64,000 nucleotides of DNA, taken from positions 864,001 to 928,000 of the forward strand of contig OY762492.1 in the NCBI GenBank assembly GCA_963665845.2. Direction: 5' to 3'. Positions 1-64,000 of the stretch are shown one piece after another (the stretch's first letter is position 1; each line of letters starts with the position of its first letter). Source of the DNA: Candidatus Poribacteria bacterium (lineage in GTDB: Bacteria > Poribacteria > WGA-4E > GCA-2687025). The notes under the pieces were generated by a model, which did no database searches, was not told the origin of the DNA, and saw only the letters and a list, made by a program, of their open reading frames with translations. The position numbers were made by a program, and so were the translations under genes.

Positions 1-1
1 C

Positions 2-739
2 GGCCCAATCCATGACTTTGAATTCGCGCTCATCGGCGCGACGACCGAGAGCGTCGCCCGGTATATCCAGACAGGAGAATTCGGGCTATGGCGCGAAACG
101 GGGCTTATCAACGAACTCGCGGCGCAGGCGGCAAAAGAGGGCGTCGGACTCGGCGAGGCGGTCGGACGCGAGATCGCCGAGGGCGCGTATCCGCATAAAG
201 AGATCAGCGTTCTGGCGGCGGCGTATCGGCTCGGCGTCCCGGCGACGGTTCATATCGGCGTAGGGTACGACATCATCCATGAGCATCCGAACGCGGACGG
301 GGCGGCTCTCGGCGCGGCGTCGTATACGGATTTTTTGATTGCGGCGCGTTCGGTCGAGAACCTTGAAGGCGGCGCGCTGCTCAATTTTGGAACGGCGGTG
401 ATGGGTCCGGAGGTGTTTTTGAAGGCGCTGGCGATGGCTCGCAACGCCGCGGCGCAGGAGGGGCGGCGCATCGAACGGTTCACAACGCTGGTATGCGACC
501 TTCTGCCGCTGGAGGAGGATGTGTCGTCCGAAGCGCCGAAGAGCGACCCGCGCTACTATTTTCGACCGTGGAAGACGCTGCTGTCGCGCACTGTAGCGGG
601 TCGGGGGGAAGGCGTTTACGTTCAGGGCGACCATCGGCGGACGCTGCCGGCGCTGCGGCGGGCGGTCGGCGCCGTAGAAAAAATGAACGCTTTAGGCGCA
701 AAGGCGTCTAATAGAATAGAAAGCGGAGAAACTGCGTAA
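2..739 (+). CDS. Deoxyhypusine-synthase-like (DHS-like) conserved protein, 5' partial
   Basis: Frame 2 is open from the window edge: GPIHDFEFALIGATTESV...VPATVHIGVGYDIIHEHP...LLNFGTAVMGPEVFLKAL. It extends the 335..739 ORF, and the motifs resemble DHS-like fold proteins. Confidence 0.6.
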   Translation, partial: GPIHDFEFALIGATTESVARYIQTGEFGLWRETGLINELAAQAAKEGVGLGEAVGREIAEGAYPHKEISVLAAAYRLGVPATVHIGVGYDIIHEHPNADGAALGAASYTDFLIAARSVENLEGGALLNFGTAVMGPEVFLKALAMARNAAAQEGRRIERFTTLVCDLLPLEEDVSSEAPKSDPRYYFRPWKTLLSRTVAGRGEGVYVQGDHRRTLPALRRAVGAVEKMNALGAKASNRIESGETA

Positions 740-750
740 GAGAGGACGGC

Positions 751-1344
751 GTGGAAACCTGGGCTGAAACCATAACCGCTGAAATGACCGATTCGGAGCG
801 GGGCGCGGCGTCGGAAACGGCGCTGGAGCTGCTCGAATTTGTGGAGAAGCGGCGCGAACGGGTGTACCGCATCGCCCGGCGAATGAGCAGCAGCCATGAG
901 GCGGCGGACGATATTGTTCAGGAGGCGTTCCTGCGCGCGTTCCGTTCGCTGCGCCGTTTTCGACGCAACTCTTCAGTGGAGACCTGGCTGACGCGCATCG
1001 TCATCAATGTTGCAATCAGCCATTCCCGCAAGGAGAAGCGGATGTCGCAGTTTTTGGAAAGGTTTCGCGCGCGTTCCTGTCCCGACTCGCCGGCGACGCC
1101 TCTGGAGCGGCTGGAGGCGATGGAGGCTCGCGAGCAGGTTCAGGCGGCGGTCGCGGCATTGCCGGCGGGTCAACGCGCCGTCATTGTGTTGACCGAGCTG
1201 GAAGGCATGAGCTGCGTCAAGGCGGCGGAAATTTTGAAAATACCGGTCGGGACCGTGCGTTCCCGACGCCATCATGCGCGTGAAAAATTGCGCAGGCGCC
1301 TGGCTCCGTATGCGCTTGGCAAACCATGGAAAGGGCGGTCATGA
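751..1344 (+). CDS. ECF-family RNA polymerase sigma-70 factor
   Basis: Region 2 (ADDIVQEAFLRAF...WLTRIVIN) and region 4 HTH (EGMSCVKAAEILKIPVGTVRSR). GAGAGG RBS before the GTG start. Confidence 0.9.
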   Translation: METWAETITAEMTDSERGAASETALELLEFVEKRRERVYRIARRMSSSHEAADDIVQEAFLRAFRSLRRFRRNSSVETWLTRIVINVAISHSRKEKRMSQFLERFRARSCPDSPATPLERLEAMEAREQVQAAVAALPAGQRAVIVLTELEGMSCVKAAEILKIPVGTVRSRRHHAREKLRRRLAPYALGKPWKGRS

Positions 1345-2027
1345 ATCGAAGCGGAGAACGGTTGAATTTGTCGGCGGAGGACGCGGCGCGCATGGCGCGC
1401 ATCGCGTCGGTGTCGCCTCCTCCGCTGGGTTATCTGGAGTCGCTCCCGATGCGCGTGCTGGAGCGGTTTGAACAAGAACGGCGCGCTCGCCGGCGCCGAT
1501 ACATCGGGGCGGGATTGTCGGCGGCTCTGCTGCTGATGGGCGTTTGGATGTACGCGGATCGGTTCAACGGCGCGGAGAGCGCCGGGGAGACGACTCTTGC
1601 CGAGAACATCCCGGCGCAGATAGAGAGCCTGTCCGATGAACAGGTGAGCCGCTTGCCGGCGAAGGCGTCTCCGCGCCTCCTGGAAAGCGGCGTAAAAGAG
1701 GAGAGCGGCGGTAAAGAGCGCGCCTTGACGCATACCGAGTCGGCGCCGGCGCCGCCGCGCGCGCTGGAAGGCGCCGTCGTGAAGGGCATGGAACGCGCCA
1801 GCCCCGCCGCGGCGGAACTGAACGGCGTCGCGCCTCTAGAATGGCCGTCGGAACCGCCGGCTGCGGCGGAACGGCTGGTCGCGCTGCTGGAACGGCGCCA
1901 AGCCTCCTTCGTCCGCGGACGGCGCAGCATGCTGTTGACGCGGGACGACGACGACGACTCCTTCGCCCCGTTTAGAACGGTCGCCTCGCCGACCGACGAG
2001 GTAAGGCTTCCACAATTGAACATTTAG
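1341..2027 (+). CDS. Putative single-pass membrane anti-sigma factor
   Basis: ATGA overlap with the sigma stop codon. Basic stretch followed by one hydrophobic helix (YIGAGLSAALLLMGVWMY). Function inferred from position. Confidence 0.55.
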   Translation: MNRSGERLNLSAEDAARMARIASVSPPPLGYLESLPMRVLERFEQERRARRRRYIGAGLSAALLLMGVWMYADRFNGAESAGETTLAENIPAQIESLSDEQVSRLPAKASPRLLESGVKEESGGKERALTHTESAPAPPRALEGAVVKGMERASPAAAELNGVAPLEWPSEPPAAAERLVALLERRQASFVRGRRSMLLTRDDDDDSFAPFRTVASPTDEVRLPQLNI

Positions 2028-2116
2028 CAATGGACATGGAATTTTAAGTCGAAAGAGAGTATCATACAGACAGAACGGGCGCGGTCCGTTGAACTGGAAA
2101 TGAAAGGGCATTCGCA

Positions 2117-5100
2117 ATGAACGACAAAGTTCTCGTTGGCGTTGGCATCGCGGCGCTGCTTGGCGTGCTGTTTTTTCCAAGCGGCAGTTCGCAGAAGGTG
2201 CAGACCCTCTACGAAGAGGCGGAGCAGTACTTAGTGAACGAACGCTACCCCGAAGCGATTCAAAAATATGAAGAATCGCTCGAGGAAGCGGAAAAAGGCT
2301 TCGTCAAAACCGAGGTGATCGACCCGGACTACAAGACGCTGGCAAAATACAAGATCGCCCACGCATACGCGCAGCAGGCGGAAAAAACCGGCAACGTGGC
2401 GGAATACGACAGCGCGCTGAGCATCCTGGAGGAGATCTACCAAACCGCGACGGTCAACAAGCACCGGGAAGGCATCGTCTTCCTGTGGGGGTACGTCCTC
2501 ATGAAAACGGAGCGGCTGGAGGAGGCGGAACCGAAGTTTCGGGAGCTGATCCAAAACTTCCCCGGCAGCCTGTTCCATGAAAACGCATGGTACTCCATCG
2601 GGCAGCTGAACTACGAACTGAAGGACTTCGACAAGGCGAGAGACGCCTACCGCCAGATCGTCGACAGCTTCCCGAACTCCGACTTCCGCGACGACTCCCA
2701 GTACCGCATTGCGGTGACCTACTTTGAAGACCAGAACTACGATCAGTCGTTCCGCGAATTCGACGCGATGACGCCGGAGGATTTCCAAGGCTCGCCGCTC
2801 CTGGCGGAAGCCAGCTACAAGGCGGCGTACTCGCTGCTGCAGCTGGACAGGCTTGAAGAGGCGATCGACCGGTACAACCGCTTTGTGGCGGACTATCCCG
2901 ATTCGATCTTCCGCACCGGCGCGCACTTCGACCTTGGGACGATCTACACGCGCCAGGGCGACTTCGACAACGCCATCCAGAACTACCAGCTGGCGATTGA
3001 AAACACCGACAACATGACGCTGAAAGCCGAGATTCAGTACGAAATCGGCGACAACTACATGGACGCGGAAAGGTACCTGGAAGCCGCCTCGGAGTACCAG
3101 AAGGTTGTTGAAACCTACCCCGAATCGGAGTATGTGGACGCGGCGCGTTTCGGCGTCGGGGAAGCCTACATGAGCGAGGCGGGCAACAACACCAAAGCGG
3201 GCGGCGAACCCGACACGCAGAATTTCGAACGCGCCGTTCAAGGCTACATGAGCGTCCTGAATGAGCATCCAACCTCCGACTACCGATCCCACTCCACCTA
3301 CCAGATCGCCGAAGCGAATTACGAGATGAAGCGGTACGAGGAGGCTCTCGTCTGGTTCCGTCGGACGCAGGAAGATTTCCCGGACGATCCGCTGGCTCCC
3401 CATTCCCTTTACGCCGAGCTGTGGTGCTTGAGCGAACTGGGGCGTTTTGACGAGGTGCTGACGCGCGGGCGCTCCTTCATTGACGCGAACGCCGACAACG
3501 AGGACTTTGACATTCAAGCCGCCGAGATTCAGACGAAGCTGGGCGACATTATGTTTGAGCAGAACGAGTTTCTGGTCGCCGCGGGCGAGTATGAACGCGC
3601 CGCCGCGTATCCGCACCTGCCGAAGTTTTACGCGACGCGGCTGCGCTCTCTTTACCAGATTGGCGTCTGCTACTTCCAGCACGCGGACAAGTCGGGCGAC
3701 AAGAGCTTCTTCCCCAAGGCGCTGCCGGCGCTGAATGAAGCGATCGAGAAGTTCACGGTCAAAGACCCTGACCCGGACAACACAGGCTTTAACCTGGACT
3801 ACGAATTCCCAGAGCGGATCGCCCTGGTGGAAAACTCCGTTTTGAGCAAGGCGCATGTGCATGAGAAACTTGAGCAGTGGGCGGAAGCGCGCGCCGCGTA
3901 TACGCTCATCCCGGCGCCGACCGAAGAATCGCCGAGCGAAAACTACGGCAGGGCGCAGGTGCTGTCGGCGGAAAGCTTTGAAAAAGAAGGCAATATCGAC
4001 GAGGCGATCAACCTGTACCGCGCCGTTAGCGAGAACGGCTCCCTAGACGAAACATGGCAGTCGCTCGGCGCCATCCGCTTGGCGGACCTGCTGCGCGACC
4101 AGAAGCGGTGGGCGGAAGCGGCGACAGCGTACGGAAACGTCGTGGAGCGGTACCCGTCCAGCCAGCATGCGGGCGCGTCGCAGTATCTGCAGGGCGTCAG
4201 CTTTTACTCGATTGAGCCGCGGACGGACGAGAACTTGAAAGCGTCCGTGACAGCGTTCCAAGCGGTCATCGCGCAGTGGCCGGACGATGTGAACGCCCCT
4301 GACGCGCTGTACGGCGTCGCCCTGTCGCAAAAGGCGCTGGCGGAGTCGGAAAGCGGTTCGTGGGAAGATGTGCTGGCGTCGGTCAATCAGCTGACGGAAG
4401 CGTACGGCTCGCGGACCGACGCGCGGTCGCAAAAAGCGGTCAATTCGGGCAACCTGCTGCGCGTTCTGGCGCAGGAGAACCTGGGTCAAGCCTCGGTCGA
4501 TGAGATTGTCGCGAGCTTGCGTCAGGTGGCGCAGAGCGACACGGCAGACACTCCGACGCGCGTCACGGCGCAGCTGAAGATCGGAAACCTGCTGTTTGAA
4601 AACGGGCGCTTGGAGGATGCGGTGAACGAATACCGCTCCCTCGGCGAAATGTTCCCCGACAGCGATCAGGCGCCGCTCGGACTGTACCAGGCGGCGGTGA
4701 GCGCGTTCAAGAGCGGCGAAGAGTTGAGCGAAAAAGAGGACCCGGAGGCGGCGTCCAGATACAAGCAGGCGGCGGAGTTGACAGCGCAGGCGCTGGCATA
4801 CGCCGACAAGCTGGACAACACGATGCTTGTCAAGATCAACTACACGCGCGGCTCCGCTTTACAGCAGTCGGGTCAGCCGCAGGAGGCGATACAGGCGCTC
4901 CAAGCGGTGATAGCGCTGAAGGACAGCGTCGAAGACCCGGCGCTGGTGGAAGCGGCGTACACGAAGCTGGCGCAAATGTACCGCAGCCTTGGGCAGTATC
5001 AGGAGGCGTCGGCGGAGTATGAGCGCCTTGCCGCGGCGGCGACCAATCCGCTCATTCGTCTGCAGTCGTTCATGGCGCTGGCGAACATTCTTGAGGAAAA

Positions 5101-6922
5101 TCTGAACGATTCCGCGGGCGCGCTGAGGAATTATCAAGCGGCGTCCTCTATCAAGATCGAGAGCGATTTCATCGCGCAGGCGCTCTACCGGACGGGTCTC
5201 ATTCAGGCAGACCTGGCGGCAGCCGCGAAAGGCGCCGGAGACGACGAGGCGGCGAAGACATACGCCGAGCAGGCGATCGTCACCTTTGAACGGTTAGCCT
5301 CCGATTTTGAGCGGAGCGACAACAGCCAGGTGAAACTGATGGTCGCCGACGCGGGCGTGCGTTCCTCCGACCTGTACACGCTGGCGGGGCGCGATCTGTC
5401 AGGCGCCATCGACGAAGCGCTGGCGGCGCGCGACCGCGCCGTAGAAGCGGGCGACGCGGAGCAGAAGGTTCAAGCGCAATACCAGGTGGCGAACCTGCGC
5501 AACCGTTACGCAAATCAGATCCGCTCCTCAGGCGATCCGAACGCGCAGGATGTGGTCATTCTCTCCAACGGAAACCGACGTCAGGGCTACATCGACGTCT
5601 CAAGCGGCGGCATCTACAGCAACGGGTCGCTGTCGCTGGGCGTTCTGGAAGAGGGAACCTTGAATCTGAACTTCAGCCCGATTTCCCGAAGCGATATTTC
5701 GGATGTGGAGCTGTCGTATAAGACGGCGGCGCGCCTGTCCGCGCAGGATTATCTGAAGGCGGTTGAGTTTGCGGAGCCGCTTGATGCGGCTTCCAGCCAG
5801 TCGGCGATGTTCGCGGGATACGCGCTGTATCAGGCGGGCGTCATCTCCTACTCGCTGCGCGGTCCGCGCGATCTTCCGTTGACAGTGGACGCGCTGCCGC
5901 GCTTCGTCGCGCTGGTCGACAGCGGCAAGATGGAGAAAAACGATGAGGAGCTGCAGGACGCGCTCTACTACCTCGGCGTCGCCTACTACGACCTCGCCCG
6001 GGCGAACGATATGGACCCCGCTCGGTTTGCGGAATCGGCGAAGGCGCTTCAATCGCTGGTCGACCGGTATCCGAGCCACGAGGAGGCGGGTCTGTGGCAG
6101 TATCAGGTGGGCGAAGCGCATTACGCGGCGCAGCGTTTTGACGACGCGCTGAAATCGTATATTCAGATGGCAGACCGCTATCCGAATCACGAGAGCGCGC
6201 CGGAGGCTCTTTACTCGGCCGCGGCTTGCCAGCAGCAGCTGAATCAGCCGGACGGCATGATGGCTTCGTACAGACGCCTTGTGAACAGATACTCGAACCA
6301 TAAGCGTTCGCTGGACGCCTTCATCACGCTTGCGAACCATACGTTCAACGAATCGCTGGCATTGAACGAAGCGGTACCGGAGCAGAGGGACGAGAAACTG
6401 AAGATGCTGGAAGAAGCGCTGACGATGTACCGTAAGGTGGCGGAGTCGGATCTGTCGGAACCGGCACAGGCGGGCAGGGCGAGGACCTTCGTCAAAGACA
6501 CCGAGGAGTACATCGCTTCCATTCGCATCGATCCGCTGGACGAGGCGTACGCCAGGGCGGGGCGCAACGTTGAGGCGCTCGGTCCGGCGATGGCTAATCT
6601 GGAAACGTTTGCGTCCGAGTATCCGGACACGAAGCAGGCGGTCATCGCTTGGACGCGCCTTGGAGACGGCAATATGATCATTGCGGAGGCGGCTGCGGCC
6701 GCGGGAGATACCGACCGCGAGATCGAGCATTATGAAAAAGCTCTGCAGTTTTTCATCAATGTGCGCAGGCGGTATGTGGACGCGCAGGGCGTTGAAATGA
6801 CGCCGGCGGATCCGAACATGGAACGCGCTCTGACCTACGCCAACCGAAAAATTGTGGACATTCAGCGGTATGTCCAATCGGTTCGGAAGGCGCGTGAGGC
6901 GAATTCCCCCGAATCGGAATGA
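2117..6922 (+). CDS. Giant membrane-anchored tetratricopeptide-repeat protein (BamD/CpoB-like TPR units)
   Basis: 1601 aa with an N-terminal hydrophobic anchor and many repeats of the type A-x-Y-x-(I/L)-G...Y-x-x-(L/V)-x-x-x-(Y/F)-P-x-S. Confidence 0.85.
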   Translation: MNDKVLVGVGIAALLGVLFFPSGSSQKVQTLYEEAEQYLVNERYPEAIQKYEESLEEAEKGFVKTEVIDPDYKTLAKYKIAHAYAQQAEKTGNVAEYDSALSILEEIYQTATVNKHREGIVFLWGYVLMKTERLEEAEPKFRELIQNFPGSLFHENAWYSIGQLNYELKDFDKARDAYRQIVDSFPNSDFRDDSQYRIAVTYFEDQNYDQSFREFDAMTPEDFQGSPLLAEASYKAAYSLLQLDRLEEAIDRYNRFVADYPDSIFRTGAHFDLGTIYTRQGDFDNAIQNYQLAIENTDNMTLKAEIQYEIGDNYMDAERYLEAASEYQKVVETYPESEYVDAARFGVGEAYMSEAGNNTKAGGEPDTQNFERAVQGYMSVLNEHPTSDYRSHSTYQIAEANYEMKRYEEALVWFRRTQEDFPDDPLAPHSLYAELWCLSELGRFDEVLTRGRSFIDANADNEDFDIQAAEIQTKLGDIMFEQNEFLVAAGEYERAAAYPHLPKFYATRLRSLYQIGVCYFQHADKSGDKSFFPKALPALNEAIEKFTVKDPDPDNTGFNLDYEFPERIALVENSVLSKAHVHEKLEQWAEARAAYTLIPAPTEESPSENYGRAQVLSAESFEKEGNIDEAINLYRAVSENGSLDETWQSLGAIRLADLLRDQKRWAEAATAYGNVVERYPSSQHAGASQYLQGVSFYSIEPRTDENLKASVTAFQAVIAQWPDDVNAPDALYGVALSQKALAESESGSWEDVLASVNQLTEAYGSRTDARSQKAVNSGNLLRVLAQENLGQASVDEIVASLRQVAQSDTADTPTRVTAQLKIGNLLFENGRLEDAVNEYRSLGEMFPDSDQAPLGLYQAAVSAFKSGEELSEKEDPEAASRYKQAAELTAQALAYADKLDNTMLVKINYTRGSALQQSGQPQEAIQALQAVIALKDSVEDPALVEAAYTKLAQMYRSLGQYQEASAEYERLAAAATNPLIRLQSFMALANILEENLNDSAGALRNYQAASSIKIESDFIAQALYRTGLIQADLAAAAKGAGDDEAAKTYAEQAIVTFERLASDFERSDNSQVKLMVADAGVRSSDLYTLAGRDLSGAIDEALAARDRAVEAGDAEQKVQAQYQVANLRNRYANQIRSSGDPNAQDVVILSNGNRRQGYIDVSSGGIYSNGSLSLGVLEEGTLNLNFSPISRSDISDVELSYKTAARLSAQDYLKAVEFAEPLDAASSQSAMFAGYALYQAGVISYSLRGPRDLPLTVDALPRFVALVDSGKMEKNDEELQDALYYLGVAYYDLARANDMDPARFAESAKALQSLVDRYPSHEEAGLWQYQVGEAHYAAQRFDDALKSYIQMADRYPNHESAPEALYSAAACQQQLNQPDGMMASYRRLVNRYSNHKRSLDAFITLANHTFNESLALNEAVPEQRDEKLKMLEEALTMYRKVAESDLSEPAQAGRARTFVKDTEEYIASIRIDPLDEAYARAGRNVEALGPAMANLETFASEYPDTKQAVIAWTRLGDGNMIIAEAAAAAGDTDREIEHYEKALQFFINVRRRYVDAQGVEMTPADPNMERALTYANRKIVDIQRYVQSVRKAREANSPESE

Positions 6923-6955
6923 TCCGACCGCGCAAGCGGCAACGCATCATGAACG

Positions 6956-6991
6956 AAAAAGGGGCGCTGTTTTGAGACGGCGCCCCTTTTT
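6956..6991. terminator. Bidirectional intrinsic terminator
   Basis: AAAAAGGGGCGCTGT-TTTGAG-ACGGCGCCCCTTTTT between convergent genes. Confidence 0.8.
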
Positions 6992-7018
6992 CATTGACAT
7001 TTCTATAGGCGATGCGGC

Positions 7019-7150
7019 TAAAACCCCCCTAGCCCCCCTTTTCAAGGGGGGAATCTAGAGGCGCCGCCAACCGGATCGTCATTCCCGCGCAAGCGGGAAT
7101 CTAGAGGCGCTGCAAAAACCGTCCGCGTCCGTCCGCCGGCATGTCTCAAC
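7019..7150 (+). repeat. Intergenic mosaic repeat: C-rich hairpin, CGTC-type palindrome and MITE right-arm remnant
   Basis: AAACCCCCCTAGCCCCCCTTTTCAAGGGGGGAATC at 7021-7055, GTCATTCCCGCGCAAGCGGGAATC at 7078-7101, then AAACCGTCCGCGTCC...ATGTCTCAAC. Confidence 0.85.
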
Positions 7151-7183
7151 GCCTGCTATTTCTCTTACGCCGCAAAGGCGCGA

Positions 7184-8827
7184 TCAGCGAGTCGATTTTT
7201 CGTCCGTGAGCGGATAGACGACAAGCAAAATCTCTTGGTCGGTTCCGTTCTGTGTGAAGGGGGTCGTTCTACGAGTCCATCCGACGAAGCAGGGGGCGTT
7301 TTTGGGAATGAGAGCGTTTAGACGGGCTTCTCTCGCCCAGAACGCCAAAGCTCTGGACGGCGCCTCCAAACCGCTCCACAGAGCGCGCATGCTGCGCAGC
7401 GGCTGAAGCTCCCCCTCCCAGCGTTCGCCTGGGGGCAGCGGTCCGATCGGTCGAAGGCGCCCGTCAGCGACGACCGCCGCCCGTTCAAACTGAAGCGGCG
7501 TATGGTTGCGCACCCAGTATCGTTCGCCGCTCCCTTTGCCGCCGGCGATTTCCCCCACAAACGGCGTGAACGCTTCGCCCATCCAGAAGGTTGAATGCGC
7601 GCCGCTGGGCGAATAGTTGCGTATTTCGCCGCCGTTTGGACCTTCGCGCCGTTCGCCGCTTTTTTTTGGGTTTAAAGGAAGAACGCGCATCTCCGCCGGC
7701 AGCGCGATTCGGGAACGGCGCTTGTCGGTCGGCGGCGCCTCTATGACGCCGATCCACAGCGCCTCCTGCGTCTCTGGAAACGCGCGCGCCGCGCCCGACG
7801 CCAGCGGCGTCAGCAGCGGAGAACCGAACCGCGCGACGGACGGCGCCAAACTGACCGCCGCCCCAATCGCCAGTAGAAAAATCAACCACAGACGCGAGCG
7901 AAACCGAAGCGCCATCCCCCAAAAAAGAACGGCGCCAACGACCCAAACGGACGCGCCAAGCGCAAACCGCCTCCCGTTCAACGCGGCGCTGCGGCGGCTG
8001 TCGGACGCATGCATCCGCTCCGACAGCCGCTGTAGGTATTCCTCTCCTTCGTCTAGACGGGGGCTGATTTCAACCTCGCTCCAAAGATGCGGACCTAGCC
8101 CGTCATAACGCCCGACGCTTCCTAAACCGACCTGACGCCATCCCGCGCTTGCGGGAAGCAGATCCTCCCAAAACGCCGGGAGACGCCCGCGCGTTGAATC
8201 GTCCAGGACGACCGCAAGCGTCCCGCCCCGCCAGATCCATCGGCGCAGCGCCGTCTCTTGTTGAGGGCGGAGGCGGTTGAGGGGGACATCTCCAGCGAAC
8301 CAAACCAGCGCGTCCACGCTTTTCCAGCCGACCCAGGATTCTGGGAAGCGGTCCGCCGCGCCCGTTTCAAACACTTTAGCGGCTTGGCCGTCCATTTGAA
8401 ACGCCGCATGAAACGCGCCGCGCCGCGCCGCAACCGCCAAGACGACAACGTCGATCTCGTTCGCGTTCGGTTGAAATTCCAGGGGGAAGACGCGCTCGTT
8501 TCCGTCGCCGTTGATGAGCGTCAGCGAGCCGCCTGCGCCGACGGCGGAAACGCGGGCTGCCGATTCCCATACCAGAGATCCGCCCGCCGGTATGAACATC
8601 GCGCGCGCCGCGCTCATTCCGCCGAGAGAGACGCGCGCCTCCCCCTCAAACGGCTCCCCAAACGAAGAGACGATCAGCTCAAAACGGTTCCATTCGCCCG
8701 CGCGGACAATCCCGCCGACGCCGATCTCATAGCTCTCTAGGCGCGTTTCGGCGTTCAGGCTCAAGGCGGCGCATGCCATGACAACATAAAGCGGAAGCGC
8801 AAGGCGGCGCGCCCTGTTCACCCCCAT
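7184..8827 (-). CDS. Hypothetical exported/membrane protein with class-I glutamine-amidotransferase-like segment
   Basis: Signal peptide, motif PESWVGWKSVDALV...LRRWIWRGGTLAV and two TM segments. Overlaps the stop of the upstream sulfatase-like gene. Confidence 0.6.
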   Translation of the reverse strand: MGVNRARRLALPLYVVMACAALSLNAETRLESYEIGVGGIVRAGEWNRFELIVSSFGEPFEGEARVSLGGMSAARAMFIPAGGSLVWESAARVSAVGAGGSLTLINGDGNERVFPLEFQPNANEIDVVVLAVAARRGAFHAAFQMDGQAAKVFETGAADRFPESWVGWKSVDALVWFAGDVPLNRLRPQQETALRRWIWRGGTLAVVLDDSTRGRLPAFWEDLLPASAGWRQVGLGSVGRYDGLGPHLWSEVEISPRLDEGEEYLQRLSERMHASDSRRSAALNGRRFALGASVWVVGAVLFWGMALRFRSRLWLIFLLAIGAAVSLAPSVARFGSPLLTPLASGAARAFPETQEALWIGVIEAPPTDKRRSRIALPAEMRVLPLNPKKSGERREGPNGGEIRNYSPSGAHSTFWMGEAFTPFVGEIAGGKGSGERYWVRNHTPLQFERAAVVADGRLRPIGPLPPGERWEGELQPLRSMRALWSGLEAPSRALAFWAREARLNALIPKNAPCFVGWTRRTTPFTQNGTDQEILLVVYPLTDEKSTR

Positions 8828-10140
8828 CGATCAGCGAATTTTTGGCGCCCCTGCTCTATGACAGGGTCCATCTTTCGGCCGAGGCGCGCCGTCTCGGATG
8901 CGATCCACTCCTCCAGCTCCGCCTCCATCGCGTCGGCGCGGTCGGGCTGCTCATCGGCGATGTTGCGCGTCTCCTTTGGATCATGAACGCGGTCGTACAG
9001 TTCGCGCGGCGGGGAGCCGTAAAAGTCGATGGAGCGCGCCAAGATGAGGCGGGCGTCCGGCTTTCGGAGCGTCCATTTTGCCTGCCAGGTGCATTCTGAA
9101 GCGATGACGCGCTCCGGCTCCTCATACGGCGGCAACTGCGTCAAGGACGGGTCAATGGTCGAAAGCAAACTTTGACCGTCCATGGCGGGATGCGGCTTGA
9201 CGCCGACCGCGTCTAAGATTGTCGGCGCGGCGTCTATCGTTTGAACGGCGGAATCGATTCTCACTCCCGACGGAAGACGCCCCGGCGCCCGCAGGATAAA
9301 CGGAACGCGCATGTTTTCATCAAACAAGCCATGATGGTCGTACCAGATTCCATGTTCGCCGAGGCATTCGCCATGGTCGCCCATCAACACGACCAGCGTG
9401 TTCTCCGCTTGACCTGAAGCGTCTAAGGCGGAGAGAAGCGCGTTGACTCCGTCGTCGGCGTAGCGGACGCTGCCGTCGTAGAGCGCGCGGATATATTCTG
9501 GGTCGGCGATGCGCCCCTCCGGAAGTTTTAGCCATGTGTCCCGCCACCGCTGCCCCAGCGGATGTTTCCACAACGGCTCCAGCGCCTCGTTGCGCGGGTC
9601 GGTCGCCGTCGCTTCGTCGCCTTCATAAAACATCGTTCGGTACCGCTTCGGCGGAAAATAGGGCGTGTGCGGATCCCAGTAATGCACAAAAAGGAAAAAA
9701 CGCTCCGAACTGCATTGATTCAAAAACTCCACGGCGCGGCGGTTCTGCTGCTCGCAGGTAACGGACAGGCGAAGCGGACGGCGGAGCGACGGGTCGATGT
9801 AAAACTCGTACCCTTTATGGAACCATGGCTTTGAATGGGCGAGGTTGTCGACGGCGCATGTCGTCCATCCCGCCTTTAAAAGAAGCTCCGGCATGAGCGG
9901 AACGCCGCGCGGCAAGACGGCTGACCCGCCGTTCGCCACAATCCCATGCGACATCGGATGCATGCCTGTGTAAATCGTGGTGAAGGAGGGCTGCGTCGGT
10001 ATGGCTGAACAGATCATCTGCTCAAACAGGACGCCCTCCGCCGCCAGCTCATCCATGGCGGGGGTGGTGCGCCGTTCATACCCGTAGCAGCTCATCTGTT
10101 GAGCGCGCAGCGTGTCGATGGCGATCATCAATATGTTCAT
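8818..10140 (-). CDS. Sulfatase-like hydrolase (alkaline phosphatase superfamily)
   Basis: MNILMIAIDTLRA, HYWDPHTPY, GDHGE and HHGLFDENMRVP motifs. Start placed at ATG 10140, after the lysC stop. Confidence 0.85.
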   Translation of the reverse strand: MNILMIAIDTLRAQQMSCYGYERRTTPAMDELAAEGVLFEQMICSAIPTQPSFTTIYTGMHPMSHGIVANGGSAVLPRGVPLMPELLLKAGWTTCAVDNLAHSKPWFHKGYEFYIDPSLRRPLRLSVTCEQQNRRAVEFLNQCSSERFFLFVHYWDPHTPYFPPKRYRTMFYEGDEATATDPRNEALEPLWKHPLGQRWRDTWLKLPEGRIADPEYIRALYDGSVRYADDGVNALLSALDASGQAENTLVVLMGDHGECLGEHGIWYDHHGLFDENMRVPFILRAPGRLPSGVRIDSAVQTIDAAPTILDAVGVKPHPAMDGQSLLSTIDPSLTQLPPYEEPERVIASECTWQAKWTLRKPDARLILARSIDFYGSPPRELYDRVHDPKETRNIADEQPDRADAMEAELEEWIASETARLGRKMDPVIEQGRQKFADRWG

Positions 10141-10150
10141 GACGTTTCCT

Positions 10151-11377
10151 TTATGAATCGCCGGACAGCCCGTATTGCTGATGCAGGGCGCGCGCCGCGT
10201 CGTCGGCTCGATCCAGCTCAATGACGCAGGAGACCTTGATCTCGGAAGTGGCGATCATCTGTATGTTGATGCCTTGATTCGCCAGCGCTTCGAACATCTG
10301 CGCGGCGACGCCGGAATGGCTCTGCATGCCGATGCCAACAATCGACACCTTGGCGATGTTCTCGTCTGACAGCGCCTCTTCCGCCCCGATCTCTTGGCAG
10401 ATGTCCGCGATGGCGGCCGTCGTCTTATGCAGGTCGGTTCGCGGCACGGTGAAGGAGATGTCGGAACGCCCGTCTCGGCTCACATTTTGAATGATCATGT
10501 CGATCACGATGCCCGCCTTGCCGAGTATGCCGAAGATGGCCGCGGCGACTCCCGGCTCGTCCGGAACGCCGATGAGCGAGATCTTCGCCTGATTCTTGTC
10601 CGCGGCGACGCCGCTCACCACAAACTGCTCCATGTCTAACGCTTGCGTGTCGTTCACCACCAATGTTCCCTCGTCTTGTTTGAACGTTGACCGGACGCGC
10701 AGGGGCGTCTGGTATTTCCATGCCAGTTCGACCGCTCTTGAGTGCAGCACCTTTGCGCCGAGGCTTGCCAGTTCGACCATCTCTTCGTAGGAGATCGCTG
10801 GGAGCCGCCGGGCGTCCGGGACGACGCGCGGGTCTGCCGTATAAACGCCGTCCACGTCGGTGAAGATGTCGCACACCTCGGCGCCCAGAGCGGCGGCCAC
10901 CGCGACAGCCGTTGTGTCAGAACCGCCCCGACCCAGCGTTGTGATCTGTCCGTCGATGGAGGCGCCTTGAAAACCCGCGACGATGACCGCGTTGCCCTTC
11001 TCCAGCTCGGCGCGAATGCGATCCTCTTTGACCGCCTTGATCCGAGAGCGGCTGAAGGAGCCGTCTGTCAAAATGCCGACCTGCGGGCCGGTGAACGAAA
11101 CGGCGCCATGCCCCATCGACTGTATCGCCATCGCCAACAGCGCGATCGACTGCTGTTCGCCTGTCGCCAGCAGCATGTCCATCTCCCTGTCGGGCGGGTT
11201 GTCGACCACCTGTTTTGCCAGCGCGATCAGGTTGTCGGTCGTTTTTCCCATCGCGGAAACGATCGCTACCATGTCGTTGCCCGCCGCTTTGGTGTCGATA
11301 ATTCGGCGGGCGACGGCGCGTATTTTTTCTACATCGGCGACCGAGGAGCCGCCGTATTTTTGAACAATCAGTCCCAT
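10151..11377 (-). CDS. lysC: Aspartate kinase
   Basis: QKYGGSSV, TTLGRGGSDTTAVA, DVDGVYTADPR and two ACT domains. Confidence 0.95.
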   Translation of the reverse strand: MGLIVQKYGGSSVADVEKIRAVARRIIDTKAAGNDMVAIVSAMGKTTDNLIALAKQVVDNPPDREMDMLLATGEQQSIALLAMAIQSMGHGAVSFTGPQVGILTDGSFSRSRIKAVKEDRIRAELEKGNAVIVAGFQGASIDGQITTLGRGGSDTTAVAVAAALGAEVCDIFTDVDGVYTADPRVVPDARRLPAISYEEMVELASLGAKVLHSRAVELAWKYQTPLRVRSTFKQDEGTLVVNDTQALDMEQFVVSGVAADKNQAKISLIGVPDEPGVAAAIFGILGKAGIVIDMIIQNVSRDGRSDISFTVPRTDLHKTTAAIADICQEIGAEEALSDENIAKVSIVGIGMQSHSGVAAQMFEALANQGINIQMIATSEIKVSCVIELDRADDAARALHQQYGLSGDS

Positions 11378-11384
11378 AGATAGA

Positions 11385-11972
11385 TCATGCTCCGCTTTCG
11401 TTGACGGTCATTTGAAGAAAATGCTGATGGATGCGTCGGTCGCTTGTCAATTCAGGATGAAAGGAGCTGGCGAGCAGGTTTCCCTCCTGGACAAGTACGG
11501 CGCGCCCGTCCAGTTCCGCCAAACGCCGCACATGCGGCTCCGCCGCCTCAATAACGGGCGCGCGGATAAAGACGCCGGGGAACGGCTCTCCGCCGAGGCT
11601 CGGCATCTCGATGGGCGATTCAAAGCTGTCCACCTGTCTGCCGTAGGCGTTGCGCCGTACGCGGATGTTCATCAGCCCAAGACGCGGCTGTTCGCTGTCG
11701 GCGATCTGTTTCGCCATGAGAATCATGCCAGCGCATGCGCCGTAAATCGGCATGCCTTCGGCGGCGCGTTTTTGTACCGCCTCGATCAAGCCGAACTTGT
11801 TCATGAGAATGCCGATGGTTGTGCTTTCGCCGCCGGGGAGGATGAGTCCGTCCAGCCGCTCCGTTTCTTCAGGGGTACGGACTCGCTCCGCGCGGGCGCC
11901 GCATTCGGTCAGCGCCTTCATATGCGGCTCCACCGCCCCCTGCATGCTCATGACTCCGATTCTCAACGCCAT
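11385..11972 (-). CDS. pdxT: Pyridoxal 5'-phosphate synthase glutaminase subunit
   Basis: LPGGESTT, GACAGMIL, RNAYGRQVDSFE and SFHPEL motifs. Confidence 0.95.
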   Translation of the reverse strand: MALRIGVMSMQGAVEPHMKALTECGARAERVRTPEETERLDGLILPGGESTTIGILMNKFGLIEAVQKRAAEGMPIYGACAGMILMAKQIADSEQPRLGLMNIRVRRNAYGRQVDSFESPIEMPSLGGEPFPGVFIRAPVIEAAEPHVRRLAELDGRAVLVQEGNLLASSFHPELTSDRRIHQHFLQMTVNESGA

Positions 11973-11984
11973 CTTGAAACGCCC

Positions 11985-12869
11985 TTACCAGCCCCGAACG
12001 GCGAGCCTTTCTTCCTGGGGCATGGAACGCACATCCAGCCCCTTCATCGGTTCGCCTAAGCCTTCCGATATTTCCGCCAGCTTTTCGGGATCGTTGTAGA
12101 AGGTTACCGCCTCCACGATCTTATGGGCGCGCGTTTCCGGGTCGTCCGATTTGAAAATGCCGGATCCGACAAAGACCGCCTCGGCGCCCAGCTGCATCAT
12201 GAGCGCGGCGTCCGCCGGCGTCGCCACGCCGCCCGCCGAGAAGTTGGGGACGGGCAGCTTGCCCGTTTCCGCCGCCTGCTCAACCAGCTCAAACGGCGCG
12301 CCGAGCTGTTTCGCTTCCGCCATCAGCTCGTCTTTGCGCATGCCTTTCAGCTTGCGCAGCCCGCCTGTCACGGCGCGCATATGCCGCACCGCCTCAACAA
12401 TATCGCCGGAGCCTGCCTCGCCCTTGGTGCGTATCATGGCGGCGCCTTCGCCGATGCGCCGCAGCGCTTCTCCCAGGTCTCTACAGCCGCACACAAACGG
12501 CGCGTCAAACTCGCGCTTGTCGATATGATGCGCCTCGTCCGCCGGCGTCAACACCTCGCTTTCGTCGATGAAATCGACGTCGAGCGCCTGCAGAATTTGC
12601 GCCTCCACAAAATGCCCGATGCGGCATTTCGCCATGACCGGTATCGTCACAGCCGCCATGATTCGTTTGACGCGCGCCGGGTCGGACATCCGCGCGACGC
12701 CGCCGTCGCGCCGTATATCCGCCGGGACGCGCTCCAGCGCCATCACGGCGGCGGCTCCCGCTTCCGCGGCGATTTTTGCCTGATCCTCGTTGACGACATC
12801 CATGATGACGCCGTTTTTCAACATCTCCGCAAGACCGACCTTCGTTTCCCAAGTCGATTTTTCCGCCAT
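11985..12869 (-). CDS. pdxS: Pyridoxal 5'-phosphate synthase lyase subunit
   Basis: [27 protein letters not shown] and [16 protein letters not shown] motifs. Confidence 0.97.
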
Positions 12870-14099
12870 CTATCTGTCCTTTCCTGCGCTAGACGCGCCT
12901 AAAAACCAGTCCATCCATTCATGACCCACGGCAAACCGCCGTCCCTCCGCTCCCGCCGCTTCCGTATAAACCTCCGTTGCGTCCGCCTCAATGCCTTGCC
13001 CGCATGCCGCAAACGGAACGGCGCCGCGCGCATGCTTTCGCGTCGAAACCGCCGTAACATGATCGGGCAGCGCGGCGGCGCGGACATTGCCGCGCGCGCG
13101 GGCGTATTCCATGACGCGCGACGCGATCTCGCGGTCAATCGCCTCTATCGCCTCGATCTTCGCTTCGGCGCTGCCCATATGCGCCGCCTCGTCCGGCGCC
13201 TCAACATGAATATACACGAAATCGACCGAATCGTCCCCATCTAAAGACGCGAGCGCGTACTCCGCCTTCCCCGCGTAATTCGTGTCTAAAAACCCTGTGA
13301 TGCCCGGCACTTTCAACACTTCAAGCCCCGCATACCGCGCAATGCCGCGCACCAGATCCACCGCGGAGACAGCGGCGCCGTTCAACCCGTATTTTTCGGG
13401 ATAGGTCGGCATCGCCGGCGCCTTGCCCTGACCCCATAGCCATATGCTGTTGGCAGGCTCTTTTCCGCTGTCAACGCGCTCCTTGTTGATCGGATGTTCC
13501 TGCAGTATTTCCCAGGACCTTTCAATCCAGCCGCGCAGCGTTTCGGATCCCGCGCCTGACGGGTAATGCTTGCGAAACGGATCGCCCATGATGTCATGCG
13601 GCGGGGTCGTCTCCGCGGGGTCTAACTTGTCAGACGCGAGGAGAAGGTGGCGGTATTGAACGCCGGGATACAGCGCCGCCTCGCTTCCAAGCGCCTCTTG
13701 AACCGCCGCAATCAGCTCCGCCGCCTCTTCGGAGGAGATATGCCCCGCGCTGTAATCTTTCATCAGGCGGTTCTCTAGCGTCACAAGGTTGCATCGAAAC
13801 GCGGTTTGATCGGAGGGTATCTCGACATTCATCGCCGCCGCTTCCAGAGGCGCCCTGCCGGTCAGATACTGCTCAGGATCGTATCCAAGAACGGCGAGAT
13901 TGCCGACATCGCTCCCAGGCGGAAGGGAGTCGGGGATCAGGTCAACCAGCCCGACCGTTCCGCTTTCGGCGATGGCGTCCATATGCGGCGTCCGCGCGGC
14001 TTCCAGGGGCGTTTTGCCGTCCAGCGATTCCAGCGGATCGTCCGCCATGCCGTCGCACAGGATGACGATATATTTTGTGTCGGGCATCGCTTTTTTCAT
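12870..14099 (-). CDS. apgM: Cofactor-independent phosphoglycerate mutase family protein (ApgM-type, proposed homoserine kinase)
   Basis: DGMADDP...GKTPLEAA, PGSDVGNL, GRAPLEA, HVEAPDEAAH and PDH motifs. Directly downstream of thrC. The start may be at 14087. Confidence 0.85.
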   Translation of the reverse strand: MKKAMPDTKYIVILCDGMADDPLESLDGKTPLEAARTPHMDAIAESGTVGLVDLIPDSLPPGSDVGNLAVLGYDPEQYLTGRAPLEAAAMNVEIPSDQTAFRCNLVTLENRLMKDYSAGHISSEEAAELIAAVQEALGSEAALYPGVQYRHLLLASDKLDPAETTPPHDIMGDPFRKHYPSGAGSETLRGWIERSWEILQEHPINKERVDSGKEPANSIWLWGQGKAPAMPTYPEKYGLNGAAVSAVDLVRGIARYAGLEVLKVPGITGFLDTNYAGKAEYALASLDGDDSVDFVYIHVEAPDEAAHMGSAEAKIEAIEAIDREIASRVMEYARARGNVRAAALPDHVTAVSTRKHARGAVPFAACGQGIEADATEVYTEAAGAEGRRFAVGHEWMDWFLGASSAGKDR

Positions 14100-15178
14100 G
14101 TTGAAAAAATCTCCTCGATGACCGCGTCCATTCTTGCGGGAATCACCTTCGGCTTTCTAGATTCCTGAACGGCTCGCTCTGGGTCTTTTAGCCCATGCCC
14201 CGTCAACACGCAGACGACGATTTCGTCTGGGCTGAAGTAGCCGCGCTTGCCGAGCTGGAGAACGCCCGCCACGGAGATGGCCGACGCCGGTTCCACAAAG
14301 ACCCCCTCTTCGCCCGCCAACAATCGGTACGCTTCCAAAATCTGTTTGTCGCTTACTTTGTCGATCAAGCCGCCGGATTCGTCCCTTGCTCTTACGGCGC
14401 GCTTCCAGCTGGCGGGATTTCCGATCTTGATCGCCGAGGCGACCGTTTCAGGCTTATCTACGGGCGCGCCGTCCACAATCGGCGCCGCCTTCGCCGCCTG
14501 AAAACCAAGCATTTTGGGAAGCGAATCGATGACTCCGTCTCCATGGTATTCCCGATAACCTTTCCAATACGCGGTGATATTTCCCGCGTTGCCGACAGGG
14601 AGAGCGTGATAGTCGGGCGCGCGTCCCAGCTGGTCGCAGATCTCAAACGCGCCGGTTTTTTGCCCTTCGATGCGGTGCGGGTTCAACGAATTCACCAGCG
14701 CGATGGGATGCGACTCGGAGACAGCGCGCACCAGCTCCAACGCCCTATCGAAGCCGCCCTCAATGGAAAGCAGCGCCGCCTGATGGATGACCGCCTGGGC
14801 AGTTTTGCCGAAGGCGATCTCTCCCTGCGGGACTAAAACTGCGCAGGCGATCCCGGCGCGCGCCGCATAAGCCGCCGCGGAGGCGGATGTGTTGCCGGTG
14901 GAGGCGCAGATGACCGCCTTCGCCCCGTTCTCTGCCGCCTTTGAAAGCGCGACTGTCATGCCCCTGTCTTTAAAGGAGCTGGTCGGGTTCAACCCCTCCA
15001 TCTTTAAAAAGACGCGCGCTCCGCCGAGGCGCTTCGACAGACTCGGCGCCGGCGTCAACGGCGTCGCGCCCTCTAGGAGCGTCACGACCGGCGTCGTTTC
15101 CGTCACGGGAAGCCGATCGCGGTAATGCTCAATGACGCCCTGCCAGGTCAAATACGGCGATGCCATGGGAACTTTCAT
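14096..15178 (-). CDS. thrC: Threonine synthase
   Basis: EGLNPTSSFKDRG (PLP lysine), CASTGNTSASAAAY, PVGNAGN and LTGHGLKDP motifs. Confidence 0.95.
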   Translation of the reverse strand: MKVPMASPYLTWQGVIEHYRDRLPVTETTPVVTLLEGATPLTPAPSLSKRLGGARVFLKMEGLNPTSSFKDRGMTVALSKAAENGAKAVICASTGNTSASAAAYAARAGIACAVLVPQGEIAFGKTAQAVIHQAALLSIEGGFDRALELVRAVSESHPIALVNSLNPHRIEGQKTGAFEICDQLGRAPDYHALPVGNAGNITAYWKGYREYHGDGVIDSLPKMLGFQAAKAAPIVDGAPVDKPETVASAIKIGNPASWKRAVRARDESGGLIDKVSDKQILEAYRLLAGEEGVFVEPASAISVAGVLQLGKRGYFSPDEIVVCVLTGHGLKDPERAVQESRKPKVIPARMDAVIEEIFST

Positions 15179-15188
15179 AAAACGACTC

Positions 15189-16517
15189 TTACAACTCCGT
15201 CTCAACGCGAATCGAGACCGCCGGCTGCCGTACGCACGGCAGATCGTTGATCTCATGAAGAGCCGCGCGAATGCCGCTCTCCGCCGCCAGATGCGTCAGC
15301 AGTATCAGCGGAACGGTACCCTCGCTCGTCGGGGTCGGCTCTTTCTGCGACACAGCGGCGATGCTGACGCCATGCCTGCCCAGCGCGGCGGCGATCTCGG
15401 CGAGAACGCCTGGGCGGTCCTCCGCTTCAAGTCGGATATACCGGCGCGAGCATGCCGATTTCAGCGCTTTTTGCGCCTCCGTTTTGGAGTCGGCTGAGGG
15501 AGGAACATCGCCGCGCCAGCAGAGCGGAATCTCCGCCGGCGCGTTCGCCGCAAGGTCGCGCGCCGCGTCCAGCAGATCCGCCACGACCGCGCTCGCCGTC
15601 GGAAGTTTCCCCGCGCCTTGACCCAAAAACAGCGCCGGACCGACCGCGTCCCCCACCACGGCGACCGCGTTGTAGGCGTCCTGAACGTTCGCCAGCACGC
15701 TTGTTTCGGGGATCATGGTCGGATGCGCCTGAACGCTCACGCTGTCGTCCAACCGGCGCGAAATGCCCAGCAGTTTGACGACATAACCCATCTCTTTGGC
15801 GCATTCCAGGTCTTGAGGTTGAATGCCCCGTATGCCTTCAAATTGAACATGCTGCGCGTCGACTCGATACCCGTACGCAAGCGAGGAGAGGATGGCGATC
15901 TTATGCGCCGTGTCATGCCCGTCCACGTCGAAGGTCGGGTCCGCTTCGGCGTAGCCCAGCTCCTGCGCCTTTTGGAGAGCCGTTTCATACGGCTGCCCGT
16001 TGTTGGACATCTGCGTCAAGATGTAGTTGCAGGTGCCGTTTAAAATGCCGTAGACGCTTTCGATGCGGTTTGCCGCCAGACTTTCTCGGAGCGCCTTGAT
16101 GATCGGAATGCCGCCGGCGACGCTCGCTTCAAAGTAGATGCCGACTCCGCTTTGCTGCGCGGCGTCAAACAGCTCCTGCCCTTTCAGCGCGATGATCGCT
16201 TTGTTGGCGGTGACGAGACGCTTGCCCTGCTGAAGCGCCGTGAGAGCGTACGCTTTCGCCTCGTCCACGCCGCCCATGACCTCCACGACGATGTCGATGT
16301 CGCTGCGGCGCGAGAGAGCCAGCGCGTCGTCTGTGAGCAGATGAGAGGGTACCTCCGACCCGCGCGGTTTAGACAGATCCCGCACGGCGGCGCCCGCCAG
16401 CTCAATGGGGCGCCCTAGCTCATGTTGAAGACGCTTCGCATGCCGGCGCAAAATATGTACGACGCCGGCGCCGACAGTGCCAAGCCCAATTAAACCAACC
16501 CGTATCGACCGCTGCAT
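15189..16517 (-). CDS. hom: Homoserine dehydrogenase with C-terminal ACT domain
   Basis: GLGTVG, VTANKA, FEASVAGGIP, GILNGTCNYIL, LGYAEADP and DRPGVLA motifs. Confidence 0.95.
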   Translation of the reverse strand: MQRSIRVGLIGLGTVGAGVVHILRRHAKRLQHELGRPIELAGAAVRDLSKPRGSEVPSHLLTDDALALSRRSDIDIVVEVMGGVDEAKAYALTALQQGKRLVTANKAIIALKGQELFDAAQQSGVGIYFEASVAGGIPIIKALRESLAANRIESVYGILNGTCNYILTQMSNNGQPYETALQKAQELGYAEADPTFDVDGHDTAHKIAILSSLAYGYRVDAQHVQFEGIRGIQPQDLECAKEMGYVVKLLGISRRLDDSVSVQAHPTMIPETSVLANVQDAYNAVAVVGDAVGPALFLGQGAGKLPTASAVVADLLDAARDLAANAPAEIPLCWRGDVPPSADSKTEAQKALKSACSRRYIRLEAEDRPGVLAEIAAALGRHGVSIAAVSQKEPTPTSEGTVPLILLTHLAAESGIRAALHEINDLPCVRQPAVSIRVETEL

Positions 16518-16582
16518 ATTTTCGCCTCGCCTGAACGCTAAAACTATAGCGCCGATACGAGCCGCCGGCAATAGCAGCTGTT

Positions 16583-16672
16583 CGACCTTACGTCTTACCG
16601 CAAGGGCGGACGGTTTTGGGCTGGACTTTAGACTCCCCCTTGAAAAGGGGGGCTGGGGGGGTTTTTAGCCGC
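16583..16672 (-). repeat. MITE right-arm remnant fused to C-rich hairpin
   Basis: GACCTTACGTCTTA...GCGGACGGTTTTGGGCTGGAC followed by GACTCCCCCTTGAAAAGGGGGGCTGGGGGGGTTTTTAGCC. These are reverse complements of modules seen elsewhere. Confidence 0.75.
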
Positions 16673-16695
16673 GCGGGGCTTTGACGCTTCAAAAG

Positions 16696-16722
16696 AGAGG
16701 GGCTGTCGTTTCAGCCCCTCTT
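16696..16722. terminator. Probable intrinsic terminator hairpin
   Basis: AGAGGGGCTG-TCGTTT-CAGCCCCTCT with flanking A/T runs, just downstream of the 16735..17220 gene. Confidence 0.6.
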
Positions 16723-16734
16723 GTTGGAATGCGT

Positions 16735-17220
16735 TTATTCTTCTTTGGAGATCGTGATCGGAATCATCTCGCTCCATGTGGAGACATCGAACGAGGAGCG
16801 GGAGCCTTCCTCGTCCACGCTGATGACGCGCGAGATGGCGGTCACCACCAGATGCAGCGCCTCCACATTGAGGCTGCCGTCGTCCAGAGAGGACGGCGCC
16901 TTCCAGTCGATCGAGAACGGTCCGTTGACCGAGCCTTGCGTTTCGCCGATTAACTTGCCGCGGCCGGTCATATTCACCCAGCTGAACCGTAGGTCTTCCG
17001 CGCGCACGGCGCCGACCGTTGCCGATATGGTGATTCGGTCGCCTGGCGCCGCCGTTTCTTGACTCACATGGACAGACGCTTTCACCTCAATGTCGCCGCC
17101 GCCTATCGGTTGCGCTGCATCTGTCGTCGGGTCGGTCGGCGTGGACGGGCTGCTGCATCCGAGAGCCAGCATGCCAGCCGCCGCTAGAGCCATAATTCCA
17201 AGCCATGCTTTTTTCATCAT
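16735..17220 (-). CDS. Hypothetical lipoprotein
   Basis: Basic N-terminus, hydrophobic core, LALGC lipobox, Pro/Thr linker and a beta-rich domain. Confidence 0.7.
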   Translation of the reverse strand: MMKKAWLGIMALAAAGMLALGCSSPSTPTDPTTDAAQPIGGGDIEVKASVHVSQETAAPGDRITISATVGAVRAEDLRFSWVNMTGRGKLIGETQGSVNGPFSIDWKAPSSLDDGSLNVEALHLVVTAISRVISVDEEGSRSSFDVSTWSEMIPITISKEE

Positions 17221-17455
17221 CCGCTCCTGTTTGCGTATGGATCAAAGAAACTCATGCAGGTAAACGCCGTTTCCACGCCGGATGTTCCATTAATTCGCGC
17301 GGCGCTTTAAACGCGATTCGGGAATGGCGGTCTGGTTCGCGGGGCTTTGCCCGTGCATGCGTCCGATTTAAAAGGCTTCCCAGAGCAAACTGTATTTGCG
17401 ATTCGCCATGAAATGTGTTAGAATAAAGTAAAATGGCAACACACCAGAGGCGGCT

Positions 17456-18589
17456 ATGCGTAGACTTTTTCGGATTGCATCGATTGCGGCGTTCGCGGCG
17501 TTTCTAGCGTCCAGCGCGGGCGCGCTTCAACCCTCGCAGCATGGCAGCGAGGCAATGCGTTACCTTTCCGCTCTTCATCCCGACGAGCAAGCTCTGCTTG
17601 TTATCGACATCGCCGGCTTTGAAGGCACCGGAATTCTTGACCTGCTCCAAGAAGAGCTGCTCAAAATGCCGGGGATCGGAGACATTCTTCTTGGGACGAA
17701 CAGCCATATCCATGAGCTTGTTCAAAAGGCGTATCTCTCTCTTCCCGACCTCCGCGCGCTGGACTTCGAAGCGGGCATTGAAATGCCGTTGATGCTGCTG
17801 GAAACGGACCTGCCCAAGAACATGATTCGGGATCTTTTCAGCGGCATGGGGGAGGAGGCGCCGAAGCGCATTGAGGCGGAAAACGCCGTTCTGTGGGTGT
17901 TTCGAGACGAGGAAGGCGACCATGCGCTCGCCGAGCTGCCAAACGGGCTGATCGGTTTAGGCAACCTGCCGACCGTACAGAAGATGTCAAGAATGGCCGC
18001 CGGCAAGGAGAATCAAGAGGCGCAAACGCCCGCCAAATACGGACCGGCGCTTCAAATGTACTATGACGCTCAATCGCCCGAAGCGGCGGCGGCGGGGCAT
18101 ACGCTCGTCTGGATAGGCGCGGCGCATTTGGGCAAGTTGTACCCCCCTGAACTGGCGCATTCCGGCTTTCCGTATCTGCCTCAAACCGCTTCGATGCGGT
18201 TTTTGAGAACGCCGACAGACTCCTATAAAGCGACTTTTGGCGCCTACTGGGCGGAGACTCTCGGTGCGCATGTTGCGAAACTAAACTACACCGCGACGGT
18301 TCATCCGGAAAACATGCTTGATTTCCTCTCCAAGATACTGCCGCAAGGCGTCTACACCGCCGAGGGCGTCATCGATTACGATCCCGATATGGCGGAGCTG
18401 CGGGAGGGTCTAGAGGAGCTGCGCGCGTTTATTGACCGCAACCCCGACATGGATGAAATCGTTTTTGAAATCGACATCTCGCTGGATGAAGGCGGCGCGA
18501 CCGTTGAAGCCGAATCGAGCGGCGAGATGATGGATGAGATCGTTCGGTCGATCAAAGAAGAAATGCAAAAATCGCCTGAAGAATACTAG
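17456..18589 (+). CDS. Hypothetical exported protein
   Basis: 377 aa ORF with Sec signal (MRRLFRIASIAAFAAFLASSAGA) and AGAGG RBS. Confidence 0.65.
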   Translation: MRRLFRIASIAAFAAFLASSAGALQPSQHGSEAMRYLSALHPDEQALLVIDIAGFEGTGILDLLQEELLKMPGIGDILLGTNSHIHELVQKAYLSLPDLRALDFEAGIEMPLMLLETDLPKNMIRDLFSGMGEEAPKRIEAENAVLWVFRDEEGDHALAELPNGLIGLGNLPTVQKMSRMAAGKENQEAQTPAKYGPALQMYYDAQSPEAAAAGHTLVWIGAAHLGKLYPPELAHSGFPYLPQTASMRFLRTPTDSYKATFGAYWAETLGAHVAKLNYTATVHPENMLDFLSKILPQGVYTAEGVIDYDPDMAELREGLEELRAFIDRNPDMDEIVFEIDISLDEGGATVEAESSGEMMDEIVRSIKEEMQKSPEEY

Positions 18590-18602
18590 GAGGATGCCTC
18601 CC

Positions 18603-20450
18603 GTGAATCGTTTGCTTGCTCTCGCCGCCGCTGCCGCCGTATGTTTTTCAGCCGCCGCAGAAGACGCGCGGCAGATCTCGCCCAAGCACAATGTGCTGGA
18701 AGAATCGCCCGCCGGCGCGCTCATTCAGATTGGAGCGTCGATCGGAAAATTTGAGCTGACTACTCTGGACGGAAAAACCGCCCAGTTCGGTATCGGCTCC
18801 CCCTCTCTTGTCGTCTTTACGTCCACGAGCTGCCCTGTGGCGAAGCGTTACACGACCCGTTTGAACCGCCTTTACGAGGCGTATAAGGATCGGGTTCAGA
18901 TCGCCGTTGTCTTCTCAAACGAGGGAGAAACGGCGCAAGCCGCGCGCAAACATGCGGAGGAGTTTGGGTTTCAAGTTCCTGCCGTTATGGACGGAAGCGG
19001 AGCTTTAGCGCGCCGCTTCGGCGCCTCCATGACGCCGCAGGCGTTTGCGCTGGACAAGGAGGGGCGGCTCAAATACCGCGGCGCCGTTGACGACGACCGT
19101 ATCGAAACGCGCGTCAAGCAGCATTATGTCCGCGACGCGCTGGACGATCTGATTGCCGGGCGCGACCCGATTATCGCCGAAACCGCCGCCTTCGGATGCA
19201 CCCTCCGCGCGGCTAAGGCTCCAAAGTCGACGGCGGTGACCTACGCTGAACATATCGCGCCGATTATGCAGCAGCGTTGCCAGGGCTGCCATCGAACAGG
19301 CGAAGTGGCGCCGTTCACGCTGTTGAGCTACAACGACGCGAAAACATGGGCGGCGGAGATCGCCTACTACACCAAAGCGCGTCTCATGCCGCCGTGGAAA
19401 CCGGCGCCGGGCATCGGCGATTTTAAACACAGCCGGCGCATGTCCGACGAAGAGCTGGACCTGATTGCCAAATGGGTTGAGGCGGGCGCGCCGGCGGGCG
19501 ACCTGTCCAAAGCGCCGAAAGCGCTCAAATTCCCTGAAGGATGGGTTCTGGGCGAGCCGGACTATGTGGTTCAGATGGAGCGGGAATATCTTGTCGGTCC
19601 TGAAGGCGAAGACGAATACCGCCATTTTGTGATCCCGACCGACTTTGAGACCGATATGTATGTCCAAGCGGTCGACCTGGAACCGGGCAACCGCCAGACG
19701 GTGCATCATGTCATCATCTATCTGGATGTGAACGGGGAAGCGCGGAAACTGGACGCCCAGCAGGAAGGGTACGGATACGCCACCTCCGGCGGAGGCGCGG
19801 GCTTTGATGTGTCCGGAACGCTCGGCGGATGGGCGCCCGGCGTGACGCCGACCGTACTGCCGGACGGCGTCGCCTACCTTCTGCCGAAAGGCGCCGACAT
19901 CATCCTGCAGGTGCATTACTACCGCACCGGCAAGCCTGAACGCGACCTGTCTAAAGCGGGCTTGTACTTCTCCAAAACGCCCAACCCGGCGCCGCTGCGC
20001 ACCGGAAGCGCCATCAACACGGAGTTTGAAATACCGCCGGGCGCCAAAAACCATTCCGTCGCGGCGACCGAGCAGATCAAACAGGACATCATCCTGTTCG
20101 GCGTCGGACCGCATATGCATCTCCTCGGACGCGATATGAAGATGCATGCAAACCTGCCGGGCGGAGAAAAAATGGACCTGATCTACATCAGCGACTGGGA
20201 TTTCAACTGGCAGGACGCGTACCATTACAAGAAGCCGATCTTCTTGCCGGCAGGCTCCTCGATTGAGATTCTGGCGCACTTTGACAACTCGGCGGAAAAC
20301 CCGAACAACCCGAACGATCCGCCGATACCCGTTCGATGGGGCGAAAAAACGACCGACGAAATGGCGATCGGATTCTTTTACTATGTCCATGCGGACGAGT
20401 ACAAGAAGGAGACCGCGTCAGCCCCCTCCGAGCAGCTGGGCGAGAATTGA
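18603..20450 (+). CDS. Exported redoxin (AhpC/TSA) + c-type heme + copper type II ascorbate-dependent monooxygenase-like protein
   Basis: SCPVA...TPQAFALD...YRGAVDD...FGC (redoxin), CQGCH (heme), VHH, LQVHY, PHMHLLG, WDFNWQ and TDEM. Start is GTG 18603 or ATG 18594. Confidence 0.8.
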   Translation: MNRLLALAAAAAVCFSAAAEDARQISPKHNVLEESPAGALIQIGASIGKFELTTLDGKTAQFGIGSPSLVVFTSTSCPVAKRYTTRLNRLYEAYKDRVQIAVVFSNEGETAQAARKHAEEFGFQVPAVMDGSGALARRFGASMTPQAFALDKEGRLKYRGAVDDDRIETRVKQHYVRDALDDLIAGRDPIIAETAAFGCTLRAAKAPKSTAVTYAEHIAPIMQQRCQGCHRTGEVAPFTLLSYNDAKTWAAEIAYYTKARLMPPWKPAPGIGDFKHSRRMSDEELDLIAKWVEAGAPAGDLSKAPKALKFPEGWVLGEPDYVVQMEREYLVGPEGEDEYRHFVIPTDFETDMYVQAVDLEPGNRQTVHHVIIYLDVNGEARKLDAQQEGYGYATSGGGAGFDVSGTLGGWAPGVTPTVLPDGVAYLLPKGADIILQVHYYRTGKPERDLSKAGLYFSKTPNPAPLRTGSAINTEFEIPPGAKNHSVAATEQIKQDIILFGVGPHMHLLGRDMKMHANLPGGEKMDLIYISDWDFNWQDAYHYKKPIFLPAGSSIEILAHFDNSAENPNNPNDPPIPVRWGEKTTDEMAIGFFYYVHADEYKKETASAPSEQLGEN

Positions 20451-21014
20451 TTCCAAACCCTTGCGCTGAAGGGCGCGCGGCATCGACTCGACGCCGCGCC
20501 CTTCAGCCTGCTTCGGCAGATACGGCAGATGAACGAAACCGACGCGCGTCTTTAAACCGAGCGACGACGCCGTATGCAAGCCCGCAAACAGAACCTCGTT
20601 GCAGCAGTAGGAGCCGGCGCTCAACGAAGCGCGCGCGGGAACGCCCTCCGAACGCAGCGCCTCAACCAGCCGCGTAACGGGGAAGGGGGAGAAGTAAGCG
20701 TCCGGCGCGCCCTGTATGACCGCCTCGTCTCGATGCTCTCCATGATCAAAGTAATTGACGCCGACCCGCTCCAGCGCCAGCGCGGACGATCCCGCCGCCA
20801 GCCCCGTCAACAGCGCGATCTCTGGCGCATCGCGTTTTATGAGCGACTGTATGCGTCGGCTCGCTTCTTTAAAAACGACCGGCAGAACATGCCCCTCTAT
20901 GCGCGCGTTCAGCGTATGGGACGCTGCAATCTCCAGCGCCAGCTCGCCGGACGGGTTCCGTTCATCCCCGCCGAACGGCTCAAAACCGGCAATCAGAACG
21001 CGCGGCGCGCTCAA
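20418..21014 (-). CDS. pcp: Pyroglutamyl-peptidase I
   Basis: GFEPFGG..NPS, LERVGVN, SAGSYCCN and GFVHLP motifs. TTG start overlaps the upstream TGA. Confidence 0.9.
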   Translation of the reverse strand: MSAPRVLIAGFEPFGGDERNPSGELALEIAASHTLNARIEGHVLPVVFKEASRRIQSLIKRDAPEIALLTGLAAGSSALALERVGVNYFDHGEHRDEAVIQGAPDAYFSPFPVTRLVEALRSEGVPARASLSAGSYCCNEVLFAGLHTASSLGLKTRVGFVHLPYLPKQAEGRGVESMPRALQRKGLESILAQLLGGG

Positions 21015-22006
21015 AACGTCTCCGGGTAGATGCGTATGGAGCCGGTGAAAATGCCGCCCGGCGGAAGAACGATGAGACCCGCCTCTATTCCCCGCGCCTC
21101 CAAATTCGCCGCGTCGGTCGGGCATGTGTACGGCTCTATGCAGAGCGAACGGCGGTTCGGCGGCGTGTATAAAACCAGCTCCCGAAACTCTTTGCCGCTT
21201 TCTAAGACGGTTCGGAGACGAATCGCGCGGTCCTCAATGAAGCAGCGGGAGACGCCGTTTTGTTCATGTTTAACCTGCGTGAAAAGGTCGTCGAACGACA
21301 TGCCTTCAAACGGCTGCCCTTTGCGCAGATCGAAGCTGCCGGAGACGGGCAGAATGCGTCCCGTCGGCAGCAGCTCCTCCAGCTCCCAGTAAGCGTCCGC
21401 GGGGACGAACGCGGCGCAGTCAGACGGGTCCGTCTCCTCTCCGATGGGGGCGGAGAAGTAGGGATGGAATCCGACGCCCATCGGCATGTCGTCGCCGCCG
21501 GCGTTCAGCGCCGAGAAGGTCAACTGCAGCGCCCCGCCCGCCAGCGTGTAACCCGTTGTCAAATGGAACGGAAACGGGTACTGCTCCAAAACGCCCTCGG
21601 CGCTCTCCGCGGCAAACGACATGGCGCAGGCGGCAAACTCCTCCCCCGCCTCCAACGACTGAATCGTCCATGGTCGGTTGTACACTAGCCCGTGGAGATG
21701 ATGGCCGGCGGCTTGGACATTCTCAAACTGATAAGTTTTGCCGCGGAATGTCCATGCTCCGTTTCGGACGCGGTTTGGGAACGGAAACAGGATCGGTATG
21801 CCGCGTCCGGTCGGGTTGTCGGCGGCGGTCTTCGGTTCTGCTTTTTCTAAAAGATGGACGGTGTCGCCGCCGCGCAGCAGATCGTACGCATAACAGTTCG
21901 CGCCGGCGGAGGGCAGGATGCGCGCGCGTTGACCCCGCGCCTCGTCCAGCAGCTCCACAACGGAGACGCCGCCCTCTTGCGTTTCGCGGGCGGAAAACGC
22001 GCTCAT
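21011..22006 (-). CDS. Aldose 1-epimerase family protein
   Basis: GIPILFPFPNRV, HLHGL, YPFPF, GFHPYF and CIEPYT motifs. Confidence 0.9.
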   Translation of the reverse strand: MSAFSARETQEGGVSVVELLDEARGQRARILPSAGANCYAYDLLRGGDTVHLLEKAEPKTAADNPTGRGIPILFPFPNRVRNGAWTFRGKTYQFENVQAAGHHLHGLVYNRPWTIQSLEAGEEFAACAMSFAAESAEGVLEQYPFPFHLTTGYTLAGGALQLTFSALNAGGDDMPMGVGFHPYFSAPIGEETDPSDCAAFVPADAYWELEELLPTGRILPVSGSFDLRKGQPFEGMSFDDLFTQVKHEQNGVSRCFIEDRAIRLRTVLESGKEFRELVLYTPPNRRSLCIEPYTCPTDAANLEARGIEAGLIVLPPGGIFTGSIRIYPETF

Positions 22007-22782
22007 CGCGCCTTTTTCGGCGGTTCCAGCGCGCTTTGAACGCCCGGAAATTCATGCCAGATGTCCGTATAGCCGGCGAAACCCGGCGGCTCCAGACGCT
22101 TGCTGCGAACGCGGAAGATAGCGGCGTAACGAATGTTGGGAGAAGCGTTTGGGCAGGCGCCATGCATCATCTGATAATGCGCGAGAACGGCGTCGCCCGG
22201 CTCCCCCGTCACCATGACCCGCTTTTCAGGCAGCTCAAAGCGCGGCAGCCCGTTCGCCAGAACCTCATGCCCATGCTGTTTGAAGTGCGCCTCGTAAGCG
22301 GCGTGCGACTTCGGCCAGACGGTGAAATTGCCGCTGAACTCGTTGGGAACGTCCGAGAGATAAACGACCGCAAACATGGAGAAACCGCGCCGATAGCTGC
22401 CCTTCGGTTGACCGTTGCGTCCGTTGCCCAGCCCGTCCAGATGTCCGTTCGGCTCCCTGGGGTCCGCCATCGGCGGCATCGGGAATCGCAGGGCGATCTG
22501 TCCGCCGCGGATCTGATGAAACCCCTCCTTGCCCAAGAGCGAGCCGGCGGCGTCGTTCAACGGCGTTTTGTTGAACAGGTCGACGACAACCTCCGCGTTG
22601 CGCAGCTCGTCGCAATGCTGGCCGTCGCGGTTGCGGTCGGGTCGGTCGTCCCCCCTGCCGACATTGCCGACAGAGTGGTTGATCGCTCTCCGCGCCTTTT
22701 CGACCATGATCTTCGGAACGGCGCCCGGTATTTTCAACCAACCCTGCTCATGAAACTGCAATTTTTGCTGCCGCGTCAACAT
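22003..22782 (-). CDS. Phytanoyl-CoA dioxygenase (PhyH) family Fe(II)/2-oxoglutarate enzyme
   Basis: MLTRQQKLQFHEQGW, HLD facial-triad motif, GNFTVWPKSH and distal H(G)...N...R. Confidence 0.85.
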   Translation of the reverse strand: MLTRQQKLQFHEQGWLKIPGAVPKIMVEKARRAINHSVGNVGRGDDRPDRNRDGQHCDELRNAEVVVDLFNKTPLNDAAGSLLGKEGFHQIRGGQIALRFPMPPMADPREPNGHLDGLGNGRNGQPKGSYRRGFSMFAVVYLSDVPNEFSGNFTVWPKSHAAYEAHFKQHGHEVLANGLPRFELPEKRVMVTGEPGDAVLAHYQMMHGACPNASPNIRYAAIFRVRSKRLEPPGFAGYTDIWHEFPGVQSALEPPKKAR

Positions 22783-22898
22783 AGCGATCTCCTGTTGCCT
22801 GTATGGACCCGCATGCTAGCGCCGATCTGGGCTGCGCGCAAGCGTCTCTTGTTCAAGACAGTCTCTATAGTCGATGAGGACATGCATTGCGCGCGGCT

Positions 22899-23006
22899 AA
22901 ACCCCCCCAGCCCCCCTTTTCAAGGGGGAGGCTAGAAACCCGCCAGCCCCCTTTTCAAGGGGGAGTCTAGAAACCCGCCAGCCCCCCTTTTCAAGGGGGA
23001 GTCTGG
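22899..23006 (+). repeat. Three tandem copies of the 35-37 bp C-rich hairpin repeat
   Basis: AAACCC(C/G)CCAGCCCCC(C)TTTTCAAGGGGGAG(G/T)CT(A/G)G starting at 22899, 22936 and 22971. Confidence 0.9.
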
Positions 23007-23018
23007 AAACGCCGCGCC

Positions 23019-24008
23019 CTATCCGCTGTCAGCGTCCAGCTCATCGAGAAGCGATTGGGCGTATCGGCGCAGCTCCACGTGGTTTTCGCTTGTCGGTCCG
23101 CTTTCTGGGATGAGCGCGTAACGCAGGAACGCCTTCTGGGCGTCCAACGGCGAGCCGACGCTGTGCCAACGCCCCTCCAGCTCAACAGCGAAAAGAGAGC
23201 CGTTTGCGGCGTTTTGTCGAAGAAGGGCGGTGAAATCCAGCTCCCGATGCACGGCGCCCTCCGCGCCGGCGAGAAAACGCATGTCGTCCGCCGAAATCGC
23301 ATACCGCCCCGCCACTGCCAGATAGGTTTCCTCTCCGTCGATCATGTTCGGAGAGGGGTCGGCAGGCTTCTCCTCCATGTCCAACACGCGGTACGCCGCC
23401 CTGCCGGTGAAACCGCTCGGCATCTCCATCGGTTCGCTTTCCACCAGAACGACGCCGAAGCGTCTCGCTTCTTCTTTTGACACTCTCTGAACGGCGGCGA
23501 CCGTTCCGCCGAGGCTTCTCCGCCCAGAGATCAGCTGCGCCATCGCCGGCGACGCCGCATGTACAATGTCATCCCCCAGGGCGACGCACGCGCCGTCAAA
23601 CTCTTCAGCAAAAAAAATATCCGCGGCCAGCGCGGTCGCGTCGCCGAAACCGCGCGGCTCCGTCTGAACGACGCACTCGGCGCGTTTGAAACGGGGAAGG
23701 GCGCGTATCTGCTCCATCTCCGCCGTCTTGCCCCGTTTCATAAGATACTCGGCAAAGTCGGGGTCCTGCCCGCATGGGTCCCAAAAACGCTGAACGGCGC
23801 GCGCCGCCTCCTCAGATGAAACGACCGCGGCAACATGCTCAATGCCGCTGCGTTCCGCTTCGCGCAGGATCGTTTCCAGTACCGTCGCCCCGTCAACGCC
23901 CGCGTTCACGAGCGCTTTCATCTTGGCGCCGTAGCCTGTCAAGGGCAGCGCGCGGGTCGCGTATCCGCCCGCCGCGATGATGAGCAAGTAGCCGCTAGAC
24001 CGAGTCAT
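23019..24008 (-). CDS. Sugar-phosphate nucleotidyltransferase (GalU-like)
   Basis: AAGGYATRALP, QTEPRGFGDA, LGDDI, MEEKP and VAGRY motifs. Divergent from canonical GalU. Confidence 0.75.
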   Translation of the reverse strand: MTRSSGYLLIIAAGGYATRALPLTGYGAKMKALVNAGVDGATVLETILREAERSGIEHVAAVVSSEEAARAVQRFWDPCGQDPDFAEYLMKRGKTAEMEQIRALPRFKRAECVVQTEPRGFGDATALAADIFFAEEFDGACVALGDDIVHAASPAMAQLISGRRSLGGTVAAVQRVSKEEARRFGVVLVESEPMEMPSGFTGRAAYRVLDMEEKPADPSPNMIDGEETYLAVAGRYAISADDMRFLAGAEGAVHRELDFTALLRQNAANGSLFAVELEGRWHSVGSPLDAQKAFLRYALIPESGPTSENHVELRRYAQSLLDELDADSG

Positions 24009-24065
24009 CGTTCTCCTCCGCCCCCTTAGAATAGCGCCGTTCGAGCGCGAACGGAACCGCTTGAC

Positions 24066-24232
24066 CTGACCTTACGTCTTTAGTTGGGACATGCCGCTGT
24101 GCGAACGCGGACGTTGTCTGCGGCTCCTCTAGATTCCCGCTTACGCGGGAATGACGGTCTGGTTGGCGACGCTTTTCCCCATGAATAAAGGCTTTGGTCA
24201 TTTAGATGTCCCAACTTTACGCATGAGGTCAG
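24066..24232 (-). mobile_element. MITE (167 bp) with imperfect ~27-bp TIRs, internal CGTC palindrome and 6-bp target duplication
   Basis: Ends are CTGACCTTACGTCTTTAGTTGGGACAT and ATGTCCCAACTTTACGCATGAGGTCAG. CTTGAC on both flanks (24060-24065, 24233-24238). Homologous to 32860-33048 and 36381-36570. Confidence 0.85.
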
Positions 24233-24233
24233 C

Positions 24234-24262
24234 TTGACGCCGAGCGCAAAGTTCGGCATGAT
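24234..24262 (+). promoter_or_regulatory. Putative sigma-70 promoter of the arylsulfatase
   Basis: TTGACG-17 nt-CATGAT, about 40 nt before the ATG. Confidence 0.55.
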
Positions 24263-24303
24263 GGGCAGAACGCTTTGAAACCTGAAGCCGCCGAGGAGAC
24301 GAT

Positions 24304-25698
24304 ATGGACCGCCGGTCTTTTTTGAAAACGCTTGGAGCCGCTTCTGCCGCCGCCCCGATGGCGAAAGCCGCCGCGCAGAACCCGCCGCCGCCCAACATTC
24401 TGTTTATTCTGCTGGACGACATGGGCTGGACGGACCTCGGCTGCTACGGAAGCGACCTGTACGAAACGCCCGCCATCGACCGCCTCGCCGAGGAGGGGAT
24501 GCGTTTCACCGACGCTTACGCCGCATGCACCGTCTGTTCGCCCTCCCGCGCCGCGGTGTTGACCGGCAACTACCCCGCCCGCATTCATCTCACCGACTGG
24601 ATCCATGGTCATGCGCGTCCAAAGGCGAAGCTGCTGCCGCCTGAATGGACGCATCATCTGCCGCTGGAAGAGCGCACCTTTGCGCGCGTCTTGAGAGAGA
24701 ACGGGTATGCGACGGCGCATGTCGGCAAGTGGCATCTCGGAAGCGAAGAGTATTGGCCGCTGGAGCATGGGTTCGATCTGAATATCGGCGGGTATGAGAA
24801 GGGGCAGCCGCCCTCCTATTTTTATCCGTACACGCGCCCTGGGTCGAACAACCCGCGCATACCGACGCTCAGCGGCGGAGAGGAGGGCGAGTATCTGACC
24901 GACCGGCTCGCCGACGAGGCGATACAGTTCATTGAACAGAACGCGAACCGCCCGTTCTGCCTCTATCTGTCCCATTACGCCGTCCATACGCCGATTCAAT
25001 CCAAAGAGAGGTGGACCGAGTACTACAGGGAGCGTGTCCAGGAGGGCGGACGGCATCAGAACCCTGCATACGCCGGGATGATTCACAGCGTGGACGAGGG
25101 CGTCGGACGGCTCATGGAGACGCTGGACAGGCTCAACATCGCCGACAACACGCTCGTCGTTTTCACAAGCGACAACGGCGGCTTGATGCGCATCACGACG
25201 AACGTTCCGCTTCGGGCGGGCAAAGGCTCCGCCTACGAAGGCGGGGTGCGGGTTCCGCTCATCGCGCGGTGGCCGGACGGCGTTCCGTCGGGAACCGTCT
25301 CCAGCGAGCCGGTGTCTGGGGTCGACTTTTTTCCGACCATCTTAGAGGCATGCGGCGCCGCTCCCGAATCGACGGACGGGCTGAGTCTCGCGCCGTTGTT
25401 TGACGACCCGTCTGCGCAGCTGGATCGGGACGGCGTCTACTGGCATTATCCGCACTACCACCCCGGCGGCGCGTCGCCCTACGGAACGGTGCGGGCGCGC
25501 GATTGGAAGCTGGTCGAGTTTTTTGAGGACAGCCGTACAGAGCTGTACCGCGTCGGGAACGATGTCGGCGAATCGGAAGACCTGTCCTCTAAGGAGGAAC
25601 GGCGCGCCGGCGACATGCTCGACATGCTGCAAGACTGGCGCGCCGCGGTGAAGGCGCAGCTGCCGGTTCCGAACCCGAATTACGAGCCGCCTGAATAG
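24304..25698 (+). CDS. Tat-exported formylglycine-dependent sulfatase (arylsulfatase A-like)
   Basis: MDRRSFLK Tat signal, DDMGW, CSPSR, GKWHLG and SDNGG motifs. Confidence 0.93.
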   Translation: MDRRSFLKTLGAASAAAPMAKAAAQNPPPPNILFILLDDMGWTDLGCYGSDLYETPAIDRLAEEGMRFTDAYAACTVCSPSRAAVLTGNYPARIHLTDWIHGHARPKAKLLPPEWTHHLPLEERTFARVLRENGYATAHVGKWHLGSEEYWPLEHGFDLNIGGYEKGQPPSYFYPYTRPGSNNPRIPTLSGGEEGEYLTDRLADEAIQFIEQNANRPFCLYLSHYAVHTPIQSKERWTEYYRERVQEGGRHQNPAYAGMIHSVDEGVGRLMETLDRLNIADNTLVVFTSDNGGLMRITTNVPLRAGKGSAYEGGVRVPLIARWPDGVPSGTVSSEPVSGVDFFPTILEACGAAPESTDGLSLAPLFDDPSAQLDRDGVYWHYPHYHPGGASPYGTVRARDWKLVEFFEDSRTELYRVGNDVGESEDLSSKEERRAGDMLDMLQDWRAAVKAQLPVPNPNYEPPE

Positions 25699-25701
25699 GC
25701 G

Positions 25702-26058
25702 AAGATCACGGCGCGGCGCTCGCCGTTCTGTTGGAGGCGAAAGCGTCCAGCCCGCCGACCCATGCGGTCATTCCCGCGTAAGCGGGAATCTTGAAGCCTC
25801 TATCGCCTCCAAATACGGTTTCCTGCAACGCGGTCGCTTTCGGGAACTGTCCAAGATTACGGCGATGCGCTCGCCGTTCTGTTGGAGGCGAAGGCGTCCA
25901 GTCCGCCGACCCAGGCTGTCATTCCCGCGTAAGCGGGAATCTTGAAGCGTCTATTGCCTCCAAAGACGGTTTCCTGCAACGCTGCCGCTTTCGGGAGCTG
26001 TCCAAGATTACGGCGATGCGCTCGCCGTTCTGTTGGAGGCGAAGGCGTCCAGTCCGCC
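25702..26058. repeat. 151-bp tandem repeat (about 2.4 units) containing the dsbD 3' end and the CGTC palindrome
   Basis: Units start at 25702, 25853 and 26004. Palindromes at 25767-25790 and 25918-25941. Confidence 0.92.
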
Positions 26059-28404
26059 TTGAAGGAACGCCTTGAACTGCTCCGGGTCGCGCGTGAGTCC
26101 GTCGAAATGGTCAATCACCTCGTCGTCCGGCGAGATCAGGACGTAGAACGGCAGGGCGGTCGTCTGGAACCGCTCCTCCTGCATTTTGCGGTTGGCTCTG
26201 GACGCTTCGTCCCGTTTGTCTGTCCATATCTGCGCCCCGACATACTTATCCAGGAGCGCCGACACCTCTTTTTTGACAAAGATATTCTTTTCCATCCATC
26301 TGCAGTTGGTGCATGTGACGCCCGTGAAGTCGACAAAGACGGGGCGGTCGATCGCCTTCGCCTCGGCGAGCGCGTCTTCAAGCGATTCATGCCAGTTGTC
26401 ATGGACGGCGGTCGACGTTTGATCCTCTTTCATGGCGTAGTACGGCAGGAAGGCGTCCAGTTCGCCGAGCGGATTTCCCATGAGGCCTGTGAACAGATAA
26501 AGCGTCGCCGCAAAGAAGCTGATGGAGGAAATGAGCCGTATGGGACCGAGATGCTCAGGCGGAGCGTCCTGCGTCAGCTGTACCTTGCCGAGAAGATAGA
26601 TCGCGGCGACCAGCGCAATGGCGATCCAGATCGCCAGAAACAGCTCGCGGGGAAGCGCGCCCCATTCGAAGACAAGGTCGATATTGCTGATGAATTTGAG
26701 CGCCGCCGCCAGCTCCAGGAACCCCATCGTCGCCTTGACCGAGTTGAGCCAGCCGCCCGATTTTGGCAGAGAGGAGAGTATCTGCGGAAACAGCGCCAAA
26801 AAGAAGAACGGCGAGGAAAACGCCGCCGAGAAGCTGAGCATTCCGATCACCGCCCAAAAATACTCCCCCTGCGAAGCAGCGACCAGAACCGTCCCCACAA
26901 ACGGCACGGTGCATGTGAACGTGGTCAGCGAAAAGGTGAGACCCATCATGACGGTCGCCGCATGCCCGACCTTTTTATGCGAGCCGCCGAAAGCGTTGAG
27001 CAGCCAGTGCGGAACCGTGATTTCAAACGCGCCGAACAGGTTGAGCGCAAAGAAAATAAAGATTGCGGCGATGAGCAGGTTCACCCAGACGTTCGTCGCG
27101 AGGTTCTGAATCGAGGCGGCGCCGAAAAAGGCTGACAGAAGAACGCCAAGAGCCGTGAAGGTGACCATGATGCCGAGGCAGTAGATGGACGCCTGTCCGA
27201 CGCCTTGCCCGCGCGTCAAGCCCTCTTTTTTGGTGAAAAAGGAGACCGTAATCGGTATCATCGGAAAGACGCATGGCGTCAAGAGCGACAGGAATCCCAT
27301 CGACATGGCGAATCCGATGTATGCCAGGAGGCCTTCGGAACGCGCTTTGCCGAGCGCGCCCATGCTTCCGTCTTGCGCGGAACCCTGCGCCTGGGCGTAG
27401 ACGGATCTTGCGTCGCCCGTCTTGACGGTCAGCTCCATCTTTTGATCAATCGTTTTCGGCGTGAAACACTGCACGTCGTTGCAGGGCATGAAAACAAGGC
27501 GCGCCGTTAATTTTTGAACGCCAGGCTCCGTCTCTTTTGGGACCAACAGCGGCAGCGTGAAGACAGCCCGATCTTTGAAAGTGGCGATTTTCTTCTGATC
27601 GTCTTTTTTGGTCATCATGAGCGGCTCCGACTGCTCAACCGCCCCAGCCCGCTCTAGAGCGTCCATATCCTTGAGCGTGATATTGGTCGGCATCGGCCCG
27701 TCGTCAAGCGAGTAGATATACCACCCCTCCCGGATATCCGCTTCGATGCGCAGCAGCGCATACTCGCCGGCGCGCGCGGTTGACGGCTCAAATGAGGCGT
27801 TGATCTTCACAATGGGCGGCATCGGGCTTTCGGCGTACGCTTTGCGCGCCGCCCCCGCTTCGATGTTGAGGCTGGCTTTCGCTTGAGCGGTGTTGAGCGG
27901 AATGCATTGGAAGCTGTTGCATTTGGTGAAGCTGACGACAGCGGAGACGGTCTGCTCCCCAGGCTGCATGTTTTCAGGAACCCGCAGCGTCTGCGTGAAA
28001 ACCGCTTCGCCGCGGTAGATGCCGATCTGTTTCTCAAAGCCTTTGTCGTAGGCGACGATCGGAGTCGGAAAAAGGACAGAGTCGACCAGTTCAAACGCCC
28101 CTGGATGGATCTCTATTCGGGTCGGTTCGGGTTCAAACGCCTCTGAATCGATCTCTGTTTGGGTCGGTTCGGGCGGCGATTCTCCCTCCGAGTAGATGTA
28201 CCATCCGTCCTCGATCTCGGCTTTGACGCGCAGCTGGACATATTCGCCGGGCCGCGCGGGGGACGGTTTTATCTCTGCGGTGAGTCGGACGTTTTCATCT
28301 TCGCCGCCGCCGTCCAATCCGGGGATCGGAAGCTGCGCCGACGAATTTAAAACAAAGCAGACCGCCGCCGCGGCGATTGCGCCGATAAGCCGAATGTGCC
28401 GCAT
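26008..28404 (-). CDS. dsbD: Thiol:disulfide interchange protein DsbD with two N-terminal domains
   Basis: Two GWYIYS...CNxxQC domains, TM domain LTPCVFPMIP...FTCTVPF...LPKSGGWL, and thioredoxin domain DFTGVTCTNC. Confidence 0.9.
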   Translation of the reverse strand: MRHIRLIGAIAAAAVCFVLNSSAQLPIPGLDGGGEDENVRLTAEIKPSPARPGEYVQLRVKAEIEDGWYIYSEGESPPEPTQTEIDSEAFEPEPTRIEIHPGAFELVDSVLFPTPIVAYDKGFEKQIGIYRGEAVFTQTLRVPENMQPGEQTVSAVVSFTKCNSFQCIPLNTAQAKASLNIEAGAARKAYAESPMPPIVKINASFEPSTARAGEYALLRIEADIREGWYIYSLDDGPMPTNITLKDMDALERAGAVEQSEPLMMTKKDDQKKIATFKDRAVFTLPLLVPKETEPGVQKLTARLVFMPCNDVQCFTPKTIDQKMELTVKTGDARSVYAQAQGSAQDGSMGALGKARSEGLLAYIGFAMSMGFLSLLTPCVFPMIPITVSFFTKKEGLTRGQGVGQASIYCLGIMVTFTALGVLLSAFFGAASIQNLATNVWVNLLIAAIFIFFALNLFGAFEITVPHWLLNAFGGSHKKVGHAATVMMGLTFSLTTFTCTVPFVGTVLVAASQGEYFWAVIGMLSFSAAFSSPFFFLALFPQILSSLPKSGGWLNSVKATMGFLELAAALKFISNIDLVFEWGALPRELFLAIWIAIALVAAIYLLGKVQLTQDAPPEHLGPIRLISSISFFAATLYLFTGLMGNPLGELDAFLPYYAMKEDQTSTAVHDNWHESLEDALAEAKAIDRPVFVDFTGVTCTNCRWMEKNIFVKKEVSALLDKYVGAQIWTDKRDEASRANRKMQEERFQTTALPFYVLISPDDEVIDHFDGLTRDPEQFKAFLQGGLDAFASNRTASASP

Positions 28405-28470
28405 ACCTCTATCCTCCTCCACTGCGTCGCTTAATATATTATAGCGCCTTTTGACGCGCGCCGTTTTCAT

Positions 28471-28719
28471 CCGACCTCATGCGTCAAGTTGGGACCGCTG
28501 AACGACTAGAGCCGCCGCGGAAACCTGTCTGCGTTCTTCCGCTCATATGCCCCAACTAGAGACGTTATATAATGTAAGATGGTTGTATCCACAGGCGATA
28601 AAATTCATTGGTAGGGCGGGGTTTCTGGACTCCCCCCTTGAAAAGGGGGGCTGGGGGGTTTTAGCCGCGCCCGGAATAACGCGGCGCCGCGAATATCCCG
28701 TATGAGCGTACTGCCGGTC
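28471..28719. repeat. Internally deleted MITE remnant, inverted C-rich hairpin and GTATGAGCGTAC module
   Basis: CCGACCTCATGCGTCAAGTTGGGAC (28471)...ATGCCCCAACTAGAGACGT (about 28565), hairpin at 28621-28670, module at 28681-28719. Confidence 0.75.
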
Positions 28720-28731
28720 AGAATTAGGCGG

Positions 28732-28760
28732 TTGCGGAAGCCGCGTCTTTGCGCTATGAT
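28732..28760 (+). promoter_or_regulatory. Putative sigma-70 promoter
   Basis: TTGCGG-17 nt-TATGAT upstream of the first binding-protein gene. Confidence 0.45.
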
Positions 28761-28819
28761 TGAAAGCGGCCGTTCTCTGAAGGAGGCGGCGTCATGACAT
28801 TTAAGAAAGGACGAAAGCG

Positions 28820-29998
28820 ATGTTTGCAAGACTGCGCGTTCTCAATCTCGCCGTTGCGGCGGTTGCGGCGGTCGCGATGACCGGCTGCGATCAACTGGTC
28901 AAAACGCTGGATCCAGACGCCGGCTCCAGCGACGCCTTGAAAATCGGCGTCATCCAGCCCAGCGGATATTTCGTCAGCTTTGCGCGCGGAGCAGAGTTGG
29001 CGCGTATGGAGCTGAACGCCGAAGGCGGCGTCTTAGGACGCCAGATCGAGTTCATCTACCGCGACAACCAGAAAGACTTGGTGTTTCCAACGCCCGAAAG
29101 CACGATTCAGGCGGCTGAAGAGCTGATTCAGGATGAAAAAGTGTTCGCTCTTTTAGGACCGACATTTTCAAGCAACGCGGTTCATCTGGCAAATATCGCT
29201 CAAGAGAGCCAGACGCCGATCTTGGTGAACGCCACCTCCGGCGCCGTGTCCGCTTCAAGCGAGTACATTTTTCTGGTCGCCGGGACGACAGGCTCTCAAG
29301 GCGACGGTCTCGCTAAGTTTGCGTTGTCGCCCGACAATTTGGGCGCCATGACAGCGGCGGCGCTTGTTCAAGAGGACGATCTCTACTCGGAGGTTCTGGC
29401 GGACGCCTTCGCCGCAAAGTTTGAGGAGCTGGGGGGAAGCGTCTTGGCGCGTGAAACCTATGAGGTCGGCAGCGCAACATTCGCCGGTCCGATTGAGCGG
29501 GCGTTGGCAGGCAACCCCGATGTCGTGCTGATGGCTGGCTTCGCCCCGGATGTTCCCCTCGCCATCAACGAGGCGCGGGAAGCGGGCTATGAAGGCGTCT
29601 TTCTGGGCGGAACCGGCTGGAACGACCCTGACCAGTTTTTCCATGCCCTGGAGGACAACTCGGTCTTGAACGGCTCCTTCTTCGCATCGAATTTCTCGGC
29701 GGACGCGCCGGGCGACAGCGTCCAGCGTTTTGTCGCGGGCTACCAAGCCGCGTACGGCACAACGCCCCCGGGTCAATCCTCAAAAGGGTACGACGCCATG
29801 AAACTGCTGGCGCAGGCGGTTGAAGCGGCGGGCAAGCTGGACGCGCCCGCTGTCCGAGACGCGCTTGCGGCGACGACCAATTATGAAGGCGCCACCGCGA
29901 TTGTACGCTATAATAAGGATCGGCAGCCTCTGAAAGAGATTGTCATTATGACAATTCAGGACGGAGAATCTAAATTTTACCAGTTACTTGCGCCTTAA
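28820..29998 (+). CDS. LivJ/LivK-like ABC substrate-binding lipoprotein (copy 1)
   Basis: MTGC lipobox, LKIGVIQPS, GGVLGRQIE, ALLGPTFSS and YDAMKLLAQA motifs. Confidence 0.9.
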   Translation: MFARLRVLNLAVAAVAAVAMTGCDQLVKTLDPDAGSSDALKIGVIQPSGYFVSFARGAELARMELNAEGGVLGRQIEFIYRDNQKDLVFPTPESTIQAAEELIQDEKVFALLGPTFSSNAVHLANIAQESQTPILVNATSGAVSASSEYIFLVAGTTGSQGDGLAKFALSPDNLGAMTAAALVQEDDLYSEVLADAFAAKFEELGGSVLARETYEVGSATFAGPIERALAGNPDVVLMAGFAPDVPLAINEAREAGYEGVFLGGTGWNDPDQFFHALEDNSVLNGSFFASNFSADAPGDSVQRFVAGYQAAYGTTPPGQSSKGYDAMKLLAQAVEAAGKLDAPAVRDALAATTNYEGATAIVRYNKDRQPLKEIVIMTIQDGESKFYQLLAP

Positions 29999-30029
29999 AC
30001 GAAACCGCAAGACAACGAAAGGAACGAGC

Positions 30030-31460
30030 ATGAACGCAAAAATGCGGACGCTCATCGCAACGATCTCATCTCTCTTCCTCGCCGCGGCATTGACCAGCTG
30101 CGACGACATCGGAAACATCCTTGATCCTACCACGGACGCCCCTGCTCTGAAAATCGGCGTCATCCAGCCCTCTCAGTACTACATCAGCTTCTTTCAGGGG
30201 GCTGAACTTGCGCGGCAGGAGATCAACGCCGGCGGCGGCATCCTCGGCAGAAAGATTGAGTTCGTCGCGCGCGACAACCAAGGAACGAACATCTGGCCGA
30301 CGCCCGATAAAACGATTGAGGCGGCGCATGACCTGATCAACAATGAAGGCGTCGCGGCGATTCTTGGTCCGATTTTCTCCACCAACTCCATTGCGCTCGG
30401 AAACGCCCTGACCGAAGCGGGCGTCGCAACGCCGATGCTGCCGGCGGCAACATCGCCTGTTGTCACACAGACGCATTCGCATTTTGTGCTGACCGCGGCG
30501 AACAACCATCTCCACGCGACGGCTCTTGCCAATTTTGCGGCGTCGGAATTGGGCGTCGGCACGGTCGGCATTTCCCTGCAGGCAGGCGACGCGTACTCGG
30601 AAGTTGTGACGCGCGCGTTTGTGGACGCGACGCGCGGCGCGGGCGGCAGTGTCGGCTCTATCGCAAGCTACGAGGTTGGGTCGCGCGACTTTACGGCGCA
30701 GATTCAGGTGCTGATGGACGACAACCCAGACGCCATTTTCCTTCCCAGCTTCGCGCCTGAAGTTCCGCACTTCATTCAACAGGCGCGCGCGGCGGGCTAC
30801 GAAGGCCTCTTCATCGGCGCAGACGGATGGGACGACGCGGCGCAGTTCTACGGGACGCTGGACGACAACTCCGCGCTCAACGGCTCCTACTACACCACCA
30901 ACTACTTCCCCGGCGGAGACGATCCGATGGCGAACGATTTCGCCGCCGCTTACATGAGCGCCTACGGCATCATCGCCGACGGCATTGCCGCCAACGGATA
31001 CGACGCCATGCGGCTGCTCGCCGAAGCGATTGAAACCGCCGGCGGAGGCGGAACGCCCGAAGGAGACGGAGACGGCGCGGACGATCCCGTGGTCGGCGAG
31101 CCGGGCGACGGATCGGACGGCAACGGCGTTGATCTTCCGACGGTGTCCGTAGAGGTTCCCGGCGCCGACGCCATTCTCGATGCCCTGGTCGCGATTCAGG
31201 GCTACCGCGGCGCGACCGCCATCTCCCATTTCGATGAACATCGAATGGCTGTCAAAGACCTTGTCGTCTTGAAGATTGCAAACGGCATGCCCATGTTCCA
31301 CTCCATTTGGACAAATATGGAGGGCGGCGGAATCGACGACGGCGGAAACGGAGACGGCGGAGACAGCGGCGGAAACAGCGGAAACGGCGGAAACGGCGGA
31401 GGAGGAGACGACGGCGGCGGAGACGACGGCACAACCGCCATCGACAACCCCAACGGATAA
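30030..31460 (+). CDS. LivJ/LivK-like binding lipoprotein (copy 2) with Gly/Asp-rich insert and tail
   Basis: LTSC lipobox and the same motifs as copy 1. Low-complexity G/D/N segments. Confidence 0.9.
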   Translation: MNAKMRTLIATISSLFLAAALTSCDDIGNILDPTTDAPALKIGVIQPSQYYISFFQGAELARQEINAGGGILGRKIEFVARDNQGTNIWPTPDKTIEAAHDLINNEGVAAILGPIFSTNSIALGNALTEAGVATPMLPAATSPVVTQTHSHFVLTAANNHLHATALANFAASELGVGTVGISLQAGDAYSEVVTRAFVDATRGAGGSVGSIASYEVGSRDFTAQIQVLMDDNPDAIFLPSFAPEVPHFIQQARAAGYEGLFIGADGWDDAAQFYGTLDDNSALNGSYYTTNYFPGGDDPMANDFAAAYMSAYGIIADGIAANGYDAMRLLAEAIETAGGGGTPEGDGDGADDPVVGEPGDGSDGNGVDLPTVSVEVPGADAILDALVAIQGYRGATAISHFDEHRMAVKDLVVLKIANGMPMFHSIWTNMEGGGIDDGGNGDGGDSGGNSGNGGNGGGGDDGGGDDGTTAIDNPNG

Positions 31461-31487
31461 ATCGAAGGGGTCCGTCTAAACCATTCC

Positions 31488-31531
31488 AAGAGAGGCGGTA
31501 CGGCTGCTTCGCCGCTCCGCCTCTCTTTTTT
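31488..31531 (+). terminator. Intrinsic terminator after binding protein 2
   Basis: AAGAGAGGCGG..CGGC-TGCTTC-GCCG..CCGCCTCTC followed by T6. Confidence 0.75.
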
Positions 31532-31598
31532 CTAATCGACCGCTTTACATTCGGAAACCTTGATCGACGAACGCCTGTCTCCAAAGAAGGAAATGCGC

Positions 31599-32840
31599 AT
31601 GAGAACTACGACGCAACGCAGAGCCGTATCAAAACGGCGGACATTCGCCGCAACGTTGGCGGCTGTCTTTCTCGCCGCGGGGCTGACAAGCTGCGACAAC
31701 CTCCTAGATGTTCTGGAACCTGACGTCACAGAACCCGCCCCCGCTCTGAAGATCGGCGTCATTCAACCGTCCCAGTTCTTCATCAGTTTCCTTCGCGGCG
31801 CTGAAATGGCGCGGCAAGAATTGAACGCCGGCGACGGAGCCGCCGGCATGCAGATTGAGTTCATCCTGCGCGACAACCAGGGATCGGACATCTTCCCGAC
31901 CGCAGAAAAAACGATTGAAGCCGCTTATGAGCTGATCAATAACGAAGGCGTTACCGCGATTCTGGGACCCATCTTATCGACCAACTCGGTCGCCCTCGGA
32001 AACGCGCTGACCGAAGCGGGCGTCAAAATTCCGATGTTGCCGGGATCCGTCTCCGCCACGGTGCCGCAGTCGTACTCGCATTATGTACTGACGGTTTCCA
32101 ACAACCTCGTACAAGCGAACATTACGGCAAACTTCGCCTTTACAGAGCTGGGAATCGGCTCGATCGGCATCGCCTCGCTGGCGCCGGACGAATTCTCGCG
32201 CGTCTTGACCGAAAGATTTGCGCGCGATTATGAAGCGCTTGGAGGAACAATTACGGCAGCCGTCGAATACGCGATCGGCGCAACCGACTTCGCATCGCAA
32301 ATTGAGACGCTCATGGACAGCGAACCTGAAGCGATTCTCCTTGCCAGCTTTGCGCCTGAAGTCCCGCTCTTTATTGAGCAGGCGCGCGCGATGGGGTATG
32401 AAGGGCAATTCATCGGGACGGACGGCTGGGACGATTTTGCGACGTTCTACAACGTCCTTGACGACAATTCCGTGATGGACGGCTCCTACTACACCGCCAA
32501 CTTCTTCCCTGGCAGCGGCGATCCGACCGCCGACGCCTTCGCCGACGCCTTCATGAGCGCATACGGCATCATCGCTGACAGCACAGCGGCGGCAGGTTAC
32601 GACTCCATGAAGCTGCTGGCTCAAGCCATCGAAACGGCGAAAGACGGCATGGACGGCGAGGCGATGCCGGACGCGGACGCCATCCTTGCGGCTCTGCTCG
32701 CGACGAAAGACTACCGAGGCGCGACGGCGATTTCGCATTTCGATGAAAGCCGCTCCCCCGTCAAAGAGTACATCATCTTAACGATAGAAAACGGGGCGCC
32801 GGCGTTCCATAGAACATGGCAAGATTCAAGAATCGATTGA
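31599..32840 (+). CDS. LivJ/LivK-like binding lipoprotein (copy 3)
   Basis: LTSC lipobox, LKIGVIQPS, DNQG, FAPEVP and GATAISHFDE. Start is 31593 or 31599. Confidence 0.9.
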   Translation: MRTTTQRRAVSKRRTFAATLAAVFLAAGLTSCDNLLDVLEPDVTEPAPALKIGVIQPSQFFISFLRGAEMARQELNAGDGAAGMQIEFILRDNQGSDIFPTAEKTIEAAYELINNEGVTAILGPILSTNSVALGNALTEAGVKIPMLPGSVSATVPQSYSHYVLTVSNNLVQANITANFAFTELGIGSIGIASLAPDEFSRVLTERFARDYEALGGTITAAVEYAIGATDFASQIETLMDSEPEAILLASFAPEVPLFIEQARAMGYEGQFIGTDGWDDFATFYNVLDDNSVMDGSYYTANFFPGSGDPTADAFADAFMSAYGIIADSTAAAGYDSMKLLAQAIETAKDGMDGEAMPDADAILAALLATKDYRGATAISHFDESRSPVKEYIILTIENGAPAFHRTWQDSRID

Positions 32841-32859
32841 AGGCGCAGACGCGGCGGAG

Positions 32860-33048
32860 CTGACCTCATGCCTAAAGTTGGGACATTTGAATAGACGATC
32901 GCTCTATTCATGGGAAAAAGGCGCCGCCAACCAAACGGTCCCCCGCTTCCGCGAGGACATGCATTCCCGCGTAAGCGGGAATCTAGAGGCGCCGCAGAAA
33001 CCGTCCGCGTCCGCCAGGCGGAATGTCCCAACTAAGACGTAAGGTCAG
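32860..33048 (+). mobile_element. MITE (189 bp) with TIRs and internal inverted palindrome doublet
   Basis: CTGACCTCATGCCTAAAGTTGGGACAT...ATGTCCCAACTAAGACGTAAGGTCAG. No clear TSD retained. Confidence 0.85.
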
Positions 33049-33128
33049 AGGGAAGGCGTTGACTGTTTCGCCTTGCATGCGCCCGCAACTTGATTTACAA
33101 TGGCGGTATGAAAACAAGGAGAAAACGC

Positions 33129-34364
33129 ATGAGCGCAGCAACTGACCGGAAATTCAAATCGCTGCGGCGAATATTCACGGCAATGTTCGCATCTCTGTTT
33201 CTAATTGCGGCTTTGACAGGCTGCGACGATCTGATGTCGGTCCTGGATCCTAAACCGACGCCCGGCGAGACGCTCAAGATCGGCGTCATTCAGCCCTCTC
33301 AATACTACAGCAGTTTTGCGCGGGGGGCGGAGATCGCGCGGATGGAGCTCAACGCTGCCGGCGGCGTTCTTGGGATGCCGGTCGAGTTTGTCGCGCGCGA
33401 CAATCAGGGGACCGATATTTTCCCCACGACCGAAAGTACGATTGGCGCGGCGCATGATCTGATCGTAAACGAGAACGTTGCTGCGATTCTCGGTCCCATC
33501 TTTTCAACGAACTCGGTGGCGCTCGGCGCCGTATTGACCGACTCGGGCATCGATATTCCGATTTTGCCGGCGGCTACCTCCGCTTCGGTGCCGCATTCGT
33601 ACTCCCATTTTGTGCTGGCGGGCGCCAATAACCTGCATCAAGCAAACGCGCTGGCGAATTTTGCCTTGACAGACCTGGGCATTCGTTCGGTCGGCATCGC
33701 GCTGCTTGCCGGCGACGAATACACGCGCGTCACGACAGAAGGTTTCACCAGCGACTTTGAAGCGGGCGGCGGAGAGATCGTCGCCGCCGCCTCCTACGAC
33801 AGCGGAACCGCCGACTTCACAGCGCAAATCAACGCCGTGCTGGCGGGCGAGCCTGAAGCGATCTTTCTCCCCAGCTTCCCTCCAGAAGTGCCGCTGTTTC
33901 TTGAGCAGGCGCGCGCGATGGGTTACGAAGGCGTCTTCATCGGCGCCGACGGATGGGACGACGTCGCCGCATTTTACAGCGTCCTGGATGACAACTCGCT
34001 GATGGACGGATCCTACTACATCGCCAACTTCTTTCCCGGCGGCGACGATCCAGTAGCAAACGCCTTTGCCGACGCGTTCATGAATGCCTACAATGTCCTG
34101 TCCGACAGCTCTGGAGCGGCTGGTTACGACAGCATGAAGCTTCTCGCGCATGCCATCGAAACGGCTGCGGGCGGTATGGACGGCGACAGCAAAATAGCGC
34201 TGCCGGATGCGGACGCCATTCTTGCAGCCTTGGTTGATGTGCAAGATTACCGCGGCGCCACTGCGATCTCGCATTTCGATGAAAATCGCCTCGCGGTCAA
34301 AGACTACATCATCCTGACCATTCAGGACGGCATGCCGGCGTTCCATAAAGCATGGACAGACTAA
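33129..34364 (+). CDS. LivJ/LivK-like binding lipoprotein (copy 4)
   Basis: AGGAG RBS and LTGC lipobox. Highly similar to copies 2 and 3. Confidence 0.9.
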   Translation: MSAATDRKFKSLRRIFTAMFASLFLIAALTGCDDLMSVLDPKPTPGETLKIGVIQPSQYYSSFARGAEIARMELNAAGGVLGMPVEFVARDNQGTDIFPTTESTIGAAHDLIVNENVAAILGPIFSTNSVALGAVLTDSGIDIPILPAATSASVPHSYSHFVLAGANNLHQANALANFALTDLGIRSVGIALLAGDEYTRVTTEGFTSDFEAGGGEIVAAASYDSGTADFTAQINAVLAGEPEAIFLPSFPPEVPLFLEQARAMGYEGVFIGADGWDDVAAFYSVLDDNSLMDGSYYIANFFPGGDDPVANAFADAFMNAYNVLSDSSGAAGYDSMKLLAHAIETAAGGMDGDSKIALPDADAILAALVDVQDYRGATAISHFDENRLAVKDYIILTIQDGMPAFHKAWTD

Positions 34365-34447
34365 GCGGCGGCATGGGAGACAGCGCGGACAACGAATAGT
34401 TTCGCCGTCTGTCTCGCGCAACATAAAAGAACGGAGACAACGAAAAG

Positions 34448-35608
34448 ATGCGCGCTTTTACAGCGGTTACGGTTGCGTTGACAGCGGCGGCGCTGATCGG
34501 ATGCGGCGATATAAGCCAGTTTCTAGAACCGGACGACAAGGTCGAACCGATACGCATCGGCGTCATTCAACCGAGCGGCTATTTTACGGATGTGCTGCGC
34601 GGAGCGGAGCTGGCGCGAACCCTGCTGAATGAGAGCGGCGGCGTTCTCGGCAGACCCGTTCAGTTTGTCATCAAGGACAACCAGGGAGACGACCCGTTTC
34701 CGACGCCGATGCGCACGATTCAGGTCGGCAAGGAGCTGATTGACGAAGGCGTCTTCGCCGTCTTAGGTCCCATCCTTTCAACGAATTCATACGCCTTCGG
34801 CGAGGCGGTCCGCGGCAACCCGATCTTGACGCTGGCGGCGTCCAGTTCGCCCGTTGTAACGGAAGCGAACCCGTATATGTTCATCGTCGTTGCGACGAAC
34901 ACCTTAGAAGCGCAGGCGGTCGCCGACTTCGCCAAAGAGGAGCTGGGCGTCGACAACATCTCCGTTCTTTTTCAAAAGGACGATCTGTTCTCGATCATCG
35001 CGTCCGAGGCGTTTGCGGAGAGTTATGAGGCTGTCGGCGGCGCGGTTGTCTATGAAGGGCAGTATGAGGTCGGCAGCCTAGAGTTTGGCGGCATGTTAGA
35101 GGCGGCGCTGGCGGACAACCCTGGCGCGCTTTTTCTGCCCAGCTTCGCGCCTGAAGTTCCGCGCTTGATGCGTCAGGCGCGCGCGATGGGCTTTCAAGGC
35201 GTTTTTCTTGGTTTAGAAGGATGGGAAGGCATCGAAAAAAGCGACGCGGTGGACGACGCCTCGCTGCTGGACGGCGCGTTCTACGCCTCCAACTTCTCGC
35301 CGGAAACGCCCGGCGCCGGCGCCGAAGCGTTTATTTCCGCATACATGGCGATGTACGGCGTCCTGCCGAACGGCGACGCCGCCCGAAGCTACGACGCCAT
35401 GAACATACTGGCGCAAGCCATCGAGACGGTCGGCGAGCTGGACATGGAAGCGGTAAGAGACGCGGTCTGGGCGACGGAGAATTTCAACGGCGCCACCTTC
35501 ACCGCCCGCTTTGATGAAAACCGGCGCCCCGTCAAAGACCTTGTGATCTTGCGTTTTCAGGACGGCGCCCCGCGTTTTCACCGCCTTATCAAAGCCGCGC
35601 AGCCGTAA
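34448..35608 (+). CDS. LivJ/LivK-like binding lipoprotein (copy 5)
   Basis: LIGC lipobox, IRIGVIQPS, DNQG, LGPILSTN and YDAMNILAQAIE motifs. Confidence 0.9.
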   Translation: MRAFTAVTVALTAAALIGCGDISQFLEPDDKVEPIRIGVIQPSGYFTDVLRGAELARTLLNESGGVLGRPVQFVIKDNQGDDPFPTPMRTIQVGKELIDEGVFAVLGPILSTNSYAFGEAVRGNPILTLAASSSPVVTEANPYMFIVVATNTLEAQAVADFAKEELGVDNISVLFQKDDLFSIIASEAFAESYEAVGGAVVYEGQYEVGSLEFGGMLEAALADNPGALFLPSFAPEVPRLMRQARAMGFQGVFLGLEGWEGIEKSDAVDDASLLDGAFYASNFSPETPGAGAEAFISAYMAMYGVLPNGDAARSYDAMNILAQAIETVGELDMEAVRDAVWATENFNGATFTARFDENRRPVKDLVILRFQDGAPRFHRLIKAAQP

Positions 35609-35609
35609 A

Positions 35610-36314
35610 TCAGCGGCGCAGACGAAAACGCCCCTCTTCATAAACCGGAAGAACGGGCGCGGCGTCCATCTGCGCGGCATAGTCGATGTCGCGTTCATAA
35701 CCGAAGCGCATCAGCGTCTTGCCATGCTCCGCCTCGCGGAGAGCGGCGCGCAGATCGCCCCGCCGACTCAACCACACCGCTTCCGCCGTCCATGCCGCGT
35801 CGGTCAGGCGGTCAAAAGCGGGTTTGATCCGATGAACGCACGCCCCGGCAAAGAGCGCGTCGTCCAGCGAGAGCCGCCCATGCGTCCCTGCGCATGCGAG
35901 CAGCGCGTCCCCGCCGTCCGCCTCAACCGCTTCGCACACGGCGGAGATGTTGACGAAGGCGCCTGAATACATGCTCCCAGCTCCTTCGGCGGCGCGGATG
36001 AGGCGCGTTCCGTTCGTTGTGGTGAAGTAGATCGTTTTGCCTTCGACGGCGGCGCGTGTATACTCCAGCGGCGAGTTGCCGAGATCGAACCCGTCCAGTT
36101 TGACGTTGCCGCGTTCTCCGCCTAAAAGCGCGTCTTCGCATCCGCCGCGCATTTCTACAGCCTCTTCGGGCGACAGCGCCGGGGCGACCGCCTCCGCTCC
36201 GTTCGACAGAGCCGCCGCGATGGTCGTCGTCGCGCGTAGGATGTCGATCGCAACGACCGCGCCTCCCGCGTCCAAACCGACTCGCGCCGCGTCTAAATAC
36301 AGCAGAACGTCCAA
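35610..36314 (-). CDS. comB: 2-phosphosulfolactate phosphatase family protein
   Basis: IDILRATTT, GGER, GFDLGNSP, TTTNGT and DDALFAG motifs. TTG start at 36314 or 36323; the longer ORF runs into the MITE. Confidence 0.88.
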   Translation of the reverse strand: MDVLLYLDAARVGLDAGGAVVAIDILRATTTIAAALSNGAEAVAPALSPEEAVEMRGGCEDALLGGERGNVKLDGFDLGNSPLEYTRAAVEGKTIYFTTTNGTRLIRAAEGAGSMYSGAFVNISAVCEAVEADGGDALLACAGTHGRLSLDDALFAGACVHRIKPAFDRLTDAAWTAEAVWLSRRGDLRAALREAEHGKTLMRFGYERDIDYAAQMDAAPVLPVYEEGRFRLRR

Positions 36315-36380
36315 TGTTCTCAAAAGCGCCCTTTCCGTTCGTCTTATATAAGTATAGCCTGACCGCGCCGCCCCGTTCCC

Positions 36381-36570
36381 CTGATCCCATGCGTAAAGTT
36401 GGGACATTTGAACGACCAAAGCCTCTATTCATGGGGAAAAAGCGTCGCCAACCAGACCGTTCCCCGCTTCCGCGAGGACATGCATTCCCGCGTAAGCGGG
36501 AATCCAGAGTCCTGCCCGAAACCGTTCGCGTCCACCAGGCGGAATGTCCCTACTAAAGACGTAAGGTCAG
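36381..36570 (+). mobile_element. MITE (190 bp), same family as 32860-33048
   Basis: CTGATCCCATGCGTAAAGTTGGGACAT...ATGTCCCTACTAAAGACGTAAGGTCAG with a colinear internal sequence. Confidence 0.85.
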
Positions 36571-36580
36571 AGCGCCGCGC

Positions 36581-36609
36581 TTGACAGATGAGCCTGCGCG
36601 TCTCATAAT
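36581..36609 (+). promoter_or_regulatory. Sigma-70 promoter of the methyltransferase gene
   Basis: TTGACA-17 nt-CATAAT. Confidence 0.7.
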
Positions 36610-36681
36610 GAATATGCCAACCGCGGCGACCGAACGCAAGCCGCCTTTTACACCGCCGGCAGCGAAGGGCAGCAAACGCAC

Positions 36682-38190
36682 ATGGCGCTGAAACCGAATC
36701 ATCTTTACTACGGCGATTGCCTCGATTGGATGGAGAGGTGGGAAGACAACTGCGTCGACCTGATCTACCTCGATCCGCCGTTCAACAGCAAGACGAACTA
36801 CAATATGCTGTTTGCCGGCTTGGACGACGGCAAGATTCAGTACCGCGCCTTTACAGACACATGGAGCTGGAACGCCGCGGCAGGACAGCGTTACGGCGAC
36901 TATGAAGCTGCCATGGGCAGACCTGGGCGAGGCGCTGTCGTCGGCTTATACCAGATTTTAGGCGGCTGCGGCATGACGGCGTATCTCACCTACATGGCGG
37001 AGCGGCTGGCAGAGATGCAGCGCATTCTGAAACCGACCGGCTCCATCTACCTGCACTGCGACCCGACGGCGAGCCACTACCTCAAAATCATCATGGACGA
37101 CATCTTCGGCAAAGCAAATTTTCGCAATGAGATTGTGTGGCATTATGAAAATCGGCTGTCTCGAAAAGGCGGGCAGTTCTCTCGACTGCACGACACGATT
37201 CTTGTCTATGGAAAAAGCGAGAAAACAGTACATCATCCCATCTATGATGAAAACTGGACGCCGTCTCCGACGCAGGCGCGCCGCCTGGAGAGAGGCTACG
37301 AAGTCCGCAAAGGCGACCTCATTATCTATGACGAAGAGAAATTTGCCGACAGCGGCATAGAGGAGAGCGATTATGCTAAAGTGTATCGTTCCAAGGCGAA
37401 GCAGCCGCCGTTGGGCGATGTCTGGCAGGTTCCGATACTCAATCCGATGGCTAAAGAGCGTCTAGGCTATGCGACGCAGAAACCGCTTGCGCTTCTGGAG
37501 CGGATTGTCAAGGCGTCCTCCAACGAAGGCGATATTGTCTTGGATCCGTTTTGCGGCTGCGGGACGGCAATCGAGGCGGCGCATCTTCTGAACCGACGTT
37601 GGGCGGGCATCGACATCTCCTCTTTCGCTATCGACCTGATCCGTCGGGAGCGTCCGCATCTCAACAGCCTGAACATACAGGCGGAGCGCATCCCGAAAAA
37701 CATGCGGGACGCGCATGCGCTGGCGCTCGACAATCGGTTTGCGTTTGAGGCATGGGCAGTGGATCGGCTCCCAGGCTTCGCGCCGAACACGAAGCAGACC
37801 GGCGACAGAGGAGTCGACGGGCGCGGAAAGTTGGCGCATGAACCTGACAACTTCGATTCGCGGCTAGCGTTGGCGCAGGTGAAAAGCGGCGCGAAAGTGT
37901 CGCCGAGCGACCTGCGCGACTTCATGGGCGTCATGGGGCGCGACAAAGCCGCCATCGGACGCTTCATCACGCTGGAGCCGATCGCGTCGGGCGACATGCA
38001 TAAAGACGCTTCCAGCCTGGGGCGCATCGCGGTTCATGACAAAACATACCCGCGCCTCAAGCTCTGGTCGATTCATGACTATTTCAACAACGAACCGCCC
38101 GAGCTGCCCGATATGGTGAACCCGTATAAGCGGGGCGAGATCATGGACGCCAAGCAGCAGCGGATGGTTTTCAACCTGAGGGAGAATTGA
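36682..38190 (+). CDS. N6-adenine/N4-cytosine DNA methyltransferase (beta class) fused to Mrr-like endonuclease domain
   Basis: LYYGDCL, DLIYLDPPF (motif IV) before TQKP and LDPFCGCGT (motif I). C-terminal GDRGVDG...AQVKSG. Confidence 0.88.
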   Translation: MALKPNHLYYGDCLDWMERWEDNCVDLIYLDPPFNSKTNYNMLFAGLDDGKIQYRAFTDTWSWNAAAGQRYGDYEAAMGRPGRGAVVGLYQILGGCGMTAYLTYMAERLAEMQRILKPTGSIYLHCDPTASHYLKIIMDDIFGKANFRNEIVWHYENRLSRKGGQFSRLHDTILVYGKSEKTVHHPIYDENWTPSPTQARRLERGYEVRKGDLIIYDEEKFADSGIEESDYAKVYRSKAKQPPLGDVWQVPILNPMAKERLGYATQKPLALLERIVKASSNEGDIVLDPFCGCGTAIEAAHLLNRRWAGIDISSFAIDLIRRERPHLNSLNIQAERIPKNMRDAHALALDNRFAFEAWAVDRLPGFAPNTKQTGDRGVDGRGKLAHEPDNFDSRLALAQVKSGAKVSPSDLRDFMGVMGRDKAAIGRFITLEPIASGDMHKDASSLGRIAVHDKTYPRLKLWSIHDYFNNEPPELPDMVNPYKRGEIMDAKQQRMVFNLREN

Positions 38191-38208
38191 GGGTGGTACG
38201 CCCATGTC

Positions 38209-38571
38209 GTCATTCCCGCGTAAGCGGGAATCCAGAGGCGACCCCGAAACCGTTTGCTGTCTGAACTAAGATTTGCATGATTGAAAAGATTGCCAGGAGA
38301 ATTGTTGAAAACCGACATGCCACCCACACGACATGCCTGCATCTCAAAATTCTATAAATCCTGAAAATCCTAGTTCAGAACCAAGCGCAACCCGCGCCGC
38401 GCCCCTCTCCTCGTCATTCCCGCGCAAGCGGGAATCTTAAGGCATCGCAGCCGCCGCGCCCGTCCCTTAAACCCCCCCTAGCCCCTCTTTTCAAGGGGGA
38501 ATCCGACGCGGCCCCCTTTTTCAAGGAAAATCCAACGCTTCGCCGAAAACATCCCGTATGAGCGTACTGCC
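38209..38571 (+). repeat. Intergenic mosaic: two CGTC palindromes, C-rich hairpin and GTATGAGCGTAC module
   Basis: Palindromes at 38209-38232 and 38413-38436, hairpin at about 38469-38503, module at about 38551-38571. Confidence 0.85.
38260..38379. mobile_element. AT-rich 120-bp element with imperfect ~24-bp terminal inverted repeats (possible second MITE family)
   Basis: TCTGAACTAAGATTTGCATGATT...AATCCTGAAAATCCTAGTTCAGA, visibly lower in GC than its flanks. Single copy in the window. Confidence 0.55.
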
Positions 38572-38583
38572 CTTCCGTTTCGG

Positions 38584-38612
38584 TTGACGCGCGGCGCTGC
38601 CCAATATATGCT
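38584..38612 (+). promoter_or_regulatory. Putative sigma-70 promoter
   Basis: TTGACG-17 nt-TATGCT. Confidence 0.55.
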
Positions 38613-38653
38613 AACGTCGTTGAAAGGAGCGGCGGTTGAGCGGCGGTCGAACG

Positions 38654-39907
38654 ATGCGCATCGGTCTTGTCGGCGTCGGCATGTTCGGCGGGGATGTGCA
38701 TCTGCGTACATACGCCGACCTGGTTCGCAGCGGCATCGCGCCGTATCTGGGGCGGCTGGCGATGGATGAGCATGCGCGCTCTTTTGCGGACATTCGCTTT
38801 GAGCTGTGCGCCGCCGCCGCAAGAACTGAAGAAAGCGCCCAGCGCGCCGCGGACACTTTCCATGCCTGGACAGGAAAGCGGCCCGCCTCCTTTTTTGGAG
38901 AAACGCCTTGGGAGCCGATGCTGGACGCCTTCCCCGACCTCGACATGCTCGCCGTTGCGACGCCCGATCATCTCCACGCGCCGCCCGCTCTCCATGCGCT
39001 CAACCGCGGCGTCCATGTCATCCTTGAAAAGCCGATGACGCTCCGCATGAGCGAGGCGGACGACATACTGAACGCCGCCCGATCCAACAGCCGCATCGTC
39101 GGAATGGACATGCATAAGCGTTACGACCCCGACCATCTGCGCGTCTTCAACGTCTTGATGGAGCAGATTGGGCAGCCGCTTTTTGGGCGCGCCGTTCTTG
39201 AGGAGCCGCTGGAGGTTTCCACAAAAACCTTCAAATGGGCGGCGCAGAGCGACCCGTTCAGCTATGTCGGCGTTCACTGGACGGATCTGTTCATCCATTA
39301 CTGGCGCGTCAAGCCGCGGTCCGTCTTCGCGGTCGGGCAGAAGGCGAAACTGGTTGGCGAATACAACATTGACGCCTACGACGCCGTCCAGGTGAGCGTC
39401 CTGTTTGACAACGGCGCGCATGTGCAGTTCAACAACCACTGGATTCTCCCCCCCGACTTTGAAGGTCCCGTCAACCAAGAGAGCGAAATTTTAGGTACGC
39501 GCGGCAAGATCGAATCGGACAGCCAAGACCGCGGCCTGCGCTATTTCGTTGAAGGCGGAGGAACGCGCACCGCCAACACCCACATGACGCGCCAGATACA
39601 ACGCGCGGACGGCTCCGAGGCGACGGTCGGATACGGAAAAGACAGCCTCATCGCATGCGTCGCCGCCGTCGCGCGGCATAAGTTCAACGGCGAAACGATC
39701 CGCTCTTTAAAAGGAACCTACCCCGACGGCGAGGATGGACGGCTCTCCGTCGCCATCGTCGAAGCGGCGCGGGAGACACGCGACCTGAATTTCCGCCATT
39801 TCAAAGACGGAAATGGAACGCCCGCGACGGCGCTTCTGAACGAAGAGGGCATTTTGATATACGACCCGATCGGCGGAAACCGCCGCGTCTACGGCGGAAA
39901 GATATGA
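38654..39907 (+). CDS. Gfo/Idh/MocA family oxidoreductase
   Basis: MRIGLVGVG, VATPDHLH, LEKPM and HKRYDP motifs. Confidence 0.88.
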   Translation: MRIGLVGVGMFGGDVHLRTYADLVRSGIAPYLGRLAMDEHARSFADIRFELCAAAARTEESAQRAADTFHAWTGKRPASFFGETPWEPMLDAFPDLDMLAVATPDHLHAPPALHALNRGVHVILEKPMTLRMSEADDILNAARSNSRIVGMDMHKRYDPDHLRVFNVLMEQIGQPLFGRAVLEEPLEVSTKTFKWAAQSDPFSYVGVHWTDLFIHYWRVKPRSVFAVGQKAKLVGEYNIDAYDAVQVSVLFDNGAHVQFNNHWILPPDFEGPVNQESEILGTRGKIESDSQDRGLRYFVEGGGTRTANTHMTRQIQRADGSEATVGYGKDSLIACVAAVARHKFNGETIRSLKGTYPDGEDGRLSVAIVEAARETRDLNFRHFKDGNGTPATALLNEEGILIYDPIGGNRRVYGGKI

Positions 39908-41187
39908 GCATGCGTCCGCGCGAACCGAAATCGGACGCGGCGCGGGAAAAGCTGCGCCGTTATGTGCCGCTCGGACATAAAACCTACACGCCGTCGCAGC
40001 TGGTCGTTCAACGGGCGGAGGGCTGCTGGATGGAAACGCCGGAAGGGCGCCGCCTGATCGATTTCACATCGGGCGTCTTGGCGGCGAATCTGGGTCATGG
40101 GCATGCGGCGTTTGAGGAGGCGTTCGCCCGCTACACACAAGGCGCGCCGCGCAACTGTTACAACGCGGTATCGCCCCTTGAGCCGTTAGCGGCGGAACGG
40201 TTGATCGCCAACATGAACTCCCCCAAAATGCAGAAAGTTCTCTGGGCGGATTCAGGCTCGGCGGGCGTTATCAAAGCGATCTGGTGCGCCCAGCATGCGC
40301 GTCCAGACAGGCGGCTCATCTTGGCGACGCGGGACGGCTTCCATGGCAAAAAGGGTCTCGCGGGCGACGTCACCGGCGACACGAGCCAGAACCCGGATGT
40401 CGTCTTCATCTCCTTCCCGCGCAAAGAGGCGTACGACATCGACATGCTCCCGCAAACGGAGGCGCAGGCGGAAATGCTCATCAAGCCGTACCGCGCCGAG
40501 CTGGAGCGCGTCCAGCAGGAACGCGGCAATCCGCTGCTGCTCATCACCGAGCCGTATCTGGGGGCGGCGGGGTCGTTTCATCCGCCCTTTTGGCATCTGA
40601 AACTGCTGTCCGAATGGTGCGCCGAAAACGATGTCCTCTTCATTTTAGACGAGGTGCAGTCATGCCACGGACGGACAGGCGAGATGTATGCTTATCAACG
40701 GTATGGAATCGACCCGGACATCGTTGTGTTGGGAAAAGGGTTAGGGAACGGGGAGCCGGTCGCGGCGGTCGTCGGCAGATCCGACCTGCTCGATTCGTTG
40801 AAATACGGCGAAGCGTCCGACACGTTCAGCGGCAACCCGCGCGCCTGCGCCGCGGTCTTGTCCGCGCTGGATGTTTTTGAAACGGAGCCTGTTTTGGAAA
40901 ATTGCCGGCGCATGTCGAAGCGGATGAAGGCGGGTCTCTGCGCCTTGCGGGATGAGTTTGACGCGGCGCGCGCCGTGCGCGGCGAGGGGCTTGTCTGGGG
41001 ACTGGAGATGCGCAGCGCCGCCGACGCCGAAAAAGCGGTTCTAGAATGTTACCGAGAAGGGCTGCATCTGCTCGGTCCGCTGGCAGGCAAAACGCTGCGC
41101 GTGTCGCCGCCGCTGGTCATCTCGGAGGCGGAACTGGACGAAGGGCTGGCGCGGATGCGGCGCGGATTGTCGGCGCTTCAAGCATGA
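39904..41187 (+). CDS. Class III PLP-dependent aminotransferase
   Basis: IDFTSG...NLGHGH, GFHG, DEVQSCHGRTG and PDIVVLGKGLG motifs. ATGA overlap with the upstream gene. Confidence 0.9.
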   Translation: MSMRPREPKSDAAREKLRRYVPLGHKTYTPSQLVVQRAEGCWMETPEGRRLIDFTSGVLAANLGHGHAAFEEAFARYTQGAPRNCYNAVSPLEPLAAERLIANMNSPKMQKVLWADSGSAGVIKAIWCAQHARPDRRLILATRDGFHGKKGLAGDVTGDTSQNPDVVFISFPRKEAYDIDMLPQTEAQAEMLIKPYRAELERVQQERGNPLLLITEPYLGAAGSFHPPFWHLKLLSEWCAENDVLFILDEVQSCHGRTGEMYAYQRYGIDPDIVVLGKGLGNGEPVAAVVGRSDLLDSLKYGEASDTFSGNPRACAAVLSALDVFETEPVLENCRRMSKRMKAGLCALRDEFDAARAVRGEGLVWGLEMRSAADAEKAVLECYREGLHLLGPLAGKTLRVSPPLVISEAELDEGLARMRRGLSALQA

Positions 41188-41202
41188 AAGGAGCGGAGCC
41201 GT

Positions 41203-41970
41203 ATGGATGAACAGCCGAAACGGACGCTTTCCGAGGCGTTTCAACGGCTTGCCGACATCATCGAACTTCTGCGCGCGCCCGATGGCTGTCCGTGGGACCG
41301 AGAGCAGACGCATGATTCTCTTCAACCGTATCTGATCGAAGAGGCGCATGAAGCGGCGGAGGCGATCGACGATGGAAACATAGGCGCGCTGGAGGAGGAG
41401 CTGGGCGACCTGTTGACGCTCATCGCGCTGCATGCGCAGATCGCCGCGGAGGCGGGGCAGTTTAACCTGTTGAGCCTCATAAACAAAAACAACGCGAAAC
41501 TGATTCGGCGGCATGCCCATGTGTTCGGCGAACGGAAAGCGGAGACAGCTGCCGACGCGCTCAACAGCTGGGAGCGCGTCAAACGAAGCGAGCCTGGGTA
41601 TGAAAACCGCGCCAGCGCACTGGACGGCGTCCCGAAAAGCTTGCCCGCGCTCATGGCGGCGGCGGCGCTTCAAAAGAAAGCGGCGCGCGCCGGCTTTGAA
41701 CGGCATGGCGGCTCTGAAATACGGTTGACGCTGAATGCCGATGATACGGTTGAAGAGGTTCAGAAAAAGATTGGAGAGGCGCTGTTTGAACTGGCAAGCG
41801 CCGCGCGGCTGTTGGGGGTTGACCCTGAAGCGGCGCTGCGGCAAGCGAATGCGCAGTTTCAACGCCGATTCCGCGACGTAGAAAAAATGCAAGACGATGC
41901 GGAGAGAGAAGACGCCTCCTTTGCGGAACTATGGAGACGCGCTGAGGAAGGCGGGGGAAATGCGGATTAA
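41203..41970 (+). CDS. mazG: Nucleoside triphosphate pyrophosphohydrolase MazG
   Basis: DGCPWDREQT, YLIEEAHE, EELGDLL and KLIRRHAHVF motifs. The second domain is degenerate. Confidence 0.88.
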   Translation: MDEQPKRTLSEAFQRLADIIELLRAPDGCPWDREQTHDSLQPYLIEEAHEAAEAIDDGNIGALEEELGDLLTLIALHAQIAAEAGQFNLLSLINKNNAKLIRRHAHVFGERKAETAADALNSWERVKRSEPGYENRASALDGVPKSLPALMAAAALQKKAARAGFERHGGSEIRLTLNADDTVEEVQKKIGEALFELASAARLLGVDPEAALRQANAQFQRRFRDVEKMQDDAEREDASFAELWRRAEEGGGNAD

Positions 41971-43585
41971 ACGGCTTCTCATGACCGCGCTCATCGCGTC
42001 GGCGTTGAGCGGCTGCGGCGGAGAGGTTGAACCGCCTGAAACGCCGCCGCTGCGTTTTGTGGAAACGGCGCGCGAGGCGGGCATCGACTTCGTCTCCGAA
42101 TACCGCGACGGACAGCTGGACATGCTGCCCGAGACGATGGGCGGCGGCGCCGCATGGCTCGACTACGACAACGACAGCGACTGTGACCTTTACATCACAA
42201 CCGGAAGCGGACACCCGAACGCGCTCTACCAAAACAACGGCGACGGAACCTTCAACGAAATCGGCGAACAAGCGGGCGTTGACAGCCTCGCGCTCAGCAT
42301 GGGAGCCGTCGCGGCCGACTACAACGGCGACGGATGGACAGACCTGTTCATCACAACCTACGGCGGCGCCGACATCCTCTACCAAAACAACGGCGACGGA
42401 ACCTTCACCGACAAGGCGGCGGAAGCGGGCGTCGAAGGCGGGGCGGACGACTGGGGCGCCTCCGCCGCCTGGGCAGATTTTGACAACGACGGCGACCTAG
42501 ACCTGTATGTCGCCCGCTATCTCCTTTTTAACGAGGAGGAAGCGGACTATACGTTGTATCCTGCGGAGGATGAGAACTACCCGGCGACGCTCAACCCCTA
42601 CCTGTATCCGCCCCAAGCGAACGCGCTTTACCGCAACGACGGCGGGGGGCGGTTCGCCGAGATCGCCGAGCAAGCGGGCGTGTCGAACCCGGAAGGAAAA
42701 AGCCTCGGCGTCATTTTTTGCGACTACGACAACGATGGCGACCTAGATCTGTTCGTCGCCAACGATGTGTCGGTCAACGTTCTGTTTAAAAACAACGGCG
42801 GCGCCTTTGAGAATGTCTCCTTCCTGACAGGGATGGACGATCCGAGACAAGGCATGGGCATCGACTTCGGCGATTTTGACAACGACGGCGACTTCGACCT
42901 GTTCGCAACCTACTGGATCGATGAAATGAACGGCTTCTTCCGCAACAACGCGATCCGCAAAGACGCCCCGCCCTCCGACAGCTTCGACGACATCGCGCCG
43001 GAGATTGGGCTGGGCGCGCCGAGCGTCGGCTTCACCGGCTGGGGAACCGTCTTCGCCGACTTCGACCTGGACGGCGACCTGGACCTGTTCGCCGCCAACG
43101 GACACACCAGCCCCGGGCCGGAAGATGCCTATGTTTGCGAGGCGCAGCGGGCGCAGGTTTTTCGAAACGACGGCGGACGCTATACCGAAACGCCTGAAGC
43201 GCTTTCCTTCAACGAATGGGGGGCGGGGCGCGGTCTCGCCGCCGCGGACTATGACAACGACGGCGACGAGGACATTCTGATTGTTCAAAACAACGGGCGC
43301 GTTTTGCTTTTTAGAAACGAAAGCGGCGGCTGGAGCCGATGCGTGAAGGTTCAAGCGCCGGTCGGTTCCCGTATCCAAGCGCGTGTCGGAGGCAGGCAGG
43401 TTGAAGCGGAGATACGCGCCGGCTCCAGTTATCTTTCAACGAACGCGCCGGAAATGCTGATTGCGGTTCCGCCGGGCGGCGTTGTGGAGGAGATCAAATG
43501 TCGGGGCGAATCGTTGAAGCGTACGCCTGCGGGCAGCGTTGCGGCGTTCTATGCGGACGGGCGGAAACCGTCTGTCAAAAAATGA
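41960..43585 (+). CDS. FG-GAP/VCBS repeat lipoprotein, CRTAC1/ASPIC-UnbV family
   Basis: LSGC lipobox, repeated D-(Y/F)-D-N-D-G-D-x-D motifs and C-terminal AGSSYLS. Confidence 0.88.
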   Translation: MRIKRLLMTALIASALSGCGGEVEPPETPPLRFVETAREAGIDFVSEYRDGQLDMLPETMGGGAAWLDYDNDSDCDLYITTGSGHPNALYQNNGDGTFNEIGEQAGVDSLALSMGAVAADYNGDGWTDLFITTYGGADILYQNNGDGTFTDKAAEAGVEGGADDWGASAAWADFDNDGDLDLYVARYLLFNEEEADYTLYPAEDENYPATLNPYLYPPQANALYRNDGGGRFAEIAEQAGVSNPEGKSLGVIFCDYDNDGDLDLFVANDVSVNVLFKNNGGAFENVSFLTGMDDPRQGMGIDFGDFDNDGDFDLFATYWIDEMNGFFRNNAIRKDAPPSDSFDDIAPEIGLGAPSVGFTGWGTVFADFDLDGDLDLFAANGHTSPGPEDAYVCEAQRAQVFRNDGGRYTETPEALSFNEWGAGRGLAAADYDNDGDEDILIVQNNGRVLLFRNESGGWSRCVKVQAPVGSRIQARVGGRQVEAEIRAGSSYLSTNAPEMLIAVPPGGVVEEIKCRGESLKRTPAGSVAAFYADGRKPSVKK

Positions 43586-43620
43586 GCAGACGCCGGCATT
43601 CAAACGAACGGAGAACTCAA

Positions 43621-45117
43621 ATGCGCTGGCTTCAAAACCTCCCGCAAACCTCTCGCAAACTTTGGAACGAAAGGCCCGGCCCCGCTCTTGCGGCGGCCGC
43701 GCTCCTCGCGCTGGCGTCGCTCCTCATCTTAGGTTTCATCATCGCCGACTCGCAAGAGGAAGGCGAACATGAACTGATCAAGATCCTACGAACCCAATCG
43801 GAAATCGCCCAGCGCGAAGGGGAGCAAACGTCCGATGAAACCTCAACAAACGCTCCAAACCCCGACCCAACAGACGCCTCAAACCCGAAGGACAGAACCC
43901 TCGACGAATGGACGGAGCTCGCCGCAAAAAGATCGCTCACACAGGATGAATATTACGGGGAGATTGTGAACGGGTACCCCGCGACAAGCGGCACAGCCTT
44001 CAGCAAGGTGGCTGTCATCATCGACAGCGAGGATTATTACATTGGTCCCCAAACGGCGGAAGCCCTGATGGTCTATGTGAACCTGTATCCGGGTAGGCGC
44101 GGCGAATATGACGGTCTCAAGGCGCATTTTCAGCGCATGCTGGACCGCGGCGTCGTGTTTCAAGATGGAAGGGACATTGGCTATTACGGAATGCAATTGT
44201 GGGGCCAGATGCAAAACGCCCGTAAGTCCACTTTCGCCAAAGACATTTTTGAGATGTACGGCGCCCCTAAAGGAAACTGGGCGGCTCTGGACGAGGCGAT
44301 GATTGAACATGCGTTGAAAACCGTCCCAATCCGAAAAGAGCAGTATCGACACCATTTCCAGACCGGCGAAGGCACCGTGAATCTCATGATTGATCCCGAC
44401 AACGAACAGATTCACATGTCCGTGGTCAGCGGTGAGAACCGCAAGCCGTTCACAGATGAGGAGACGTATGCAATGGCGCACTACGGAATCGCGCCAAAGG
44501 GGTACCGCCTCCGAATTGTGAAAGATCTTTTTTACAAGGAAAAGCTCCCGCCCGACCAGGTTCCGTTTTTCAACGAGAGACAGTATGTCAAAGACCTGAG
44601 CCGAGAGGGGCTGAACGCTCTGCTGAAAGGAATCCCTTCGCTGATGAGCCGGCCGGAAGCGCAGGACTATAGCGATGTGGATTGGCTGTCCATGGCGGGC
44701 AGATACGAGGCGGCTCTGGAGGAGCTGGCGTCGCGCGGGTATGTGCCGGAGCCGTTTGCAAATCTTCAGCCGTCCGCCCCTTCTCTGTCGGGCGCCATCC
44801 GTTCTGCCGCCCGGCCTGATGCGCCGGGCCCGCCTGTTGAACAGCGCAAGCCGACGCCGACGCCGACGCCGATAGAGGCGCGGGACGAAGCGGCGCTGGA
44901 GAGAGAGGCGCAGAAGCGGCGCGTCGCCGAAGCGTTTTTAAACGCGCTGGAGAGAGAGGCGGAGAAGGCAAAGATCACGCCGGAAGACAGGTCGCTGATT
45001 GCCCGGCGGCTTCGGGAGCTGCGGTTGCTGCGCAATCCTGACCTGTTGAAACCGCCGGCTCCGCCTTCGTCAGCGCCTCCTTCGTCGGAGGATGACTCGG
45101 AAGACGACGAGTCCTGA
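43621..45117 (+). CDS. Hypothetical membrane-anchored protein
   Basis: GGAG RBS, one N-terminal TM helix, Pro-rich and acidic C-terminus. No recognised motif. Confidence 0.65.
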   Translation: MRWLQNLPQTSRKLWNERPGPALAAAALLALASLLILGFIIADSQEEGEHELIKILRTQSEIAQREGEQTSDETSTNAPNPDPTDASNPKDRTLDEWTELAAKRSLTQDEYYGEIVNGYPATSGTAFSKVAVIIDSEDYYIGPQTAEALMVYVNLYPGRRGEYDGLKAHFQRMLDRGVVFQDGRDIGYYGMQLWGQMQNARKSTFAKDIFEMYGAPKGNWAALDEAMIEHALKTVPIRKEQYRHHFQTGEGTVNLMIDPDNEQIHMSVVSGENRKPFTDEETYAMAHYGIAPKGYRLRIVKDLFYKEKLPPDQVPFFNERQYVKDLSREGLNALLKGIPSLMSRPEAQDYSDVDWLSMAGRYEAALEELASRGYVPEPFANLQPSAPSLSGAIRSAARPDAPGPPVEQRKPTPTPTPIEARDEAALEREAQKRRVAEAFLNALEREAEKAKITPEDRSLIARRLRELRLLRNPDLLKPPAPPSSAPPSSEDDSEDDES

Positions 45118-45137
45118 TTCAACCGAACCTCTTGCCG

Positions 45138-45176
45138 AAAGCGCGCATGGCGTTTGTCATGCGCGCTTTTGTGTTT
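45138..45176 (+). terminator. Probable intrinsic terminator
   Basis: AAAGCGCGCATG-GCGTTTGT-CATGCGCGCTTT-TGTGTTT. Confidence 0.65.
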
Positions 45177-45181
45177 CGCCT

Positions 45182-45275
45182 GCGGGGAAGCGGGGGCGAT
45201 CTGGTTGGCGGAGCCTTTTTCGCTGGTCATCGCGGTTCTTTCGTCACGACGCCCCTACTTTACGCATGAGGTCAG
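45182..45275 (-). repeat. Degenerate MITE left-arm remnant
   Basis: GGAAGCGGGGGCGATCTGGTTGGCGG..CTTTTTC and terminal CCCTACTTTACGCATGAGGTCAG. Confidence 0.7.
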
Positions 45276-45284
45276 AATTGACGT

Positions 45285-45313
45285 TTGACAAATGCCGCTA
45301 AACGACGCATGAT
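45285..45313 (+). promoter_or_regulatory. Putative sigma-70 promoter of recA
   Basis: TTGACA-17 nt-CATGAT. Confidence 0.65.
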
Positions 45314-45343
45314 AACGTGTCGCAGCGAATTGAAAGGATAAAT

Positions 45344-46564
45344 ATGGCGCGCAAGAAACGAACGATCATCGAGCCTCCGACAGCGATTTCGGACGCGGAG
45401 CAGCGGGTTGAAGCGATCGACAACACCATATCGCAGATCGAAAAGCGGTACGGCAAGGGCGCGATCATGCGCCTGACCGACGAAAACATAGAGCCGATAG
45501 AGGTGGTGCCGACCGGCGCGCTGTCTCTCGATCTCGCCCTCGGCGTCGGCGGCGTTCCCCGCGGCCGCGTGGTGGAGATCTACGGACCCGAATCGTCCGG
45601 CAAGACGACCCTATGCCTGCATATTCTGGCGGAGGCGCAAAAAAGCGGCGGCACCGCGGCCTTTATTGACGCGGAGCATGCCTTCGACAGATTCTGGGCG
45701 AAGCGGGTCGGAGTTGACCTGGACTCGCTGCTGTTTTCGCAGCCGGACGACGCCGAGCAGTCGCTAGAGATCGTCGAGACGCTGGTGCGAAGCGGCGCTC
45801 TCGATTGCATTGTGGTTGACTCTGTGGCGGCGCTCGCCCCGCGCGCCGAGCTGGCGGGCGAAATGGGCGACTCGCATGTCGGTCTTGTGCCGCGCTTGAT
45901 GTCGCAGGCGCTGCGCAAACTGACCGCCGTCATCAGCAAATCGAAAACCTGCGTCATCTTTGTGAATCAGGTTCGGGAAAAGATCGGGATTCTCTTCGGC
46001 AACCCTGAAACGACGCCCGGCGGGCGCGCGTTGAAGTTTGCCGCTTCCGTCCGCATGGAGATACGCCGCGGCGAACCGATCAAAGAAGGCTCCGAAACGA
46101 TCGGCTACCGCACCAGCGTGCGCGTCATCAAAAACAAGGTCGCCCCGCCCTACACGCAGGCGGAATTCGACATGGAGTTTGCGGGCGGAATCCCCAAGGA
46201 AGGCTCCATTTTGGATGTGGCGGTGGAATACGATCTCGTTCAAAAGTCCGGCTCCTGGTACTCCTACAACGGCGAGCGCCTTGGACAGGGGCGCGAAAAC
46301 GCGAAGGCGTTTCTGCGGGGGAACCCGGAGGCGGCCGCGGCGATTGAAGCGAAGGCGCGCGAGGTGATCACAGCCGATCTGGTCGGCGCAAAGGCGGAAG
46401 AAAAAGCGCGCGCCGAATTTGAGGAACGGCTCAACACGCAGCCCGAACCCGTGAATCAGACGCCTCAAGAGGCGGAGCCTGCCCAGGAACCTGACGAGGA
46501 CATCAGCGACATCGATGATCTGGTCAACTCCATCGCCGAAACGCAGGCAGAAACGGACGAATGA
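45344..46564 (+). CDS. recA: Recombinase A
   Basis: [25 protein letters not shown] and [14 protein letters not shown] motifs. Long acidic C-terminal tail. Confidence 0.98.
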
Positions 46565-46567
46565 AAA

Positions 46568-46770
46568 CTTAAGAAGACCAGCCGGCGTCCATTCTACCCA
46601 ACGTCATTCCCGCGCAAGCGGGAATCCAGAGGCGTCGCAGACAACATCTGCGTTCGCTGTCAGGTATGTCCCAACTCTAAGGGTAAGCTCTGGGAACCTT
46701 ATGCGCCGCAGACGCATGCCGACACGTCCCAACAGATGTAAAGTCAGCTTAAGAAGACTGCCCGGCGTCC
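46568..46770. repeat. Palindrome/MITE remnant bracketed by a 23-bp direct repeat of the infC 3' end
   Basis: CTTAAGAAGAC-NNN-CCGGCGTCC at 46568-46590 and 46748-46770. Palindrome at 46603-46626. TIR-like GTCCCAAC...GTAAAGTCAG ends at 46747. Confidence 0.75.
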
Positions 46771-47321
46771 GATTTGGGGCTTAGCTGAAGAGACAACTGG
46801 CGCCCTTCCATTTTGGGCGCCTGCTCAATCTCGGCGGCGTCTTCCAGAGATTCGGCAAACTTCATCAGAAGCTCCCGCCCCAGGTCAGGATGCACAATCT
46901 GCCCATGACGGCGGAAGAAGCTGACCGTAACGCGCACCTTGTTTCCCTGCCTCAGAAACTGCTCGGCGTGTCGAATGCGGTAGCTGATGTCATGCCGCGC
47001 CATGTTCTGTTTGAGCCGTATCTCTTTGATTTCAATGCGCTTCTGCGATTTGCGCGCCTGTTTCGCCTTCCGCTCCTGCTCATACTGGTATTTTCCGTAG
47101 TTCAGGATTCGGCAGACGGGCGGCTTTGCGTTCGGCGCCACCTCAACCAGGTCAAGCCCTTTTTCTTTTGCAATCTCAAGAGCCTGGCGCGGACGCATGA
47201 TGCCGAGCTGCGTTCCGTCCTCGTCGATCACGCGAACCTCGTACGCCTGGATGTGTTCATTTGTGCGGGCGCGCGCGTCCCGTTTTGAGCTGGACGAGCG
47301 CTGCGAACGGCTTCTTCTCAT
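46749..47321 (-). CDS. infC: Translation initiation factor IF-3
   Basis: NEHI...VRVIDEDG.QLG, LDLVEVAPNAKPPVCRI and KEIRL motifs. Confidence 0.95.
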   Translation of the reverse strand: MRRSRSQRSSSSKRDARARTNEHIQAYEVRVIDEDGTQLGIMRPRQALEIAKEKGLDLVEVAPNAKPPVCRILNYGKYQYEQERKAKQARKSQKRIEIKEIRLKQNMARHDISYRIRHAEQFLRQGNKVRVTVSFFRRHGQIVHPDLGRELLMKFAESLEDAAEIEQAPKMEGRQLSLQLSPKSDAGQSS

Positions 47322-49240
47322 CGTTTTGCCTCAATTTCTTCTCGCATTCGCTTGATCAATTCGGCCGGCGTCATGCCGCCAAGATTCTCGCCTTGACGCG
47401 ACCTCGCCGACACCTGTCCGCTCTCCATCTCTCGTCCGCCCACCACCAGCATATATGGAACTTTCGCCAGCTCCGCCTCCCTTATCTTATACCCTAATTT
47501 CTCCCGCCTCGCATCCACTTCCACGCGAAGCCCGTCCGCTTTCAGCTCTCGGCAAACCGACTCGGCATACTCGGCATGCGCGTCCGCAATCGGCAAAACA
47601 ACCGCCTGAACAGGCGCCATCCACAACGGAAACGCCCCCGCGTAATGCTCTATCAACACGCTAAAAAACCGCTCCGCCGATCCAAGCAAGGTGCGGTGAA
47701 CCATATACGGCCGCTGCGGCTTCCCGTCTTCGCCGACATAGGATACATCAAACTTCTCAGGCAGGTTGAAATCGAACTGGATCGTGGAGCATTGCAATCG
47801 GCGCTGAACCGCGTCGCGTATATGGACATCGATCTTTGGACCGTAAAAGGCGCCCGCCCCTTCGTCCAGCTCATACGGCAAACCCATTTTCTTGATCACC
47901 GATTCAAGAGCGTTTTGGGCGGTTTCCCATTGTTCAGGCTCTCCGATCGCCTTTTCAGGCCGCGTAGAAAGATTCACTTCAAAATCGTCATCGGCGAATT
48001 GGAACGCTTTGAGCATGTCGATGGCGAAACGCAGCGTCCGCTCAATCTCCTGCTGCACCTGTTCGCGCCGACAGAATATGTGCGCGTCGTCCTGCGTCAT
48101 ACCGCGCACGCGCGCCATTCCGTGAAGCGCGCCTGTCCGTTCGTAACGATACACCGCGCCAAGCTCGGCGAAGCGCATCGGCAGATCGCGGTAGGAGCGG
48201 AGCCTGCTTTTGTAAATGAGAATGTGAAACGGACAGTTCATCGGTTTCAGATAGTATTCCTGTTCGTCCACGCCCATCGGCGCGTACATATCCTCGGCGT
48301 AAAACTCAAGATGTCCGCTCGTTTCCCAGAGCGTTCGTTTGCCGATATGCGGAGAATACACCAGATCGTATCCGCCGTCGAGATGCCGCTCCCGCCAAAA
48401 CTCCTCAATCAAATGCCGCGTCAACGCGCCCTTCGGATGCCATAGAATCAGCCCGGCGCCGACATCCGGATGCGAGCTGTATAGATCCAGCTGCGTTCCG
48501 AGCGTCCGATGGTCTCTCCGTTCGCTCTCTTCCAAAATGCGCAGATGTTCCTCCAGCTGCGATTTTTTTTCATACGAGACGCCGTAGATGCGCTGCAGCT
48601 GCTTGTTCTTTTCGTTCCCGCGCCAGTACGCCCCGCCGGAGCTGAGCAGCTTGAAGTGGCGCACAAGCCCCGTTCGCGGGATATGCGGTCCTCGGCACAG
48701 GTCGACAAACTCCCCTTGACGATAAATCGACACCGCTTCGTCGTCCGGTATGTCGTCCAGCAGCTCGATCTTATACGGCTCGTTCATCTCTTCAAAGAGG
48801 GCGCGCGCCTCCTCCCGCTCCATCTCCATGCGCTCGGTGGCATGGTTCTCCTGGGAGATTTTCGCCATTTCCTGCTCAAGCTGTTCAAGATCCTCCGGCT
48901 TGAACGGCTCCGTGTCAAAGTCGTAGTAAAAGCCGTTTTCTATCGGCGGACCGATGGATACCTTCGCGTCCGGACGAAGCCGCAAGACCGCCTGCGCGAG
49001 CATATGCGCCGTCGTGTGCCAGTAAGTTTCTTTTCCAAGCGGATCGCTGAAGGTGTGAAATTGAACGCGCGCGTCCTGCGCGAGCGGGGTTGAGAGATCA
49101 ACAGGGCGCCCGTCAATGGACGCCAGCAGCGCGTCTTTAGCGAGCCTGCGGCTAATCTGGTTCGCCAGCTCTACGGCGGAGATGTTTTTCTCCACCTCTT
49201 TGACAGCTCCGTCGGGGAGCTGAACGCGAATCATCGACAT
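47318..49240 (-). CDS. thrS: Threonine--tRNA ligase
   Basis: TGS domain, WHTTAH, DLCRGPH, RDHR, KPMNCP, GAFYGPKID and HR motifs. Start at ATG 49240. Confidence 0.97.
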   Translation of the reverse strand: MSMIRVQLPDGAVKEVEKNISAVELANQISRRLAKDALLASIDGRPVDLSTPLAQDARVQFHTFSDPLGKETYWHTTAHMLAQAVLRLRPDAKVSIGPPIENGFYYDFDTEPFKPEDLEQLEQEMAKISQENHATERMEMEREEARALFEEMNEPYKIELLDDIPDDEAVSIYRQGEFVDLCRGPHIPRTGLVRHFKLLSSGGAYWRGNEKNKQLQRIYGVSYEKKSQLEEHLRILEESERRDHRTLGTQLDLYSSHPDVGAGLILWHPKGALTRHLIEEFWRERHLDGGYDLVYSPHIGKRTLWETSGHLEFYAEDMYAPMGVDEQEYYLKPMNCPFHILIYKSRLRSYRDLPMRFAELGAVYRYERTGALHGMARVRGMTQDDAHIFCRREQVQQEIERTLRFAIDMLKAFQFADDDFEVNLSTRPEKAIGEPEQWETAQNALESVIKKMGLPYELDEGAGAFYGPKIDVHIRDAVQRRLQCSTIQFDFNLPEKFDVSYVGEDGKPQRPYMVHRTLLGSAERFFSVLIEHYAGAFPLWMAPVQAVVLPIADAHAEYAESVCRELKADGLRVEVDARREKLGYKIREAELAKVPYMLVVGGREMESGQVSARSRQGENLGGMTPAELIKRMREEIEAKR

Positions 49241-49390
49241 GAGCGCATTCCATTTCCTGAGGACGCATTCGTTATAGAGAACGGCGCGCAAAACGGCAGG
49301 GCGTCTGAAAAGGGATCGTCGGTCATATGAGCGAGAGCGAACATATCATCACGAATCTGTCGATCGTACCTCGCTTTCGGAAATCGAAAC

Positions 49391-49467
49391 TGGTGGGCGG
49401 TAGTGGACTTGAACCACTGGCCTCCTGCATGTCAAGCAGACGCTCTAGCCAGCTGAGCTAACCGCCC
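49391..49467 (-). tRNA. tRNA-Val(GAC)
   Basis: GGGCGGTTAGCTCAGCTGG...TCTGCTT-GAC-ATGCAGG...GGTTCAAGTCC...CCGCCCACCA. Confidence 0.95.
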
Positions 49468-49472
49468 AAGTA

Positions 49473-49547
49473 TGGAGGCGACGGTCGGACTCGAACCGAC
49501 GAATAGGAGATTTGCAGTCTCCCGCCTTACCGCTTGGCTACGTCGCC
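49473..49547 (-). tRNA. tRNA-Cys(GCA)
   Basis: GGCGACGTAGCCAAGCGGT...GGAGACT-GCA-AATCTCC...GGTTCGAGTCC...GTCGCCTCCA. Confidence 0.95.
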
Positions 49548-49565
49548 GTGAACCGGCAAAAAAGT

Positions 49566-49640
49566 TGGGGCGGGCGACGCGATTTGAACGCGCGACATCA
49601 ACCTTGGCAAGGTTGTGCTCTACCCCTGAGCTACGCCCGC
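49566..49640 (-). tRNA. tRNA-Gly(GCC)
   Basis: GCGGGCGTAGCTCAGGGG...CAACCTT-GCC-AAGGTTG...GTTCAAATC...CGCCCGCCCCA. Confidence 0.95.
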
Positions 49641-49683
49641 ACCTGATCAGAACGCGATGCTCGGATCGTCGTTCAGTGTAGGA

Positions 49684-49712
49684 ATCATACACCAAGCGGC
49701 TAACGGAGTCAA
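49684..49712 (-). promoter_or_regulatory. Sigma-70 promoter of the tRNA-thrS-infC unit
   Basis: TTGACT-17 nt-TATGAT on the minus strand. Confidence 0.7.
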
Positions 49713-49838
49713 CTGAAATGCGTTTTTTTCGCCTGTCCATGCGGTTCAGCCGAAAAAATTCGCTCAACAGCGCCGTTTGAAAACGCTCTACTGCTCATGA
49801 TGCCGAACTTTCCTGCAGAATGCAAGCGGAAAGCGCGC

Positions 49839-50645
49839 CTATTCGCTTACAATCATCGTCTGAACGCCCGCCGATTCCGCCCGCTTCTCTAAATTCGGCG
49901 GAATGGAACGGCCGGCAACCGCCGCAATGACCGGAACCCCATACAAGACGCGCAGTACGGCAGCCGATTCTTTTGCCCGGTCAATATCTTCCGACCCGAT
50001 CGTGTACGACGATTCCAGCGCGACCCATATCTCCGAGCCGTTTTGCTTCCGCCGCGCCCGCAGGATAAAGTCGGTCTTCTCAATACGGACGTATTGGCGA
50101 TTCGTGATGCGCCCTTCGTTGAGCGCCTCGTCAATCGTGTCCTCCATGTCTTCATCCATCACATCTACGCGACTGGTCATCACTCGCGCCTTGCGCAGCC
50201 CGAATCGTTGTGATGCGATCGATTTGATGGAACGAGCCAGCGATAATTCTAGAGAGACGCCTTTCACAACCCCCATGTCAATGTTAATTTGCTTTATCTG
50301 AGTCTTGATATCCGCGATGTCCGCCTCCATCCGATCAAGGCGCTCATCTCGCGCAACCCCTTGCTCGATGAGGTCGGCAAGAACCGCCTTGATCTCCGCA
50401 ATGTCCGCCTTCATTACGGCAATGTCGTTCTCGATATTGGCGATCCGCTCATCCCGCTTTGCCCCTTGCGCCTTGAGCTCCGCGATGTCCGCCTTCATCG
50501 AGACGATATCCGCCTCCATCCTGGCAATCCTCTCATCCCGCTCTGCCCCCTTCGCTTTGATCTCCTCGATGTCCGCTTTCATCGAGACGATGTCCGCCTC
50601 TATGTTCGAGAGACGTTGATGGATTTTATCCTCTTGCCCGTTCAT
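49839..50645 (-). CDS. Coiled-coil repeat protein with C-terminal PD-(D/E)XK-like domain
   Basis: 28-aa repeats (EADIVSMKADI...GA.RDERI) and C-terminal TDFILRA...WVALESS...EDIDRA. Confidence 0.7.
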   Translation of the reverse strand: MNGQEDKIHQRLSNIEADIVSMKADIEEIKAKGAERDERIARMEADIVSMKADIAELKAQGAKRDERIANIENDIAVMKADIAEIKAVLADLIEQGVARDERLDRMEADIADIKTQIKQINIDMGVVKGVSLELSLARSIKSIASQRFGLRKARVMTSRVDVMDEDMEDTIDEALNEGRITNRQYVRIEKTDFILRARRKQNGSEIWVALESSYTIGSEDIDRAKESAAVLRVLYGVPVIAAVAGRSIPPNLEKRAESAGVQTMIVSE

Positions 50646-50697
50646 TGCCGCAATGTCCGTCCATAACGATTGCCGTTAAAAAGAAGCCCGCGCCTCC

Positions 50698-50726
50698 ATG
50701 ATACAGCGGCGGGGCGTAATTGTAAA
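50698..50726 (-). promoter_or_regulatory. Putative sigma-70 promoter of the coiled-coil gene
   Basis: TTTACA-17 nt-TATCAT on the minus strand. Confidence 0.5.
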
Positions 50727-50746
50727 GCGTCAGCCTTGGCCGGCGC

Positions 50747-52180
50747 TTAGACAAGTATCTCGCTCACGACCCGACCATGAACGTCGGTCAACCGAAAATC
50801 GCGCCCTTGGAACCGGTACACCAGCTTTTCATGGTTGATGCCAAACAGATGCAGCATCGTCGCATGAAAATCATGCACATGTACAACGTCTTTGACGGCG
50901 TTGTAGCCAAGCTCGTCCGTTCCGCCGTAGGAAACGCCCCCTTGAACGCCGCCGCCCGCCATCCACATGGAGAAACCCTTGATGTGATGGTCGCGCCCTG
51001 AGCCTTGCGCCATCGGCGTTCGCCCGAATTCGCCGCCCCAGACAACCAGCGTGTCCTCCAGCATCCCGCGCTGCTTCAGGTCGTTCACCAACGCCGCGGA
51101 CGCCTTGTCGACCAGCTTTGCCGACGTCAAAATCCCCTGCTTGATGCCGCCATGATGATCCCAGCCGCGGTGATAAAGCTGAATGAACCGCACCCCCCGC
51201 TCCGCCAGACGACGCGCAAACAGGCAGTTGGACGCAAACGACCCGTCCCCAGGCTTCGCGCCGTACATGTCCAAAACATGCTGCGGCTCATCCGACATAT
51301 CCATCAGCTCTGGGACGCTCGTCTGCATGCGGAACGCCATCTCATACTGCTGAATGCGCGCCGCGATGGAGGGATCGTCCACCGCGTCCCCAAGCATCGC
51401 GTTCAGCCGCTGCGACGCCTCAACAATGTCTCCCTGCCGCTCCATTCCGACGCCGTTCGGACTGTTCACATAATAGACAGGATCGCCCGTTGAGTTCAGC
51501 TGAACGCCCTGAAACTGCCCCGGCAAAAAGCCGCTGTGCCACTGGCGCGTCGCGATGGGCTGATCTTGCCCGCCGCCCGCCGAGATCAACACCACGAAGC
51601 CGGGCAGATTCTCCGACTCGCTGCCCAGTCCGTAAAGCAGCCAGGAACCCATGCTCGGACGCCCCGCAATCACCGACCCGGTGTTCATGAACGTATGCGC
51701 CGGGTCATGGTTGATCTGCTCCGTCACCATGGAGCGCACAATGCAGATGTCGTCCGCAATCTGGGCGATATGCGGGAAGGCGTCGCTGATCTGCTGCCCC
51801 GATTCGCCGTGCCGCTGAAAGCCATGCTGCGGCGCCAAGCAGGTCAACGCGCGCCCCTGAAGCTGCGCAATCGGCTGCCCCTTCGTGAACGACTCCGGCA
51901 TCGGCTTGCCGTTCATTTCGCCCAGCTTCGGCTTGTAATCGTAGGTCTCCAGATGGGACGGGCCGCCCGCCATGCAGAGATGAATGATCCGCTTCGCCTT
52001 CGGCGCTACATGCGGCTCTGTTATGACGCCGCGCCAGCGCTCCGCCGTTGATGCCGCCTGCGCCGTTGAACCATGCCGCAGAAGCGAGCCGAGCGCCAGC
52101 GAACCCATCCCTGTCAAGGTGCGTCCCAAAAATGTTCTGCGCGTCAAAGAATCTCGAACCCGTTTGTCCAGTTTTTGCAT
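50747..52180 (-). CDS. DUF1501 family Tat-exported protein
   Basis: TRRTFLG Tat signal, GGPSHLETYDYKP, GRPSMGSW, WDHH and WGGEFGRTP motifs. Confidence 0.92.
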   Translation of the reverse strand: MQKLDKRVRDSLTRRTFLGRTLTGMGSLALGSLLRHGSTAQAASTAERWRGVITEPHVAPKAKRIIHLCMAGGPSHLETYDYKPKLGEMNGKPMPESFTKGQPIAQLQGRALTCLAPQHGFQRHGESGQQISDAFPHIAQIADDICIVRSMVTEQINHDPAHTFMNTGSVIAGRPSMGSWLLYGLGSESENLPGFVVLISAGGGQDQPIATRQWHSGFLPGQFQGVQLNSTGDPVYYVNSPNGVGMERQGDIVEASQRLNAMLGDAVDDPSIAARIQQYEMAFRMQTSVPELMDMSDEPQHVLDMYGAKPGDGSFASNCLFARRLAERGVRFIQLYHRGWDHHGGIKQGILTSAKLVDKASAALVNDLKQRGMLEDTLVVWGGEFGRTPMAQGSGRDHHIKGFSMWMAGGGVQGGVSYGGTDELGYNAVKDVVHVHDFHATMLHLFGINHEKLVYRFQGRDFRLTDVHGRVVSEILV

Positions 52181-52181
52181 G

Positions 52182-55100
52182 TCAATACCTCGTGATCGTT
52201 TCGTGTAAATTCAACAAGACCCGCGCAACCGACGTCCAAGCCGCCAGCTCAACAGCGTTCAAACCTTCAGGCGCGCCGGACGCGCCGACCGCCGCCAGCG
52301 CTTTCGCCCCTTCCGCGTCTTCAGCATACGACGCGGCATGCTTCGCGTAAAGCGACGACATGACCGCCGTCTCTTCAGCGGTCGGCGCGCGGGAAAGCGC
52401 CTGACGATACGCCCACGCGATGCGCGCCTCCGGCGTCTCCGCCTCATAACGCATGATGCGCGCCGCAAACCCCTTCGCCGCCTCCACATAGGTCGGGTCA
52501 TTTAACAGAACCAGCGCCTGCGTCGGCGTGTTGGAACGGGAACGCTGCGCCGCGCATTCCTGACGGCTCGGCGCGTCGAACGCCGTCATGCTTGGATGCG
52601 GGAAAGTGCGCTGCCAGTGCGTGTACAGCCCGCGCCGATACTGATTCTCATCCGCGTCATGCGCATAGGTACGTTTTGGGAAATTCAGGTTGGAGTAGTA
52701 TCCTTTCGGCTGATACGGGCGCGCGCTCGGTCCGCCGATTTTAGTTGACAACAAGCCGCTCAAGAAAAGCGCGTTGTCGCGTATCATCTCCGCGTCCAAT
52801 CGGCGCGCCGACTGACGCGCAAGGAGGCGGTTGTAAGGGTCTCTCTCGCGCAGCGCTTCCTCTTCGCGCGACGACTGCCGATACGCGCTGGAGGTCGCCA
52901 TCAGCCGAACGATATGTTTCACGTTCCAGCCGCTGTCCATGAACTCAACGGCGAGCCAGTCAAGCAGCTCGGCGTTGGCGGGCGGTTCTCCCTGCGCGCC
53001 GAGATCGTCCAGAACGCGCGACAGCCCCTCGCCGAAGAAGACCGCCCAGAGGCGGTTCACAAACGCGCGCGCCGTCATCGGATTGTCGCGCGACACAATC
53101 CAGTTTGCCAAATCCAAACGGGTCGCCCGGCGCAGATTGACGCCCCGCATTCCCGGCAAAAAGGTCGGCGTGTTCGGATACACCACTTCGCCCGCGTCGT
53201 CCTGCCAGTCGCCGCGGTCCAGGATGCGCATAATGCGCGGCGGACCCGAAACGGTCGTGATGCAAAACGCGACATCCTTCGACGCGTCGGCGCGCCGCTT
53301 GCGCAGCGCATCCAGCTCCGAACGAATGAGAGACAGCTCCGGCGCAATGGAGCGGTAGTAAGCGTCCAGCGTCTCCTCCTGCGCCGCTGTCCGAACGGCG
53401 AGCGGAGCCGACAACGCCTTCAACGTATTGTCAGGTATGCCTTGACGGGCGATCTGCCCCTCGGTCGTCTGGACGCCGGTCTCGTCCCAGTACGCCGTTC
53501 CGCCAACCTGCGTGAACGCCATCCCGTTCACCTCGACGCCGGGTTTCAAGCCGACCGCTTCGGCAGGCGCTTCCAGACGAACCCACTCGCCGAGAGCCGG
53601 CAACGGTCCCATAGCGCGATGCGCGGGCGTGTCGGTTCCGATCCCGCCGTACTCGATCACATCCTCGCCCCAAAACGCGCGGCTCTCCCAGCCCTTCGTG
53701 TGAAACTGAAGCATCACGGCGGCAGGCGGATTTTCAGGATCCAGCCATATATAAACGTAAAACGAGTCGCCCTTGCCGACCTTCACCTTGCGGGACGCCT
53801 CTTTGAAGAGATGCTGCGTCAATTGCCCTGTCTCCGCCGTCTGCTTCCATGAACTGGCGCCGCGGAAGACCTGCCCCTCTTCAGCGTTGACCGCTGTCCA
53901 GCCGCCTTCGGTCTTGCCGCCAACGTCCAGTTTGTCGTCGATCCAGACCCAGTCGATGCGTTTGTCGGAGGCGAGGCGGGCTTGTGTTTCCGCCTCCCAT
54001 TCCGCTCTTTGCGTCAACAGTTCGGGTCGGTCTTCGTCGTAGAGCTCTTGAAAACGTTGGATCTCCGCATCGATTTCTGCCAGCGCCTTTGCCTGCTCCT
54101 CCGTCGGCAGATCGATGATCGGCTCCCATTTGCTGCGCCCGCGGTACACGCCGCGCTCCTCAATGTCCGCAAAAAACGCCGCGAAGCTGTAAAAATCCTT
54201 CGCGGTGTACGGATCAAATTTATGGTCATGGCACTGGGCGCAGCCGACCGTCGCGCCCATCCATACGGTCGACACGGCGCGAACGCGGTCCGCCGCGTAG
54301 ATGGCATGGTACTCCTTCGCCTGCGCGCCCCCTTCCGCCGTCGTCTGATTCAGGCGGTTGAACGCGGACGCGACCCGCTGTTCAACCGTCGCATTCGGCA
54401 GCAGGTCGCCCGCTAAGTTTTCCCGCGTGAAACGGTCATACGGCATGTTCTCGTTGAACGCGCGAATCACATAATCGCGGTAGGGCCAAACGCTCACATT
54501 CTCATCCGAATGGTAGCCCGACGTGTCCGCATACCGCACAAGGTCTAGCCAGTGCGTCGCCATCCGCTCGCCGTAGGCGCTCTTGCTCATGAAATGATCA
54601 ACCAGCGCCTCGTAAGCGTTTGGGCGCGCGTCGTTCATAAAAGCGCCCGTCTCTTCAGGCGTCGGCGGAAGCCCCGTCAGATCGAACGCGAGACGGCGAA
54701 TCAACGCGCGCTTCTCCGCCTCTGTGGACGGCTGAAGCCCCTCCGCCTCCAGACGCGCCAAGACGAACCGATCGATCGGATTCGACGCCCAGCTCTCGTT
54801 TTGAACCTGCGGCTGCGCGGGCCGCTTCGGCGGAACATACGCCCAATGCTCTTCCCAGACGGCGCCTTGACGCACCCACTCCGTTAGCGTATCGATCTGC
54901 TCAGACGTGATCGGACGGGGCGCATGCGGCGGCGGCATGCGGAAGTCGGGATCGTCGCTCCTTAGCCGTTGTACGAGAACGCTGTTGTCAGGGTCGCCGG
55001 GGAGAATGACCGCGTAGCCGTTCGTTTCGGCGAAGGCTCCCTCCTTGGTGTCTAGACGCAGCCCCGCCATGCGCTGATTCGCGTCGGGGCCATGGCATGC

Positions 55101-55229
55101 GTAGCATTTATCCGAAAGAATCGGGCGAACGTCGTTGATAAAACTAACGGGGTCTGTTTCCGCCGCTGTGAGAACGCGCGGCGCCATACAACACGCCGCC
55201 AATATAAAGAGCGTCAATCGATGCTTCAT
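52182..55229 (-). CDS. Planctomycete-type cytochrome c with DUF1549 and DUF1553 (PSD1) domains
   Basis: CYACHG, NPIDRF, WLDLVRYAD, CAQCHDHKFDP, ARAFVNRLW and TPTQALVLLN motifs. Confidence 0.92.
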   Translation of the reverse strand: MKHRLTLFILAACCMAPRVLTAAETDPVSFINDVRPILSDKCYACHGPDANQRMAGLRLDTKEGAFAETNGYAVILPGDPDNSVLVQRLRSDDPDFRMPPPHAPRPITSEQIDTLTEWVRQGAVWEEHWAYVPPKRPAQPQVQNESWASNPIDRFVLARLEAEGLQPSTEAEKRALIRRLAFDLTGLPPTPEETGAFMNDARPNAYEALVDHFMSKSAYGERMATHWLDLVRYADTSGYHSDENVSVWPYRDYVIRAFNENMPYDRFTRENLAGDLLPNATVEQRVASAFNRLNQTTAEGGAQAKEYHAIYAADRVRAVSTVWMGATVGCAQCHDHKFDPYTAKDFYSFAAFFADIEERGVYRGRSKWEPIIDLPTEEQAKALAEIDAEIQRFQELYDEDRPELLTQRAEWEAETQARLASDKRIDWVWIDDKLDVGGKTEGGWTAVNAEEGQVFRGASSWKQTAETGQLTQHLFKEASRKVKVGKGDSFYVYIWLDPENPPAAVMLQFHTKGWESRAFWGEDVIEYGGIGTDTPAHRAMGPLPALGEWVRLEAPAEAVGLKPGVEVNGMAFTQVGGTAYWDETGVQTTEGQIARQGIPDNTLKALSAPLAVRTAAQEETLDAYYRSIAPELSLIRSELDALRKRRADASKDVAFCITTVSGPPRIMRILDRGDWQDDAGEVVYPNTPTFLPGMRGVNLRRATRLDLANWIVSRDNPMTARAFVNRLWAVFFGEGLSRVLDDLGAQGEPPANAELLDWLAVEFMDSGWNVKHIVRLMATSSAYRQSSREEEALRERDPYNRLLARQSARRLDAEMIRDNALFLSGLLSTKIGGPSARPYQPKGYYSNLNFPKRTYAHDADENQYRRGLYTHWQRTFPHPSMTAFDAPSRQECAAQRSRSNTPTQALVLLNDPTYVEAAKGFAARIMRYEAETPEARIAWAYRQALSRAPTAEETAVMSSLYAKHAASYAEDAEGAKALAAVGASGAPEGLNAVELAAWTSVARVLLNLHETITRY

Positions 55230-55337
55230 CGCCGCCTACCTGAATGAGTCCTGCCTTGAATGATGATGCGCAGATTTTAAAGAAAAACCGAATGAAAGGC
55301 AAGCGCTGGTTTTTTGATCGGGAGGCGCCCCTTTTAA

Positions 55338-55361
55338 GATTCCCGCTTGCGCGGGGATGAC
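55338..55361 (-). repeat. CGTC-type palindrome
   Basis: GATTCCCGCTTGCGCGGGGATGAC. Confidence 0.8.
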
Positions 55362-55415
55362 GCAACATACAGCTCTGAAATGACGCAATAACGCGGACGG
55401 GAGAACAGGCGCGGC

Positions 55416-56444
55416 TTACCGCCTAGAGCGGCGCCGATTGTCGATATGGTTGATAAGATACGGGAACGGGTCAATCTGAACGCCGTTTCTCATAATCTCA
55501 AAATGAAGATGGTCGCCTGTGGAACGCCCTGTGTTGCCGACATATCCGATCACCTGATTCCGCTTCACCTCGGACCCGACCTTCAAACCGTCCGCAAACG
55601 GCTTCTTGGCGTTCAAATGCCCGTACACGGTGGAATAGGAGCCGTTGTGCCGAATGACGATATAGTTGCCGAGACCCTTGCGGCTTCCGCTCTTTGCGGT
55701 ATACATCTGCCGAACGACGCCATGCGCCGCTGCGATGACAGGCGTCCCGCCCGCCGCCGCCAGATCGATTCCCGCATGATGCTCATATTTTTCGGTGATG
55801 GGGCTGAGGCGCCGTCCAAAGTGGGATGAAATGATATATTTCCTGCCTTGGCTCGTGTCAATCGGAACGACGCTCGGCGTCGCTCTCAACACATCCAACT
55901 TAGAGCGCGTCATCTCCTCTAAGCCATGCAGCCCGCCGCGCAGCTGGTCTGCCCATTCAAACATCCACACAATCAGCCCGTCGATCTCTTCAGGCGGAGC
56001 CGACATGCCAGCCGTGTACGGTTCAGGGAACGCGTCAATCTCCCCATTTTCAACATTGCCGGTTGAGGACAGCGCATCCTCCAAAGGACCGCCGCCCAGC
56101 GGCAGCCCGCCGACGCCAACCGCCGCCGGCCCCTCGGTCATCGGCAAGCCTAGCACCTGCTCAACGTCGTTCAGAACCTGCTGTATGGAATCGAGCTCTT
56201 TCCGCATGCCGTCGTAGTTTTCGTTCATGGCGGCGTTTTCTTCTATCAGAAGCGCGTTCTGCTCCTGTATCTCGCGCGTGTCGCTGTATAAGCCGAACAC
56301 ATACGAAGCCGCCATGACCGCGCCCCCAAATGCGCATGCCAGAAGCAGCCCAACGCCCCAAAGTTGCCATGCGCCCAACGAAAACTTACGCGCGCGGCGG
56401 GAGCCGGTGGATGTCAAAAGAACGGTGAACGATTTATTGGTCAC
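55416..56444 (-). CDS. M23 family metallopeptidase (membrane anchor and coiled coil)
   Basis: HAGIDLAA, YGHL and GNTGRSTGDHLHFE motifs. Confidence 0.92.
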   Translation of the reverse strand: MTNKSFTVLLTSTGSRRARKFSLGAWQLWGVGLLLACAFGGAVMAASYVFGLYSDTREIQEQNALLIEENAAMNENYDGMRKELDSIQQVLNDVEQVLGLPMTEGPAAVGVGGLPLGGGPLEDALSSTGNVENGEIDAFPEPYTAGMSAPPEEIDGLIVWMFEWADQLRGGLHGLEEMTRSKLDVLRATPSVVPIDTSQGRKYIISSHFGRRLSPITEKYEHHAGIDLAAAGGTPVIAAAHGVVRQMYTAKSGSRKGLGNYIVIRHNGSYSTVYGHLNAKKPFADGLKVGSEVKRNQVIGYVGNTGRSTGDHLHFEIMRNGVQIDPFPYLINHIDNRRRSRR

Positions 56445-56541
56445 GAGAATCTCTATTCCTGTCTATCGAAATGCCCTCAACGCGCTGCAGCCCATGCGTT
56501 TTATTTTACCCTACTTGCCCGACAATGCAACCCTTTCGACT

Positions 56542-56672
56542 AAAAAAATACGCTCCGCCTGCCGGACCGACGACGACACGCAGGCGGAAATCTACAGTAA
56601 ACGCCGAACCTGTCCGCGTTCCTCCGCCGATACGCCCCAACTCAAGCGGCAGCGTCAGAAATTCCGCCTTTA
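56542..56672 (-). ncRNA. Candidate structured RNA or attenuator (unassigned)
   Basis: Nested and alternative pairings plus a T7 tract on the minus strand. No family recognised. Confidence 0.3.
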
Positions 56673-56733
56673 CTTTCATGCTCAAAAGACGCATGATTCC
56701 TAATCCGTTAACGTCAACGACGAAAGACGCAGC

Positions 56734-57216
56734 ATGAACCCCGCCCAGCTTCGACCGCGGTCCCAGGCGCGCTATTATGCGTTTGTCGCGCTTTATCAGT
56801 TTTCTGCCCTCCATGAAAAACCCGAAGCGCTGCTGAAGCGAATCTGGCGCACCGAGGACGGACAAACCGCCGTCGCGCATGTGCGGGAGTTTGCTGAAAA
56901 ACTGGCGGCGGTCGCGTCCATGCGCCTGCCGAACATCGATCGACTCTTAGAAAAAACCGCGCCCCAAAGAGAGCTCCACCGCATACCGCTGGTTGACCTG
57001 GCGCTGCTGCGGCTCGGAGCCGCGGAGCTTTTATACATCGCCGATGTGCCGGCGGCGGTCGCGATCAACGAGATGGTGGAACTGGCAAAGCGGTACAGCG
57101 GAGAAAAATCGAGCGCCTTTATCAACGCGGCGCTGCACAAAATGCAGTTTGAACGGGAAGCCATCCCGCCTTGCGAGCTGGTCGTAAGCGGATGGGATAT
57201 GTCCGCCTCAGAATAA
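56734..57216 (+). CDS. nusB: Transcription antitermination factor NusB
   Basis: R..AR..A..ALYQ, VDLALLRLG..EL, VAINEMVELAKRY and FINA motifs. Confidence 0.92.
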   Translation: MNPAQLRPRSQARYYAFVALYQFSALHEKPEALLKRIWRTEDGQTAVAHVREFAEKLAAVASMRLPNIDRLLEKTAPQRELHRIPLVDLALLRLGAAELLYIADVPAAVAINEMVELAKRYSGEKSSAFINAALHKMQFEREAIPPCELVVSGWDMSASE

Positions 57217-57287
57217 ACCACGCGCCTGTCCTTCGCCTAAAACGCCTACATTGCGTGAACGCCGCAAACAGCGGCGGAGTTTCATAT

Positions 57288-58085
57288 TTATGATCCATCG
57301 GCGCGAAGAAACTCGCCCGGGATGCGCGAGCCTTGATACCGCGCGTCCGCCGGACGCCCGGCGATCTCCTGCGGAATCGGACCTTCCCAGTGCGCAGGCG
57401 CCCCGAACGGACGGCTGTGCCACGCCAAAACAAGCGTGCGCCGAACATCGGTCTGGTTGCGGTAGGTTGAGTGAAGAAGCCGCGCGTCCGCAATCGTCAA
57501 CGACCCCGCTTTCACCGCCACATCCGCCTGATCAGGATGATCGGAGAACATGATCGGATGCGTCTCCTCCACAAAACGCGCCCCCTGCTCATGCGCAGGA
57601 ACCAGCTGGTCATGCAGATCGATGCGCCGCAGATGCGTCCCCGGTATCACCTTCAAACAGCCGTTCTCAATGGAGGTGTCCTGGAGATAATAGGAGAGAA
57701 ACACGATCTGCGGCCACGGCGAGAGCGAATACGGATCGTTCCACTGCATCCAGTCCTGATGCCAGTACAACGCCGGTTCATCGGGGTCTTTGGTGAGAAG
57801 AATCACGGAGCCGCTGCTTCTAAAATCGCCGTAGCCGATCTCATCCAGAGCCTGTCGGGAGGCGGGCCATTCCAGCAGGCGCTGAATGACCGCGTTGTTC
57901 TCCCCCCGTTCAACGACATGCTGCCCCTGGTACTTGAAGTCGATGGCGGGAACATGCCCGTCCATCATCCGCTCCGTTTCCTCCCGCATCTCCTCTAGAA
58001 ACTCGCCGCTCAAAATGTTGTCGATCACGCAGAATCCGTCCCGCTCCAGCTGCGCTCGTTTTTTCAACGCCTCTTCCTGTGTCAT
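57288..58085 (-). CDS. Phytanoyl-CoA dioxygenase (PhyH) family protein
   Basis: QLERDGF, WHQD, ENGCLKVIPGTH and RLLH...N...R motifs. Confidence 0.88.
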   Translation of the reverse strand: MTQEEALKKRAQLERDGFCVIDNILSGEFLEEMREETERMMDGHVPAIDFKYQGQHVVERGENNAVIQRLLEWPASRQALDEIGYGDFRSSGSVILLTKDPDEPALYWHQDWMQWNDPYSLSPWPQIVFLSYYLQDTSIENGCLKVIPGTHLRRIDLHDQLVPAHEQGARFVEETHPIMFSDHPDQADVAVKAGSLTIADARLLHSTYRNQTDVRRTLVLAWHSRPFGAPAHWEGPIPQEIAGRPADARYQGSRIPGEFLRADGS

Positions 58086-58161
58086 CGCCCTCTCCTTATT
58101 AAGTACTGCCGGTCTAGAAGTGTATGCGAATCGCCCGTTTTGAACAAGCGCCCGCCGGTCC

Positions 58162-58552
58162 GTCATTCCCGCGCAAGCGGAAATTCAGAGTCCAACCCGA
58201 AACCGTCCGCGCCGGCAATCGTCATTCCCGCGCAAGCGGGAATCTTAAGGCATCGCAGCCGCCGCGCGGCTAAAACCCCCCCAGCCCCCCTTTTCAAGGG
58301 GGGAGTCCAAAACCCCGCGCCCTACCCGCCGTCATTGGGCTACTCGTTCCCCGCTTCCGCGAGGACATGCATTCCCGCGTAAGCGGGAATCCAGAGGCCA
58401 GCCCGAAACCGTCCGCGCCGGCAATCGTCATTCCCGCGCAAGCGGGAATCTTAAGGCTTTGCGCCCGTCCTTTAAAACCCCCCTAGCCCCCCTTTTCAAG
58501 GGGGAATCGGACGCGGCGCCGCGAATATCCCTGTATGAGCATACTGCCGGTC
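58162..58552 (+). repeat. Large intergenic mosaic: four CGTC palindromes, two C-rich hairpins and GTATGAGCATAC module
   Basis: Palindromes at 58162, 58221, 58368 and 58427. Hairpins at about 58272-58308 and 58474-58508. Module at 58511-58552. Confidence 0.9.
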
Positions 58553-58563
58553 GCCCGTTCTCC

Positions 58564-58593
58564 TTGACGCTCCCGCTGACGGCGTTATATAAT
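58564..58593 (+). promoter_or_regulatory. Putative sigma-70 promoter
   Basis: TTGACG-18 nt-TATAAT. Confidence 0.6.
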
Positions 58594-58700
58594 GTATGCG
58601 GCGGCGTCAAACAACGGTCCGAACGCGATTCACCCAAACAAAACGCGGCAATGAAAGGAGATACGGCAACCATGCATCGACAACAGGGCGCGGAGACCCG

Positions 58701-59735
58701 ATGATCAATTCAGCCGCTCAAAAGGTTTTGTCCAAACTTGGCCGTATCAAAGAAAAGAACGGACTATTCAGATTCGAAAACCCGTATGAGATCGCGCTGC
58801 AGGCGCACCGCTTTCAATGGACGCTTCGCCTTGAAGGTTTAAGTCTGTCGCGGTACGCCTCCCGTCCAAAAATACATGGGCGAACGTTCATTACAGCGCT
58901 GGGGCCGGAGGGACGCGCTCAAAACACAGAGCGCCCGCCCCTCGGATCGGAACCTGCCGGGTGGGCGAAGAACGCCGTAAGCCTTGTTGAAGAGATGGGC
59001 GGACGCCAGCTTTTGGCGCCGTCGCTGTTCGCCGCCTCATTAAGAGAACTCGCGGCGCTGCCCGACTTTCTCGACAACCATGCCGCTCAACTGATAGAGG
59101 AGCCGTGGCGCTCCGATACGTTTGCCATCGGCGAAGACCACCCAGAATGTCTGGGCGTCCGTATTCAGACGTTCCATAGCTTAGGCGTTGTAACGGCGGA
59201 GGAGGGATGCTTTGAAATCGAGATCAAAACGGCTCTGTCGCCGGACGTTGATCCGCTTCAGGTCATCGTCGCCGGGCGCGTCAATATCAGCGAATGCGCC
59301 GCGTTCGGAAAGCAGTTGCGCATTTTTGTGAACGCATGCCGCCCCGTAGTCTTGGCGTGCCGCGTCGCCGAATTTAAACGGCTTTATCCAGGCAAGGTAC
59401 CGTCCGATCTGGACGGCGAGCAGCAAGAGCGCGTCAGGGAACACGTTCGATATATGATTCAGAAATACGGCGCGCTTCTGCGGGGCTGGAGCGGAAGAAT
59501 CTGCAGGAAATGGGAGGAGGCGCGTTTTGCAAGAGGCTCCGGGTTTTGTCATCAATGGAAAGAATCCATCGCCCGCTGCGAAATGGGCGAAGATGTTAAG
59601 ATCGTCTCTCCGCCCTCCTATCTTGACGACGCCGAATTTCTTGGCGGGGGCGTCTTGCCGCAGGTGGAATTTGAACCGCTCCCGCCCGAAGAAACGGATG
59701 AACATCAAGAGAAAGGCGGCCAGAATGGCGATTGA
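58701..59735 (+). CDS. Hypothetical protein
   Basis: Long ORF with GGAG RBS before ATG 58701. No firm motif. Confidence 0.55.
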   Translation: MINSAAQKVLSKLGRIKEKNGLFRFENPYEIALQAHRFQWTLRLEGLSLSRYASRPKIHGRTFITALGPEGRAQNTERPPLGSEPAGWAKNAVSLVEEMGGRQLLAPSLFAASLRELAALPDFLDNHAAQLIEEPWRSDTFAIGEDHPECLGVRIQTFHSLGVVTAEEGCFEIEIKTALSPDVDPLQVIVAGRVNISECAAFGKQLRIFVNACRPVVLACRVAEFKRLYPGKVPSDLDGEQQERVREHVRYMIQKYGALLRGWSGRICRKWEEARFARGSGFCHQWKESIARCEMGEDVKIVSPPSYLDDAEFLGGGVLPQVEFEPLPPEETDEHQEKGGQNGD

Positions 59736-60102
59736 ACAGCTGACGCATGACGAAAAGAAGATCGTGTTCGCCTGCATCTGCGCAGTCGCCAAAGGTCCCT
59801 TTTTTCCTCCTGGGGACTATAGCTCTCGATTAGGCATCGAGAGAGACGCGCTCTTCCAACTGATCGCTCACTTTTCAACGATCGACGACAATGACCCTGA
59901 TTCGCCCGCCGCGCGCGTCATCAACAACTCGATGAACGAGGTCTGCCATGGCGTCCGCATTTCGCCTGCCGATTGGCAAACATGGTTCGATGTCGATAAA
60001 GACGCCGTCCGGAAGTTGTTCAAGAAATGGCGTCAGCTGCAAGACTGGGATCCGAAGGGAGAGAACAGGACGTCCAGCCCCTACTTCAACCGCTTGCGCT
60101 GA
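59725..60102 (+). CDS. Small hypothetical protein (possible immunity-type)
   Basis: GAAAGG RBS and ATG 59725 overlapping the upstream ORF. 125 aa, MAIEQLTHDEKKIV...INNSMNEVCHG...W. Confidence 0.6.
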   Translation: MAIEQLTHDEKKIVFACICAVAKGPFFPPGDYSSRLGIERDALFQLIAHFSTIDDNDPDSPAARVINNSMNEVCHGVRISPADWQTWFDVDKDAVRKLFKKWRQLQDWDPKGENRTSSPYFNRLR

Positions 60103-60162
60103 ATCGGCGCCCTTGTGATACAATAGCAGGCGGCGCGGCGCACACTCAACAGGGAACAACGC

Positions 60163-62829
60163 ATGGCGCGTAAAAAGCGCATCACCATGATGGAGCAGTA
60201 CCGCCAGATACGGGCGGAAAATCCGGACGCCATTCTCTTTTTCAGAATGGGCGATTTTTATGAGACCTTCTATGAGGATGCGGCGGTCGTTTCCGAAGTA
60301 TTGGACATCGCTCTCACCGCGCGCGGCGAACGAGACGCGCACGGGAGAAAAATACCGCTCGCCGGCTTCCCGCACCACGCCCTGGACGACTGCCTCCATA
60401 AGATGATCAAGGCGGGGCATAAAGTCGCCGTCTGCGAACAGATCGAAGACCCGAAAAAAGCGAAAGGCATTGTGAAGCGCGCCGTTGTGCGCGTCGTCAC
60501 GCCCGGCACGGTGACCGACCCGCATTCCCTTCAGCAGAAAGCGAACAACTTCATCGCCTCGCTTTATCTTTATGAAAAGCAGTGGGGAGCCGCCGCCGCC
60601 GACCTGTCGACCGGCGAATTTTATGTACTAGAAACCGACTCTGACGAGACGATTGCGACGGAGCTGGCGCGCATCAGCCCCGCCGAGATGACGCTGCCTG
60701 AAAACTTTCAGCTGCCCAGAGCCTATCAAGACCTAGACCTGGACGCGCGCCCGGAAATGGAGGAGCGCCCTGCCTGGGAGTTCGACCCCGAAACGGCGCG
60801 GCATACGCTCATGCGCCATTTTCAGACGCGCTCGCTGGACGGGTTCGGATGCGCGCAGATGCCCGCCGCTGTCGGAGCCGCCGGCGCGCTCCTCTCCTAC
60901 CTGTCCGAAACGCAAAAGGAAAACATCAAGCATATCACAGGGCTGTATGTCCACTCGACCGACGCCTTCATGACGCTCGACAGCGCCACGATACGCAACC
61001 TAGAGCTGATACGCTCCATGCGGACAGGCGACATCCACGGAACGCTGCTGCATGTCCTGGACATGACCTTGACGCCGATGGGCGGGCGGAAATTGCGCCG
61101 CGCCGTTCTAGAGCCGCTGCTGAACATCGGCGAGATACAGGCGCGTCTGGACGCGGTCGCCGAGCTAAAAGAGAACCCGCTTGACCTGGACGATCTGCGA
61201 ACGGCGCTGAAGGGGGTTCATGACGTCGAACGGCTCATCGGGCGGGTCGGTTTGGGTTCCGCCAACGCGCGCGATCTGCGGGCGATGTCCGCGTCGCTCC
61301 GCGTCCTGCCGGACATCAAGGCAAACATCCTGGTCGAACGCGAGTCGAGCCTGCTCATCACGCTCCGCGACTCGACCGACGCATGCGAAGACATCGCGGA
61401 CCTGATCAACCGCGCGATACATGAATCGCCGCCCGCCGGGCTGCGCGACGGCGGCATCATCCGAGACGGCTACGACGAGGAGCTGGATGAGCTGCGAAAC
61501 ATCATGACGAACGCGAAGGACGCCATCGCCGAACTGCAAGAACGGGAACGGGAAGCGACCGGGATACAGTCGCTGAAGGTCGGCTTCAATCAGGTGTTCG
61601 GGTACTATATCGAGGTGACGAAGGCGAACTTGAGCAAGGTTCCCGATCATTATCTTCGCAAGCAGACGTTGGCGAACGCAGAGCGGTATCTCACCGAGGA
61701 GCTGAAGGCGTTTGAAGAGAAGGCGCTGAACGCCGAGGAGCGTTCGGTTGAGCTGGAGTATGATCTGTTTGTGGAGCTGCGGGAGAAGACGCGGCATGAA
61801 ACGGCGCGCATTCAGTCCGCCGCCGCCGCGCTGGGAAACCTGGATTTTTTGTCGACGCTCGCTTTTGCCGCCTCGCGGCACAATTACGCGAAGCCTGAAA
61901 TCCATGACGGCGCTGACATACGCATCCGCGACGGGCGCCATCCTGTCGTTGAACAGCTGGCGCTGGATGAAGGGTTTGTCCCAAACGACACCCTTTTAAA
62001 TTGCGAGGGGGATCAGTTTCATATCGTCACGGGACCGAACATGTCCGGCAAATCGACTTATCTGCGTCAGGTAGCTCTCATCGCGCTCATGGCGCAGATG
62101 GGCAGTTTTGTTCCGGCTTCGGAGGCGTCCATCGGCGTTCTGGATCGAGTTTTCACGCGGGTCGGCGCGTCCGACAATCTCGCCGGCGGGCAAAGCACCT
62201 TTTTAGTTGAGATGAACGAGACGGCGAACATTCTGCATAACGCCACCTCCAAAAGCCTGCTGATACTGGATGAGGTCGGGCGCGGCACCAGCACCTTTGA
62301 CGGGCTAAGCATCGCATGGGCGGTATCGGAGCATATCGTTCAGTCGATAGGGGCGAAGACGCTTTTTGCGACGCATTACCATGAACTGGTGGAGCTGGCG
62401 TCCCACAACCCTGGCGTGCGGAATTACAACGCGGCGGCGTCGGAGGATGGGGAAACAATCACCTTTTTAAGAAAGATCGCCGAGGGGGCGGCGGATGAAT
62501 CGTACGGGATACAGGTGGCGCGTCTTGCGGGGCTTCCGGGCGGGGTTGTGAGCCGCGCGATGGATATTTTAGAGATCCTGGAGCGGCAGGAGCTGTCGGT
62601 GGACGGGCGGCGGCGCCCGCGTCCCCGCCGAGCGCCGAAAAAGAAAAGCGGTCCGCCGGGCGGTCCGCTTCAGATGTCGCTGTTTGTGCCGCCGTCTTCG
62701 GGCGAGCCAGACCCCGCTTTGAAAGCGCTGCGGGAAGCGGTTTTGGCGCTGGAGGTGGACAAGATGACGCCGATAGAGGCGCTGAACGCGCTGCATCAGC
62801 TCCGCAAGCAAGCGGAACCTGACGAGTAA
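60163..62829 (+). CDS. mutS: DNA mismatch repair protein MutS
   Basis: FFRMGDFYE, GRHPVVE, TGPNMSGKST, DEVGRGTST and FATHYHEL motifs. Confidence 0.98.
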   Translation: MARKKRITMMEQYRQIRAENPDAILFFRMGDFYETFYEDAAVVSEVLDIALTARGERDAHGRKIPLAGFPHHALDDCLHKMIKAGHKVAVCEQIEDPKKAKGIVKRAVVRVVTPGTVTDPHSLQQKANNFIASLYLYEKQWGAAAADLSTGEFYVLETDSDETIATELARISPAEMTLPENFQLPRAYQDLDLDARPEMEERPAWEFDPETARHTLMRHFQTRSLDGFGCAQMPAAVGAAGALLSYLSETQKENIKHITGLYVHSTDAFMTLDSATIRNLELIRSMRTGDIHGTLLHVLDMTLTPMGGRKLRRAVLEPLLNIGEIQARLDAVAELKENPLDLDDLRTALKGVHDVERLIGRVGLGSANARDLRAMSASLRVLPDIKANILVERESSLLITLRDSTDACEDIADLINRAIHESPPAGLRDGGIIRDGYDEELDELRNIMTNAKDAIAELQEREREATGIQSLKVGFNQVFGYYIEVTKANLSKVPDHYLRKQTLANAERYLTEELKAFEEKALNAEERSVELEYDLFVELREKTRHETARIQSAAAALGNLDFLSTLAFAASRHNYAKPEIHDGADIRIRDGRHPVVEQLALDEGFVPNDTLLNCEGDQFHIVTGPNMSGKSTYLRQVALIALMAQMGSFVPASEASIGVLDRVFTRVGASDNLAGGQSTFLVEMNETANILHNATSKSLLILDEVGRGTSTFDGLSIAWAVSEHIVQSIGAKTLFATHYHELVELASHNPGVRNYNAAASEDGETITFLRKIAEGAADESYGIQVARLAGLPGGVVSRAMDILEILERQELSVDGRRRPRPRRAPKKKSGPPGGPLQMSLFVPPSSGEPDPALKALREAVLALEVDKMTPIEALNALHQLRKQAEPDE

Positions 62830-62856
62830 AACAGGCGCGCCGCCGCGCTGCCGGCT

Positions 62857-62925
62857 GTCATTCCCGCGCGCCCTTTCCGTCCCGCGAAAACCCCCCCTGC
62901 CCCCTTTTCAAGGGGGATTCCAGAA
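62857..62925 (+). repeat. Partial palindrome and C-rich hairpin
   Basis: GTCATTCCCGCG...AAAACCCCCCCTGCCCCCTTTTCAAGGGGGATTCCAG. Confidence 0.7.
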
Positions 62926-62980
62926 AATTCGCGCCCCAATAGCGCGCCCCCGTGAAAACGGGGATCCTTGCAGCGCAGGT

Positions 62981-64000
62981 CTAACGTATCTTCAGCGAAC
63001 TGACCGCAATCAGCGCTAGAATGATCCCGACGATCCAGAACTGAACCGTTACCTTCGGCTCCGGCGCTCCGCCCTTTTCAAAATGGTGATGCAGCGGCGC
63101 CATGCGGAAAAGCCGTTTGCCGCCGGTCCGCTTGAAATGCCACACCTGCAGGATGACCGACAGCGCGTTCGCCACAAAGATGCCGCCCAGTATCGGCAGC
63201 AGCAGCTCCTGCTTGATACAGAGCGCGACCGCGCCGACCGCCCCGCCGAGCGCCATGGAGCCTGTGTCGCCCATGAACACCTTTGCGGGGTAGGCGTTCC
63301 ACCAGAGAAAGCCGAGGCATGCCCCCGTCAGCGCCATCGCATAGACGACCAGCTCGCCCGCCTGCTCAATGTGGGCGATGTCCAGATACTGCGCCGCGAC
63401 CGCATGCCCCGCCACATAGGAGAGCGCCGCAAACACCGCCGTCACCGGAAGGACGCATCCGATCGCCAGCCCGTCCTGTCCGTCGGTCAAGTTGACCGAG
63501 TTTGCGGACGCGGTCATCACAAACGCGGCGAAGACGGCGTACAGCCAGACCGGCAGCTCCGGCTGAAACTGCTTGAAAAACGGCGGAGCCAGAGCCGTTC
63601 CAGGTCCGTTGTAGGCGAGATAAAGCCCGATCGCCAGCCCGCCGACCGCCTGCAGAGCGATCTTCTGCTTGCCTCTCAAGCCGAGGGACTGGTTCTTGCG
63701 TATCTTCGACATGTCGTCCAGAAGTCCGATGCCCCCGAACCAGAGCGCCGACAGCAGACAAACCCAGACCAGCGGATTCGTCAGCTGCGCGAACAGAAGC
63801 GTCGCCGTAAGCCATGAGATCAAGATCAGCAGCCCACCCATCGTCGGCGTGCCTTCTTTGGAGAGATGCTCCTGCAGCCCCTCCTCGCGCACTTTTTGCC
63901 CGATATTCATCTGGCGCAGCTTGCGGATCATCCATGGCCCCGCCGCGACGCACACGATGAACGCGGCGGCGGCGGCGTAAATCGACCGAAAGGTGATGTA
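62981..64000 (-). CDS. mraY: Phospho-N-acetylmuramoyl-pentapeptide transferase, 5' partial
   Basis: KEGTPTMGG, GLLDD, NLTDGQDGL, FMGDTGS and MAPLHHHFE motifs. The frame is open to the window edge. Confidence 0.96.
   Translation of the reverse strand, partial: YITFRSIYAAAAAFIVCVAAGPWMIRKLRQMNIGQKVREEGLQEHLSKEGTPTMGGLLILISWLTATLLFAQLTNPLVWVCLLSALWFGGIGLLDDMSKIRKNQSLGLRGKQKIALQAVGGLAIGLYLAYNGPGTALAPPFFKQFQPELPVWLYAVFAAFVMTASANSVNLTDGQDGLAIGCVLPVTAVFAALSYVAGHAVAAQYLDIAHIEQAGELVVYAMALTGACLGFLWWNAYPAKVFMGDTGSMALGGAVGAVALCIKQELLLPILGGIFVANALSVILQVWHFKRTGGKRLFRMAPLHHHFEKGGAPEPKVTVQFWIVGIILALIAVSSLKIR

Follow-up and report, generated by a model that had tools for sequence, protein, structure and literature searches.

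The 23-bp direct repeat that lies between recA and infC is a true target duplication at a site that was ancestrally empty, and the 157-bp insert between its two copies is a piece of the NTS-hairpin/MITE mosaic of this genome (G000). We favor, at a probability of about 0.55, the reading that the right joint was made by a transposase and the left joint by repair that microhomology primed close to an NTS cut by Ssn, and that the duplication does not reflect a staggered transposase cut. The locus belongs to a window of 64,000 nt, whose coordinates are used below unless a contig (C1) is named, and is organized as follows.

45344..46564, + strand: recA, intact (TIGR02012 in NCBIfam, 508 bits); its stop codon lies 3 bp ahead of the left 23-mer
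46568..46590, + strand: left 23-bp copy, non-coding; its last 6 bases are also spacer-module sequence (microhomology)
46591..46601, + strand: 11-bp piece of the inter-NTS spacer module, present at 11 other places in the genome
46602..46629, + strand: NTS/SRM hairpin (dRS3, CGTC-type REP), an exact match to the NTS consensus, with palindrome at 46603-46626 and 8-bp stem at 46606-46625
46630..46692, + strand: first MITE-A right half, whose degenerate 27-bp terminal repeat spans 46666-46692; 86% identical to the best paralogue over 91 bp
46693..46747, + strand: second, shortened right half with an NTS-tail-like start; its terminal repeat, 46724-46747, lacks 3 bp and directly abuts the right 23-mer
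46748..46770, + strand: right 23-bp copy, containing the last codons and stop of infC
46749..47321, - strand: infC (IF-3; TIGR00168 in NCBIfam), intact, with a C-terminal length equal to that in G001

The two genes form a convergent pair, and the infC stop codon (TAA at 46749-46751, minus strand) is located inside the right 23-mer. The first-pass annotation had claimed that the infC tail recurs 180 bp away, with a palindrome and a TIR-like end in between, and this was confirmed: the copies are identical at 20 of 23 positions at a spacing of 180 bp, no third copy with up to three mismatches exists across the 3.98-Mb genome, and the TIR-like end stops at 46747, adjoining the right repeat. Both stop codons are intact, so that the event was harmless for recA and infC themselves. 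No sigma-70 promoter or intrinsic terminator was found in 46400-46950, and an Rfam search of the window returned only three tRNAs. Elsewhere in the window, these three tRNA genes are located upstream of thrS (49394-49640), five tandem paralogous genes, 60-78% alike in DNA and partly separated by MITE copies, occupy 28820-35608, and an ORF at 50299-50636 contains 84-bp and 21-bp internal repeats and shows weak SMC-like coiled-coil matches.

The insert is not a complete MITE with both ends and a normal TSD: it has no left end, two right halves and a 23-bp duplication. Its fold as a whole is weak (z of -2.0; 7 of 200 shuffles were equally good). The right junction coincides with the end of a MITE terminal repeat (offset 0), and the left junction is 11 nt upstream of the NTS, or 17 nt when the microhomology is included. 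This microhomology amounts to 6-7 bases; the motif GCGTCC is present at the join in 6 of the 11 other spacer copies, 7 of which follow another NTS.

A target duplication predicts that relatives without the insert have a single copy of the 23-mer and not both. This is what we found in G001, a genome of the same genus whose infC is 94% identical: it has one copy, the region is exactly 180 bp shorter, and the order is recA stop, 4 bp, infC stop. Also, all four runs examined (X1, X2, X6 and X7, from up to four studies) had a contig that joined across the insert with a net skip of 180 bp. The five empty alleles (G001, X1, X2, X6 and X7) differ in sequence. At repeat positions 16 and 18, both G000 copies have bases that are absent from G001, so that the two stem from a single sequence and the duplication is younger than the split between G000 and G001. 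The event is nevertheless old, given the three differences in 23 bp and an identity of only 86% to the best paralogue. The repeat score of this 23-mer is exactly 14, in the weakest class, and the empty site serves as independent proof.

The recA-infC site has been struck or reworked more than once. Besides its empty allele, run X2 contained a contig spanning the left junction (46498-46613), that is, a filled allele outside G000. A different filled allele was present at 46744-46762 in runs X2-X5 (four samples of one study); its right junction is in module sequence, without a full terminal repeat. In a more distant contig, a MITE right end lies directly against the infC stop. The site at the infC stop may be an insertion hotspot. 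A metagenome scan for further infC-tail alleles gave no matches, and a genome scan gave one (L195), with the same junction.

Long duplications of this kind form a class in G000. Direct repeats of unique sequence that score at least 14 bracket 21 of 823 repeat clusters, compared with 0.33 expected from shuffled flank pairs. A wider scan yielded 39 candidates, 13 of which were removed by hand as partly module sequence, coding repeat or plain tandem; the remaining 26 curated events have duplications of 16-76 bp around inserts of 50-310 bp of non-coding repeat. G000 and G001 were further compared by a gene-anchored approach, which replaced unanchored BLAST chaining (swamped by repeat-protein paralogues), found a usable orthologue for 1029 of 2693 gene pairs and covers 2.58 Mb of the approximately 3.6 Mb of G001, which leaves many of the events with no counterpart to compare. 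It revealed 36 clean insertions specific to G000, one of which, with a 113-bp overlap, was set aside. Among the remaining 35, seven duplicated 18-35 bp and 14 duplicated at most 4 bp; the five with both MITE-A ends had duplication scores of 6, 6, 9, 9 and 12. Flanking direct repeats are thus found at other element copies, as the first-pass annotation expected. In a replicate analysis of G001, 5 of 165 NTS scored at least 14, mostly weak or tandem cases, so that the class is much less evident there.

The suggestion that such events favor the tails of convergent genes was not upheld: this geometry was seen in 6 of 26 events, compared with 149 of 833 repeat-bearing gaps, and four events duplicate a gene start. 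In total, 11 of the 26 overlap a gene end and 12 neither a start nor an end, with one event doing both. The kinship proposed with a second case in the window, at dsbD, held for the NTS, which is common to both, and broke down for the junction type, as the dsbD case (event 10) has no MITE end at either junction.

25702..26058, + strand: dsbD-tail array of three 55-bp copies with a 151-bp period and an NTS in each unit

Events 2, 10, 19 and 21 are tandem arrays of the type X-P-X-P-X, where X is the flank copy and P the insert; loci with this arrangement are 25702-26058 in the window and C1 460704, 1972516 and 2089163. They hold one more X than P, which is consistent with amplification of a single X-P-X. 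In G001, the dsbD site contains a single X, and its short insert differs.

The right halves in the insert belong to MITE-A, for which we detected 145 paired ends, mostly 165-190 bp, with an NTS in the middle and no coding capacity. Exact TSDs of 5-9 bp flank 54 of the 145 (26 of 6 bp and 19 of 7 bp), compared with approximately 0.45 by shuffling. An 18-bp duplication occurs once, at the sole intact MITE-A with an exact flanking duplication of this length (190 bp, C1:2355950-2356139). A second family, MITE-B (about 145-190 bp), has ends unrelated to those of MITE-A, a central NTS and an 8-bp TSD (exact in 14 of 35). Representative elements and the autonomous partner of MITE-A are as follows.

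24066..24232, - strand: complete 167-bp MITE-A (comparison), with an ordinary 6-bp TSD at 24060-24065 and 24233-24238
C1:561322-562588 (L035): autonomous MITE-A partner, a DDE element of 1267 bp that shares its ends with MITE-A
C1 71929-72077 and 1792725-1792869: MITE-B examples in G000

MITE-A has all the features of a MITE (TIRs, a short TSD, no coding sequence and an autonomous partner with the same ends). The transposase of the partner matched PF01609 at 51 bits, above the cut-off, and Y(2)R(3)E(6)K is visible in its translation. It stayed below all curated NCBIfam cut-offs; the best match was NF033591 (77.7 bits, cut-off 152), and that to the IS1634 model was weak (44 bits, cut-off 100). 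It is the only autonomous partner, has an apparent frameshift in an A-run near the C-terminus, and lacks a TSD. Among 123 pattern matches in the species genomes, none was a relative of this IS4-like transposase. For MITE-B, no partner transposase was found in G000; IS1595-family elements were rejected as candidates because their ends differ, and Mutator-type transposases were not found in G000 or G001 (both about 90% complete). IS1595-family sequences gave 15 matches on C1 of G000 (e.g., 1688785, 2603477 and 3171580) and none in G001; wherever the ends were readable, they were inserted inside a C-rich palindromic repeat, which looks like a recent, repeat-targeted expansion.

Since intact MITE-A copies duplicate 6-7 bp and MITE-B copies 8 bp, the 23-mer is not a normal MITE footprint. 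This bears on the first-pass proposal that one repeat system makes unusually long target duplications: the long duplication, the empty site and the involvement of the repeat system stand. The parallel drawn with the CTTGAC duplication at 24233 fails, as that is the ordinary 6-bp TSD listed above; similarly, a CTT start is not a target signature, being present in 8 of 454 MITE-A flanks.

The flanks of the MITEs showed another regularity. TTGAC starts 9-10 nt outward of MITE-A ends in 69 of 454 flanks in G000 and in 28 of 196 in G001. For the 88 MITE-A flanks with TTGAC at 8-12 nt, a -10-like hexamer was present at the right spacing in 58 (24% for other intergenic TTGAC), and 80 faced a next gene in the same direction. 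At several empty sites of G001 the TTGAC hexamer is host sequence, and at the recA promoter (45257-45290) the two genomes have MITE-A ends at nearly the same position, a left-end remnant in G000 and a right end in G001. These observations suggest that insertion by the IS4-like transposase is guided by promoters. For MITE-B, a TTGAC peak occurs at 15 nt outward (14 of 210), which resembles the promoter spacing of TnGBS and ISKra4; in the sections covered of PMC3942029, fixed-distance insertion at 15-17 bp from promoters is described for TnGBS, ISLre2 and ISKra4. We found no literature on fixed-distance promoter insertion by an IS4-like element, and no TTGAC-type promoter at the infC site.

The hairpin at 46602-46629 matches the 28-nt NTS consensus given in the part of PMC11893778 covered, including the oriented 5' tag. 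C1 of G000 contains 174 strict and 802 relaxed copies; only nine of the latter lie inside called genes (simple gene caller), i.e., nearly all are intergenic. The SsnA nuclease of Neisseria acts on single-stranded DNA, which it cuts a few nucleotides upstream of the NTS (about 3 nt, from oligo lengths; PMC11893778, in the sections covered). The hairpin corresponds to the dRS3/CGTC-1 repeat, which has no dedicated transposase according to the covered sections of PMC3733652, and how hundreds of CGTC/NTS copies arise without one is left open in the covered parts of PMC3733652 and PMC11893778. Among 41 genomes, more than 100 NTS were found only in G000 (659) and G001 (154), both of which have a GIY-YIG gene; as kin, they are not independent evidence for the co-occurrence of NTS and ssn. 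G004 has a weak partial match to this gene and no NTS.

C1:2298872-2299180 (L179, G000): ssnA-like GIY-YIG gene, 102 aa, PF01541 at 55.3 bits (cut-off 22.6), with no other Pfam family

The 102-aa protein agrees with the single-domain architecture of Ssn (about 95-105 aa), and its gene lies between NTS copies, forward ones upstream and reverse ones downstream, both here and in G001 (L180). The NTS hairpin in the insert is a predicted target of this small, putative single-strand nuclease. The ssn loci of the two genomes differ: the intact G001 copy (L180) is downstream of a gene that we take to be atpC-like from our own reading of the sequence, at a position occupied in G000 by repeats only; a broken G001 copy (L188) adjoins the gene that flanks the G000 copy. 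The ssn cassette thus appears to move or to be copied between NTS arrays. No long flanking duplication was detected at the one NTS-ssn-NTS cassette scanned (L180). Replichore or strand bias of the NTS with replication was not seen genome-wide, where the origin from GC skew is uncertain; among curated events the figure was 15 of 22. RAYT (PF01797) was not found in G000 (90% complete) or G001 (91%); nor, at about 90% completeness, were DUF559 and GxxExxY nucleases or a reverse transcriptase (PF00078), and target-primed retroposition was rejected on the last of these grounds.

The junctions of the 26 events follow measurable rules. In 10 of them (6 type A and 4 type B), one junction, never both, is at most 4 nt away from a MITE end that faces outward, compared with 0.53 expected for random insert positions; this count may be slightly inflated, as in at least one type-A case (event 32) a MITE seems to have entered one of the repeat copies afterwards. 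The other 16 have no MITE end at either junction. Microhomology with donor modules averaged 3.92 nt for the best donor, compared with 2.06 nt in 1000 permutations (maximum 2.92), and reached at least 5 nt at 13 of 40 junctions (3.4 expected). Where the NTS could be oriented (22 events), its distance to the 5' junction was shorter than that to the 3' junction in 19 (median 22 vs 80 nt, p=0.0009), and orphan MITE right ends, downstream of the NTS, outnumbered left ends (134 vs 47, with 56 unclassified); both asymmetries are to be read with the donor structure, which is itself asymmetric.

These rules fit the combination of transposase and repair that we favor for the 23-bp duplication. An IS4-like transposase would have linked the right end of the MITE with the infC stop. 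The left part of the element would have suffered a break immediately upstream of the NTS, in single-stranded DNA and with the resident SsnA-type nuclease as the likely agent. A free chromosomal 3' end could then have copied 23 bases of the infC tail before copying switched, via the shared GCGTCC, onto the spacer ahead of the NTS. This may have occurred during one-ended insertion, or later, in a complete resident MITE from which the left half had gone missing, with the short TSD serving to prime repair; the two routes would give an identical product. The roles of both enzymes are likely ones, predicted from sequence features. One-ended retroviral integration and short-patch illegitimate recombination offer analogies. 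The spread of duplication lengths (16-76 bp) fits repair and not a fixed stagger. The left junction, 11-17 nt upstream of the NTS, is beyond the cut position of Neisseria SsnA, so resection or another cut position must be assumed. Further facts that count against this reading are the 14 of 35 clean insertions that duplicate at most 4 bp, the different filled allele in X2-X5, the NTS showing no strand bias with replication, and the scanned ssn cassette (L180) with no long duplication around it; the removal of 13 of the 39 candidates by hand also weighs on the counts.

A transposase is not needed in general, since 16 of the 26 long duplications lack a MITE end at the junctions. The main alternative, which is less likely for the infC site, dispenses with it: both joints would have arisen by microhomology, through a switch of template or because a single-stranded fragment carrying an NTS annealed where a fork or break, Ssn-stimulated or generic, was present, and the MITE end would be incidental. 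The genome-wide excess of junction microhomology speaks for such patching, as do the dsbD array, which has only an NTS, and the AG at the right junction that is shared with some empty alleles. Against it, junctions at a terminal repeat are approximately 20-fold enriched and the offset here is 0; besides, other empty alleles read AA at the right junction, where microhomology is therefore weak. Pure microhomology patching probably accounts for many of the events that have no MITE end, dsbD among them.

An ordinary MITE insertion followed by tandem duplication through slippage or unequal crossover, and by a deletion that left one insert by chance, is improbable. Tandem X-P-X-P-X arrays and nested and composite MITEs do exist, and the event is old, with 3 differences in 23 bp. 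However, the deletion would have to end exactly at the boundary of the empty site, seven of the 35 clean insertions match their empty sites within 2 bp and hold one insert only, and the arrays always contain one X more than P, as if an X-P-X had been amplified. Still less probable is the strict form of the first-pass proposal, in which the transposase itself makes long, variable TSDs in the manner of IS1549 and IS1634, whose repeats are of 8-514 bp in the summary covered in PMC2266710. The 190-bp MITE-A with the 18-bp duplication and the weak IS1634-model match agree with it; it is largely refuted by the TSD table, in which intact elements with long repeats account for just 1 of 145 paired ends, by the fact that no long event has a terminal repeat at both junctions, and by the same one-sided pattern in two unrelated terminal-repeat families. 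That both 23-mers are ancestral or due to chance, with the insert lost from relatives by recombination between the copies, is very improbable despite the filled left junction in X2, given five differing empty alleles, bases shared by the two copies and absent from G001, and a null expectation of 0.33 in 823 clusters.

Known systems resemble the present one in part, as judged from the covered sections of the papers cited. The NTS/SRM and Ssn/SsnA repeats (Chenal et al. 2025, PMC11893778; Di Nocera et al. 2013, PMC3733652) share the exact consensus, hundreds of intergenic copies, a small GIY-YIG gene between inverted NTS arrays and the absence of a detected RAYT; target duplications are not described in the sections covered, which leave the spread of the repeats open, whereas here elements of two MITE families carry the NTS in their middle, and the insertions that it marks come with duplications of 16-76 bp. 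Insertions of RM genes with long target duplications (Furuta et al. 2010, PMC2853133) are similar in their long, variable, locus-unique duplication relative to an empty site, for which a nuclease-made break is proposed. They differ in kilobase cargo, in duplications of 45 to >400 bp in the tables covered and in the lack of any other mobile element; here non-coding repeat of 50-310 bp forms the cargo, and the joint often has one MITE end. The recA-infC locus shows a long locus-unique repeat and a single-copy empty site, with its 23 bp below the 30-bp threshold of that paper.

Elements of the IS4 family (De Palmenaer et al. 2008, PMC2266710) have a DDE transposase with Y(2)R(3)E(6)K, 5'-CT ends and a non-autonomous derivative with a short TSD, as does MITE-A with its partner; the MITE-A TSD is 6-7 bp, compared with 7-13 bp tabulated for IS4 subgroups in the part covered. 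Unlike those of IS1549 and IS1634 as summarized there, the long duplications here occur almost only on one-ended remnants and not on intact copies. REPIN clusters and BIMEs (Bertels and Rainey 2011, PMC3116915, sections covered) are likewise palindromic, mosaic intergenic clusters, with tandem units that include flank, as at dsbD. REPINs are inverted doublets associated with a RAYT, and we rejected this identity for the present hairpins, which are single and oriented, with no RAYT found in G000 or G001. Finally, IS ends at duplication and deletion junctions (PMC11708052, sections covered) are at a rearrangement joint without a normal TSD, with break repair proposed; whole IS and tens of kilobases are involved there, and half a MITE and 23 bp here. 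Literature searches, with most subscription journals outside their scope, found nothing linking NTS/dRS3 or Ssn to long target duplications and microhomology, and nothing relevant on SPDIR or one-ended transposition with microhomology beyond PMC11893778. The system is thus made of known parts (Ssn targets, MITE ends and long duplications) in an undescribed combination.

The recA-infC locus provides a polarized before-and-after case, and the genome provides 26 events with measurable junction rules (NTS distance, microhomology and one MITE end), whereby the spread of NTS repeats becomes a directly testable question. As a possible but rather tentative model, NTS may spread by a two-enzyme relay, in which MITEs of unrelated DDE transposases capture a central NTS and deliver it, Ssn cuts beside it, and repair by microhomology then removes the half upstream, leaving long variable duplications and assembling mosaics. 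If this model is true, these scars would record directly, and for the first time, the action of Ssn on the chromosome that encodes it, and they would explain a repeat expansion driven by a nuclease without ligase activity.
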